Shown: in pieces, positions 1 to 33,061 of the stretch
Layout of the letters: each line of letters begins with the position of its first letter
How positions within the stretch are numbered: the first letter of the stretch is position 1
Sequence record: SRR2962707_4525
Length of the DNA stretch: 33,061 nucleotides
Reading direction: 5' to 3' (one strand)
Position numbers and translations under genes: made by a program
The notes under the pieces: model-generated
What the model was told of the DNA's origin: nothing
The model's database searches: none
What the model saw: only the letters and a program-made list of their open reading frames with translations

Positions 1-157
<157 letters not shown>

Positions 158-189
158 CACCATGCGACGATGATAAGGAATTTACAAAC

Positions 190-1059
190 GTGACACCGGA
201 CCTGTTCAACCTGATCTTTCTTGCGCTGGGCTTGGGATTTTTGGGATTTATCGAGCCCTGCACGATTGGCGCGCATATGCTGTTTCTCAACAGCCAGTGT
301 GACCGTTCACTGCGCATGCGGGTTGGGGCTCTGGCTGCATTCATGCTCGCACGCCTGCTGGTCATGGGCGGTTTCGGCGGAGTGATCGTCATGCTGGGAC
401 AACGCATGATTGGACTTCAGACCGGGGCATGGCTGATCTTCGGGGCACTCTATATGGTCATCGGAATTGTCTTCCTGTTCGGTGCAGGGGGACGGTTTCG
501 GCGGCGTATCCGCATTGCGCCAGTCGGATGGCGGATCACGAAAAACCCATGGGTTCAGGGCGTTGCGTTTGGCCTGAATATTCCCGCCTGCGCCGCGCCG
601 ATCCTTTTCGGCCTGATGGGGGCCGCAACCGCAACAGGCTCCGCCGCAAAGGGTTTCATTGTGATGGCGGTCTTTGCGCTGTCGTTGTCACTTCCATTGG
701 TACCGTTTTCGGTCGTGCCGCGACTTACTTCGCTTCTTGTCGGACTTGCAGACTGGATGCGTCCGCGCCGCTGGTTGACCGGCTTTGTTTTCGTCGCCCT
801 TGGCCTATGGTCAATCTGGTTCGGGCTATTTGTCAATCTGGCAGACTGGGCAGAGGAAGCCGACAAAAGGTCGTATTGTTCGCAAGCCGTTCAGCTTACA
901 TGTGAATTTTCTTGGTGTGATCCTTTACCTGATTCAACAAATGTCAGCTCCAAGGGCATAAAGGGAAGTTATGTGATCGTGAACAAAACCGAATCACATA
1001 CCGTCCGCAGGATCTGCCAACCGGATTTGTCGATTGTGCAATCCACGACACAGCGCTAG
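190..1059 (+). CDS. CcdA/DsbD-beta-like transmembrane thiol protein; C-terminal ~65 aa probably foreign read-through
   Basis: GTG at 190 preceded by AAGGAA. About 6 hydrophobic segments and two Cys motifs typical of CcdA/DsbD-beta (FIEPCTIG, NIPACAAPIL). After ...WFGLFVNLADWA (~nt 852) the sequence becomes hydrophilic and AT-richer. Confidence 0.7.
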   Translation: MTPDLFNLIFLALGLGFLGFIEPCTIGAHMLFLNSQCDRSLRMRVGALAAFMLARLLVMGGFGGVIVMLGQRMIGLQTGAWLIFGALYMVIGIVFLFGAGGRFRRRIRIAPVGWRITKNPWVQGVAFGLNIPACAAPILFGLMGAATATGSAAKGFIVMAVFALSLSLPLVPFSVVPRLTSLLVGLADWMRPRRWLTGFVFVALGLWSIWFGLFVNLADWAEEADKRSYCSQAVQLTCEFSWCDPLPDSTNVSSKGIKGSYVIVNKTESHTVRRICQPDLSIVQSTTQR

Positions 1060-1128
1060 AGAAATACCATATAAATACTTTTTTGATACTTATTAAGTAT
1101 CGTCTCAATTCTGGATTGTGCAATCCAG
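1032..1128. promoter_or_regulatory. Cluster of palindromes/direct repeats, putative operator or recombination site
   Basis: GATTGTGCAATCCA at 1032-1045 and 1114-1127; the second lies in CTGGATTG-tg-CAATCCAG (1111-1128). GATACTT-att-AAGTATC (1085-1101) lies between them in AT-rich DNA. Confidence 0.45.
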
Positions 1129-1536
1129 TTAGGGTAGGCAAACAGCGGCGCGTAACGGTCACGGGTTGAGGTTCACTCTATTCAGGTAGTCGCCGCCTAC
1201 TCTTGAGCTCTCGCCCAGGAGCAGATCCCGGCAACCTCCACGGAACCCGGCAAGCGGTTTCCGCCCTTTCGGGTAACGGCTCTCGCAATGCCGGCATAGA
1301 TCGATGCGCACCAGATCGCAGATCCACATAGCTCTATAATCCATGATCCGCATATGCGGCGCGGCTGCATTAGTGCTTTGCCCTCGGCCGTAAAGCAGAA
1401 TCAGGGTCCCCGTTCGCCCCCTGGACGGGCGCGAACATCCCATATTCAGCTTGACGGCATTCACCCTTTTTAGACGACGGGAAGAAGTTGAACCGGCCAG
1501 ATCGGCCAGCCAGTTGTCACTATGAGGATAAGAAAG

Positions 1537-2130
1537 ATGCATAGCGTAACAGATAGAGATATTCAGGCCGCCAAGCGTATTGCCCTTGAGTTTGATGCCG
1601 CCGTCAGGGCGAATGATGGAGATGCCGCCAATATGGCTGCGAGGGCTTTCCGTGCTCTCATTATGGAGGCCAATGGGGAGAAGGGCAGCTTTGGAAGTTT
1701 TACCGACGATGGGGCCGGAACGGTTATCACAGCAGCACTTGCGGCTGAAGCCGGAGAAGTTCCGCACTGGGGGCAGAACGGGTTGTTTGTTCTGAAAACC
1801 AACCATGGCCGAGCATTGGTCGATTTTACCTGCCCACTGGATATATGCAGCAGCTTTGGGTTTACAGCTATCGATCTTGGTCTGCCATTTATTTCCGAGA
1901 CAGGATATCGCTCTCATTTCTATATGGAATGGTCGCCACTGAGTATTGAGGAAGTTGCCGCCGACATTTTCTGCAACTACGCAGAGGCCAAGAAAATGGC
2001 AAACATCGATATCGAATATCGGCAAAGCCGGAGCAACTCACTGCCCGAATTCGTAAAGCCTTCCTGTACAGCGTTTCAGGGCATTCCAACGCTGACCGAT
2101 ACCAGAGGCCAAATCGGCTTTCAGTTTTGA
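1537..2130 (+). CDS. KlcB-like plasmid protein
   Basis: ATG 1537 with GAGGA upstream. Motifs NG..FG....G, VPHWGQNGLF and AIDLGLPFISETGYRSHF match my recollection of the IncP KlcB family. Confidence 0.7.
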   Translation: MHSVTDRDIQAAKRIALEFDAAVRANDGDAANMAARAFRALIMEANGEKGSFGSFTDDGAGTVITAALAAEAGEVPHWGQNGLFVLKTNHGRALVDFTCPLDICSSFGFTAIDLGLPFISETGYRSHFYMEWSPLSIEEVAADIFCNYAEAKKMANIDIEYRQSRSNSLPEFVKPSCTAFQGIPTLTDTRGQIGFQF

Positions 2131-2278
2131 TCGGTCGGGCCGAGCAGTGGGGGAGCCATGCTTTGAAACGACAAGATGAAAAATACTCAATGCGTGACTT
2201 CCCTGCATTTACACAGTCCGACGGTCAAATCGAGTTTGTTCTTTAAGTCTCAGAGCATATTTAAACCACAGGTGACAC

Positions 2279-2518
2279 ATGACAACTCTAAATGTTTGCA
2301 ATCTGCGTGAACTCATCATTGGGGGAATGTTGGAAGCTCGCAAAAAAATAAGTGCAGACTTGGAGCAGGCTACCAAAATCGAACAGCATTTCTATACTGA
2401 TGACGACCGCAACACCATGCGGGAACAGCTCGCGGAATATGACGCATTTCGTCATGAACCTGATCGCTGGTTTCGTTCGCTGGGGCGGACAATCCCGAAT
2501 AAGAAACAAGAGAGCTAA
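2279..2518 (+). CDS. Small hypothetical protein (79 aa)
   Basis: ATG with CAGGTG upstream; charged helical composition; fills the gap between the klcB-like gene and the recombinase without overlap. Confidence 0.55.
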   Translation: MTTLNVCNLRELIIGGMLEARKKISADLEQATKIEQHFYTDDDRNTMREQLAEYDAFRHEPDRWFRSLGRTIPNKKQES

Positions 2519-2562
2519 GTCTGTATCAGGAATGCATTGGATCGAACGCTCTAAGCCACGTG

Positions 2563-2592
2563 ATAGAACCGGCAGAATTCTGCCGTTTCTAT
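2563..2592. terminator. 30-bp near-perfect palindrome between convergent genes (bidirectional terminator or recombinase site)
   Basis: ATAGAACCGGCAGAA|TTCTGCCGTTTCTAT, one mismatch; overlaps the recombinase TAG; followed by TTCTTTT on the + strand. Confidence 0.5.
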
Positions 2593-4199
2593 TTCTTTTG
2601 TCCAAGCACACGCACCATAGCGGGAAAGTCATATTCGATCACGCATGTACGATAGCAATGATCACTCAGAGCATCCCATTTGGCATGTATGTAATAGAGC
2701 TTCATTGTATGTCGCAACTGGGTGACGGCTTCAGGGTCTCGCGTCCACACCAGCAACTTATCAATTAACCGAAGAAACCGTTCATGGATTTCCTTGATGT
2801 TCGTAGGACGCGAGATTTCCTTGAGTTTTCGCTTTTCCCTGTCAATTTCGAGGCGGATCAACCGAACCTCTTCTGCGTTATCCTCAAGCCAAGCATTTCC
2901 ATTCAACAAATCAAGGCTATTTAGTATGTGTTCTGCCCGATCACGTAGCCCCTTAAGTCTGACTTCAGCGGTCTGGATGCGTTTGTTGACGCGCTCACGC
3001 TTTTCGACCATTTCGTCACTGTCATAGAACTGCGCAATGTCAGAAGTTTTGAGGCGTTGTGCTTCGCGTAGGACGACATCGATCAACTGATCATAGGGAA
3101 CAGACCTATGCGGGCAATTGGGGTTACTACAGGAATAGTGATGTGCCCAGTGTGCTCCGATCTTTGTGCCGTGTTCTGCGCATCTGAGGCGGCCAGCAAA
3201 GACTGCTGTAACGCGCTCTCTTGTTTTAATCTGCCGCTCACGCCAACTACGATTGAGATTCTTGTGAAGCTGCTTGGTCTCTTCAGGTGACCGCAACTTG
3301 ACCATTTCCCGATACTCGTTCGCTTTGCTTGAGCGCTCATCAAGCATTGACTGTACTTCATCAAAAACCTGATCATCGACAATTTGAAGTTCCGGGATCG
3401 GAACACGCACCCATTCATCCTCAGGGCGAACCACAGGCACTTTACGCCCCGTCGATGGGTTCTTTCGGTAGTGAAGTTTGTTGAATGTAACAATACCCTT
3501 GTAAAGCGTGTTACGGAGCAGGCCCGTTTTGCGGGATCGCGTGCCGACAAGGGTTGTTGAGTTCCATTTACCGCCGTTTGGCGATGCTATACTTTCCGCA
3601 TCCAACTCTTCACAGATGTATTTAAGCTTGTTGCCCGATTGATAGAGTTCAAAAATTTTCCGAACGGTTGCCGCCTCAGATTCAATGATCTGGCGCTTGC
3701 CCCGTATCGGTTCCCCACGTTCATCAAATGTACGGACGAGTTCATATCCATATGTGTTGCCACCGGGAACGCCACCACGCAGGACGGCCGAGACAACACC
3801 GCGATGGGTTTTGTCTGACAAATCCTTGAGATACAGAGCATTCATTGTACCCTTCAGGCCAATGTGAAGTTCGTTGATAATGCCCTCAGAAATGGTTTCG
3901 ACTTCAATGCCAACGAAACCCATTTTTTTGAAGAAGTTTGCTACGTCCCCCTGGTCTCGACTGATACGCGACAGATCTTCGCAAACAATCCGGTCAAATC
4001 GGTTGTCGAACGCGCCCATAAGCAAACTTGATATGCCCGGTCTGCTATCCATGTGAGCACCAGACATAGCTTCGTCGTAATACACGTCAATCACATGGTA
4101 TTTCTGAGCAGAGCAATGCCCTTCACATCTCACTATTTGATCTTGCGTACTGGTTGTTTGGCGGTCTGTAGAATGACGTGCGTAGATCGCAACTCTCAC
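2589..4199 (-). CDS. Large serine recombinase (resolvase N-terminus, recombinase domain, degenerate Zn ribbon, coiled coil)
   Basis: MRVAIYARHST with catalytic Ser10; SGAHMDSRPG; DLSRISR; YGY; LRNTLYKG; IVDDQVFDEVQ; LRCAEHG...YSCSNPNC; coiled-coil tail. Confidence 0.93.
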   Translation of the reverse strand: MRVAIYARHSTDRQTTSTQDQIVRCEGHCSAQKYHVIDVYYDEAMSGAHMDSRPGISSLLMGAFDNRFDRIVCEDLSRISRDQGDVANFFKKMGFVGIEVETISEGIINELHIGLKGTMNALYLKDLSDKTHRGVVSAVLRGGVPGGNTYGYELVRTFDERGEPIRGKRQIIESEAATVRKIFELYQSGNKLKYICEELDAESIASPNGGKWNSTTLVGTRSRKTGLLRNTLYKGIVTFNKLHYRKNPSTGRKVPVVRPEDEWVRVPIPELQIVDDQVFDEVQSMLDERSSKANEYREMVKLRSPEETKQLHKNLNRSWRERQIKTRERVTAVFAGRLRCAEHGTKIGAHWAHHYSCSNPNCPHRSVPYDQLIDVVLREAQRLKTSDIAQFYDSDEMVEKRERVNKRIQTAEVRLKGLRDRAEHILNSLDLLNGNAWLEDNAEEVRLIRLEIDREKRKLKEISRPTNIKEIHERFLRLIDKLLVWTRDPEAVTQLRHTMKLYYIHAKWDALSDHCYRTCVIEYDFPAMVRVLGQKK

Positions 4200-4221
4200 G
4201 GCATACCCTGTCTGAAATTGG

Positions 4222-4485
4222 TCAATGGATTGAGCTGCCCGGGTCTTTCTTTATCACTCTATGACGCCACGCGTACATTCGGGCTGGGGGCAATTGCTGA
4301 TCGCCACTAGCCGTCGTCACAATGTGGGTACCCTTTTCATCTTCGTCGAACAAACGTGGCCCTTTGTCGGCATCTCTGTATCCAAGGAATTTACAAACAT
4401 CGGTTCCGACAACCCATAACGGACCATCGATTTCAACATCTCGAAACACTACGTTTTTGAAACTAAAGGTGATGATACCGCTCAT
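4222..4485 (-). pseudogene. Truncated BRO-N (antirepressor-like) gene
   Basis: ATG with GAGGG RBS. IITFSF..FRDVEIDGPLWVVGTDVCKFLGY..DEDEKGTHIVTTASGDQQL aligns with the BRO-N ORF at 4872. Similarity stops at ~nt 4290, before the INESGLY/FRKWVT motifs. Confidence 0.75.
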
Positions 4486-4637
4486 TTATCGGCCCTCATG
4501 AAAGCACAACTTGAGAGTGAATATAGAATTCGAACTATGTTGATAAGCCACAGCGGAATCGGATGTGCAAGCAATATGTGACCGGAGTGTGACTTGCCCA
4601 AAAATGGCCGTTGGACAAGGGGTTGGCGGGTTTCTGC

Positions 4638-4697
4638 GAGTTTGCAGGAGTTCGCAAGAGTGTGCAGGAGTTTGCAGAACTTCGCACAACTTTGACC
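4638..4697 (+). repeat. Six tandem imperfect 10-bp repeats next to nic
   Basis: GAGTTTGCAG GAGTTCGCAA GAGTGTGCAG GAGTTTGCAG AACTTCGCAC AACTTTGACC. Confidence 0.85.
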
Positions 4698-4708
4698 TGT
4701 CGTTTCTT

Positions 4709-4792
4709 GGGCAGGATAGGTTAGGTGATATCACCTAACGATCATTCCATGACCCTCCTGCCTTATTCGCATGGCAAGCCATGCTCAACGGG
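4709..4792 (-). other. oriT: RP4/IncP-type origin of transfer (oriT); predicted nic between 4712 and 4711 on the minus strand
   Basis: Minus strand CCTATCCTG^CCC matches the RP4 nic. Adjacent perfect 20-bp palindrome GTTAGGTGATATCACCTAAC (4720-4739). CCTTATTCGCA (4761-4771) and TGCTCAACGGG (4782-4792) occur in the same order as in RP4 oriT as I recall it. A MOBP relaxase is in the window. Confidence 0.85.
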
Positions 4793-4871
4793 TAAAAAGG
4801 AACTGACATAAAGCACCTTCCCACATATCATTAACTACAGGTGCAGTTTGAAATGATAGAGGTACAGAGCA

Positions 4872-5651
4872 ATGACTGAGATCATCCCGTTTAGCTTTGA
4901 AGGTGCTGAAATCCGCACGGTTTATAGGAATGATGATCCGTGGTTCGTCGCCATGGATATTTGTGAGGCGTTGGGAATTGCGAATTCGCGTGATGCGATG
5001 GATCGACTAGATGATGACGAAAAAGATGAGGTCGGTTTAAGCGACGCCATCGGTCGGAAGCAGGAAATGACCGTTATCAATGAAAGCGGCCTTTACATCC
5101 TGATCCTGCGTAGCCGCAATGCTGTGAAACCCGGCACCCTACAACATCGGTTCCGCAAATGGGTTACATCCGAGGTCCTGCCTACAATACGAAAAACCAG
5201 CCTGTACGATGCCGGGACCAGCGAGGCAGCGCCAGATTTGCAGGCAGGCACACGCAATCCTGGCTATAGGTTGTTTGAAGCCATCATTCGTCCCGATGGT
5301 AATTGGGGTAAGGTTTGGGCCGTTCCGGTCTATAGACTGGGTGACACTGACTATTGGAATGTGCCGCTGCTACTTGAGGCATATTGCGGGTCAAGAGATT
5401 TCCCAGCGCACCTTTCTCCGCACGACTACGCTTATAATCTGATGAGGGAACTTCCTGAACTTCAGGCTGCCAGTCCGCTTTGGGTTGCACATCATTTCAA
5501 TTTGAAAATCATTATTCAGGGGGCGAACGGGGGTTACGATAAACGAACTCGTGAGTTTCTTGAGCAAATTGAGAATGCACACTTGACCGAGAAACCACTG
5601 CGTTCGGGCACCGTTGTTCATCTTCGAGATGTAACTAAACAGCCAAGCTGA
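4872..5651 (+). CDS. BRO-N domain protein with unknown C-terminal domain
   Basis: AGAGG RBS. IIPFSFEGAEIRTV..DPWFVAMDICEALGIANSRDAMDRLDDDEK..INESGLYILILRS..FRKWVTSEVLPTIRKT is a complete BRO-N domain. Confidence 0.9.
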   Translation: MTEIIPFSFEGAEIRTVYRNDDPWFVAMDICEALGIANSRDAMDRLDDDEKDEVGLSDAIGRKQEMTVINESGLYILILRSRNAVKPGTLQHRFRKWVTSEVLPTIRKTSLYDAGTSEAAPDLQAGTRNPGYRLFEAIIRPDGNWGKVWAVPVYRLGDTDYWNVPLLLEAYCGSRDFPAHLSPHDYAYNLMRELPELQAASPLWVAHHFNLKIIIQGANGGYDKRTREFLEQIENAHLTEKPLRSGTVVHLRDVTKQPS

Positions 5652-5712
5652 CATTACCTTGACTAGATATGTGTGCATGTGTTCTTAATGACCCTTCATT
5701 ATGGAGGGGTGA

Positions 5713-6849
5713 ATGACTGAATATACTCTGGACAACAAATCGCAAAGAATACCGCTACAGCTTGACCAAGACGAGTTGGTCAAACTTGATGAGCTGGGGG
5801 CTCGGCTATCTACGACGAGAAACCAAACTATCCGTTTGTTGATACAAAGAGAGATTTCAGTTCCCCGGATTGCAATTCCAGAACCCCGTACTGGAGAGGT
5901 TTTTCGGGTAGCCCAAGGTGCATATGGTGAGACAACGGAAATCCGTATGAAGAACGGTCGTGTTTTGCACTTCTACGTTGCTCCCTATCGCAATCGTTGT
6001 TGTATTCTGCTACTCGACCCTGAAATGACAGAGTCAGTTGGCTATCCAAACTACGATGAACTTTACGGGGATTCCGATGTTCTGGATGCTATTCTGGACT
6101 TGCGAGAGACGAAATATGATTGGGATGATCCGAGGTATCGGAACATTTGCAAATCGCTAAACATTGACCCCGACGAGAAACGGCCACAGTTCGTCAAAGA
6201 ATTCGAGCGGATTGCACGAGGGTTATCGAACCGTCAGGCTCGGTTCAGTTACATTTCCCCACATTGGGAACTGCTGCTTGATCTGGTTGACCTACTGCGA
6301 TCTGACATTCAGCCGACCCTCCAAATGCTCAACAGGGCAAAAGAGAGGTTCGACACATTGTCGGCGAAGGAACGTCCAGATGTTTATAATCAGGCGTTCA
6401 TCGCTGCCGAAAGTCGGAAATTGCCTTCTGAGCATCGTTTAACGACAGATATTATATTCCTGCCGAGCTGGACTGATTGCTACTGGAATAAGCGTGTTGG
6501 CCTTTGGGAATGCAAAGAGTGTGATGATGATGGGTGGACATCGGGCCATAATCACGACTTGCATGGTGTTGCCGCATTGCCGTCAGGAAAGCTTAATGAT
6601 GTTCAGGCCGTGATAGTTCAGAAACTTAAAAAGCAGGGTGTCATTTTCCTGAATGCGGGCGAAGTTCAGGATTACCTAAACAACGAGGGGGCTTACTGGG
6701 CTTGGAAAAACCTGACAATTAGGAAAGTTTTCGAAGGGCATCATGGTGCACGAAAACCAACAACGTCTGAAAAGATGAAATGGCGAATGCGTAAACCTGA
6801 AACGCCATTATATGACCGATGGTTGGGGCGACAGGAAAGAGCAGCTTGA
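5713..6849 (+). CDS. Hypothetical protein with N-terminal ribbon-helix-helix-like segment and CxxC..HxH motif
   Basis: GGAGGGG RBS; 378-aa ORF. QRIPLQLDQDELVKLDELGARLSTTRNQTIRLLI fits the RHH pattern. WECKEC...GHNHDLH in the C-terminal third. Confidence 0.75.
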   Translation: MTEYTLDNKSQRIPLQLDQDELVKLDELGARLSTTRNQTIRLLIQREISVPRIAIPEPRTGEVFRVAQGAYGETTEIRMKNGRVLHFYVAPYRNRCCILLLDPEMTESVGYPNYDELYGDSDVLDAILDLRETKYDWDDPRYRNICKSLNIDPDEKRPQFVKEFERIARGLSNRQARFSYISPHWELLLDLVDLLRSDIQPTLQMLNRAKERFDTLSAKERPDVYNQAFIAAESRKLPSEHRLTTDIIFLPSWTDCYWNKRVGLWECKECDDDGWTSGHNHDLHGVAALPSGKLNDVQAVIVQKLKKQGVIFLNAGEVQDYLNNEGAYWAWKNLTIRKVFEGHHGARKPTTSEKMKWRMRKPETPLYDRWLGRQERAA

Positions 6850-6951
6850 TATAGCTAAACTCTTGACCCGGACAAACCACGGGATTGCTGTTCAAGGATG
6901 TTGATTCCGGTTATAATTTTATGATCCGATTTGAATGCAGGTGCCCTGATA

Positions 6952-7338
6952 ATGGCAACTAGAGAACAGCTCGACGATAGTTATCGTCCGTTGACGCAAT
7001 CAGAACTCCAATCGCTGAAGCACGATATGCAGAATTCACTGCATATGATGCAGCAACAGGCATTTCTGAAGTCAATGGCGAAACGCTATATCTGGTGGAA
7101 GTCCCCAGATGAAGCGATTGCCAACCCGGACAGGGTACTTGCACAGCTCATGAACATCGGCGATTTCGATGATGTTGTCGAAATGGTCAAGCTTTTCGGG
7201 AATGAAAGACTTGGCCATGTTGTCAGTAACGCTGTGGCCGGCTGGTTTAATGAACGCTCCTGGTCTTACTGGCATTATCGACTAGGGCTTGCCGACATTG
7301 ATCATGTTCCGGCAATACCTGTGCGACGGTTCGATTGA
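6952..7338 (+). CDS. Putative antitoxin partner of the AbiEii-like nucleotidyltransferase
   Basis: ATG 6952 with GCAGGT upstream and TATAAT at 6912-6917. KRYIWW..P......RVLAQLMNIGDFDD..SWSYWHYRL resembles the small proteins found upstream of AbiEii-type NTases. Its stop abuts the next start. Confidence 0.75.
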   Translation: MATREQLDDSYRPLTQSELQSLKHDMQNSLHMMQQQAFLKSMAKRYIWWKSPDEAIANPDRVLAQLMNIGDFDDVVEMVKLFGNERLGHVVSNAVAGWFNERSWSYWHYRLGLADIDHVPAIPVRRFD

Positions 7339-7340
7339 CG

Positions 7341-8330
7341 ATGGCATTCTTACCTCGCATGGACATTCTCCCAGATGCTCAACGCGATCTTTGGCCAGAT
7401 TTCAAGGATGTCACGCAGCAGGGCTGGGTGCTGTATGGTGGGACAGCCGTTGCCCTCAGGTTAGGCCACCGACAATCCGTGGATTTCGATTTTTTCTCTG
7501 ATAGGCCCCTTGATCGAGATGGATTGCAGTCCGCGTTCACGGCCCTGAATGACAGCAGAGTCATTCAGGAGGAGCAGAATGCGATAACACTTCTGGTTAA
7601 CCCCCCCGGCAACACTGAAGACACCGTTAAAGTCTCTTTCTTTGGAAATATATCGACTGGTCGGGTGGCAACACCAGACATGACGGATGATGGTGTGCTT
7701 CAGGTTGCCGCACTTGATGATCTGATGGCTATGAAGCTAAAGGTCATACTTCAACGGGCCGAGGCGAAGGACTATCGCGATATTGCAGCTATGGTCGATG
7801 CAGGCATACATGTGGATCAGGGGCTTTCTGCGGCACGCCAGATGTTCGGGGATACTTTCCAGCCGAGTGAAAGCCTCAAGGCGATGACCTTTTTCGGGGA
7901 CGGAGATCTCCACACGCTGACATCCAAGGAACGCGCTACTCTCGTCAATACAGCAAGTGCAGTTAGCCGGCTGCCCGACGTGGCGTTGAAATCGAGAAGC
8001 TTGATAGATGAGCGCAATATTCAGGTACAGATTCCGCATGCCCTGAAACCATATCAGGCAGCACGGGAAAAACTGGAGAACTCTGGTGCTTCCGAGCCGG
8101 AAACCGCAGTAGCGCGTCGTAAACTGGCAATTGCACAGAGCTACTTTGATAAAGGGCTACTGGATGTGCCTGGAGCACATTCCGAGAAGATCCGCGAACA
8201 GGCACTTCAGGAAGCACGACAGACAATTGCAGAACCATCATCCACTGATACATTGAAATCAAGAACGACAGCCGAAAAGCCCGAGAAGCAAACGATCAAG
8301 AAATCCCGGGGCACGGGGTTCGAAATGTAA
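7341..8330 (+). CDS. AbiEii/AbiGii-family nucleotidyltransferase toxin with C-terminal extension
   Basis: LYGGTAVALRLGHRQSVDFDFF (GG..DxD NTase motif) and MKLKVILQRAEAKDYRDI (K..R..KDxxD). ATG 7341, or TTG 7335. Confidence 0.9.
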   Translation: MAFLPRMDILPDAQRDLWPDFKDVTQQGWVLYGGTAVALRLGHRQSVDFDFFSDRPLDRDGLQSAFTALNDSRVIQEEQNAITLLVNPPGNTEDTVKVSFFGNISTGRVATPDMTDDGVLQVAALDDLMAMKLKVILQRAEAKDYRDIAAMVDAGIHVDQGLSAARQMFGDTFQPSESLKAMTFFGDGDLHTLTSKERATLVNTASAVSRLPDVALKSRSLIDERNIQVQIPHALKPYQAAREKLENSGASEPETAVARRKLAIAQSYFDKGLLDVPGAHSEKIREQALQEARQTIAEPSSTDTLKSRTTAEKPEKQTIKKSRGTGFEM

Positions 8331-8341
8331 TCCCGAAAGAC

Positions 8342-11300
8342 TTACTTGATAGACCGGCCGACTTTTTGCGTAGGCTTCGTGTCTTTCTGCTTCTGCTTAA
8401 TCCCGACCGAGCGCAGCGTATCAGAAACCTTGCTCCGGTCACTTCCTTTGAGAAGATCCCCAAATGACATGCTGTTGCGCTTTTTGTCATGCTCTGAAAG
8501 CGGCGGCACCAGCACCTCGGCTTTGATAGCTTGAGCGGCTTCTCTCGCGAGATCAAGCGGGATGTTCTCCTTTGCCATATGGGCATCCATGGCAGCAAAG
8601 AGTATCTCGCGATCAGGATTATAGCGGCGGATGTTCTCACCAACAGCTTTGAGATTTTCTGAATTAACTGCCCATACGACGGGCTTGCGGGTATGACGGT
8701 TCAGTTCAATGGCGCTTGTCAGGTCATCGGCAATCAGAATTGGTTCGGTTGGGTCTTTGGATATTCGTCCCCCAACAATGTGATGCGCCCCTTTAATGCC
8801 GCCAGTTCCGGCGAGTGTTTCGACTGATCCACTTGGAGAAACACGATACACGCCAGAAAGTCGATTTCCGCCGTCTCGAAGCGGAATAAGGGTATTGCCC
8901 TCACCGTCAACCCGGAACCCGCTCCACGCCCTCTCAGACCCCATTTCTGGACGCGAGGAGATCTTGTCCGTGTCGGGGCGGATGGCGGATTGCCATGCCA
9001 GCCATCCGTCATCACCAACCATATTCGCCATTTCACTTCGAAGAGCAGTTAAAGACGGCGTTGTTTCGGGATCTGGCAAGACTTCTGCTTTCCAGATGTT
9101 TCGATGGGTGACGGCTTGTCTCGTCTGAAGGGTGCCGTTTTCATCTCGATACGGCTCTTTAACAACAACTTCCTTGCGTTCAGATATTTCAAGTGAAATC
9201 CAGTCTCCGGTTTGAGCGCCAGACTGGCTCACAACATCTGCAACATCGACACCCCAGACGTAACGTTCAGAACCGTTAACATCTTGCAGCTTGGCATAAC
9301 TGGAATTGGATTTATCAGGATCAAAATCAAAATGATCGTGCCCAAAATCGAGTAACCGTGCGCCGGCTCGGGTTGGTTCATGTTTGGCGTACTCTTTGAA
9401 AGAGGTAGCAAGTGCCGGTCGGACAATATCCACGGCCAGCTTTTCAGCTTTGGCGACGTCGTCCTGCTGACCGGACGCATCAAGGGCAATGATAATATTT
9501 ACATCGTTGTTCCGAAGCCTGATCTGTTCGGTGGTTTCGGCCCATGAATGTGCATCAGCCGGCACAACAACAGGACAGCGTGTCGCACGATGAATTGCCG
9601 CTGCATCTGCATAATTCAGGGCCACGACAATCGTATCCTTTTCCTCACGCCATTGAGGATCAATCATATGGTAGCAGGGGTGGTCTGGCTCTGTGGACTG
9701 CACAAGATCCTGACGGCCCATGTCGTCGATTAAAATCACGTTCTCTATACGGCCCGAACGGTCTTTAAGAGGGACTGCGACATCACCGGATTTTGTGATC
9801 TTCACCCCATAGCCACGCAGGCCATTCGTTTTAAGCCAGTTGGAGTTCCCCGGTGTTGCCCACTGTCCGCATTCGTCCCATACAAGAAAAGCTTGATCGT
9901 TGACTGCATGCGCAAATGTGCGACGCAGTTTTGTAAGATCATCATCATTTGGCATGGTGACAGATCGCACATTCGGCAAAGTGATTGGCGTTTTAGTGGC
10001 CACAATCGGTTTTACCATTGGATTGCGGTGACGGTGTTCTGTGATCGTCTTTCGGAGATCCTTCGCATCGGGAACGAAGACGACAGGGCGACGGGTCGCA
10101 TCATGTATTTTGACCGCATCAACATAGTCATCGGTAAAAATGACAGGGCCTCTATCGGACTGCTTCCGTGAATCTATGAGATGCGTCAACCCGCGAGCTT
10201 TAACATTCCCTATCTGCATGCGCTTGCCGTCGGGTGCATAGATGCTCACCCTTTGCATGTAACCGTTGGCATCCTTCAAAGGCACTATCAGATTACCTTT
10301 GTCGTCAATCCGACATCCCCGGCCTGTAGATCGTGAAGCAGCCAACCAGTTAAGCGATTTTGCACTGGCCCATTGGCCGGCTTCACGCCAAGCCGCCAGA
10401 GCTGGTGCTGCCAACTTCGAAACCGGGGTAGGTTTGTCATCCCCAAAGACCATATGAAGGAATTCCTGCTGGGCGATCAGGAAAACCATGGCCATTGGAT
10501 CTTTGTATGCTTCACTGAGCAGAAACAGCTTCCAATTGGAAATCGTCCGCTGGAAGAATGTGCGCCTTGTATGCATCGGCTTTTGCAAGTTCAGGTAACG
10601 CCGCCAGATTGGCGACATCGCAGGGTGTCGCATGTTGGGGCGTTTTTTATACCGTCGTTTGGGAGACGGGGATTTCTTCTCGCCATCTTCAGCTATAGGA
10701 GGTGTGAAACTACCGAGCTTTTTCTCAAGTGCAGTCTTACTTACCTTGCGGTCCAGTGCTGATGCTTTCATTCCTTGGCCGTCAGGACCAACCAGAACAA
10801 AACCATTGCCTCGTTTTTTTAACGTGAGGTCATATTCGGCTAAAGTTTTATGCAGATCTTGCCAAGTCTCGGCACCGTTGATGTGGCCAAGAATCTCTTT
10901 ACGATGCTGGAGAACATGATTCTGGAAGCTTTCCTGCCATGTCTGGGCTTCATAATCGCGAGCAGATGGTGACAGTTTAGGTCCATGATTGCCGCTCTGG
11001 GACATGCCTTTGTCGATAAACAGTCCGTACTCTTTTTCAAGTTTGCGCGATACACGATCAAGCACTTTGTAATCGCGATAGGGGGTGACGACCTGGAGTG
11101 TTCTCGGATGGATCTTGTTAAATGCGATGTGCATATGAAAATTGTCGGTATTGATATGCGTTCCTGCCACATATTGGTGTTCAGCATATCCAAGCCCTTT
11201 GGCATATGCCGAAGCAATTTCCTTGAGATCCTTTTCAGACAGTTGGTCTTTTTCCCCGGGACGGAAAGAAACTATCATGTGGTATGACTTGTCTGTAATT

Positions 11301-11497
11301 TCAGGCTTCATACGACGAACCGCATACACTTCGCGTAGCGCCAGTTCCAGATCGTCGAGCGTTTCACCTGAACCGCAGTTTGATATCCAGAATTTGTCGA
11401 GCTTTTCTCCGGGTTCTTTTGCCGCCGCGATGTATTCGGCCAGTGCCTTGAAATTGTCAGCTACATCGGGCTTCTTAGGGATTTTCTTGGCGATCAT
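8342..11497 (-). CDS. traI: MOBP (RP4 TraI-type) relaxase with three degenerate TOPRIM-like C-terminal repeats
   Basis: MIAK start, catalytic Tyr22 (LAEYI), motif II YHMIVSFRPGE, motif III HINTDNFHMHIAFNKIHP, then TWQDLH..L...GNG and MKASAL. ATGA overlap with the upstream traJ. Confidence 0.93.
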   Translation of the reverse strand: MIAKKIPKKPDVADNFKALAEYIAAAKEPGEKLDKFWISNCGSGETLDDLELALREVYAVRRMKPEITDKSYHMIVSFRPGEKDQLSEKDLKEIASAYAKGLGYAEHQYVAGTHINTDNFHMHIAFNKIHPRTLQVVTPYRDYKVLDRVSRKLEKEYGLFIDKGMSQSGNHGPKLSPSARDYEAQTWQESFQNHVLQHRKEILGHINGAETWQDLHKTLAEYDLTLKKRGNGFVLVGPDGQGMKASALDRKVSKTALEKKLGSFTPPIAEDGEKKSPSPKRRYKKRPNMRHPAMSPIWRRYLNLQKPMHTRRTFFQRTISNWKLFLLSEAYKDPMAMVFLIAQQEFLHMVFGDDKPTPVSKLAAPALAAWREAGQWASAKSLNWLAASRSTGRGCRIDDKGNLIVPLKDANGYMQRVSIYAPDGKRMQIGNVKARGLTHLIDSRKQSDRGPVIFTDDYVDAVKIHDATRRPVVFVPDAKDLRKTITEHRHRNPMVKPIVATKTPITLPNVRSVTMPNDDDLTKLRRTFAHAVNDQAFLVWDECGQWATPGNSNWLKTNGLRGYGVKITKSGDVAVPLKDRSGRIENVILIDDMGRQDLVQSTEPDHPCYHMIDPQWREEKDTIVVALNYADAAAIHRATRCPVVVPADAHSWAETTEQIRLRNNDVNIIIALDASGQQDDVAKAEKLAVDIVRPALATSFKEYAKHEPTRAGARLLDFGHDHFDFDPDKSNSSYAKLQDVNGSERYVWGVDVADVVSQSGAQTGDWISLEISERKEVVVKEPYRDENGTLQTRQAVTHRNIWKAEVLPDPETTPSLTALRSEMANMVGDDGWLAWQSAIRPDTDKISSRPEMGSERAWSGFRVDGEGNTLIPLRDGGNRLSGVYRVSPSGSVETLAGTGGIKGAHHIVGGRISKDPTEPILIADDLTSAIELNRHTRKPVVWAVNSENLKAVGENIRRYNPDREILFAAMDAHMAKENIPLDLAREAAQAIKAEVLVPPLSEHDKKRNSMSFGDLLKGSDRSKVSDTLRSVGIKQKQKDTKPTQKVGRSIK

Positions 11498-11853
11498 TTT
11501 GCGCCGCGCCCGATAGAGTTATCGACTTTCCGAACAGTGTCCTTCAGCTCGTCTTGAGTGGATTTTATCTGGTTGGCCAACTCGTCGTATTTACGCAACA
11601 ACTCAGAACTCAATGGCTCGTCCATCACGAGTTTGAGCAGGTTCCCCAAACGGGCAAGGTCAGCATTTACCGATAGCAAATCAAGAATACCCTGCGAGGC
11701 TTCAAAGTCTCGTTGATCAGGTAACGGGCTATTCATTAGCAGACGGCGCAGCACTTCGGATTGCGTGAGCCGTAACTGCTTTGACAGTTGATCCAGTCGA
11801 TCACTCTCTGAGTCTGGCAAAGTGACCAGAAGCCTACGCTTTTTTGTTGGCAC
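11494..11853 (-). CDS. traJ: Relaxosome accessory protein, TraJ/MobC family
   Basis: N-terminal RHH (RLLVTLPDSE..LTQSEVLRRLL) and LLSVNADLARLGNLLKL, comparable to RP4 TraJ INGDLGRLGGLLKLWL; immediately upstream of the relaxase. Confidence 0.85.
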   Translation of the reverse strand: MPTKKRRLLVTLPDSESDRLDQLSKQLRLTQSEVLRRLLMNSPLPDQRDFEASQGILDLLSVNADLARLGNLLKLVMDEPLSSELLRKYDELANQIKSTQDELKDTVRKVDNSIGRGAK

Positions 11854-11888
11854 GATCCATTTCCTGAGAAGGTGTTAAAAGAATAAGT

Positions 11889-11914
11889 GCTGCCGGTGTA
11901 ATCTCACCGGCAGC
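11889..11914 (-). terminator. GC-rich hairpin after traC, possible intrinsic terminator or attenuator
   Basis: GCTGCCGGTG-taatct-CACCGGCAGC, a 10-bp perfect stem 6 nt after the traC stop; followed on the minus strand by ACTTATTCTTTT. Confidence 0.6.
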
Positions 11915-11920
11915 TAAGCG

Positions 11921-14900
11921 TTAAACCGTCATATGATTTGACTGATTGAGCTGCTTCTTCGCCGTTACCTGTATGGATTTCCCCCGTCCGACAGAAACGC
12001 CAAGATCCGCAAGCTGTTTTCTCACGTCCTTGCGGAATTCATCAAACCCACGACTTACGTGCAGATCATTGAAATCCGTAAGACCTTGCAGTTTGTCCTC
12101 GGACGAAAGAGGTGGTTTGAGAATACTTGCATCTGAACGACCGGCGGCCTTGTTCGCAGCATTCAAACCTGGATTGAAGCCAACTTTTTCGACCTGCTTA
12201 TGGTCGTCGTCAGCAGCAATCAAATGCTGACGTTCGGGGTTTTGCTTGTGAAGGGCTTCGGCCACGACCGCAAGGTTTCCGCCGTCCATTGCAACAACAG
12301 CTGTAAACCCGGTTGCGGCATTCAGGCTTTTTGCCGTGGCATAACCTTCAGCAATAATCCACGGCTTGTCTTTCTTGCCCGGGATAACGTGCATTAAACC
12401 GGATTTCTTACCGTCCTTAAGATAGCGTTTGGTCCCATCTGGTTTGATGGTTTGCACATTTTCAATGAAGCCCTTCTCATTCGTCATTGGCATGATCAGA
12501 TTGCCCTCACGATCAATACGCAAGGTTTCGCCCGATACCTGCTTGCGTTTCAGATAGGGGTGATCGTTGCTGGCTTCGATTGCATTCTGGAATGTCGCAT
12601 AAGCTCGTTTCGCCGTTTGACGATACTGGAAGCGCAGTTCTTGTTCCTGTTCTGCTTTGCGAGCCGCAGATTGAGCTTTGACTTTTTCAAGCTCTACCGG
12701 ATCCATTTTAGTGCCACTGGCCACCCATTTTACCGGCTCACCGGCGGTTTTGAAATTCATGATCTGGCCAGCAGGAATACCTTCAAGAAATCCGCGATAG
12801 CTTCCGCTGGTTTTACCTTTGACATCACCGTTAACCGATACACGATGCCACTTACCGTCCATCTCGGCCGGTCCATCCAGAACTAAGCCGTTTTCACGAC
12901 AAGCAGCAGAAAATTCCAGTTGTGGATCGATCTTCTGATCAGATGATGGTTCGACTTTCTTCTGCCATTTGGCAAAAGCTTTCATGTCAGATCCTTCGTG
13001 AACGAACCATGCCTTATCGCGGCGGTCCCATTTGGCACCGAGGGCCTTGGCTTCATTCTTCTCTCGGAAGGGTACAGAGAGATAAACGCGTTTTTTTTCT
13101 GCATCGGTTGTGTCGGGAGCGTCTTTAATCGATCCGACCATAGCACTTGCCTCCTGACTTCTCTTTTTTTCCTTCTCATCCCGCGCTGCGAGAACCGTGT
13201 TGATAGAGCCTTCAGCAACATCTATTCCCATGTCACCATTTTCCAGTCCGGTGGCCTGCTTACGGATCGCCGTATGTAGTTTTTCCACTTCAGGGGTTAG
13301 GTAAGTGTACCGGTGATTGGAACCGTCATTGTACCAGTCATTGCCAATGATAGTGGTCTCTCGGCCACCTGCGACTATCGACAGATTAGACATCCCGAAA
13401 GGTCGAGAGCCTTCAAGGCCTCTTACAGCTACACCCAAAGAATCAAAGTTTTGCACGTCCCCCATTCCGTCCAGTTTATAAATACGGGTGCTGGGTTTTG
13501 CTGAATCATTAATAGCTTTCCTCTGCGTGAGATCGTTCTGCTGGTTTTGGATTGATTGATTAATCGGGCCATTTGAAAGACTTATTTCGAGTGGTTCACG
13601 CAGGCGATTGAGATGCTCATCTTTGCGCTGTTCGGCGGGCACATGCCATTCCGGTTTCTGGACGTGGGCTTTTGGCCTGGGACCATCCAGATCCCATAAA
13701 GCCGAGGCCAACTCGCGATGAAGCGGCGACGCCAATGCTTCACCTTCCATCAATGACAGTGTTTCGTCCCGGTGCGCGATGCCAGTAGCACGGCGTTCCG
13801 GCGAAGCTGCATAGTCTGCGACCCAATCAATCTTTTGGAATTGCTCGGCAAGCTGAGCGAATGCGTGATGTTCCTCATCATAGCCAGGCACAATAGAGGC
13901 AAAGCTGCCCCAGTTGGCGGCTTCTGCTGTCTGTCCGAGAAAGCGCCTAAGGTTATCGTTGGAAAGGTCGGATGCTTTCAATCCTTCCTTGATTTGATCA
14001 GCTGAGAGTTGTTCCTTGTTTTCACGATTTCCTGCAAGTACCAGCGTATCTTGAATATCTATCGCCCACAGGGTCGGGTGTGCGTGTGGATGGTTCTCGA
14101 ACATATGGTTGACAATTTCTTCACGCTCGACTGCCATTTTGTCATGTTGCGCCATGTTGACCGTCTGGCCGACTACCAACGGCTGATCTTGAGCCATAGC
14201 CTGTTGCCGTTCTTTGGCCGGTGTGAGTTCAAGACGTTTTTCCGGTTCCATGATCCACGTTTTGATCACTTCGGCGTCACGGGCGGCCTGAAACAGCACA
14301 TTGCGATCTTCCTTGATCGCTGTCATCCAACCTTCAATGTAGCTTGCGTGGCGTTCAGGATAGTGGCCAAGCCCCAGTTCAGTTGTCGTCATGAAAGAGG
14401 CTATCTCTGCCCGAAGCTCTTCGCGAGCATAGGATTCAGAACCAAAGGGGCCACCTTCGCGTGCAAGCCGCGAATGATGGCCAGTTGAATGGCCGCCTTC
14501 ATGCAGAGCGGTCGCGTAATATTCATACTGACCTTTGAACAACCCTTTTGGCGGCATATGGATTTCATCCGCCCCGGGTTGATAGAATGCGCGGTCACGC
14601 TGATCGTGAAAGATAGGAACATTGAGGTCGGAAAGAACCTGTTCAGCCCGTTCGACAGGGTTGAAATTTGGTTCCTGGCCGATGAACGGTTCAAGCCCAT
14701 CGATCTGCGAGCCGTTGAAGACGACAGCGTGAAACACCTTGGGACGCTCCAGCCGTACTTCTTGATAGAGTTGCTTGCCCTGGTCGTTGAGGATTGGAGC
14801 TCCGCTATTATCTGTCATTGGTCGCCGGTCGGACCATTGCCAATATTCAATTTGAGTGCCTTTCTCACCCTTTCGCACCTGATAACCATTGGCTTGTGAC

Positions 14901-15109
14901 TGGCGATAGGTCGTCCAACGAGGATCTGCGTAGCCTTGAGCTTCGAGCCAGATCTGGTTCATGCCACGATAGGGTTTGCCCGTGGCAGGATTGAATGCTG
15001 GAACGCGAACGTTGTCGGGTTCCCAGGGTTTTTGCCAAGGAGCGGTGCCGGCAGCAATTTGATCGATCAGCGTATCAACGACTTGATCGCGGAAATTTTT
15101 CTTAACCAT
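11921..15109 (-). CDS. traC: TraC-type ArdC/zincin/DUF5710/TOPRIM DNA primase fusion (1062 aa)
   Basis: ATG 15109 with GAGGAGG RBS. ArdC N-terminus (GTAPWQKPW, YRGMN, DPRWTTYRQ, VRKGEKG); HEGGH zincin motif and YAREELRAEIAS; YLSVPFREKNEAKALGAKWD; primase IAEGYATA, AADDD, TDFNDL. Confidence 0.92.
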   Translation of the reverse strand: MVKKNFRDQVVDTLIDQIAAGTAPWQKPWEPDNVRVPAFNPATGKPYRGMNQIWLEAQGYADPRWTTYRQSQANGYQVRKGEKGTQIEYWQWSDRRPMTDNSGAPILNDQGKQLYQEVRLERPKVFHAVVFNGSQIDGLEPFIGQEPNFNPVERAEQVLSDLNVPIFHDQRDRAFYQPGADEIHMPPKGLFKGQYEYYATALHEGGHSTGHHSRLAREGGPFGSESYAREELRAEIASFMTTTELGLGHYPERHASYIEGWMTAIKEDRNVLFQAARDAEVIKTWIMEPEKRLELTPAKERQQAMAQDQPLVVGQTVNMAQHDKMAVEREEIVNHMFENHPHAHPTLWAIDIQDTLVLAGNRENKEQLSADQIKEGLKASDLSNDNLRRFLGQTAEAANWGSFASIVPGYDEEHHAFAQLAEQFQKIDWVADYAASPERRATGIAHRDETLSLMEGEALASPLHRELASALWDLDGPRPKAHVQKPEWHVPAEQRKDEHLNRLREPLEISLSNGPINQSIQNQQNDLTQRKAINDSAKPSTRIYKLDGMGDVQNFDSLGVAVRGLEGSRPFGMSNLSIVAGGRETTIIGNDWYNDGSNHRYTYLTPEVEKLHTAIRKQATGLENGDMGIDVAEGSINTVLAARDEKEKKRSQEASAMVGSIKDAPDTTDAEKKRVYLSVPFREKNEAKALGAKWDRRDKAWFVHEGSDMKAFAKWQKKVEPSSDQKIDPQLEFSAACRENGLVLDGPAEMDGKWHRVSVNGDVKGKTSGSYRGFLEGIPAGQIMNFKTAGEPVKWVASGTKMDPVELEKVKAQSAARKAEQEQELRFQYRQTAKRAYATFQNAIEASNDHPYLKRKQVSGETLRIDREGNLIMPMTNEKGFIENVQTIKPDGTKRYLKDGKKSGLMHVIPGKKDKPWIIAEGYATAKSLNAATGFTAVVAMDGGNLAVVAEALHKQNPERQHLIAADDDHKQVEKVGFNPGLNAANKAAGRSDASILKPPLSSEDKLQGLTDFNDLHVSRGFDEFRKDVRKQLADLGVSVGRGKSIQVTAKKQLNQSNHMTV

Positions 15110-15341
15110 TGCCCAACACCTCCTCGATGGCGGTAGGATCCTCGCCGTCAAAATGACTGTCCAGTGCAGCATCCATAGACAGCGCCTGTTCATCGAAAGC
15201 GCCCATGGCTTCGGCAACATCGGGATCGACAGAAACAGGGCCAAGATCACTTGCCGCCGAGACGGCCTGTGTCGCGAGTTTGAGATATTCTGTTTCGTTT
15301 AACCGGGCGTTGGCGCCCTTGATGTTTTCAGGCTGCTTCAT
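15102..15341 (-). CDS. traD: IncP TraD-like small acidic protein
   Basis: VDPDVAEAMGAFDEQALSMDAALDS resembles recalled IncP TraD (FDPEEAERAGAFVEDALSEQDA); sits directly before traC as in RP4; GGAG RBS. Confidence 0.7.
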   Translation of the reverse strand: MKQPENIKGANARLNETEYLKLATQAVSAASDLGPVSVDPDVAEAMGAFDEQALSMDAALDSHFDGEDPTAIEEVLGNG

Positions 15342-17184
15342 GGGTATTCTCCGTTGCTGAAGGCATGTTGCGGTGAACAGGGGAGGGTTGCATTTCAGGT
15401 GGTGGCATCTGAGAGCGACGGTTTAGCTCTTTGTCGAGGAAATAGAGGTTTTGCGTGCCATGGATTGGCGGAATGCCCGCAACAAAGATCAATGAATCGC
15501 CGGGCTGTGCTTTCTTGCCCTCTGTATCGATGACAGGCAGGCGCATACATTCATCTGCGGTAAGAAGAGGCCGAGATGTTTCTTGAATATTGTCGGAATT
15601 TGATCCTGACATCTGACCGGATTTGCCCGATTGAGAACGCCGTTTCTGCACAATCGTGGTGCGGCCACTCATGTCTGAAATCAGCTTTGCTGTTTCAAGC
15701 TTGTTTGGCGTAAAGGCGATACGCACTTTCGAATTGGCCATAAGCGATTCATCTTTGCCGTAACATTTATGAAGCTGCTCGACATTCTGGAAAATCATGT
15801 ATGCCCGGATGCCGTATCCGGCCATGAACGCGAGCGATTCCTCCAGCACTTCCATTTTCCCGAGGGCTGCCAACTCATCGAGCATTAAAAGAAGTGGATG
15901 CTTATAACTTGCGGCCAGACTTTCAGTTTGCCGGCGTAAAAACATGTTCAGCATAATTCTGATCAAAGGCCGAAGACGGTCTTTATCCGCAGGGCTGACG
16001 ACAAGGTAAAGGGCCATCGGACGATCACCGTTCATCAGATCAGACAAGCGGAAGTCGCTTGTTGATGTGTTTCTTGCAATGATTGGATCGGCAAACACTG
16101 TGAGTTGTGTTTTTGCGTTGGAATGGACGCCAGAGCGTTCCTGCGGAGCTTTAATAGCCAAACTGTTTGCGCCGCGACGGACCTCTGTGTTGACGTGCTT
16201 GAGGCCGTGTTCATATTCAGCCATGGCTTCAAGGATCTTCACGAAGTTGTCCTGGGCGGACATTTGATCATCCCGGTCTTCGGCGGATGCCCCGGGGCGG
16301 GCAGCTTCCAATGCATCGGCTGGCGGTTTCACGGTTGAAATGCCTGAAAGGAACGTATTTACATCGTCAAAACAGGCGACGCGGTTCTCTTCTTTCCGGG
16401 TTTTGTATAGGACATGGAGCAATACGACAGAGAGCCAGCCATACCCTTCTTGTCGCCAGTAATCGTGCATCCCTTTGCCGTCTGGATCGATGATCATCTG
16501 AGCGATGTTTTGGCAGTCGCCAATGTCTCGTTCTGTATCAATGCGGATCTCAGCAAGTGGATTGAAACGGGATGACCCACTGATTGCGGCCGGCTCGAAC
16601 TTTTCTACCCGAATGCCAAAGAACTTCAGCCAACCGGCCGTTTTCGTGTAGTTCTCTCCCTTGATGTCAAGCGTGAGGCTAGAATGAACCCATGTGAGCA
16701 ATGTCTCAACAATCAGGGATACACCCTTGCCAGTACGAGTAGCAGCCCAAACCAGCACATGTTCTGGCCCTTTGTGGCGAAGCACTTTGATTTTGCCCCG
16801 CCAAGTTCTGATCGCACCAACGACAACAGAATCACCCGCCTTGCGCAAAAGACGCGCCTTGCGGATGTCTTTTAGTGTGGCCCAACGTGCGGAGCCGTGT
16901 AGTTCATTTCCTTTCCGAGATCCGGCAACAGTATCGTTACGTGCACGGGCAAGAAGAACACCAACTACCACCATCAAAGCTGTACCGGCGATTGCCGTGT
17001 AAACCGCAGGCATGAGCATTTCATCGGGCAGGCCGGCAGGGTGTGAGATTGCAGCAGCAAGCCATTGCCACCAAGCAGGGTCCCTCGGGTCGAAACCAAC
17101 AGAAAGATACCACTGACCTATAATGCCGGCGATCATGCCGAGGAAAATGACGACGAGGAAGAAATGACAAATGCGTTGGCTCAT
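15328..17184 (-). CDS. virD4: Type IV coupling protein VirD4/TraG
   Basis: Two N-terminal TM helices, HGSARWA, EHVLVWAATRTGKGVS (Walker A), DIKGEN, FNPLAEIR, LLMLDELAALG (Walker B), RPLLTADE. Confidence 0.95.
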   Translation of the reverse strand: MSQRICHFFLVVIFLGMIAGIIGQWYLSVGFDPRDPAWWQWLAAAISHPAGLPDEMLMPAVYTAIAGTALMVVVGVLLARARNDTVAGSRKGNELHGSARWATLKDIRKARLLRKAGDSVVVGAIRTWRGKIKVLRHKGPEHVLVWAATRTGKGVSLIVETLLTWVHSSLTLDIKGENYTKTAGWLKFFGIRVEKFEPAAISGSSRFNPLAEIRIDTERDIGDCQNIAQMIIDPDGKGMHDYWRQEGYGWLSVVLLHVLYKTRKEENRVACFDDVNTFLSGISTVKPPADALEAARPGASAEDRDDQMSAQDNFVKILEAMAEYEHGLKHVNTEVRRGANSLAIKAPQERSGVHSNAKTQLTVFADPIIARNTSTSDFRLSDLMNGDRPMALYLVVSPADKDRLRPLIRIMLNMFLRRQTESLAASYKHPLLLMLDELAALGKMEVLEESLAFMAGYGIRAYMIFQNVEQLHKCYGKDESLMANSKVRIAFTPNKLETAKLISDMSGRTTIVQKRRSQSGKSGQMSGSNSDNIQETSRPLLTADECMRLPVIDTEGKKAQPGDSLIFVAGIPPIHGTQNLYFLDKELNRRSQMPPPEMQPSPVHRNMPSATENTHEAA

Positions 17185-18188
17185 GTCGCTCTCCCGTCTT
17201 TCAGGATGAAGTTATCGTTAGCCGGTTGCCAGATATCCGTGATGCGACGGAACCCGTCCTGATCACGTTTGATCTGGACAACGAGATCGACCATTTCCGT
17301 AAGAAACTCGGGAATGCGATCCATTTTCATTCCTGCCCACGCGAGGTTCTGATCAAACTTGCGGTGTATTGCGTGTTTCGGATTAGTCGAATGGATTGTG
17401 AAGCTCACGCCGGTGGCGCCGGCATTGAGCGTTCCGAGAACAGCAAAGGCATTTTTCGTACTGATTTCCCCGAAAGGAACACGATCCGGGGTAATGCGGT
17501 TGACGTGATCGAAAAGAACACGCCAATCGACCATGCCAGTGTTACTGCCACTTTCACGCGCAGCAAGTAGCCCATTGCCGTCCCAAAATCGCTCAAGGAA
17601 CAGCTCGCCCGAATCTTCAAGAGCGACGACGCGAACGTCGTCAGAGACAGAGGAAAGCAGCATGTTGAGCAGGCTTGTCTTTCCGGTGTTGGTCCCACCA
17701 GAAATGGCGATGTTCCAACCTTTGACCATCGCCTCAATCAGCAGTTCTTTGATTTCGTTTTCACACTTGATTTTGAGGCGATCCATCGCGTCATCAAGGT
17801 AATCACGATCCCCTTTCTTTGTTGCCGGCGTAAAGTCACGCCACGTCGGCGAGAAAGGATGTTTACAGCGTATCGCGAGACTCAGGCCTGATCGGACAGA
17901 AGGCCCGACCAGGCATTCAAACCGATGCCCCTCATCAAGTGTTGTAGAAAGGATTGGATTACTGTCAGGGTCGAAATTCAGCCCTCGGTTATTCGAAAGA
18001 GCTATGCACAGGCCTTCAATAACAGCCTGTGTTAGCCTTGGGTCTTCGATTAATTTTTTCCCGGTACCGCGACGGTCCACTACGATCCGATGCGGACCAT
18101 TCAACCGAACCTCGACGGTGGTCGGGTCGTCGTAGTAACGAGCGAGTGGGGCTACGATTTTTTTGTATAGCGGGTTGATGGCGTTCAT
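17181..18188 (-). CDS. virB11: VirB11-family secretion ATPase (divergent motifs)
   Basis: ATG 18188 overlaps the upstream TAA (TAATG). EVRLNGP, SLAIR, ISGGTNTGKTS (Walker A), ALEDSGEL, PDRVPFGE, TIHS. Confidence 0.9.
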   Translation of the reverse strand: MNAINPLYKKIVAPLARYYDDPTTVEVRLNGPHRIVVDRRGTGKKLIEDPRLTQAVIEGLCIALSNNRGLNFDPDSNPILSTTLDEGHRFECLVGPSVRSGLSLAIRCKHPFSPTWRDFTPATKKGDRDYLDDAMDRLKIKCENEIKELLIEAMVKGWNIAISGGTNTGKTSLLNMLLSSVSDDVRVVALEDSGELFLERFWDGNGLLAARESGSNTGMVDWRVLFDHVNRITPDRVPFGEISTKNAFAVLGTLNAGATGVSFTIHSTNPKHAIHRKFDQNLAWAGMKMDRIPEFLTEMVDLVVQIKRDQDGFRRITDIWQPANDNFILKDGRAT

Positions 18189-20419
18189 TAATACCACCCC
18201 CACTGATTGATGCAGCCCGCTTTTACCGCGTAGGAATGCGCCGGAAACCCACCGTTGTTGGAGCGATACGTGATGTACCATTGGTAGGTGCCCGAGTGGC
18301 CGGATTGGTTGTATGAAGGATACGCAGCCACGGTTTCACAGTTGCCCTTCACTGCATCGCCTATTTGCGTGCCGTCTTCACGCTCTAGGATCTTTGTCCC
18401 TACGCTTGCGGTGTAGTTACAGTGGTCCCCGTAAGACGGGTATATTGTTTTGGCCTCCCCGTCGCTGCCCTGCTGTTCAACAAAGACCCTATACCCAGTC
18501 CGTCCGCAGACCGACCCTGTATATCCTTGCGGTGCGCTCCACCGTTTGTATGTTTCCGCTGCCCAATCTACTTTGATGTTGCATTTGTTCCCAAGATCCA
18601 ATGGGGTTGCCTCACCAACAGTTACCTTGTGGGTTGTTTCGTCGGGCCGTTTGTAAATTTCGACTTCATCGCGTTCGTCAAATCGGGTGCAACCTTCATA
18701 ATAGGTTTCACCATTTGTCGCTGGGCCGACACCTGTATAAAGGTAAGGGACCTGTGGATCCCCGGGCAGAACTTGCGACGTCAGAACGTTGTATCGCCCT
18801 GAAAGTGTTTCGACGCCCTCGATGTAGACAGTGACAAGACGATACGCGAACAGCTTGTCATCGTGACGTTGCCAGCCCGTCAATTCTTGCTGATGGGTAT
18901 AGATGACTCCGTTATCCTGACATTCCGTGACAGGCTCTTGCTTTCCGTCGAGCAGATAATAGAAGCGTTCACTGCCGATACTCTGTCCAGCCGATATGTT
19001 ATGGCTCCACTTCCCCGGATCTTGGCAACCTGATGTCGTTGACTGGATGTCTTTAGCCGAAGGATCTGGCGTGCATGGGGTACGATAAATCTCGAAACCA
19101 TGGACATTGATCATCACACGGCTTTGAAGCGTTACCTTCCCACTTTCGCGGTTGATGATCGGTTCACACACTTGATCGCCATTGGCGGTTTTATAGATTG
19201 TGGAGTGATCGTATTCTTCGTCGTTATCCTGACAGGACGTATCCCAATCCTGACCTTCCAGCGTGTAGATGTATTTGGATCGACCGAACGATTTTCCGGC
19301 AAGGAAGTCGTCGCGAATATCGCACCCTTCCGTGGTTCTCTCCATCGGTACAGGCTCAACTTCAATCGATGCTGCGCAGGACGAAACCGGAATTTCCTTG
19401 CCGTTATGATTGGTGTAAACCAGCTTGCCTTGCGGTACAGCTTCCAGATTGATGTAATCGAGATAGACCGTACAGGCATTACGGTCTTCTACAATGTCAT
19501 AAACCTTTTCGGTGTCCGGCTGACAATCGCCAATTTCTTCCCGATTACCGCCGCCGTCCGTGTAGTAATACATGAACTGGGCGGTAGCTTTCATCGTCTC
19601 GACATTTTCGTCGTAGGGACAGACGGCATAGCTCGGACTGATCTTGAACCGCTCCGAGCCATCAGCGCAATCGCTGTACTCGGGCGTTCCGTCCGTCACC
19701 GTTTCAACCCGCGTTTGCTGGATCGCCTGCAACTGATCGAGATCCACACGGATCTTACATCCGTTCGTGGTGATGTTGGAGCTGATGACGGGGGTTTTCT
19801 TCACATCCAGCCCATCCGGGGTCGAATATCCCGATGCATCCGGGTTGGATGATGCGTTTGAGCCGACCTTGCCTTCCGAGGCGCCAACACCTGAGTCGGC
19901 AATCTCTTCTTCGCTTTTTTCATCCTCAGGGATGTCTTCTGCGGCCGCGAGCCGTTCCAGGGCGGCCACAAGTTCTGGCTGATCTCCCTCAATCGTAATT
20001 GGCGACGACGGATCCAATGCCGTTTGGTCAAGATTGAACTGTGCAACGAAGTTGTCAGAATTCAGCGGTTCGGTGCGATTGCCCTTACCAACACTTGAAA
20101 GAACAAGCTGACCGATTTTCATATCATCGACAGAAACATAACGGGCGTATGCCTTCGCAGTCACACCCTCAGTCAATGTCTTGGAAACGCCCGGAATATC
20201 GACAAACCCGAGATCGAGCGCTACTGGGTCGTTCTCTGGCAATTCGGTCGGGGTCTTCGTTCGGGTGATAATATTCACCTTTTCGACAAGGCCATCCATG
20301 CCGGCAGTCGGGGCTTGGGATTGTGAGCTGATACTGTCGATCTCTTGTGCGACCTGCGCTGTGGCGGGCAGGGCGAGACATGACGACAGTATCAGCAATG
20401 CAAACCATTTGCGTTTCAT
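18188..20419 (-). CDS. Secreted Cys-repeat protein, putative adhesin or mating-pair stabilisation factor (743 aa)
   Basis: ATG 20419 with GGAG RBS; signal peptide MKRKWFALLILSSCLALPATA-Q; six ~50-aa C-x(29-34)-C repeats; tightly coupled to virB10 and virB11. Confidence 0.8.
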   Translation of the reverse strand: MKRKWFALLILSSCLALPATAQVAQEIDSISSQSQAPTAGMDGLVEKVNIITRTKTPTELPENDPVALDLGFVDIPGVSKTLTEGVTAKAYARYVSVDDMKIGQLVLSSVGKGNRTEPLNSDNFVAQFNLDQTALDPSSPITIEGDQPELVAALERLAAAEDIPEDEKSEEEIADSGVGASEGKVGSNASSNPDASGYSTPDGLDVKKTPVISSNITTNGCKIRVDLDQLQAIQQTRVETVTDGTPEYSDCADGSERFKISPSYAVCPYDENVETMKATAQFMYYYTDGGGNREEIGDCQPDTEKVYDIVEDRNACTVYLDYINLEAVPQGKLVYTNHNGKEIPVSSCAASIEVEPVPMERTTEGCDIRDDFLAGKSFGRSKYIYTLEGQDWDTSCQDNDEEYDHSTIYKTANGDQVCEPIINRESGKVTLQSRVMINVHGFEIYRTPCTPDPSAKDIQSTTSGCQDPGKWSHNISAGQSIGSERFYYLLDGKQEPVTECQDNGVIYTHQQELTGWQRHDDKLFAYRLVTVYIEGVETLSGRYNVLTSQVLPGDPQVPYLYTGVGPATNGETYYEGCTRFDERDEVEIYKRPDETTHKVTVGEATPLDLGNKCNIKVDWAAETYKRWSAPQGYTGSVCGRTGYRVFVEQQGSDGEAKTIYPSYGDHCNYTASVGTKILEREDGTQIGDAVKGNCETVAAYPSYNQSGHSGTYQWYITYRSNNGGFPAHSYAVKAGCINQWGWY

Positions 20420-20423
20420 GCTG

Positions 20424-21548
20424 TTACTCCACTTCTTTGATATACCAGTCCGTTGCCGGACGAATTTGCAGGCGTGTGCCTTGGCGAATTGTGATGATCG
20501 GCTTGAGATCAAGTGTCCGCTCAAGCATGTCGGCCGTAATTTCCCCAAACTTGTTCGAGAGTTCCTCAGACGCCTTTTCGGCAGCGGCCGTGGCCACTTC
20601 TCCATCGGCGTCCTCTGATTTTGTGCTGGCGGCCGCATAGCGCACCGCAGTGGAAATGCCGGTTAACAGGAAGGCGTTGCCGTAGCGCTGCCAGAACCTG
20701 TTATCGACTTCGCCCGAAACACCCACCCAGCCTTGCTGGTTGGTTACGTTTGAGCCGAGATTGATGATTTCTGCCCTATGGCCCGCTATCAGAACGCGCT
20801 CGCACTCGATGGCCAGTTGTGAACTGCCCATGTCAGCAGGAGGCAGATAGCTGCAAATCATGCGTGACCCTTTGGGCATCAAAACCATGCGGCCGTGATA
20901 GCCGAACACATCGCGTGTTGTCTGAAGGATCACCGATCCGGGTTCTTCGCCGCCGACTTGGCTGTTTATCCCGGTTTCAAGCTGAACCGAGATGTATCGA
21001 TCCTGTGCAATCTTGCGCGAGTTATCGACCGGCAGTGTTGAGGTGCGACGTGGTCCGTCATAGTCTTCTGGTTCTTGGCCAACATCTTTCAAATCAAGCG
21101 GGTCAGGACCAATCCTGCGGCCCATTTTCGGAACCGGCACAGTGTTGGTAAATCCATCCCCTTCATCCATCGGCACACGCGGATCGTGATAGGTCGCCAG
21201 CGAGAGACTTTGGGTGGATGGTTGCGATCTGGACCACGCGGCTTGCAACGCCAGTCTGTACGGATCAGGCGCAGGAGGTTCTGGAACAGGCTCAACAACC
21301 AGCTCTGGTTCAGGTTCCGGTGTTGGTTCTGGCGCCGGTGCAGGTGCCTCGCGTTTAATGATGACAGGTGGAAAACGCGGGGCGGCGGGTTCTGGCGCCG
21401 GCGGGGCCGGTGGCGACGGGGCTGGTAAAGCCCATGCGCTCGCATCATCGGGCGGTAAGGTCGGTGGCACCTTTACCTGTTCCGCATCGACACACAGACC
21501 ATTGAGTGTGAGGTTCAACACCAGGGCGATATCGCAAATGGCGCTCAT
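20424..21548 (-). CDS. virB10: VirB10/TrbI core-complex protein
   Basis: Pro-rich linker, then ISVQLETGINS, DVFG..VLMPKGSRMI, GVSGEVDNRFWQRYG and PIITIRQGTRLQI. Confidence 0.93.
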   Translation of the reverse strand: MSAICDIALVLNLTLNGLCVDAEQVKVPPTLPPDDASAWALPAPSPPAPPAPEPAAPRFPPVIIKREAPAPAPEPTPEPEPELVVEPVPEPPAPDPYRLALQAAWSRSQPSTQSLSLATYHDPRVPMDEGDGFTNTVPVPKMGRRIGPDPLDLKDVGQEPEDYDGPRRTSTLPVDNSRKIAQDRYISVQLETGINSQVGGEEPGSVILQTTRDVFGYHGRMVLMPKGSRMICSYLPPADMGSSQLAIECERVLIAGHRAEIINLGSNVTNQQGWVGVSGEVDNRFWQRYGNAFLLTGISTAVRYAAASTKSEDADGEVATAAAEKASEELSNKFGEITADMLERTLDLKPIITIRQGTRLQIRPATDWYIKEVE

Positions 21549-22645
21549 GCTCCACCTACGAACTCAATGCACATGTACTTAAAGCCGCTTTTCAGCGTTA
21601 TGAGCTTTTGAGTGCTTTCGACAATGAATGTCTGCCCCTGAACCCGGGTATTTACCAGTTCGTCGAATTCATCGACCACGACATAGGCGGTCGGTAGTTC
21701 GAGATCCTTCCATTTGTCGCCAAAGCGAATGTACGTGAAATAGTCATCGCGAAAGACGGTGACAGGTTCCAGTTCCTTGTCACCGTAAAGCTTATATTGA
21801 CCCCATCCGCGAAGCGCGTTGGGATCAAACTTGGCTTCTGCTACGTAGTCCTCATCGGGCGTGCCGGGGTTAGTATTGACCAGACCGTCTATTGCGTCCT
21901 TACCCTTATCAGAGGTTGGCAGGTCCATATTAGGTACTTTGGACGTATTTTTTTCATACTTATTTTGTACCAAATTTGTATCTGTATGCGCTGAAACCGG
22001 CACGGCCATCTCATCATCAATCTGGACGGTGCCATTTATCTTGACGAAGAGATCAGGGATGTTCTGTGAGTTCACACCCTCGGCGCGGAGATAAAATGGA
22101 TAGACTTGTCCAGATTCTCCACGGACGATCAGAGATGTATCGTATCCAAATCCCTTGGGTTGAACGACGATCCGGTTGTGTTCTCGCTGTTGAATGAGCC
22201 AGCCGGCTTTAATCCCGCGATCAATGCCAAGAATCCTCTCACCAAGTGGCAACTCGATGAGTGTTGGCATTCTTTCGCGGGTACGGATGCGATAGGTGCA
22301 ATTTGCACACATGTCCGGTTCGTACACGCCATCCTCTGGCTTGGCGTAGTCCCAGACTTCCTGTATTTGACCGGCTGTAATGGGCCGCACAAGCGGACCG
22401 AAATTACCTTCGTTCTGATCTTTTGCCTGTTCTACAACACTGTCAGGAACAGGCATTTGTGGTCGTGGTGCCGTCGTAGCGGGCGGGTTGGTTGTTTGCG
22501 CACCTGTAAATGGTGCTTGTTGACCAGGCATGGGTGGGCGGGCTGTCTGAGCCATCGCATCAAGCGCAGACAGTGTAAGAAATGCGATCAGGCAGAGCCC
22601 AAGCATGAGATGGATAAAAATCCTGAGAACCTTGGGTATTTTCAT
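21545..22645 (-). CDS. virB9: VirB9/TrbG outer-membrane core protein
   Basis: Signal peptide; TYRIRTR..PTLIELPLGE, IVVQPK..TSLIV; C-terminal Y..GDKELEPVTVFRDDYFTYIRF..PTAYVV..LVNTRVQG. Confidence 0.92.
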   Translation of the reverse strand: MKIPKVLRIFIHLMLGLCLIAFLTLSALDAMAQTARPPMPGQQAPFTGAQTTNPPATTAPRPQMPVPDSVVEQAKDQNEGNFGPLVRPITAGQIQEVWDYAKPEDGVYEPDMCANCTYRIRTRERMPTLIELPLGERILGIDRGIKAGWLIQQREHNRIVVQPKGFGYDTSLIVRGESGQVYPFYLRAEGVNSQNIPDLFVKINGTVQIDDEMAVPVSAHTDTNLVQNKYEKNTSKVPNMDLPTSDKGKDAIDGLVNTNPGTPDEDYVAEAKFDPNALRGWGQYKLYGDKELEPVTVFRDDYFTYIRFGDKWKDLELPTAYVVVDEFDELVNTRVQGQTFIVESTQKLITLKSGFKYMCIEFVGGA

Positions 22646-23433
22646 GATGAACCTCGTGCACGCAAAATCATGTCCGTTACGGTGATCCCGTATGGATTGA
22701 TGTATTTCTGTTCCAATGAAACGGTTTGCTCGCTTGTGACCATGGAGAGGTAAGCGCGGAGCTTCGTCGGTTCCCCGACAGGCTTGCCGTTGCGACGATC
22801 AATTCGGATAAAGTCGATGGCGAACTTGTAATCACCTGTCAGGCTGGCGACTTTGTTAGCGCTTTCGATATGAATTTCGCGGTCCAGACCGCCCGCTATT
22901 GCATCGGAAATCTTGCCGCTATCGATCCATTCGTTTCTGAAGTCGATCCATTCTCCACGTTCCGTCATGCGGGAGACTTCGCGCTGTCGTTCTTCCTGCG
23001 TTACGCCGTCTATTTCGAGACGGGCCTTCACGTAACGGCGGGCCTTACCCTCCAGTTCGACATCGAAGGCATTTACGTCCTCAATGACCGGCTTGATCTG
23101 AAAGCGGATTTCATCTTCGTCGGCCGGAATGATCCAGAACGGCACCTTTTCCTTCAGAGGAACCATTCCAGCAATCACGTTGAACGAGACAACCAGGCAA
23201 GCCATGAGGCCGATGTTCATGCCAGCAGACAATCTGAGCATCCATGCAGATCGACGATGTGATGCTTCGTATGCAAACGGGTCCGCAGTAACCGCAGGGG
23301 CGTGCCGGCCATGCATCGAACGGCCTGATGTCGTCGCGTCGGCTGGAGCAAGACTGCCATTAACCGTTTTCTGATCGAGATGAGCCGCCCTGCGATCCCG
23401 TAAGTTTTGAAAAAAGCTGTTTAACCGACCCAT
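22642..23433 (-). CDS. virB8: VirB8-family inner-membrane protein
   Basis: Single TM followed by PLKEKVPF, YVKARL and C-terminal INPYGITVTD; position between virB7 and virB9. Confidence 0.88.
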   Translation of the reverse strand: MGRLNSFFQNLRDRRAAHLDQKTVNGSLAPADATTSGRSMHGRHAPAVTADPFAYEASHRRSAWMLRLSAGMNIGLMACLVVSFNVIAGMVPLKEKVPFWIIPADEDEIRFQIKPVIEDVNAFDVELEGKARRYVKARLEIDGVTQEERQREVSRMTERGEWIDFRNEWIDSGKISDAIAGGLDREIHIESANKVASLTGDYKFAIDFIRIDRRNGKPVGEPTKLRAYLSMVTSEQTVSLEQKYINPYGITVTDMILRARGSS

Positions 23434-23594
23434 TCAAAGCCTCCGCTATTGAAATCAATCGGATCACAGACGCATGGGCTTTTGCTCATCTCATCAGTGC
23501 CGGTACCCTCTTTGGGCAACTCAACACCATTGTCAGTGACGGCACATCCAGAGAGGAGAACGACAGCAGAGAAAATAATAATGAGATGTTTCAT
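23421..23594 (-). CDS. virB7: VirB7-like small lipoprotein (57 aa)
   Basis: ATG 23594 with AGGAG RBS. MKHLIIIFSAVVLLSGC lipobox, SPCVCDPIDFN; directly upstream of virB8. Confidence 0.75.
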   Translation of the reverse strand: MKHLIIIFSAVVLLSGCAVTDNGVELPKEGTGTDEMSKSPCVCDPIDFNSGGFEWVG

Positions 23595-23953
23595 GAGGCG
23601 TCTCCTTCTTTCGAGCTGCCGATAGGCATGTGGGATGGGGTGATTTTTCGGCACAAAGCACCGAAGGTAATGTTCACGCCGATTGAGAGTGCCCAAATGG
23701 TCAGCAACAGGGTCCAAAGTGCCTGACCGAGATTTCCGATCTGGAGTGCGCTGGCGGATCCGAGTTCTTGGAAAAACTTGATGGTCAATACGGGTTCGTA
23801 AGCCGCAGCCAACAGCAACACCAAAACGCCAATTGCGGAAACAAACCGAATAGCTTGAAGGGAGGAACGCACGAGCGCGGCCAACCAATAAGTGATTTCC
23901 GAGGTGGCATAGCGAACATCATTGAACAGTTTCTTCTTAACCAAATGTTTCAT
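23591..23953 (-). CDS. Hypothetical membrane protein (2 TM)
   Basis: ATGA overlaps at both ends; two hydrophobic helices. Confidence 0.7.
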   Translation of the reverse strand: MKHLVKKKLFNDVRYATSEITYWLAALVRSSLQAIRFVSAIGVLVLLLAAAYEPVLTIKFFQELGSASALQIGNLGQALWTLLLTIWALSIGVNITFGALCRKITPSHMPIGSSKEGDAS

Positions 23954-24354
23954 TGGGCACCTGTATCACTGGAATTTTGGGAGGAACGGCTGGGCATCTG
24001 GCTTTGACCTTGCTTCAAAAGAGCCAGTTGCTTTTGGTTCTCGATAAGTTTCATGATCAACCGCGACACTCCCCAAATGAGGGCCGTCAAGATGATCGAC
24101 AGGAAAACCAACTGCCTGAGAATTTGCGCTTGATCGGTGACATCCAGAGCGAGGAATGCACGGATAATTAAGATCAGGGTTTCCGGCAGAAACAGAATTC
24201 CGAGACAAATGACAGACCAGAAAAGCAACCCTGTGCCCCGGTTAATGACGGTAATCACTACACCGGCCACGCTCAGGGAGGACGGCTTTTCGCCATGTGT
24301 TTTGATGCTCATTGCAAAAAGTCCTTTCATATCAATTGTTCGAAATTCCGCCAC
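23950..24354 (-). CDS. Hypothetical membrane protein (2-3 TM); start uncertain
   Basis: Fills the gap after virB6; hydrophobic helices; stop overlaps the next ATG. Confidence 0.65.
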   Translation of the reverse strand: MAEFRTIDMKGLFAMSIKTHGEKPSSLSVAGVVITVINRGTGLLFWSVICLGILFLPETLILIIRAFLALDVTDQAQILRQLVFLSIILTALIWGVSRLIMKLIENQKQLALLKQGQSQMPSRSSQNSSDTGAQ

Positions 24355-25513
24355 GTTTCAGGCGGTCCACATATTCACCGAAGTTGCTTGCGGACGAACC
24401 GCCGCCCATCTTGCCCAAATCATTGAGCGCACTGCCTTTGGCAGAACCGAGAATGTCGGGATTGTTGAAAAGGGTTTCTCTTGCCGCCCCCAGTCCTGAC
24501 TGGGCAGCGCCCGTTGCTTTGTCTGCAAAGTTGAGAGCTTGCTTCAAACCGGGAGGGCCAAACTTCTTGGCCATATACATGCTGGCACCAACGGCGGAAC
24601 CAGCCATGGTTGCAGCGGCGGTGTTTGTGAACTGAGATTCTGCTATGGAATTGGCGATGCCTGTGGCTTCGGTTACGAAAACCGTGCCCATGATGCCAAG
24701 GATGACGGCGAGGAAGCCCGGGCCAGTGAAGAACGATCCGCCGTCAATTCCCACCATCCTCGTATCTAGTTCCAAGGAGGTAACTGCAAACAAGCAGATC
24801 CCGATCGCTAACGTTGCCCCGTACAACACCAGTCCGGCCGCAATCAGTGATTTTAAACCTTTCCAAACCATGCCTTGGCTCCATTGGAAGCCAACACCAA
24901 GCATGATGAAGGGTGATAGACCGGCAAGGACAGCAACCCGGAATATCGTGACCATGACCTGACTGAAATAAACAACGATCAACAGGAACCAGGGGATGAT
25001 GATCAGGACGCCGGTTAAAGGGCCTGTCAGGTTGCCGACAGAGAACGATTTCCAGAGTTCAAAACCGACATCTAGCACCTTCATAAATCCGCGTTCAGAT
25101 GCAAACACAAGAAGGGTCACGCCGCTGTAATGATCTGTACCGTCGGCAGTCCAGTCAGCGCCTGAGACATTCCCGGCAGCGATCAGAACGGCACTCGCAG
25201 CAGCCGTCATTGTCCCGATTGCCATCTTGTAGATAATCATCACAAGGCCGGTCCCATCTGCGATCAAACCGCCTGCGACAATGACAAAGAATGTTTCGCG
25301 GCAAAGGCTTGCAAGATCGGCACGACCGAGTATCATCTTAATACCCTGAACCATCAGCCAAAGGCCGACGACGGCTATGAAAATCTTCAACATCCCACTG
25401 GAAAGAACGACCGTAAGTGCCTCGACAAACTCGCGGGCATTCTTCTCATATACCTGGACGACGTCACACGTCGCACAGAAGGGCGCGTCTATGGTTGGTG
25501 TATTAAGTGCCAT
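24332..25513 (-). CDS. virB6: VirB6/TrbL polytopic membrane protein
   Basis: ATG 25513 with AAGGAA RBS; multiple TM segments, LAGLSPFIMLGVGF core motif, Gly/Ala-rich tail; N-terminal CATC. Confidence 0.85.
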   Translation of the reverse strand: MALNTPTIDAPFCATCDVVQVYEKNAREFVEALTVVLSSGMLKIFIAVVGLWLMVQGIKMILGRADLASLCRETFFVIVAGGLIADGTGLVMIIYKMAIGTMTAAASAVLIAAGNVSGADWTADGTDHYSGVTLLVFASERGFMKVLDVGFELWKSFSVGNLTGPLTGVLIIIPWFLLIVVYFSQVMVTIFRVAVLAGLSPFIMLGVGFQWSQGMVWKGLKSLIAAGLVLYGATLAIGICLFAVTSLELDTRMVGIDGGSFFTGPGFLAVILGIMGTVFVTEATGIANSIAESQFTNTAAATMAGSAVGASMYMAKKFGPPGLKQALNFADKATGAAQSGLGAARETLFNNPDILGSAKGSALNDLGKMGGGSSASNFGEYVDRLKRGGISNN

Positions 25514-26177
25514 TGTGATTTCCTTGATAATTTGCACACCCGCGCAAGCACGTTATGCCCCTAAGAAAGTCGATTTCTTTGACTTGGACCGAGCTGTTGG
25601 ATTTTGGTCTGAACTGAAAACACGGGATGATTTGGAGAAGGCATACGCGCAGTGCGATAGCAGCGAAGCCTACAATCACTGGGATGCCCGCTGGCTGAAC
25701 GACGGGTCTACAAAGATTGAAGACCTCCAACTGGAGGACGAAGCGGACAGGCAGTTGGTCGAATATTGCCACGACTTGAACCGCACCTACGATTACTGGG
25801 CCCGCTGGTACGACAGCATTGAAAAGATGATGACCACGACCACGGCGCTCAATCCGAATGGACCGATTGCCGAGCCTTGGAATGAATGGAAGGTTCTGTG
25901 TGAGAGGTACGATTACTGGTATGAAAAGTACCGGGATCGTGGATACAACGACGACCACAAGAATATCTTCACGGGTGAATGCAACGACCTTCCTGACTGG
26001 CGACTGCCAGACCAGGTAAAGAAGTACGATACTCTTCTTGCCAATAGCGTTATTCGCAGTGGAAAGAATAACGAACAAAGCCGCATGGTCGTATCGAACT
26101 ATCTTGCCAAACATGGCGATACACTGAGCAAAGCTGACCGCAAGGCTCTCGAAGAGATCATCAAACAGTTTCAGTGA
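25491..26177 (+). CDS. Secreted hypothetical protein, antisense to the transfer operon (228 aa)
   Basis: ATG 25491 with AGAAGGG upstream; signal-like MVGVLSAIVISLIICTPAQA-R; natural soluble composition (D/E/K/W/Y-rich) with internal repeats. Confidence 0.75.
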   Translation: MVGVLSAIVISLIICTPAQARYAPKKVDFFDLDRAVGFWSELKTRDDLEKAYAQCDSSEAYNHWDARWLNDGSTKIEDLQLEDEADRQLVEYCHDLNRTYDYWARWYDSIEKMMTTTTALNPNGPIAEPWNEWKVLCERYDYWYEKYRDRGYNDDHKNIFTGECNDLPDWRLPDQVKKYDTLLANSVIRSGKNNEQSRMVVSNYLAKHGDTLSKADRKALEEIIKQFQ

Positions 26178-26200
26178 CGGGTGACATGCTGGATGGACGA

Positions 26201-27148
26201 TCATTCATCGTCTCCAGCGCTATCATCTTCACTACCATCAGAGACTTCAATTCCATCAAGAGCTTCATCAAGCGTGGCTTCAGGTGGCATCAGCTTCATG
26301 AGTGTAGCCGCTTGAATACGAATAAGCTGCGCACGCTGCTGCTGTGACTGCACCGCCTGCCTATCCTGATGCAGCATGACCTTGATCAAGACAGCCACAA
26401 GCTTCTTCAGGGTATCGGCCGCATCTGCTTCCGCCTCGATCTCATCGGCAGTTAACTGATTGGCTTCCACCTGATCAATGATCTGGTCGGATTGCGAGAA
26501 CCCCGTATTGATCGCGTCCTTTACAATAACGTTCTGACGTTGAAGGACTTGTTTTCTTGCTAGGTCGCGGGCTATGCGATGAGCACGCTCCGCTGCTGGG
26601 GATCCATCGGGGTTTTTCCAGTCGCCTGCATTGTCGCCGCCCCAACTGCCGCCTTCTGGATAAGACCAGTCTTCGGGAGCCGTTCCGTCTTCAAACTTCC
26701 AGCTATCGGGATCATTCGGATCGAACCAAAGCATTTCCTGATAGAAACGACGACGTGAGCAGATGCTTTCCCAGTCCAACTCGTCCAGATTGAGACCCGG
26801 CATTAATCCCGACAGATCCGGTAAAAGACAGCGGGCATCCTTGTTAATGGCTTGAGCCAAACGCGCCATATTGACGATTGGCATGGTGATGTTCCCAAGC
26901 TTGCCGATTGTATCGACCTGGTCCTGAACAGCCTTGCTCACTTTGCCCAGGATCTCAGTCTGCTTCATCAGTTGATCAAGCTGTTTTTGAAGGCTGTTGA
27001 ACTGTTCAATCAGCTTGGTAAAGGAGGTTGCATCAAATACGGGATAAGTTGCAGTAGCCGTGGTGGGCAGCAGGACCAGAGCCCCGATCACAAGCACACC
27101 AATATGCCGCTTGAATTTTCCTGATGGTTTCAAAGATGTTTTGACCAT
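26201..27148 (-). CDS. virB5: VirB5/TrbJ-like minor pilin
   Basis: Signal peptide then YPVFD and Gln-rich coiled coils; position after virB4. Confidence 0.75.
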   Translation of the reverse strand: MVKTSLKPSGKFKRHIGVLVIGALVLLPTTATATYPVFDATSFTKLIEQFNSLQKQLDQLMKQTEILGKVSKAVQDQVDTIGKLGNITMPIVNMARLAQAINKDARCLLPDLSGLMPGLNLDELDWESICSRRRFYQEMLWFDPNDPDSWKFEDGTAPEDWSYPEGGSWGGDNAGDWKNPDGSPAAERAHRIARDLARKQVLQRQNVIVKDAINTGFSQSDQIIDQVEANQLTADEIEAEADAADTLKKLVAVLIKVMLHQDRQAVQSQQQRAQLIRIQAATLMKLMPPEATLDEALDGIEVSDGSEDDSAGDDE

Positions 27149-29544
27149 GCGTCCCCCCATTTCTCTTTGAGTTCAGCAAGTTCATGGTTCGCGCCCGGGC
27201 CGCTTTTATAGAACCGCGCAGCTTTACCGAGCGGTGTCAGGTCAACATCAAGAATGACGCTTTCCTCGTATCCGCTGACTTCATCGCGTTTAATGATCAG
27301 AACACGACGATCATTTTTCTTGCGGCTGCGTGTGCGCCCTCGAATGAACTGGATCTGTTCTTCATTCAGATTGAAAGGCTTGAGACTTTCTTCTGTAACC
27401 TTGGAGTTCGGGAAGAAAATGAATGTGGCCGTGTTTTCAATGATTGCCTCATAGCCTTCCGACTTGGTAAGCGCTGCCGGATCCTGAAACACCATACCGA
27501 CCACACCGCCGAGCTTCCGATACTCGCGGTACATCACACTACTGAGATCACGAAATCCGGGGTTTTGCCGAAGCCTTGCAGCTTCCTCAAGAGTGATGAC
27601 AAAACCACTTCTGCCTTCCCGGGCTTCCTTGGCCATTTCATTCGCAGAATGAAAGATTGCCTCAGAAATATGGGCGACAATCGGAGCTCCGAGTGAGGGG
27701 TCTTTCAGCGCTTCATTCATGTTGATACCAACCATGTGTGATTGGTTCAGCAACCCGGAAAGACTGTCGTGGGGGGCATTGAAGATATGGCTTCTCAGCC
27801 CCTTGTTACCCTTGTCGTCAACAACCCATTGTGCAAATGCGTCACGCAGATTTGAACGACGCGCAAAAGAATAAGGATAAAGAGCGTTCAGGGTTCGATC
27901 TGGCGGATCAAGCTGAAACGCCAGCTCAACTGCATGATCAAGTTGCTTGATGTCGTCGCTGTCCAAAGCCACGCCTGCTAGGGACTTGAGAATGAACCGA
28001 ATACGCTCGCGGTTTTCAGGCTTGTCTTCACCGACATCGAGAGCATTCAAGGCAAGATCATTATACCCTTGATAGGAACCGCCCATAGCTTCCACCATGA
28101 AGCGTGACCCTTCCTGAGAGTCAAACAGGTATGACCGCACATTCGGGAACTTCGCCAAACCACCCAGCAGGTGCATCATGAGTGTTGATTTGCCACTACC
28201 GGCTGGAGCAAACACAAGGAAGTTTGCAAGCGACAATGGCTTGTTCACAACGTGGAACTGGAATGAGTAACTTTGACCGGAAGGTGTTGCGAACCAGCGA
28301 ATTGGCTCAGGGCCAAGCGGGCTTTCTGCCATTCCATTTGGCGAGTGAGGGAACGCCCAAATCGATGCAATGTTCTGGTCGCGAAGATCGAGACTGGCCA
28401 TCATGCGCCCACCGGGGGGGAGCAAGCCGCCCTTGATTGGTTTTGGTAGCCTGTTAAACCAACATGCGGGGGCACCGGCCGTCTGGATCGAGTAGCCTAT
28501 TCTGCGGTCACCAAGTATGGCACATATTTCACGTACCAGGTTTTCAAGAGCCTCGGCATTTTCTGCACGCGGAATGATGCAGAACTGCGTGGCAAACAGG
28601 GAAGTGTTGTTTTCCTTCAGCAGCGCCAAGGTTGCTGATGTTTCTTTTGCCGCAGCAGGATTCCCGAACCATCTTCCAGTTTCCGACTGGAGGCGACGGG
28701 AAAAGAACATAGTCGCTTGGTCACGGCCCCAAGGCTCACAGACCTGACTGATTTCAATGTCGCCTTCCAGCGCCATGATTTCACTCGCGAAGTGAGCGGT
28801 CAGGACTTCCGGCCAATACGTAACCGTGATGACCTTCTGGACACGTTGCTGAGGGACATGGGTTGTGATCGTTCCGCTAACTTTGTCGAAGGCAAGGTCT
28901 GATGCTGGAAGGCTGCCTGAGATGTTCCTGCTTGAAGCAGGCAAATCCCGACGATAGTCACCACTTACCAGTCCGTTAAGAAAGCCGGTTAACGGACACG
29001 AAACATCGTCTGTCTCCGGCGTTTGGAGTACCACAGGACGATAGGCCGACATCATGGACTGGATTTTGTCTTCAGCATCGGCAAGCGACTGCATGTCCGT
29101 GCCTGTCAGCATCAGGTACCAGTCAATGAAATAACTGGATTTGAAGCGATTTGCTTCAGCTTCCCCGATTTCAGACAGCACGTCATTTGGCCATGTCGCA
29201 TGGCTATCAATCCGATGTCTTCGCTTTACACCAAACAGCCTGTTGGAAAGGCCGGCCTTTGCCAGATCCTTCAGTAAGTCTGATCGACCCAACAGCATCG
29301 TGTGTTGTTCCGTATCGACCCTTGCATCGTAGCTGGTCCCTTCAATGTGCCAGATACGGAAAAGCGATCCGTCTTTATTGCGGCCTGTTACCGCATCGTT
29401 GTGATCAATGCAGTCAAGTTCAAGTTCGTCTTGCAGCCAGTCACGCTGCAAATCACCAAGCATGAACCTTCGGCTTGCTGGAATAACAAGACCTGCCCCC
29501 ATAAGGGATACAAAACCGGTTGCTGCCACTTCTGACCAAATCAT
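27130..29544 (-). CDS. virB4: VirB4 ATPase
   Basis: SYSFQFHV, NFLVFAPAGSGKSTLM (Walker A), FDSQEG..MGGSY, VITLEEA (Walker B), YRKLGG..FQDP, TFIFFPN. Confidence 0.95.
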   Translation of the reverse strand: MIWSEVAATGFVSLMGAGLVIPASRRFMLGDLQRDWLQDELELDCIDHNDAVTGRNKDGSLFRIWHIEGTSYDARVDTEQHTMLLGRSDLLKDLAKAGLSNRLFGVKRRHRIDSHATWPNDVLSEIGEAEANRFKSSYFIDWYLMLTGTDMQSLADAEDKIQSMMSAYRPVVLQTPETDDVSCPLTGFLNGLVSGDYRRDLPASSRNISGSLPASDLAFDKVSGTITTHVPQQRVQKVITVTYWPEVLTAHFASEIMALEGDIEISQVCEPWGRDQATMFFSRRLQSETGRWFGNPAAAKETSATLALLKENNTSLFATQFCIIPRAENAEALENLVREICAILGDRRIGYSIQTAGAPACWFNRLPKPIKGGLLPPGGRMMASLDLRDQNIASIWAFPHSPNGMAESPLGPEPIRWFATPSGQSYSFQFHVVNKPLSLANFLVFAPAGSGKSTLMMHLLGGLAKFPNVRSYLFDSQEGSRFMVEAMGGSYQGYNDLALNALDVGEDKPENRERIRFILKSLAGVALDSDDIKQLDHAVELAFQLDPPDRTLNALYPYSFARRSNLRDAFAQWVVDDKGNKGLRSHIFNAPHDSLSGLLNQSHMVGINMNEALKDPSLGAPIVAHISEAIFHSANEMAKEAREGRSGFVITLEEAARLRQNPGFRDLSSVMYREYRKLGGVVGMVFQDPAALTKSEGYEAIIENTATFIFFPNSKVTEESLKPFNLNEEQIQFIRGRTRSRKKNDRRVLIIKRDEVSGYEESVILDVDLTPLGKAARFYKSGPGANHELAELKEKWGDAWSKHL

Positions 29545-29846
29545 TTACTGCATCCCCCCGTGGAAAGAATGCTGATTGATCCCCGTCGCTTGCCCCAGTA
29601 ACGCGGCGCAAGAAGAAGCTGTTTGTCAAAGAACGGATCTGCACGGAATTTCCCGAGCAATGTGAGCCAGCACCCGACAATCCCGATGACGCCACACGGG
29701 ATGGCGAGTGCAATCGATTTTGCCAGCAGAGGTACGACGAGCATGACTGCCCCACCGATCAAGGCGAGAACAAGTAGTCTCATTGGCAGGCCCGCCAACG
29801 TCATTTGGTGCTGTACGTGAACTTGAACGATACTTGCCGCCTTCAT
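29541..29846 (-). CDS. virB3: VirB3-like membrane protein
   Basis: ATG 29846 with AGAGG RBS; MTLAGLP, two TM helices, DPFFD; ATGA overlap with virB4. Confidence 0.85.
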   Translation of the reverse strand: MKAASIVQVHVQHQMTLAGLPMRLLVLALIGGAVMLVVPLLAKSIALAIPCGVIGIVGCWLTLLGKFRADPFFDKQLLLAPRYWGKRRGSISILSTGGCSK

Positions 29847-29856
29847 CGGAAACCTC

Positions 29857-30195
29857 TTACTGCTCGATGAAGGACAAAAGTCCTGATGCAATCGCTGGAC
29901 CGGCAAGGGCGACAATGCCACCGATGACCATGATTAATGCGCGTTCCGGTTCCAATCGTCCTTTCAGTGCCCCCCAAGCGCCCCATCCCATCAAACCAAG
30001 GCCGAGGAATACTGCGACAATTGCACCGACACCTTCGGCCACAAGGTTGAGCCCATCGACGATGAAGCTGTACCACTTGGTATCTCCACCAGTGTCCCCA
30101 CCGATATCAATACCTTGTGCCAAGGCAGGTTCCATAAGCACGATGGTTACAACTGAAGCGATCAGCGAGACCGCAAGAAGTGTTTTGGTTTTCAT
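29857..30195 (-). CDS. virB2: VirB2/TrbC pilin precursor
   Basis: ATG 30195 with GAGGA RBS; signal ending PALAQ, two hydrophobic segments; precedes virB3. Confidence 0.85.
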   Translation of the reverse strand: MKTKTLLAVSLIASVVTIVLMEPALAQGIDIGGDTGGDTKWYSFIVDGLNLVAEGVGAIVAVFLGLGLMGWGAWGALKGRLEPERALIMVIGGIVALAGPAIASGLLSFIEQ

Positions 30196-30231
30196 TTTAT
30201 CCTCATCGTTCATTCGAGTTTTGTGCATTTG

Positions 30232-30669
30232 CTATCGGACGAGCGTGAACAGGACGCCAATCGTGAAGAAGGCGGCGAGAAGGTTCACTGCTGTCAGGAT
30301 TGCTTGATAAAAGAGGAGTTTCTTGAAGTTAGACGTTGCTCTGTCGGCTTGCCTTGCCGCTTCGTTCATCGCCTCAATGCGTTCTCGAACGACGTCCCCA
30401 ATCGCCTCTTCCTTGAAGGTCTGGATTGATTGATTGACGTCCTTGGTAAAGCCATCAGCGATAGCTTGAACGGCATTGGCTAAGTTCAGCCTGTTGCGTT
30501 CATTCAGTTGCTCATGTTGATCAAGGCCAACACGCAACATCGTGAAGACAAGCATGACTGGATCATCTGGATTGACGGTTGTGCCGTGTTGTTGCCACAG
30601 ATAGGTTCTCAGATCTTCGAACGTATCGATGTTGACTGGCAGCGGCGGGCTTTCATCAAGAGCAGACAT
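30232..30669 (-). CDS. traM: IncP TraM-like protein
   Basis: QQHGTTVNPDDPVMLVFTM resembles TraM KHGIAVxRDDPILxLQT; coiled coil and C-terminal TM; follows traL. Confidence 0.7.
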   Translation of the reverse strand: MSALDESPPLPVNIDTFEDLRTYLWQQHGTTVNPDDPVMLVFTMLRVGLDQHEQLNERNRLNLANAVQAIADGFTKDVNQSIQTFKEEAIGDVVRERIEAMNEAARQADRATSNFKKLLFYQAILTAVNLLAAFFTIGVLFTLVR

Positions 30670-31415
30670 CAGAGCATCGCCTCTTCCATGACCCCGTACA
30701 GAGCCGTCCAGGTGGTCTTGAGACGTTGCTTCGCCATGATTTTGAACTGATCAGAGGCAACCGCCTCATCAAAAGTCAGATGCGATTGCGTCATCTGGGC
30801 GATGTCGTGCCCATAGGTCGATTGACGGACTGCCGGCAGATGAACAAGGCTGTAAAACCTGACTTTGTTCTTCTTGTAGAGTGCTGATTGTTCAAAGCCC
30901 TCGGGCTCAGAACCGGGCCGGGCCCTTAGGATGCGTCCGTAGACATACTCATTAAGCCAGACGACAACAGGGATATCAGGAAGGTGAACAAGAACCTCGG
31001 CAAGCCCGCGCATGGTGTCTTCAAGCGCTTGGCCACCAACAATGACGCAATGCAGGCGTACATCATGACCGGCATCTCGCAGCATGGTCAGCACTTGCGA
31101 TTCAAGCAGGTACGAGAGCAAAGGCAGAAATGTGCTCGAGCCATTGTCGATATTGGCAACGGCATTTTCGGGAAGGGCCACTAGATCTTCGATCAAATCA
31201 TCGAAGAATCTCGGGTTGATTTCATCCTCACGCTCGCCAAGTTGGATGGACTTGACGGGAAAAGCTTTATAGCCCGCAAAGGTCTGGTTCACGGGGTCCG
31301 TATCGAACCCTTGAACCTCAAGCCCGCGTTTGAGGTAATACTGCATCAAGAGGCTGTTGATGAAAGATTTTCCAACACCGCCTTTGCCCTGAAGGGTGAT
31401 ATTAATCAACGCCAT
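30669..31415 (-). CDS. traL: IncP TraL-like P-loop NTPase
   Basis: ATG 31415 with GGAG RBS; LQGKGGVGKS, DTDPVNQTF, IDNGSSTFLPLLSYL, HCVIVGGQALEDT, VVWLNEY, IMAKQRL. Confidence 0.9.
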   Translation of the reverse strand: MALINITLQGKGGVGKSFINSLLMQYYLKRGLEVQGFDTDPVNQTFAGYKAFPVKSIQLGEREDEINPRFFDDLIEDLVALPENAVANIDNGSSTFLPLLSYLLESQVLTMLRDAGHDVRLHCVIVGGQALEDTMRGLAEVLVHLPDIPVVVWLNEYVYGRILRARPGSEPEGFEQSALYKKNKVRFYSLVHLPAVRQSTYGHDIAQMTQSHLTFDEAVASDQFKIMAKQRLKTTWTALYGVMEEAML

Positions 31416-31635
31416 CGGCGATAACTCCGTCTGAAATGATGATTTTGATGCCAAGATGATTGGCGAGCTTGAAGACCTTCGCAGCCTCTAGATCACCGCC
31501 GCCTGTTTCGAAGGTGCGATATGTTCTTTCTGAAACACCTATGATTTCCGCAGCTTTTGGCTGTGAAATTCCAAGTGACTTTCGCTGTTCGTGGATGCGG
31601 CGATGAAAGGTGACGTAGTCAGATTGCCAGCTCAT
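31402..31635 (-). CDS. XRE-family helix-turn-helix regulator
   Basis: RIHEQRKSLGISQPKAAEIIGVSERTYRTFETG; GGAGG RBS; ATGA overlap with the upstream gene. Confidence 0.85.
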   Translation of the reverse strand: MSWQSDYVTFHRRIHEQRKSLGISQPKAAEIIGVSERTYRTFETGGGDLEAAKVFKLANHLGIKIIISDGVIADGVD

Positions 31636-32279
31636 TCGGATGCCTCCGGTTGAACCGGCGGGATCATGCGTTCGTAAGGCGACGGGCTAAGCTCTGGGTA
31701 TGCTGGGAACGTGATCTGAGGTGATGTTTCAGCAAAAGATTCTTCGCTCAACCAATGACCAAGCAGAACACCAAGGAAACTGCCAAGTACGCAGGCGAAA
31801 AATCTCACAAGAGATGGCGTCCAAGCATTACCTGATGGTGGTAAATCAAGTGCGTTATCTTCTGATCTGGACTGATCAAGATTTTCTGGCGCCCAAGGTT
31901 GCTCGATCTTGCTCGGGGACAGATCCGCTAAATGAACATTCGCTTGAGCTAGTTCATCAAGAAGCTGAAACAGGACCCCATGAGCCCAGCCATCACTTAT
32001 TCGTTCGCCGACAATCTTGTCCCATTCGTCAGGGCACAGGGAATAATTTAGTGATACATGCAGATAGGCCAATGACCGTGCCAGGGCGTCGCGCTGTTCG
32101 TCATTGAGGTCGAAAGATCCACCACCAATTACGAATTGAAGCCCGATATCCCTTGCACTTTCGGAAAGTCTGTAAAGTGTTCTTTTGGTAATGTTGAATT
32201 CATGAAGCTGCGATATGGCCGTGATCAATGCAGGGTCAAGAATATCAACGGCTATCGGGTTCGAAATCGGAGGATTCAT
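31632..32279 (-). CDS. Hypothetical protein with one C-terminal TM helix (215 aa)
   Basis: ATG 32279 with GGAGGG RBS; TM FFACVLGSFLGVLLGHWL; Pro-rich tail. Confidence 0.7.
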   Translation of the reverse strand: MNPPISNPIAVDILDPALITAISQLHEFNITKRTLYRLSESARDIGLQFVIGGGSFDLNDEQRDALARSLAYLHVSLNYSLCPDEWDKIVGERISDGWAHGVLFQLLDELAQANVHLADLSPSKIEQPWAPENLDQSRSEDNALDLPPSGNAWTPSLVRFFACVLGSFLGVLLGHWLSEESFAETSPQITFPAYPELSPSPYERMIPPVQPEASE

Positions 32280-32380
32280 TCTATCCCTCCGTATGGCCGA
32301 TTGAGGCCTTCGGAGTACGGTTGATCCTGAAATACGCACTTCATAGTCATCCCCTGCTTCATTCTGTCCTGCCCCTTAAA

Positions 32381-32407
32381 GCCCGACCCGATTTCTCGGG
32401 TACGGGC
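32381..32407 (-). terminator. GC-rich hairpin downstream of traK
   Basis: GCCCGACCCGA-tttc-TCGGGT(A)CGGGC, one bulge; followed by TTTAA on the minus strand. Confidence 0.4.
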
Positions 32408-32508
32408 CAGGTTGTTGGGGCGTTGCATTCACCAGACCACGCCCAAAGCGTGGCGGTGCTTGTTTTCAAGGCATGGCGGGTCGTTGCCGCAGGACGTAAC
32501 CATTCTGG

Positions 32509-32880
32509 TCATTGCTCGGTCTTAACGGGTTGTGGCTCTTCATCGTCGTCCCACAACTGGGTGGAGACAGACGAAAGACGGCCGTCGATGTTCTGGATTT
32601 TCACAGGGGGGCGTGGATCAGCACGAACAGCCACGGAACCTTTATGGTTTCGTGGCTTAATCGGCGTGGGAACTGGAAGGGTGTTTTGAGCGGGATGAGA
32701 ATTGGATGGCAGAAGAAAGTCGAACCAATAGTAGAAAGACCGTTGCGACATGGTCACGTGACCTGACGCACGGAGTTCCCGATAGATCCGGTTTTTGGAT
32801 TTACCCGTCAGATGCTCATTACGAATTTCATCGCGCAAAGCAATGAATTCGATCTTGGCTTGTCCCCAAACAGAAACCAC
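32509..32880 (-). CDS. traK: TraK-family oriT-binding protein
   Basis: AKIEFIALRDEI..L..G.SKNRIYRELRASGHVTMSQRSFYYWF matches the TraK pattern; Pro-rich tail; upstream of traL-traM. Confidence 0.8.
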   Translation of the reverse strand: MVSVWGQAKIEFIALRDEIRNEHLTGKSKNRIYRELRASGHVTMSQRSFYYWFDFLLPSNSHPAQNTLPVPTPIKPRNHKGSVAVRADPRPPVKIQNIDGRLSSVSTQLWDDDEEPQPVKTEQ

Positions 32881-32980
32881 AGTACCCCCATCATGACGTG
32901 ACCACGCATCACGCGGCCATTAACGACTTGACAAGGAAGAGCGGTTTAGGGTTGCATCGTCATAGCGAGGTACAATTTTT

Positions 32981-32999
32981 TTTGGGAAAATATCCCAAA
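32981..32999. promoter_or_regulatory. Inverted repeat in A/T-tract DNA upstream of traK, possible operator
   Basis: TTTGGGA-aaata-TCCCAAA adjoining a T9 run, about 100 nt upstream of the first gene of the transfer cluster. Confidence 0.35.
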
Positions 33000-33061
33000 C
33001 TCGCAAGCAGTAAAAACTTTTGGGCGACAGTCCCCGCAACCAAATAAAATAGGCTCGCCCT

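Follow-up and report, generated by a model that had tools for sequence, protein, structure and literature searches.

An AbiEii-family toxin gene with a C-terminal tail derived from a KfrC-like protein in an integrative conjugative element

The DNA analysed here, a stretch of 33,061 nucleotides from record SRR2962707_4525 (the window), encodes next to a conjugative relaxase a putative nucleotidyltransferase toxin that continues well beyond the point where its enzymatic core appears to end. A preliminary description, made from the letters alone, had read this extension as resembling a T4SS translocation signal and the protein as a toxin that may be injected into recipients. The locus thus raises the question of what the extension is, where it came from and what it may do for the element that carries it.

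The toxin ORF occupies positions 7335-8330 on the plus strand and encodes 331 aa from a TTG start, or 329 aa from the ATG at 7341. Its residues 1-225 (7335..8009, plus strand) form an AbiEii-family nucleotidyltransferase (NTase) core, as assigned by Pfam PF08843, PADLOC, conserved motif columns and AlphaFold2. The PF08843 match covers aa 29-176 (E 2.1e-17; 64.3 bits, clearing the curated cut-off of 22.5 bits), eight PADLOC AbiEii models match the protein, and the core is predicted with a pLDDT >90. The near-invariant residues of a 46-row alignment are kept, among them Y32 G33 G34 T35, D48 F49 D50 and K143 D144 Y145 R146 D147, and we take YGGT, DFDF and KDYRD to be the catalytic NTase motifs. 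The Pfam match and these columns agree with the earlier view that the motifs are intact, and the core boundary proposed near aa ~225 is equally sound: LPDVALKSRSLID corresponds to aa 213-225, the last residues before the extension begins at nt 8010. Thousands of short forms share 52-63% identity with the core. The homologues number 5092; in the best 120, 111 have a length of 219-249 aa, cover 65-69% of the query and lack the tail; nine are at least 263 aa long, and only one of these, P0002, has the tail in common with the window protein. This comparison, suggested in the preliminary description, shows that the extension is extra relative to stand-alone homologues. A megablast search of plasmids with the locus gave zero matches, and tblastn with the toxin found seven plasmids, each at no more than 40% identity and each without the tail.

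A small partner gene, the putative antitoxin, precedes the toxin gene as described earlier (6931/6952..7338, plus strand; at most 128-135 aa, with a conserved core from ~nt 7054), and its stop overlaps the toxin start. Its real start may be internal, because the first ~35-40 codons overlie a kfrC relic (below) that is read in a different frame. At loci L002, L003 and L004 the same partner family (41-50% identity) lies immediately 5' of short-form toxins, with matches that start at partner aa 14 or 35, and the pairing is also kept in a Campylobacter plasmid. The window pair therefore resembles stand-alone AbiEii/AbiGii NTase toxins (~227 aa) in partner family and in the overlap of the two genes, whereas those toxins end at ~aa 225-249. 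Searches of Pfam, NCBIfam and PADLOC gave no family for the partner (~90-130 aa), hence no named antitoxin family. The locus differs in this respect from AbiE, since by these searches the protein encoded upstream of the toxin is not of the AbiEi type, which combines a winged helix with a C-terminal domain.

The toxin gene sits within an ICE with a VirB/D4 T4SS: the window encodes TraI, T4CP, VirB4, VirB6, VirB8, VirB9, VirB10 and VirB11. The MobP-type conjugative relaxase TraI (8342..11497, minus strand; Pfam Relaxase and TraI_middle; NCBIfam TraI_MobP_relax, 299 bits) is convergent with the toxin gene. Its stop codon at 8342-8344 leaves 11 nt after the toxin end at 8330, the gap originally reported, and the C-termini of TraI and TraC also read as quoted. 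The type IV coupling protein of the VirD4/TraG family (15328..17184, minus strand; Pfam T4SS-DNA_transf, E 5.5e-92) is a candidate docking partner for the tail. A large serine recombinase gene (2589..4199, minus strand; Pfam Resolvase, Recombinase and Zn_ribbon_recom) lies at the ICE end beside the slot that holds the toxin gene, and recombinase homologues (62-100% identity) are found 1-6 kb from each tail-bearing gene examined. Upstream of the partner gene is a 378-aa ORF with no assigned family (5713..6849, plus strand), whose homologue in the G027 sister ICE stands directly 5' of an intact kfrC-like gene; in L010 and L048 it is 74% identical and is followed by a kfrC-like gene and then by TraI. 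We considered KfrA as an identity for this ORF and rejected it, as it has no match to KfrA_N or any other Pfam family and, by eye, no long coiled coil. The scanned window ORFs include no recognisable KfrA or KfrB homologue. The oriT was not located; the IncP-type nick motif YATCCTGY has two matches against 3.7 expected, and the placing of the antitoxin on the late-transferred side of nic is a proposal of the preliminary description.

The extension, hereafter the tail, comprises 106 aa from nt 8010 and ends KPEKQTIKKSRGTGFEM. Alignments and AlphaFold2 place three helices (tail residues 10-25, 29-47 and 58-74) in a folded part (8010..8231, plus strand) with the motifs LAIA, G-x-L-D-V-P-G-A and I-R conserved in two tail alignments. 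A disordered, variable linker follows (8232..8297, plus strand; pLDDT <60, columns unconserved), and then the extreme C-terminal motif KKSRGTGFEM with the stop codon (8298..8330, plus strand), defined from eight aligned tails. The motif follows the pattern basic-basic-x-x-G-P/T-x-hydrophobic-D/E-M/I and is the C-terminal end in 8/8 aligned tails on both head types described below, while that of P0142 is divergent (RGRDPGLGM). In the AlphaFold2 model of the whole toxin the tail helices extend to ~aa 297 (pLDDT 65-87) and the final ~30 aa are disordered; modelled alone, the tail reaches a pLDDT of ~85 at residues 11-70. The early picture of a ~105-aa extension that is helical and then disordered is thereby confirmed. 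The tail had also been called basic, which holds for the sign of its net charge but only mildly for the size (+3 over 106 aa, +2 over the last 20 aa), and its last residues are F-E-M.

Searches for known folds or families gave little. Against Pfam at E<=1 the tail has a chance-level ATP-synt_DE match alone and no BID match. A tail profile searched against PDB sequences gave a best E of 0.68 and nothing related, and a Foldseek search of the PDB with the tail-only model returned generic helical proteins (best E 0.21, TM 0.33; none at E<=0.001). An ESM Atlas feature search scored at best 0.77, below the tool's stated noise level, and the name of its top cluster, 'Mobilization protein (Fragment)', carries no weight here.

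The tail is found on two head types only, namely in 10 clusters with a PRTase head and 2 with an NTase head, and the window tail aligns over its full length with the C-terminal domains of all 10 KfrC-like clusters (E 1e-29 to 1e-43). A phmmer search with the single tail sequence against 1.84 billion representatives gave six matches. Two of these, P0122 and P0123, were discarded as spurious; they are internally repetitive and were matched in 5-8 stretches. The tail occurs in 4/37 genomes of the genus and in 0/400 other genomes of the class. All nine loci examined, including 5/5 metagenome loci, lie inside one T4SS-bearing ICE family, so that the expected co-occurrence with T4SS loci was observed; the ICE of G010 is closely related (T4CP 85% identical) but lacks the tail gene. 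The tail is a module that can be transferred between heads, and the motif at its extreme C-terminus is conserved.

Comparison with sister ICEs reveals its origin. The tail is 38-55% identical to the ends of KfrC-like PRTase proteins from genomes G027, G030 and G035 and from metagenome loci L047-L049, and in the G027 sister ICE the kfrC-like gene occupies the same slot, between the homologue of the 378-aa ORF and TraI. Blastn, three-frame translation and local alignment uncovered a decayed relic of kfrC in the window (6966..7070, plus strand), corresponding to codons ~214-248 ('..SVDAIRTPIAEARYAEF..'). The relic is closed off by stops in the kfrC frame, matches kfrC-like genes at L009, L010, L011 and L047 with ~80% identity in stretches of 45-54 nt (blastn), and reaches local alignment scores of 47-60 against a maximum of 29 among 200 shuffles. 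Its position 5' of the TA cassette indicates that the cassette inserted into kfrC. P0003/P0271, a closely related toxin of 223 aa that lacks the tail (88% identity; found on 3 contigs), stops exactly at the junction, and at L047, whose recombinase is nearest to that of the window (94.8% identity), the kfrC-like gene is intact. Together, these data show that the toxin gene is a chimera, in which a TA cassette was inserted into a kfrC-like gene and the reading frame of the toxin continues into the tail of kfrC. The repeats around the cassette are short two-copy matches only, with no insertion signature. What is new here is the source of the tail, a KfrC-family protein whose C-terminal domain it represents.

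The sister-ICE proteins carry a ~240-aa PRPP-binding PRTase domain of the KfrC family with a DDT motif, and in the window gene an AbiEii NTase takes its place. Aligned by hhalign with RA3-type KfrC, the Thalassospira heads reach a probability of 100%, with 59% identity in 243 columns, and the alignment ends at the tail start. P0227 shares 97.2% identity with the KfrC gene of a 45,909-bp Aeromonas hydrophila plasmid, and P0141 shares 86.9% with the kfrC region of the IncP-1alpha plasmid pBS228. KfrC-family heads bear at least six different tails across plasmid lineages. The sister-ICE proteins are therefore built like KfrC of the IncU plasmid RA3 (and KfrC of RK2/IncP-1alpha, upf54.4), with a PRTase head and a ~105-aa alpha-helical, lineage-specific C-terminal domain. 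We rejected a kinship of the tail with the C-termini of RK2-type or RA3-type KfrC, because the hhalign alignment ends with the PRTase domain. The window tail is the C-terminal domain of the sister-ICE protein; homology to the tails of RA3 and RK2 KfrC was not detected, and the RA3 domain is its equivalent by position. The hosts differ as well, an ICE with a serine recombinase here and an IncP or IncU plasmid there.

We give roughly even chances to the following reading of the whole locus: a chimeric toxin with an ordinary TA role in the carrier cell, whose retained tail serves as an ICE-specific docking module. The chimera itself is shown: a two-gene AbiEii-type cassette (partner plus ~225-aa NTase) came to lie in the kfrC-like gene of the ICE and destroyed its PRTase head, and the toxin is now read in frame into the 106-aa KfrC-like domain. 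MenT toxins nucleotidylate tRNA ends. The window NTase probably acts likewise, blocking translation, and the partner-toxin pair would work as an ordinary TA module in the ICE-carrying cell, for addiction or stabilisation and possibly for abortive infection. The conserved partner-toxin pairing at L002-L004 and in the Campylobacter plasmid favours such a TA role. An AbiE system stabilises an ICE, ICESa2603, in Streptococcus suis (PMC11062541). The tail, with its three-helix domain, flexible linker and conserved basic C-terminal peptide, may still be a working docking module that binds the toxin to the usual partner of KfrC, either the coupling protein and/or the partition complex by analogy to RA3, or that self-associates. 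Export into recipients is possible in this scheme and is not needed for it.

A docking role is plausible because the equivalent, non-homologous domain of RA3 KfrC binds both VirD4 and KorB. The C-terminal 112 aa of RA3 KfrC dimerise and bind these two proteins by BACTH, co-IP and colocalisation, which was interpreted as a partition-transfer switch (PMC8124265). Several points weigh against this reading. The RA3 domain and the tail share no homology. KfrC of RK2 and R751 showed no binding to their TraG in BACTH in that study, whose authors tie VirD4 binding to the strongly acidic C-terminus of VirD4 (PMC8124265); the C-terminus of the window coupling protein is not strongly acidic (net -1 to -2 across the final 46-60 aa). 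Only two NTase-tail clusters are known, the partner falls in no named antitoxin family, and near-identical copies (L001, L045) differ in the tail by three non-synonymous and three synonymous changes, a number too small to show selection.

Alternatively, the tail could be a true T4SS translocation signal, which we consider possible and on balance unlikely. Both the NTase and the sister KfrC-like PRTase would then be injected, and only recipients that gain the partner gene would be rescued, or the enzyme would counter host defences there. The tail is C-terminal and modular on two unrelated enzyme heads, has a conserved basic end motif after a disordered linker and is restricted to a single T4SS-bearing ICE family. 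The diversity of KfrC tails across plasmid lineages would be expected if a tail has to fit the machinery of each element. TA toxins have become T4SS substrates repeatedly through independent fusions; VbhT, FicT and PezT carry BID domains and adjoin relaxases, and transfer of VbhT has been demonstrated (PMC5675462). Like VbhT/VbhA of Bartonella pVbh, FicT and PezT, the window gene stands next to a relaxase gene, with conjugative VirB/D4 genes in the same element, and encodes a TA toxin that is extended at its C-terminus. It differs in toxin family (AbiEii NTase here, FIC or zeta there), in being convergent with the relaxase instead of downstream of it, and in its KfrC-derived extension, which has no BID match, although a weak or absent match would not prove a different fold.

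The architecture also parallels XVIPCD, the C-terminal module of ~100-120 aa that X-Tfe effectors of Xanthomonas and Stenotrophomonas carry behind various enzymatic heads, in which a folded, VirD4-binding part with conserved motifs is followed by a disordered end that is required for translocation (PMC8740702). However, the C-terminal peptide is basic here and glutamine-rich in XVIPCD, the T4SS is conjugative here and a dedicated killing system there, and the tail shows no XVIPCD likeness by PDB sequence profile or Foldseek, in a PDB bank expected to include the XVIPCD NMR structure. For RA3, the positional counterpart of the tail binds VirD4 and the PRTase head is toxic on overproduction (PMC8124265), yet the same paper contains no word starting 'translocat', and the missing TraG binding of RK2 and R751 KfrC counts against export as it does against docking. 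The long-form TraI C-termini of the window, G027 and G010 share a loosely similar basic-G-x-x-I-D/E/K pattern, but this likeness is seen in 3/5 long-form relaxases and is too short for testing. The mildly positive charge and the lack of the tail gene in the G010 ICE also speak against a signal, and no conserved immunity gene lies beside the KfrC-like genes, which fits a killing effector poorly. Of the original T4SS-signal proposal there remain a modular add-on, its restriction to T4SS-bearing ICEs and the VbhT-like layout; the generic basic T4SS tail has given way to a KfrC C-terminal domain with no detected BID or XVIPCD likeness. A wider version, in which the lineage-specific C-terminal domains of the KfrC family are new, fast-evolving T4CP signals, the potentially toxic PRTase is injected with the DNA and a tRNA-targeting AbiEii toxin hijacked the signal, we regard as distinctly unlikely. 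If true, recipients would be poisoned before the DNA arrives and rescued only by the whole element with the partner gene, amounting to addiction before arrival or to exclusion of abortive matings.

A passive leftover is improbable in our view: the insertion would have been in frame by chance and the tail would be a tolerated appendage without function in the fusion. Consistent with this, kfrC was destroyed in the same event and left a dead relic 5', an in-frame junction has a prior of ~1/3, two NTase-tail clusters stand against >5000 tail-less relatives, and the 3:3 changes in close copies give no signal. On the other hand, in P0002, which has diverged by 29% overall, the frame stays open across 105 aligned tail codons with a single 1-aa in-frame gap, and the residues invariant in all eight aligned tails are retained. 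P0002 is 78% identical to the window toxin in the head and 55% in the tail, a ratio inside the range of native KfrC-like pairs (47-70% tail identity at 76-86% head identity), and judged from these alignments tail divergence in the fusion proceeds at the native KfrC-like rate. The junction moreover coincides exactly with the point where the toxin naturally ends, and P0014 joins the same NTase family to a KfrB domain (PF18790, E 3.7e-6), a second NTase-Kfr-module fusion that arose independently.

We consider it very improbable that the tail has another purpose, outside the conjugation and partition machinery, such as controlling toxin stability as a degradation tag at the C-terminus, attaching the toxin to membrane or DNA, or binding the antitoxin: a conserved end peptide after a flexible linker would also suit protease or adaptor recognition, and RA3 KfrC met host membrane proteins as extra partners in library screens (PMC8124265), but the restriction of the tail to one ICE family, with none in the other genomes of the class, argues for a partner encoded by the ICE, and tail-less short-form toxins pair with the same partner family.

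The locus is an example of how a conjugative element can re-aim an enzyme: a ~100-aa C-terminal module passed in one insertion from a KfrC 'plasmid survival' protein to a TA toxin and was then retained. It joins the Kfr proteins of IncP and IncU plasmids, one of which binds VirD4, with TA toxins of the VbhT type that were recruited as conjugative T4SS substrates, two literatures between which our literature searches found no connection. The NTase-tail and PRTase-tail proteins form a natural pair with a common candidate signal, through which KfrC tails can be probed as T4CP adaptors or secretion signals. Even without export, the chimera is a clean case of domain capture through cassette insertion in an ICE cargo slot.

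The toxin gene of the window (7335-8330) very probably encodes an AbiEii-family nucleotidyltransferase (NTase) fused to a KfrC C-terminal domain that was captured and has been retained. The whole window is an integrative conjugative element (ICE). A large serine recombinase is encoded on its minus strand (2589-4199). The element also carries a Bro-N protein, a 378-aa ORF without a family (5713-6849), the small partner gene (6931/6952-7338), the toxin gene, a MobP relaxase TraI (8342-11497) convergent with it, an RHH accessory protein, an ArdC/metallopeptidase/Toprim TraC-like protein (11921-15250), the coupling protein (15328-17184), genes for VirB11, VirB10, VirB9, VirB8, VirB6 and VirB4, and ParA. 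By eye, the N-terminus of the 378-aa ORF is RHH-like and its C-terminal part Cys-rich; a homologue (74% identity) lies directly 5' of the kfrC-like gene in the Thalassospira genome G027 and is absent from L047, a metagenome contig carrying a sister ICE. TraC aa ~900-1063 match TraI, and TraI aa 384-1033 match TraC, at 24-34% identity; the segments are repeated in the C-terminal half of TraI, and the matching region of the TraC-like protein is its Toprim-containing C-terminal part. The two T4SS substrates thus have a repeated module in common.

MenT and AbiEii toxins have roles on tRNA. The core of the window toxin ends at LPDVALKSRSLID (aa 213-225), and an extension of 106 aa starts at nt 8010 and terminates in KPEKQTIKKSRGTGFEM, the toxin stop lying 11 nt from the relaxase stop, all as read in the preliminary description. 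The basic character that it ascribed to the tail holds in sign and is only mild in degree (net charge +3 overall, +2 over the last 20 residues). In a homologue search that scored 8000 candidates, 5092 proteins match at E<=0.001; among the best 120 of these 5092, 111 are 219-249 aa long and cover 65-69% of the query, so that the extension is indeed extra relative to stand-alone homologues. The other nine of the 120 are at least 263 aa long, and only one of them, P0002 (329 aa, 71% identical to the window toxin), has the window-type tail; the remaining long forms have unrelated tails. In one of these, the protein cluster P0014, the tail is a KfrB domain (PF18790, E 3.7e-6; 27.3 bits, cut-off 25). 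P0014 is 316 aa long, has 11 members on contigs of at most 5.2 kb and is 61% identical to the toxin over the core; it is a second, independent fusion of the toxin family to a Kfr-type plasmid-survival module. Long forms of 340 aa from Serratia marcescens and Aeromonas caviae (P0023/P0246/P0247; 81-member cluster, none on PLSDB plasmids) end in a ~110-aa tail of no known family, and the P0023-type tail also occurs in P0072 and P0085. The toxin family as a whole is scarce on PLSDB plasmids, with 7 records, each at <=40% identity. The same partner gene (41-50% identity) stands directly 5' of short-form toxins in one Paraburkholderia genome and two Synergistaceae bins, and in all three loci no homologues of the window T4SS genes occur within 10 kb. 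The partner matched no family in Pfam, NCBIfam or PADLOC, and its conservation begins only at ~aa 35.

A phmmer search with the tail alone against 1.84 billion representatives returned, besides the window protein, one fragment of 114 aa that shares 97% identity with the tail and two fragments of another protein; two further matches were set aside as repetitive proteins. With the whole toxin, 61 related genomes gave one full-length match (G001, 99%) and three tail-only matches within open frames of 361-367 aa. The heads of these three proteins are PRTase-like, with a YLVFDDTLTMGGT motif and many sub-threshold PRTase matches over the PRPP loop, and the proteins terminate in the window-type tail at 38-48% identity, ending in KKSREPGLEI, KKNPGPKLDI and KKQTGPKLDM as against KKSRGTGFEM in the window. 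A tail profile matched 4 of 37 genomes of the family (a single genus) and 5 metagenome loci, and none of 400 other genomes sampled across the class; of its 12 protein clusters longer than 186 aa, 10 are PRTase-headed and 2 NTase-headed. The suggested co-occurrence of the extension with T4SS loci was borne out, since all nine tail loci with context read belong to the same ICE family. A homologous serine recombinase lies 1-6 kb from the tail-bearing gene in each of the nine, and homologues of TraI and of the coupling protein are present within ~20 kb wherever the contig reaches far enough. The order in G027 (378-aa ORF homologue, PRTase-tail gene, 184-aa ORF, convergent TraI) reproduces the slot of the window. 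The closely related ICE of G010 has no tail-bearing gene. Coupling proteins at least 55% identical to that of the window occur in 18 of the 37 genus genomes whereas the tail occurs in 4, and the tail-bearing gene is therefore an accessory of one ICE sub-lineage.

Four genus genomes have a single in-frame TGA within an otherwise full-length coupling-protein homologue ~69% identical to that of the window (G028:C29:333040-334842, G031:C74:310-2097, G025:C17:125609-127396 and G015:C1:2846654-2848441). Scores are identical in three and open-frame length is the same in all four; a shared pseudogene and a recoding site are both conceivable. Next to the kfrC-like gene, each sister ICE has different cargo, with the look of defence genes: L047 (5771-11565) has a SIR2_2-domain protein (E 4.5e-15) adjoining a 483-aa ORF and a 448-aa ORF without a Pfam family, and the G030 cargo includes a gene with a Cas3 HD domain (E 1.1e-26; L006:2466-3389).

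The head of the PRTase-tail protein has 246 relatives and is 57-68% identical to those in E. coli, P. aeruginosa, Vibrio, Shewanella and a Xanthomonas plasmid, whose C-terminal regions fall into several unrelated types or are missing. The kfrC region of IncP-1alpha pBS228, between kfrB and traM, is matched at 86.9% identity by a 448-aa type, whose last 150 aa match IncP-1beta KfrC; a 355-aa type is 97.2% identical to a gene of a 45,909-bp Aeromonas hydrophila plasmid, namely RA3 KfrC. When the Thalassospira proteins are compared with the RA3 type by profile, the heads align (probability 100%, 59% identity, 243 columns) and the alignment stops at the tail start. The sister-ICE protein therefore belongs to the KfrC family but has a C-terminal domain of its own, and the window tail is that domain. 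KfrC-family tails are of at least six kinds, including the RK2, RA3 and Thalassospira types, besides tail-less forms. Further unrelated tails follow KfrC-family PRTase heads in P0190 (358 aa; PF21775 in precomputed annotation), P0149 and P0213. The tblastn match of the 448-aa protein to pBS228 (L044, NC_008357.1, 5670-7013) spans 1344 nt, but all that the PLSDB gene table gives there is a CDS of 525 nt named 'KfrC family protein' (6492-7016), so the IncP-1alpha PRTase head is missing from that table. In the literature searched, no paper joins KfrC to toxin-antitoxin and nucleotidyltransferase, and none joins AbiEii to 'translocation signal'.

A kfrC relic lies upstream of the toxin. Window 6987-7040 has ~80% DNA identity to the stretch of the PRTase-tail gene just before the tails, and local alignment extends the relic to 6966-7070 (scores 47-60; the highest of 200 shuffles scored 29). 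In its own frame it reads ..SVDAIRTPIAEARYAEF.. with stop codons before it; the overlapping partner ORF uses a different frame. The toxin of P0003 and P0271 (223 aa, 3 contigs), 88% identical to that of the window, terminates exactly at the tail start, and the PRTase-tail gene is intact in L047, whose recombinase is 94.8% identical to that of the window. In the simplest history, a partner-plus-toxin cassette of ~970 nt would have inserted between codons ~248 and ~258 of the PRTase-tail gene, which would have lost its 5' two thirds, and loss of the toxin stop would have let reading continue into the old tail. The last 45 nt of L047 (11909-11953) are 100% identical to window 7887-7931, inside the NTase core; adjacent bases are without homology and the intact kfrC-like gene is 6 kb away, and either overlap in the assembly graph or a second, truncated copy of the toxin could account for this.

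The AlphaFold2 tail-only model has three helices (residues 10-25, 29-47 and 58-74, pLDDT about 85) followed by ~30 disordered residues, in agreement with the full-length model. Conservation peaks in helix 2 (LAIA), in the turn G-x-L-D-V-P-G-A and where helix 3 starts (I-R..A..E); a variable linker and a conserved extreme C-terminal peptide (basic-basic-x-x-G-P/T-x-hydrophobic-D/E-M/I) follow. The preliminary description proposed that the tail directs true translocation of the toxin into recipients, which we consider doubtful. In its favour, the tail is a C-terminal module restricted to one family of T4SS-bearing elements and closed by that peptide, and XVIPCD effectors are built in the same two parts (PMC8740702). 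TA toxins that lie beside a relaxase and carry a C-terminal secretion domain are also a recurrent, documented theme; transfer is demonstrated for VbhT and inferred for FicT and PezT with BID domains (PMC5675462). Searches by Pfam, PDB sequence profile and Foldseek turned up no resemblance of the tail to BID or XVIPCD. RA3 KfrC has a PRTase head (1-249) whose overproduction is toxic unless the DDT motif is mutated, and a C-terminal region of 112-115 aa, termed unique by the authors, that is the positional equivalent of the window tail, dimerises, and binds KorB and the coupling protein; coupling-protein binding is not general, however, as RK2 and R751 KfrC did not bind their TraG, and the authors suggest that KfrC switches between partition and transfer, translocation lying outside that paper (PMC8124265). 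The window coupling protein also lacks a strongly acidic C-terminus, and KfrC-like genes have no conserved immunity neighbour. Resemblance of the tail end to TraI ends, in 3 of 5 long-form relaxases, concerns a stretch too short to evaluate. No oriT was found, so the order in which toxin and partner would enter a recipient is conjectural. The same facts are explicable by KorB-type or self-association.

The captured KfrC domain may well serve the toxin as a docking module that acts in the ICE-bearing cell. That the tail is a passive relic seems improbable. In P0002, 29% diverged from the window protein, the tail frame is open with one single-residue gap, and all residues invariant across eight aligned tails are kept (I8, L12, Y15, A18, L22, E31, A35, L39, A42, G49, L51, P54, G55, I61 and R62). 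P0002 and the window toxin share 78% identity over the head and 55% over the tail, matching native PRTase-tail pairs (tail 47-70% where the head is 76-86%), and the fused tail therefore evolves at the native rate; the 3 non-synonymous and 3 synonymous changes among the tails of near-identical copies (L001, L045) are too few to use. Some role outside these readings is very unlikely.

Follow-up and report, generated by a model that had tools for sequence, protein, structure and literature searches.

The stretch of DNA analysed here (the window) comprises 33,061 nucleotides of sequence record SRR2962707_4525. At the locus under study lies a conjugative relaxase gene, traI, with the genes that neighbour it on the same strand; the coordinates of traI include its stop codon.

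8342..11497, minus strand: traI, a 1051-aa MOBP-type conjugative relaxase with the whole array discussed below (open reading frame and translation)
11018..11497, minus strand: relaxase (HUH nuclease) domain, TraI aa 1-160; Pfam PF03432, E 1.6e-30 on aa 39-159
10700..10963, minus strand: TraI-like middle domain, aa 179-266; Pfam PF22863, E 9.9e-23
10403..10699, minus strand: basic linker, TraI aa 267-365; pI 10.5, family mean pairwise identity 0.66
9920..10402, minus strand: unit 1, TraI aa 366-526; primase-core-like, without catalytic motifs, C-terminal part shortened; BLASTP to TraC E 5e-12
9368..9892, minus strand: unit 2, TraI aa 536-710; primase-core-like; BLASTP to TraC E 5e-7, fold match
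9068..9361, minus strand: beta-rich middle domain, TraI aa 713-810, of the type that forms the C-terminal end of the NCBIfam MobP1 model
~8402..9013, minus strand: unit 3, TraI aa 829-1032; primase-core-like, the copy nearest to TraC; BLASTP E 1e-17, fold match
8345..8401, minus strand: basic C-terminal tail of TraI, aa 1033-1051, predicted to be disordered (pLDDT and charge)
11494..11853, minus strand: NikA-like ribbon-helix-helix relaxosome accessory gene overlapping the start of traI; Pfam NikA-like E 4.2e-6, RHH_1 E 1.5e-4
11921..15250, minus strand: traC, a polyvalent protein with ArdC-N, zincin peptidase, DUF5710 and Toprim_3 primase domains (Pfam)
12047..12571, minus strand: TraC primase core, aa 894-1068, the predicted live paralogue of the units; unit HMM, and Pfam Toprim_3 on aa 965-1068
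15328..17184, minus strand: type IV coupling protein (TraG/VirD4 type); Pfam T4SS-DNA_transf E 5.5e-92

To judge by its sequence, TraI is an active-looking relaxase of the MOBP (IncP TraI) type and belongs to an integrative-conjugative-type element found in Thalassospira. Residues 1-307 score 299.3 bits against the NCBIfam model TraI_MobP_relax (NF041893; cut-off 250), which is the sole NCBIfam match above cut-off, and no MOBQ model matches at E up to 1. Y22 and the histidines H114, H121 and H123 within HINTDNFHMHIAFN show no variation across 26 sequences, and we take them to be catalytic by assignment from RP4 TraI. The same strand carries the NikA-like gene, TraC, T4SS-DNA_transf, VirB8, VirB9, VirB10 and a VirB4-like gene, and the gene order around traI is repeated in a relative at 33 per cent identity. 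The true start of traC is probably the methionine at aa 48. An IncP-like nic motif (YATCCTGY) occurs twice, against 3.7 matches expected by chance, and not near traI.

Behind its nuclease core, TraI repeats one kind of domain three times. A preliminary description, made from the letters alone, had proposed three tandem copies of the TraC primase domain here; every peptide it quoted is present in the TraI and TraC translations, and the homology stands well above chance. BLASTP of TraI against TraC returns three separate alignments, all onto TraC aa 899-1085, at 33 per cent identity for unit 3 (TraI aa 861-1033), 28 per cent for unit 1 (aa 384-500) and 26 per cent for unit 2 (aa 554-690), and the likeness of unit 3 extends beyond the TOPRIM fold to ∼20 residues short of both C-termini. 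The scores of units 1, 2 and 3 (56.2, 41.2 and 74.7 bits) compare with 20.8, 24.6 and 20.8 bits for the best of 200 shuffles per unit. The units also resemble one another, both pairwise (units 1 and 2, E 3e-23; 1 and 3, E 2e-14; 2 and 3, E 2e-10) and in profile–profile comparison by hhalign (probabilities of 99.7, 98.6 and 99.0 per cent, the first for units 1 and 2). The unit HMM, which unit 1 matches at E 2e-60 by construction, sets the boundaries at aa 366-526, 536-710 and 831-1023, and the nucleotide intervals that it gives, listed above, are very near those first proposed.

The preliminary description called the units TOPRIM domains, which is right as to the presence of TOPRIM and too narrow as to its extent. 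On the structure models each unit is a whole catalytic core of the DnaG/T7-gp4 type, that is, an N-terminal subdomain plus TOPRIM, and a Trp-rich helix, absent from TraC, stands before each of them. The fold is shown for units 2 and 3, as had been suggested could be checked with AlphaFold and Foldseek. The AlphaFold model of unit 3 matches T7 primase in VIA-align (1nui_B, Z 15.4, rmsd 3.5, 184 residues aligned), as well as Aquifex DnaG (2au3_A, Z 13.1) and a small Toprim protein (2i5r_A, Z 10.5), and it finds 5ikn_G in Foldseek at E 5.7e-6. Unit 2 likewise matches 1nui_B (Z 13.2, rmsd 3.5, 173 aligned, model residues 166-353) and, in Foldseek, 6n9x_C at E 3.6e-6; of its Atlas neighbours that have a Pfam family, the ten best all fall in a Toprim family or in the Toprim clan, with scores of up to 0.92. 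For both models the matches after 1nui_B are DnaG, Twinkle and T4 primases at Z 9.4-13.1, where the tool itself states a typical best background Z of 7-8. In the joint model of units 1 and 2 all top VIA-align rows fall on unit 2; the rows on residues 41-176 are Rossmann-like folds at Z ∼5.2-5.6, and the helices and strands of unit 1 follow one another as they do in unit 2. A sequence search of the PDB gave chance-level matches only for unit 3 and for the TraC core (best E 0.67 and 0.12).

What the units have lost is the catalytic equipment. The EGYATA of TraC reads DDYVDA, LNYADA and DDLTSA in units 1, 2 and 3, its AADDDH reads ATKTP, ALDAS and AAMDAH, and its DFND has become SFGD in unit 3. 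Across the relaxases, among units covering at least 100 HMM positions, the catalytic Glu is kept in 3 of 115 and DxD in 3 of 115, while EG and DaN are found in none of the 115; the corresponding counts in primase domains are 126, 125, 126 and 110 of 126. The DaN motif, which precedes strand 4, is described as a feature of Toprim primases (Iyer et al. 2017, PMC5512222), and its loss adds to those of the Glu and DxD already noted in the preliminary description. The N-terminal subdomain has changed as well: primases conserve HMM columns K22, Q52, K60, K65, K69 and R172 at 0.82-1.00, and none of the three unit classes retains them; W4, W10, R47, R101 and R124 have been gained. With the metal-binding Glu, DxD and DaN and the conserved lysines gone, no unit is predicted to make primers, and all three are probably inactive as primases. 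Because the lysines of the N-terminal subdomain are among the losses, the contacts that the ancestor made with DNA or NTPs may also have disappeared, and the picture of a primase that has lost catalysis and kept its template binding is unsafe. The preliminary account of homology, of motif loss and of a maintained frame and core holds; the roles that it gave the units, as ssDNA-binding, translocation-signal or decoy modules, are conjectural. TraC, by comparison, has EG, DDD and DFND all intact (Pfam Toprim_3 E 8.9e-9) and is predicted to be an active primase, as was first thought.

It might be asked whether one unit, likeliest unit 3, has instead kept an activity with a remodelled site, such as weak priming or TOPRIM-type nuclease activity. 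In the close family unit 3 has Asp in place of the catalytic Glu in 25/25 members, the middle Asp of DxD is retained and the site reads TDA or MDA in 20/25, and D924, D925, E931, D971 and H973 are at least 90 per cent conserved; in view of these acidic residues unit 3 could conceivably still bind some metal. Four positions past the lost Glu an acidic residue is also present in unit 1 (25/26) and unit 2 (23/26), a position that we take to be that of E. coli DnaG Asp269, and small TOPRIM nuclease domains match the unit 3 model at Z 9.7-10.5. The absence of EG and DaN from every unit counted and the near absence of a full DxD nevertheless make retained activity quite improbable, and among distant relatives only 3 of 10 have kept an acidic residue where the Glu would stand in unit 3. 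No Pfam Toprim match is obtained either, with the cut-out units at E up to 10 or with the whole of TraI at E up to 1.

The statement that the motifs were lost differently in each copy is true of the window protein; it does not hold as a description of ongoing decay. Each unit has its own consensus throughout the family (FTxDYADA in unit 1, AR/L-D/N-YADA in unit 2 and ADDLVSA in unit 3), and the losses are therefore old and fixed. If the units were functionless remnants, decaying duplicates that ride along with the relaxase, missing catalytic motifs and a poorly conserved tail and linkers would be natural: the TraI tail has a mean pairwise identity of 0.26 in the family, and some linkers are also poorly conserved. 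The units themselves, however, are at 0.61-0.64, and in six pairs their dN/dS is 0.08-0.27 (0.03-0.13 for the relaxase domain), so that frame and core are kept, as had been claimed. The reading frame is open in 12 family loci at E 1e-230 or better, two more copies (G003 and G037) being in pieces. To this can be added the retention of three units in distant relaxases (below), the newly conserved residues listed above, and confident structure models of the array (pLDDT 85-89; pTM 0.83 for units 1 and 2, a pair predicted to be rigid). A functionless remnant is thus close to refuted.

A search for homologues of the same architecture recovered a family, and the three-unit architecture is a trait of that family and no singleton. 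At least ten relaxases from other 50-per-cent-identity clusters carry three units, some of them just ∼35 per cent identical to TraI, as judged from Pfam annotation of 36 among the best 150 of 1,801 matches; in one protein (P0047) the third unit is a partial match of 58 residues at E 7e-4. The family is rare and comes mostly from Thalassospira or marine metagenomes. In a tree with 48 primases the relaxase units cluster together and apart, with moderate support only for a single origin (FastTree 0.75, SH-aLRT 76.3, UFBoot 76). A first tree had units 1 and 2 as sisters, and this grouping was dropped when, with more sequences, the unit classes were not cleanly monophyletic. Five relaxase-less proteins with three units (P0021, P0026, P0031, P0038 and P0045) were considered as a stand-alone form and are taken to be partial gene calls, because their starts fall inside the TraI linker or unit homology; the two whose contigs are known lie on short contigs of 8.2 and 6.4 kb. 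Among plasmids, tblastn with units 1 and 2 against 72,556 sequences matched 219 records, and among the matches listed (60 of 219) the gene is a relaxase only in T. marina, the other 59 being DUF5710 or hypothetical proteins. Classical MOBP relaxases with such units were not found with the queries used, and E. coli-type MOBP relaxases align only with TraI aa 1-268.

Taken as a whole, these observations are best explained by an active-looking relaxase that carries, behind its nuclease core, an old and fixed array of three pseudo-primase domains, which are kin to the core of TraC from the same element and would accompany the relaxase as a non-catalytic module; we put this reading at slightly better than even (roughly 55 per cent). 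The array might hold the transferred single strand, offer the relaxase–DNA complex to the coupling protein and the secretion channel, or do both, while priming itself would fall to TraC. By analogy with the dead domains of other systems, a role in DNA handling or recognition is plausible, at odds somewhat short of even. The charge of the units gives no clear DNA-binding signature: median pI is 8.95, 6.0 and 9.1 for units 1, 2 and 3, and of the units in the window protein the second and third are acidic or neutral, a mixture that makes the array unlike a uniformly DNA-binding one.

The dead units might act on TraC itself. As pseudoenzyme partners they would bind, recruit or regulate it, for example by loading it on the 5′ end of the transferred strand, or they would mimic it so as to share a route of recognition by the coupling protein. 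There is some reason to consider this, given that a TraC with intact Toprim_3 lies 1-3 genes from TraI at all three loci checked (the window, T. marina pCSC3H3 and the distant relative L019). In 10 genomes of the same genus, 13 TraI loci have a further weak match at a distance of 1.5-4 kb; it falls in an open reading frame of 375-1260 aa, a putative TraC by its position. The similarity of unit 3 to TraC almost reaches both C-termini, and basic tails are common to the two families: 26/29 members of the TraI family are positively charged over their last 30 aa, as are 18/18 TraC family tails, and in TraI itself aa 1021-1051 have a pI of 11.2 and the last 15 residues a pLDDT <50. Roseibium plasmids, moreover, have a short 360-aa relaxase adjoining a DUF5710 primase, an arrangement that indicates that relaxase and primase parts are modular. 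Against a partnership, the units are just 26-33 per cent identical to TraC and have conserved residues of their own, and we know of no DnaG-type catalytic cores that pair with one another. Two structure predictions for a complex between TraI aa 360-1051 and TraC aa 880-1109 scored 0.00; they used no alignments and no folded controls, and they speak neither for nor against contact. We regard a TraC partnership as improbable, though less so than retained activity in one of the units.

The reading of the array as a non-catalytic module can be set beside several known systems. The RP4/IncP type shares the relaxase family (TraI_MobP_relax above cut-off), its primase is likewise a separate gene with an EGYATA-type Toprim_3, and the beta-rich middle domain of TraI here corresponds to the C-terminal part of the MobP1 model; TraC1 is described as being transferred to the recipient (PMC5512222). 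The nearest parallel in logic is F/R1 TraI, a MOBF relaxase in which a DNA enzyme domain persists as a dead copy: its vestigial helicase serves as a single-stranded DNA-binding domain and holds translocation signal A (PMC5422253). That vestigial domain is a RecD2-like SF1B helicase and is present once, with the live copy in the same protein, whereas here the domain is a DnaG/TOPRIM primase core, there are three dead copies and the predicted live copy is a separate gene, traC. Human Twinkle has an N-terminal primase-like domain of the same fold family (7t8b_A, Z 12.5 for unit 3 and 11.9 for unit 2), and that domain is reported to have lost primase activity, to bind DNA and to support function (PMC2241861, PMC9860392); it occurs only once, however, in fusion with a hexameric helicase of the mitochondrial replisome, with neither a link to conjugation nor a tandem array.

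The primase of RSF1010/R1162 MobA is not known to have a TOPRIM fold. That protein is also a MOBQ relaxase with an active primase part, in contrast to the MOBP relaxase and predicted dead units here, and its C-terminal primase-related part is needed for transfer (PMC12857230, citing Henderson and Meyer 1999). The units derive from the family of the TraC-type polyvalent proteins (Iyer et al. 2017, PMC5512222), the DaN-containing Toprim primases of conjugative elements. Their Toprim domains are described as catalytically active, and the descriptive text of that paper, its full architecture lists aside, mentions no relaxase fusion or dead array. Full-text literature searches found no described relaxase with a triple pseudo-primase array, in keeping with the original claim of novelty. 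As a separate observation, P0058, a TraC-type primase, holds a second degenerate Toprim copy.

To our knowledge the C-terminal regions of most MOBP relaxases are without assigned function, and recognition of these relaxases by the coupling protein is far less understood than that of F-type TraI. In the TraI family the C-terminal module is well folded, repeated, strongly conserved and of known origin, a primase core, and it gives a handle on what relaxases need beyond nicking, on dead enzyme domains as a recurrent means of holding single-stranded DNA or carrying secretion signals, and on how pseudoenzymes evolve from a primase of the sort that the element transfers. The value of this rare, environmental family is mechanistic and evolutionary, not clinical. 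More speculatively, and with somewhat less assurance than for a handling or recognition role, the array might represent a kind of relaxase accessory module that has so far gone unrecognised, namely a pseudoenzyme scaffold whose ancestor was a transferred primase of the TraC type. Such a scaffold would be to this MOBP lineage what the helicase-derived domains are to MOBF relaxases. It could grip the T-strand and carry a coupling-protein signal, and it might dock TraC at the 5′ end, in which case priming in the recipient would begin where the relaxase sits.

Between units 2 and 3 lies the beta-rich domain; positions 230-321 of NF041450 align here with TraI aa 709-802 at E 8.6e-13. An identity with LPD7 was considered and rejected, since hhalign against an alignment of 10 LPD7 segments gives 0.3 per cent, and TraI aa 700-828 have no Pfam match, LPD7 included, at E up to 10; the T. 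marina homologue of TraI is named LPD7 in UniRef. An Atlas search with the domain gave only a match at 0.76, without a family, and Foldseek gave weak SSB/OB matches (E 7.9e-3, TM 0.33). The domain that lies downstream of LPD7 in polyvalent primases, by comparison, matches it in hhalign at 99.8 per cent.

TraI belongs to the MOBP relaxases. Residues 1-307 score 299.3 bits against the NCBIfam model TraI_MobP_relax (cut-off 250), Pfam places Relaxase at aa 39-159 and TraI_middle at aa 179-266, and neither Tyr22 nor the histidines of HINTDNFHMHIAFN vary among 26 aligned sequences. Over the rest of the protein Pfam returns no further above-chance match, and it is here that three units related to the primase core of TraC are found (unit 1, aa 366-526; unit 2, aa 536-710; unit 3, aa 829-1032).

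Features in and around traI (window coordinates)
2589-4199, downstream of traI: large serine recombinase
4872-5651, downstream of traI: Bro-N protein gene
6931-7338: small ORF upstream of the AbiEii toxin gene
7335-8330, downstream of traI: AbiEii toxin gene
8342-11497, minus strand: traI, 1051 aa, containing the whole finding (ORF and translation)
9068-9361 (TraI aa 713-810): beta-rich middle domain, between units 2 and 3
11494-11853, same strand as traI: NikA-like ribbon-helix-helix gene, first gene upstream
11921-15250, same strand, upstream after the NikA-like gene: TraC, with ArdC-N, zincin peptidase, DUF5710 and Toprim_3
upstream after TraC, same strand, in this order: VirD4-type coupling protein, VirB11-like ATPase, VirB-type T4SS

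The genes at 2589-8330 beside traI are cargo or boundary genes. At the locus of a distant relative (L019) a serine recombinase likewise ends the element, after traI.

The claim that TraI holds three TraC-primase-like units, at the positions first given for them, is borne out by BLASTP, in which TraI aligns three independent times to a single TraC target, aa 899-1085: through aa 384-500 of unit 1 (E 5e-12), aa 554-690 of unit 2 (E 5e-7) and aa 861-1033 of unit 3 (33% identity, E 1e-17). Against the TraC core the units score 56.2, 41.2 and 74.7 bits, respectively, and the best score from 200 residue shuffles per unit was 20.8-24.6 bits. The units also match one another (E 3e-23, 2e-14 and 2e-10), with pairwise hhalign probabilities of 98.6-99.7% between their family profiles, and every peptide quoted in the preliminary description occurs in the TraI or TraC translation. 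For the isolated units Pfam lists no Toprim family at E up to 10. JGI labels several family members 'phage/plasmid primase-like uncharacterized protein', an automatic annotation.

Structure models built from alignments of family members gave a mean pLDDT of 88.7 and pTM of 0.83 for aa 360-712, and of 85.1 and 0.65 for aa 713-1051. In an all-against-representatives structural search, for which the tool states a typical best background Z of 7-8, unit 3 matched the T7 gp4 primase fragment 1nui_B (Z 15.4, rmsd 3.5 Å, 184 residues aligned), Aquifex DnaG 2au3_A (Z 13.1), Twinkle 7t8b_A (Z 12.5), B. subtilis DnaG (Z 12.3) and the small Toprim protein 2i5r_A (Z 10.5), and unit 2 matched 1nui_B (Z 13.2, 173 aligned), Twinkle (Z 11.9) and M. 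tuberculosis DnaG (Z 10.9). Foldseek led to the same outcome (best E 5.7e-6 for unit 3 and 3.6e-6 for unit 2), and units 2 and 3 thus have DnaG/T7-type primase folds in their models. The units had been described as TOPRIM domains; the TOPRIM fold is there, but the structural alignments begin well ahead of it, and each unit therefore corresponds to a whole DnaG-type RNA-polymerase core. Unit 1 has a helix and strand order identical to that of unit 2 in the shared model, and by homology probably the same fold. A language-model feature search with unit 2 reached Toprim_3 or DUF7146 clusters (top score 0.92), with a common family or clan in all ten of the best Pfam-carrying matches, a result that serves only as a lead because shuffled proteins can also reach ten of ten.

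The residues of primase catalysis are all but gone from the units, as had been claimed for the Glu and the DxD. Motifs were counted in all domains whose match to a unit HMM spanned 100 positions or more, with shorter matches left out, giving 126 primase domains from TraC relatives and 115 relaxase units (26, 26 and 25 from the close family and 14, 14 and 10 from distant members).

Domains retaining each motif
Real primase domains (n=126): Glu 126; EG 126; DxD 125; DaN 110
Relaxase units (n=115): Glu 3; EG 0; DxD 3; DaN 0

The DaN- motif is one described for this primase group in section 18 of Iyer et al. (PMC5512222). Seven further HMM columns conserved in the primases (0.82-1.00), namely K22, Q52, K60, K65, K69, T95 and R172, are lost from each of the three classes of unit, and two Trp of the N-terminal helix, D43, R47, R101, R124 and P106 (HMM columns) are gained and conserved in the units. 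By fold and ancestry the units belong with the DnaG-type Toprim primases, yet none of the tests for a catalytic motif is passed. They are therefore not classed as primases, and it is very unlikely that they act as such. In the close family, Asp occupies the Glu position of unit 3 in 25 of 25 cases and the middle Asp of DxD is retained, and an acidic residue lies four positions past the lost Glu in 25/26 copies of unit 1 and 23/26 of unit 2. Given these retained acidic residues, the units may keep some metal binding or another activity.

Mean pairwise identity among 24 family members is 0.81 for the relaxase domain, 0.74 for TraI_middle, 0.61-0.64 for the three units, 0.60 for the middle domain and 0.26 for the tail. 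Over six gene pairs with usable dS (Nei-Gojobori), dN/dS was 0.08-0.27 for the units, 0.03-0.13 for the relaxase plus TraI_middle and 0.13-0.37 for the middle domain (one value not computable). The frame is kept, as had been noted, and the identity and dN/dS of the units together all but rule out decay of the array.

TraI is thus an intact-looking relaxase joined to three conserved, well-folded primase-core domains devoid of primase residues, and the gene adjoining it, by its motifs, appears to encode a live primase. There is reason to think that the array would be a non-catalytic module accompanying the relaxase and, with it, the 5' end of the transferred strand. By analogy, such a module draws support from two precedents, one of them F/R1 TraI, in which a vestigial helicase domain serves for ssDNA binding and contains translocation signal A (PMC5422253). 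Simple DNA binding by the units is opposed by the loss of the primase lysines and by their mixed charge, and the main rival is that the units would pair with TraC or reach the coupling protein by copying the putative route of TraC.

Trees of the shared core, calculated without the three units of one protein (P0056), unite the relaxase units in a single group that contains no primase: FastTree gave this group a support of 0.75 (70 units and 48 primases), and IQ-TREE, on a 69-sequence subset, placed 42 of 42 units together (SH-aLRT 76.3, UFBoot 76). A single group therefore seems moderately well supported, and the simplest reading would be that a primase core was captured once and then duplicated twice. 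FastTree makes the P0056 units the sister of the relaxase units, IQ-TREE puts them among DUF5710-Toprim primases, and given these differing positions a separate capture is possible for that protein.

Other architectures were met among the relatives. P0044 (405 aa) consists of three almost identical unit-1-type repeats, and P0047 has NikA fused to the relaxase N-terminus and a Recombinase-domain hit after unit 2. A TraC-type primase of 1102 aa (P0058) has two tandem cores, the first with intact AEGY, DNDH and DFND and the second with ATDYSSA and ADQNL instead, and so a dead copy next to a live one also occurs inside a primase protein. A 1436-aa metagenomic protein (P0299), 39% identical to the TraC primase region of the window, carries TrwC relaxase, AAA_30, AAA_19 and Toprim_3 in precomputed Pfam, which means that elsewhere a TraC-type Toprim is joined to a MOBF relaxase-helicase. 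In a related backbone, on a Roseibium aggregatum plasmid (L002 2639-5270), separate genes encode a short MOBP relaxase of 360 aa and a DUF5710 primase of 407 aa. Within this element group the primase part is modular.

The triple-unit arrangement is real and conserved. A word-indexed search with TraI aa 360-1051 found 31 protein clusters, 26 of them with Relaxase plus TraI_middle in precomputed Pfam; their named organisms are all Thalassospira species except for one Rhodospirillum sp. record (P0032), and a protein assigned by NCBI to Thalassospira alkalitolerans (P0003) is 98% identical. Some match was present in 22 of 61 related whole genomes. Of 37 genomes from the nearest genus, 11 gave strong matches (E below 1e-200), one of these lying on a single-contig 4.5-Mb chromosome, and the 24 other genera sampled from the order gave none; class-wide, 4 of 401 genomes matched at E 1e-15 or better. 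One genome (G037) holds three traI copies, one split into two adjoining ORFs inside the array (contig 1, 2797274-2799201). Units 1 and 2 matched 219 of 72,556 plasmid records by tblastn, and among the 60 of these listed only T. marina pCSC3H3 matched under a relaxase gene, the other 59 matching under DUF5710 or hypothetical genes. An exhaustive HMMER search covering 1.84 billion representatives yielded 1,801 hits at E<=0.001 (180 at <=1e-10, 23 at <=1e-30). A Pfam scan of 36 among the best 150 of these hits found 13 with Relaxase plus TraI_middle, one of whose clusters includes a Novispirillum itersonii protein; ten are 886-1129 aa long with three units each (the third a partial match in P0047), giving at least ten distant relaxases of the same architecture, and three, of 538-606 aa, have a single unit and may be truncated. 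In a relative with 33% identity in the units the gene order is that of the window (VirB11, coupling protein, TraC with Toprim_3, NikA, TraI, cargo, serine recombinase), and the distant three-unit relaxases and this conserved order mark the array as an old trait of a rare element lineage.

The supposition that no such relaxase had been described agrees with a full-text literature search, which found no account of dead Toprim or primase domains in any relaxase, although the architecture tables of Iyer et al. 2017, or supplements in general, could contain one. In its main text, as far as it was drawn on, that paper calls these Toprim domains catalytically active and leaves a relaxase fusion unmentioned (PMC5512222). 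A 2025 T4SS review, in the portion available, names only helicase domains (MOBF, some MOBQ) and an active primase domain (MOBQ).

The middle domain, for which Pfam has no family, matches the C-terminal part of MobP1 in NCBIfam (E 8.6e-13) and, by hhalign (99.8%), a domain downstream of LPD7 in polyvalent primases. The LPD7 label of the T. marina homologue in UniRef was rejected for it (hhalign 0.3% to LPD7). Foldseek gave weak SSB/OB-fold matches (E 7.9e-3, TM 0.33). The last 15-19 residues of TraI are basic and predicted to be disordered, and a positive charge over the last 30 is shared by 26 of 29 TraI relatives and 18 of 18 TraC relatives. In this respect they resemble VirB/D4 substrates, whose C-terminal signals are charged.

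A perfect 10-bp, GC-rich hairpin (GCTGCCGGTG / CACCGGCAGC, window 11889-11914) lies in the 67-nt gap from the traC stop to the nikA start, upstream of nikA-traI, and could be a traC terminator or an oriT inverted repeat. T. marina pCSC3H3 has a hairpin in the matching place (L001 9082-9112), with the matching core GCCGGTG / CACCGGC.

Follow-up and report, generated by a model that had tools for sequence, protein, structure and literature searches.

How can a conjugation operon be read through a gene that is nested inside it on the opposite strand? The question is raised by a DNA stretch of 33,061 nucleotides (sequence record SRR2962707_4525), referred to below as the window. Its Pfam matches to VirB4, VirB6, VirB8, B9, B10, B11, VirD4 and a relaxase all lie on the minus strand. 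Between virB5 and virB6 of this conjugative type IV secretion system (T4SS), both strands are open. The plus strand carries a gene for an exported protein, called X here, and the minus strand carries a further open reading frame, called the bridge ORF.

Organisation of the virB5-virB6 junction

The junction consists of four reading frames and two Shine-Dalgarno-like motifs at the overlapping starts of X and virB6:

24332 to 25513, minus strand: virB6 (TrbL/VirB6, Pfam PF04610), ATG at 25511-25513
25491 to 26177, plus strand: gene X, 228 aa, encoding an all-helical protein of an unnamed family
25503 to 26204, minus strand: bridge ORF, 233 codons, codon-aligned antisense to X, ATG at 26204-26202 and TAA at 25505-25503
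26201 to 27160, minus strand: gene in the virB5 position, 319 aa
25479 to 25483, plus strand: AAGGG, Shine-Dalgarno-like motif of X, inside virB6
25520 to 25525, minus strand: AAGGAA, Shine-Dalgarno-like motif of virB6, inside the signal-peptide codons of X and 6 nt upstream of the virB6 ATG

The virB6 product matches PF04610 with 24.6 bits (E 2.5e-5), just below the gathering cut-off of 25.9, and its position and length fit. The virB5-like gene is named by position only. Neither its product nor the bridge product, the product of a second plus-strand gene, Y, found in some relatives, or an 816-aa protein matched any Pfam, NCBIfam or PADLOC family. Among 37 Thalassospira genomes, the virB5-position gene is present in 17, the same 17 that carry X. 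In a relative without X (L038), virB5 directly abuts virB6. A search of the window against Rfam returned no family.

The layout agrees with an earlier note on this DNA, which had described a minus strand open for 233 codons from 26204 to 25503 and starting in an ATGA overlap with the virB5 stop; both coordinates and overlap were recovered. The head-to-head overlap of X and virB6 at 25491-25513, also proposed there, holds if the virB6 start is the ATG at 25513, and an ATG occupies the matching place in 19 of 19 loci. Each ribosome-binding motif was likewise found inside the opposing gene, as had been claimed.

Gene X and its product

X represents an undescribed family of helical proteins; it contains a disulphide, is exported through Sec and is encoded in reverse orientation between the virB5 and virB6 genes of the conjugative T4SS. 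Its gene starts with an ATG at 25491 and ends with the stop codon at 26175-26177, and the same reading frame is already open from 25377. The protein is listed at NCBI as a 'hypothetical protein'. Two features define it:

25491 to 25550, plus strand: signal peptide of X, 20 aa, read from the sequence as a hydrophobic core and AQA followed by RY
25980 to 26003, plus strand: family signature C-N-D-L-P-D-W-R, with C164, P168, D169, W170 and R171 invariant in 18 sequences

A plus-strand gene with a signal peptide and without a lipobox, as the earlier note had it, can be read directly in the window; the lipobox is considered absent because the sole early Cys has I at position −1. All aligned relatives begin with a hydrophobic stretch and then have A-x-A. 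In the T. marina-type clade, AQA or AHA is followed by A/G-C, which is ambiguous as a lipobox. The start of X is uncertain in the closest relative (L002, 92% identical), since its ATG is replaced there by ATA ATT.

The family ranges from 150 to 310 aa in length and has two invariant Cys; P, W and D of the signature are invariant or nearly so in a 60-sequence alignment. A profile search with X reached 122 clusters at E ≤ 1e-3. One of the matches (P0031), a repetitive 3390-aa LRR protein, was taken as spurious. The three repeats previously reported within X exist as strings, but they are weak by shuffling (the score of the first against the second was reached by 21 of 1000 shuffles, those of the remaining two pairs by 175 and 107 of 1000) and are not conserved in the short subfamily of X.

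The AlphaFold2 model of the window protein had a pLDDT of 78.3, and that of the X core, taken from a short relative, a pLDDT of 91.8 and a pTM of 0.83. In comparisons with known structures, the model of the window protein reached at best an E of 0.53 with Foldseek and a Z of 6.6 with VIA, this Z being confined to the three C-terminal helices. For the core model, the best Foldseek E was 1.1 and the best VIA Z 4.2, none of 48,161 chains reached Z ≥ 5, and the PDB contained no match. The missing match gives no fold assignment and is no proof of a new fold. X had no usable match in the ESM Atlas, no family at E ≤ 0.01 in Pfam, NCBIfam or PADLOC and no tblastn match among 72,556 plasmids; blastn against the plasmid collection pointed to one record, T. 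marina pCSC3H3.

To judge from its sequences, X behaves as a hypervariable cassette. It is tandemly duplicated in one locus (L042). When VirB6 was examined for co-variation with X, variation was confined to its first ~20 residues, which overlap the 5′ end of X, and to one internal segment.

Selection on the two frames

The frames of X and the bridge ORF are codon-aligned, so that position 3 of one lies opposite position 1 of the other. Substitutions fall mainly at the third codon positions of X: the differences per plus-strand codon position were 13/6/59 of 160 codons in one pair of loci (L009-L020) and 20/20/78 of 166 in another (L015-L017). Four-fold-site divergence of X was comparable to or above that of the flanks in most of 17 pairs. 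In BLASTP comparisons of the window with T. marina, the plus frame scored 48.1 bits (E 7e-12) and the minus frame 21.6 bits (E 0.007), over 25 residues. Purifying selection acts on the plus frame only, and the amino acid sequence of the bridge ORF is unconstrained.

These data bear on two readings that assign a protein to the minus strand. The first takes the minus ORF as the sole real gene, belonging to the operon between virB5 and virB6, and regards X as an annotation artefact. The minus ORF does lie on the operon's own strand, and each of its ends shows a coupling overlap of the textbook kind. However, the concentration of substitutions at X third positions, the signal peptide present in all relatives of X, the invariant Cys, Pro, Asp, Trp and Arg, the confident X fold and the 122 clusters retrieved by profile make this reading scarcely credible. 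X is a real gene, to judge by its signal peptide and third-position substitutions and by the confident core fold of the model.

The second reading is true dual coding, in which the minus ORF also encodes a functional, perhaps membrane, protein and forms a classical antiparallel overlapping pair with X. In its favour, the minus ORF has the length of a gene, start and stop signals that are conserved and, in the window copy, hydrophobic segments; antisense overlapping genes under purifying selection are reported for P. aeruginosa and EHEC. Still, the first positions of the minus frame change at the synonymous rate of X, divergence at the four-fold sites of X is no slower than in the flanks, the minus-frame products of the window and T. 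marina share just those 21.6 bits over 25 residues, and the minus product has no Pfam or NCBIfam match. From the genetic code, the antisense product of a hydrophilic sense protein is expected to be hydrophobic, and the hydrophobic segments are this expected mirror. Dual coding is accordingly regarded as improbable.

Openness of the antisense frame

Comparison was made over 35 distinct X-bearing loci with readable junctions, 21 from Thalassospira (window included) and 14 from other Alphaproteobacteria, in which the identity of X goes down to about 24%. A minus frame closed in close homologues, named in the earlier note as an outcome contrary to its proposal, did not occur: the aligned antisense frame was open over the mature part of X in 35 of 35 loci. 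Between 2 and 14 stops occurred in the other two antisense frames.

The openness is reflected in the codon usage of X. Across 19 loci, TTA or CTA was used for none of 280 Leu codons and TCA for none of 160 Ser codons (0/440 together), whereas the flanking virB5 and virB6 genes of the same loci had 105 of 1399 and 126 of 960, respectively (231/2359 together). Other codons of the NNA type were normal in X, at 15.7 per 100 versus 13.6 and 18.4 in the flanks; only the three codons that would place a stop in the antisense frame are avoided. In 23 control genes of the window, such codons occurred at 2.08 per 100 (196/9427). The window copy of X has one in 228, at codon 5, and this is the bridge stop itself.

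An ordinary shadow ORF, open by chance or through the general codon bias of X, has to be weighed here. Among antisense frames, the codon-aligned one is open most frequently, and long antisense ORFs, with runs of up to 269 codons, lie opposite other genes of the window. The probability of openness was about 0.01 for the window alone and falls much further when relatives are included. Computed given the X protein and the codon usage of the flanks, it was 0.018-0.35 per Thalassospira locus; in GC-rich hosts (0.44-0.73) openness is uninformative. Against chance stand the 35 of 35 open loci, the avoidance of TTA, CTA and TCA only, with other NNA codons normal, and single-locus probabilities of 1e-7 to 7e-6 in AT-rich hosts, which use these codons often (L028, 1.2e-7; L025, 4.7e-6; L033, 7.3e-6; host GC 0.35-0.42, 7-10 antisense stops per 100 codons in the flanks). 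The start and stop of the ORF are, moreover, placed exactly on the neighbours' stop and start. Common descent of the loci means that their counts are not independent trials, although between clades the synonymous sites are close to saturation. The open antisense frame opposite X is not due to chance, and the shadow reading can be given next to no weight.

Signals at the ends of the bridge ORF

The upstream junction of the bridge ORF in the window is formed by two short elements:

26201 to 26204, minus strand: ATGA, in which the virB5-like stop TGA overlaps the bridge ATG
26212 to 26215, minus strand: GGAG, inside the last virB5 codons and 7 nt upstream of the bridge ATG

All 35 loci have a bridge start that overlaps the stop codon of virB5 (ATGA in 32, GTGA in two, TAATG in one), with a Shine-Dalgarno-like motif upstream. 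In 18 of 18 Thalassospira loci, this motif is of the GGAG, GGAGG or GGGG type and lies 5-9 nt upstream. At the other end, the virB6 ATG of the window precedes the bridge stop by 8 nt, counted to the first base of that stop, and the bridge stop lies from 14 nt before (−14) to 25 nt after (+25) the virB6 ATG throughout the 35 loci. The gap between the X stop and the virB5 stop varies in length (5, 17, 20, 23 and 32 nt) and is always 2 mod 3. The second plus-strand gene, Y, follows X in four loci (L023, L046, L047 and L065), where one bridge ORF of 305-324 codons spans both genes. By its sequence, then, the bridge ORF looks like a coupled cistron, with its start on the upstream stop and its stop near the downstream start.

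A proposed role for the bridge ORF

The reading that we consider probable from these sequence data is that a translated bridge ORF, selected only for openness, couples virB5 to virB6 and shields the operon transcript from polarity, with X as a separate real gene. Ribosomes ending virB5 would restart at the overlapping ATGA behind GGAG, cross the antisense stretch of ~700 nt and finish no more than a few codons away from the virB6 ATG, and virB6 would be started either by the arriving ribosomes or by new ones. The purpose would be a polycistronic tra transcript that stays covered by ribosomes. Such cover would block Rho termination in a long untranslated stretch of antisense type, leave the transcript less able to pair with X mRNA and maintain expression of virB6 and the genes downstream. 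According to one report, translating ribosomes shield intragenic Rut sites, and Rho suppresses antisense transcription (PMC12360218). Rho was present in all three host genomes checked, and the lack of any terminator-like site across the junction fits a continuous operon.

The suggestion in the earlier note that the ORF keeps ribosomes on the operon mRNA gains strong comparative support from the open frame in 35 of 35 loci and the signals conserved at both ends; translation itself and the effect on polarity are what we infer from them. Several observations limit the model. The rut-like character of the bridge RNA is weak, because the excess of C over G is small (26.6% versus 23.1%), and virB6 may not need coupling, as it has an SD-like motif of its own. 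In an AT-rich metagenome-assembled genome of 64% completeness (L036), the interval between virB5 and virB6 holds an unrelated antisense ORF with a signal peptide, and each of the three sense frames across it contains stops, so that inserts of this kind do not always need a bridge.

A translated bridge could also be mainly regulatory: ribosome-coupled transcription running through X might silence it by interference when tra is on, or translation might prevent sense-antisense duplexes and RNase III cleavage. The transcription units are convergent, no terminator-like site was found between 24900 and 26700, and the starts of X and virB6 overlap. This reading needs translation just as the anti-polarity reading does, however, and the present data fit both alike; we regard it as unlikely, if less so than dual coding.

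A cost of the arrangement is also apparent, and it is a point against a bridge: a 233-aa, partly hydrophobic polypeptide would be made without a use of its own.

For the expression of X itself, a candidate promoter was seen:

25309 to 25336, plus strand: promoter-like site TTGCAA, 16 nt, TATCAT, upstream of X and inside virB6, not significant

Such sites were not enriched (3 found versus 1.7 ± 1.5 expected). X may, as the earlier note supposed, be expressed independently of tra transcription and antagonise it. Contigs from RNA libraries (4 runs, 3 studies, 0 mismatches) match 25359-25850, and one more lies in virB4; they are without strand information, carry-over of DNA is possible, and absent cover elsewhere in the window carries no meaning.

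Comparison with known systems

The slot between virB5/trbJ and virB6/trbL is reported to be occupied by eex or trbK (PMC8923210). X is in this same T4SS cluster slot as Eex of IncN pKM101 and TrbK of IncP RP4; it is likewise exported to the envelope by a signal peptide and evolves much faster than its neighbours. X differs in its size (150-310 aa), in lacking a lipobox in the window copy, in being encoded opposite to the operon and in matching no sequence or family, whereas Eex and TrbK are small lipoproteins whose genes share the strand of the operon.

A second comparison is offered by Tpf (XAC2611, DUF4189), described in a preprint as a trans-intoxication protection factor of the Xanthomonadales X-T4SS (bioRxiv 10.64898/2026.05.09.723464). 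Tpf is characterised there as a soluble protein of the periplasm that has conserved cysteines and a signal for signal peptidase I, acts in the recipient against the incoming T4SS and is encoded beside virB6, often unannotated and sometimes in several copies. X shares the export signal, the conserved Cys, the place adjoining virB6 and, in the tandem copies of L042, the multicopy state. The same preprint gives Tpf a DUF4189 fold with three disulphides, co-transcription with the vir genes and binding to VirB5, whereas X is helical, has two invariant Cys, lies antisense and has no DUF4189 match in Pfam. The position, secretion signal and hypervariability of X are consistent with an exclusion or immunity role. 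It may tentatively be regarded as an exclusion-like periplasmic factor acting on the incoming T4SS, although we put this at somewhat under an even chance.

The bridge ORF resembles a published case of antisense-stop avoidance, in which opposite-strand stops are avoided, the antisense translation is unconstrained and the authors speculate on a non-protein role of translation. It differs from that case in that it occupies exactly the space from one operon gene to the next, carries coupling signals at either end and lies opposite a nested gene which is the conserved one; this defined operon context suggests a concrete mechanism. With olg1/olg2 of P. aeruginosa and pop, asa, ano and laoB of EHEC, it has in common a long antisense ORF opposite an annotated gene and translation signals. 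Those ORFs are proposed to be protein-coding, with purifying selection and expression of their own, whereas the bridge ORF is without amino acid constraint and embedded in the translation of an operon. Set against the usual definition of antisense overlapping genes, it has an open frame with start and ribosome-binding signals and lacks amino acid selection of its own. The overlaps are those of classical translational coupling (ATGA, TAATG), with an upstream Shine-Dalgarno motif at the virB5-bridge junction and the bridge stop near the virB6 start; unlike in the coupling of two functional cistrons, the middle cistron here appears to have no functional product. In the literature outside subscription journals, no precedent came up for a bridge ORF or for a T4SS with an antisense gene.

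Biological significance

Taken further, the bridge ORF would be a new class of element serving pure ribosome transit without a functional product, and X, with or without Y, a recombining exclusion cassette of a new fold whose entry into the virB5-virB6 junction would have required the coupling to be rebuilt around it. We give this wider view an even chance.

The analysis defines an uncharacterised family of secreted proteins, comprising 122 clusters and without a fold match in the PDB, which occupies the exclusion position in conjugation systems of marine Alphaproteobacteria. The junction offers a natural, phylogenetically replicated case in which what selection maintains is an open frame rather than the product encoded. 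The debated meaning of conserved antisense ORFs becomes experimentally simple here, as a synonymous change in one gene adds or removes a stop in the other. For annotation, the locus is a warning that both gene calls at such a place can be meaningful. It also suggests how operons tolerate nested opposite-strand genes despite Rho-dependent polarity: if the proposed role is true, the bridge would let the operon be read through the nested opposite gene while expression downstream is kept.

Gene layout between virB5 and virB6

On its minus strand the window encodes a conjugative type IV secretion (T4SS) cluster with Pfam matches to VirB4, VirB6, VirB8, VirB9, VirB10, VirB11, VirD4, an ArdC-primase fusion and a relaxase; the VirB6 score (24.6 bits) is slightly below the 25.9 cut-off. 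The protein encoded at the virB5 position has no Pfam or NCBIfam family match, so "virB5" is used here as a positional name only. Between virB5 and virB6 lie two opposed ORFs, both present where the earlier note had placed them: gene X, which encodes a secreted protein, and a minus-strand ORF opposite to it, hereafter the bridge ORF.

26201-27160, minus strand, gene at the virB5 position, 319 aa
26201-26204, minus strand, ATGA placing the bridge ATG over the virB5 stop, with GGAG 7 nt upstream
26204-25503, minus strand, bridge ORF, 233 codons
25491-26177, plus strand, X, 228 aa
25503-25505, minus strand, bridge stop TAA, 8 nt past the first base of the virB6 ATG (25513)

The codons of X and the bridge ORF are exactly opposed, third position against first. 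The ATG codons of X and virB6 overlap head-to-head (25491-25513), and the Shine-Dalgarno-like motifs of the two genes are each nested within the opposite gene, as described previously. The ORF list also agrees with the claim that X is the sole gene opposing the cluster: from 8.3 to 32.3 kb, every other plus-strand ORF of at least 100 aa is contained in a larger minus-strand ORF. The NCBI entry for the X protein is a "hypothetical protein" under a Thalassospira name. The overlap is found in all other loci and is missing from the annotation of T. marina pCSC3H3 (L001, 5070-5127 and 5093) because the deposited starts are shifted: that of virB6 to an internal Met 19 codons past the conserved ATG, and that of X to MAVSAG rather than the upstream MRQL.

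X as a protein-coding gene

X is a real gene. Its relatives occur in 17 of 37 Thalassospira genomes; this virB5 type is present in exactly these 17, and X lies antisense between virB5 and virB6 in every Thalassospira locus found. All copies feature a hydrophobic N-terminal segment followed by A-x-A, and eleven residues are invariant in 18 aligned sequences (D31, W39, D95, L96, W103, C137, C164, P168, D169, W170 and R171). Differences between related loci concentrate on the third codon positions of X, with 13/6/59 differences per codon position in 160 codons for L009-L020 and 20/20/78 in 166 codons for L015-L017. In BLASTP of the window against T. marina, the plus frame scored 48.1 bits (E 7e-12) versus 21.6 bits (E 0.007) for the minus frame.

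AlphaFold2 predicts an all-helical protein, with a pLDDT of 78.3 for the window X (18 sequences) and a pLDDT of 91.8 and pTM of 0.83 for the conserved core of a short relative (60 sequences). The core model had no fold match in the PDB (best Foldseek E 1.1), and with VIA the best Z was 4.2, none of 48,161 chains reaching a Z of at least 5. No Pfam, NCBIfam or PADLOC family was assigned. At E<=1e-3, a profile search of 1.84 billion representatives returned 122 clusters, of which 75 pass E<=1e-10. All clusters looked up lack a name or are called "hypothetical", and they come from Thalassospira, Pacificispira and marine metagenomes.

The three repeats reported earlier in the protein exist as strings, but their statistical support is weak: only the pairing of the first with the second repeat is marginal, its score being reached by 21 of 1000 shuffles, while the scores of the other two pairs were reached by 175 and 107 of 1000. 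The first two motifs are restricted to the long X subfamily. In the T. marina-type clade (L015-L018, L045), the signal ends in AQA or AHA, and A/G-C-x-x-C comes next; with Q or H at −3, the first Cys might serve as a poor lipobox, and some members of the family might be lipoproteins. In the closest relative, L002 (X 92% identical), the counterpart of the X ATG at 25491 is ATA, followed by ATT (L002:1498-1512). There is no canonical start before the signal peptide, and therefore a rare start or a disabled X is possible in this locus; the reading frame is nevertheless intact.

Conservation of the open minus frame

TTA, CTA and TCA codons in X become stops when read on the aligned minus frame. 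Control genes (23 in the window) contain 2.08 of them per 100 codons (196/9427), and X contains one in 228, at codon 5, which is the bridge ORF's own stop. Over the doubly open part of X in 19 Thalassospira loci, TTA/CTA account for 0 of 280 Leu codons and TCA for 0 of 160 Ser codons, versus 105/1399 and 126/960 in flanking virB5 and virB6. Other NNA codons are normal in X (15.7 per 100 versus 13.6 and 18.4 in virB5 and virB6), and the two remaining antisense frames contain 4-12 stops. Among the control genes, the aligned antisense frame stays open longest (269 codons; plus-strand ORF 19100-19852) opposite an 816-aa ORF between virB10 and virB11 (18188-20638, minus strand) with no Pfam, NCBIfam or PADLOC match; this run was judged unremarkable given the codon rate of that ORF.

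In a class-wide sample, X was found in 7 of 401 alphaproteobacterial genomes. Further loci were gained by searching with the virB5-like protein, and 20 came from a pattern scan that covered 185,579 species genomes, 12 of them identical to earlier ones and 2 to each other. With L012 and L027 left out as cut by contig ends, 35 distinct loci with both junctions readable were obtained (18 + 3 + 7 + 7). The frame was tested for closure in these homologues, a point raised in the earlier note, and is open over mature X in 35/35. The probability of an open frame given the protein and local codon usage was 1.2e-7 (L028), 4.7e-6 (L025) and 7.3e-6 (L033) in AT-rich hosts, where 7-10 of every 100 flanking codons read as antisense stops, 0.018-0.35 for each Thalassospira locus and an uninformative 0.44-0.73 in GC-rich hosts; the loci are related by descent, hence not independent trials, and third positions are near saturation between clades. 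The minus frame is kept open by selection.

Selection at the protein level is seen on X only. The first positions of the minus frame, i.e., the third positions of X, change freely. Of 17 pairs, most show a divergence at four-fold-degenerate sites of X comparable to that of virB5 and virB6 (e.g., 0.40 versus 0.40 and 0.41), several a higher one (e.g., 0.54 versus 0.30 and 0.25) and three close pairs a lower one. Since these sites vary like the flanks, the minus frame has no measurable constraint past the ban on stops. Bridge products of distant loci are barely alignable, and the bridge product matches no Pfam or NCBIfam family. Selection thus acts on the openness of the frame and not on the encoded product.

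Junctions and variants of the arrangement

Coupling signals are conserved at both ends of the bridge. The open frame starts on the virB5 stop in 35/35 loci, through ATGA in 32, GTGA in two (L024, L061) and TAATG in one (L067). In 18 Thalassospira loci the start is preceded, at 5-9 nt, by a motif of the GGAG, GGAGG or GGGG type, with similar strings in further loci of the pattern scan; the motif is kept despite differing VirB5 C-termini (DDE, GGE, GNQ, SEE, AAE, GDE and others). The stops of X and virB5 are 5, 17, 20, 23 or 32 nt apart, always 2 mod 3. In every locus the frame ends no more than 14 nt before or 25 nt past the first base of the virB6 ATG. Stops occurring at the background rate would place the next one, on average, tens of codons further on, which indicates that both frame ends are positioned on the neighbours' stop and start. 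In L038, a relative without X, virB5 directly abuts virB6. The VirB6 N-terminus (25430-25513, minus strand, and homologues) is a hypervariable tail of ~10-20 residues, the part overlapping the X 5′ end, followed by an invariant C-x-x-C (C13 and C16 in the VirB6 alignment).

In four loci (L023, L046, L047, L065), a second plus-strand gene, Y, comes after X and shares its frame, and a single sense ORF of 305-324 codons covers both.

L023:1000-1479, minus strand, Y, second gene after X
L046:2321-2737, plus strand, Y, second gene after X

Y encodes ~140-160 aa, starts with hydrophobic segments, ends in a charged tail and matches no Pfam or PADLOC family; the two copies compared have only 20 bits in common (E 0.01). 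The L065 and L066 records, MAGs labelled Marinobacter and Celeribacter, are identical over 5483 bases, suggesting either a mobile element common to both or an error in binning. In L042 (G416:C1, operon-sense 2217-3386) the module "virB5 C-terminal tail + X" occurs twice in tandem, and the sense frame over each X copy is open and starts at ATGA. L036 (G296:C84, an AT-rich MAG) offers a natural contrast: its virB5-virB6 slot (operon-sense 2232-2560) is occupied by an unrelated antisense ORF with a signal peptide, all three sense frames contain stops, and virB5 ends in TAA, followed by a 17-codon ORF. Such an insert hence does not necessarily entail a bridge, and the case counts against the bridge reading.

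Proposed translation across X

The arrangement suggests that ribosomes leaving virB5 would restart at ATGA and translate the bridge up to the virB6 start, so that the tra mRNA would be translated throughout. Translating ribosomes are reported to shield intragenic Rut sites, with polarity on loss of translation, and Rho to suppress antisense transcripts (PMC12360218). Rho was found in 3/3 host genomes checked, and no terminator-like site was detected between virB5, X and virB6 (24900-26700 scanned). The C-over-G excess of the bridge RNA is slight, and the RNA is therefore at best a candidate Rho substrate. RNA-library contigs (4 runs, 3 studies) covering 25359-25850 are strandless and possibly DNA. 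Also counting against the bridge reading are the virB6 gene's own ribosome-binding motif and the altered X start of L002. Alternatively, the bridge may have a regulatory role, through interference with X or avoidance of an RNA duplex.

Possible function and novelty of X

X diverges far faster than its neighbours. Residue differences are 0.44 in X versus 0.04 in virB5 and 0.15 in virB6 for L016-L018, and 0.41 versus 0.08 and 0.10 for L015-L016; synonymous divergence of X is likewise higher in both pairs. Since both measures exceed the flanks, recombination may have exchanged X as a cassette. The first ~20 VirB6 residues, overlapping the X 5′ end, appear to vary along with X.

The genes eex and trbK occupy the same slot as X (PMC8923210). 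Tpf has been described as a soluble protein of the periplasm that is stabilised by cysteines and encoded next to virB6; it binds VirB5 and thereby blocks an incoming T4SS (bioRxiv 10.64898/2026.05.09.723464). X did not pass the sequence, domain and lipobox tests for the Eex/TrbK and Tpf families and is filed under neither. That X works like an exclusion or protection factor is our best guess, a tentative one.

Statistical evidence that stop codons are avoided opposite genes while the products are unconstrained has been published, together with the idea that the act of translation may be important in its own right (bioRxiv 10.1101/724807), and translated antisense genes are already known. In the openly accessible literature, no account was found of a bridge ORF that is coupled and runs across a nested antisense gene, or of such an arrangement in a T4SS. 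X is rated as a new protein family attached to the bridge arrangement.
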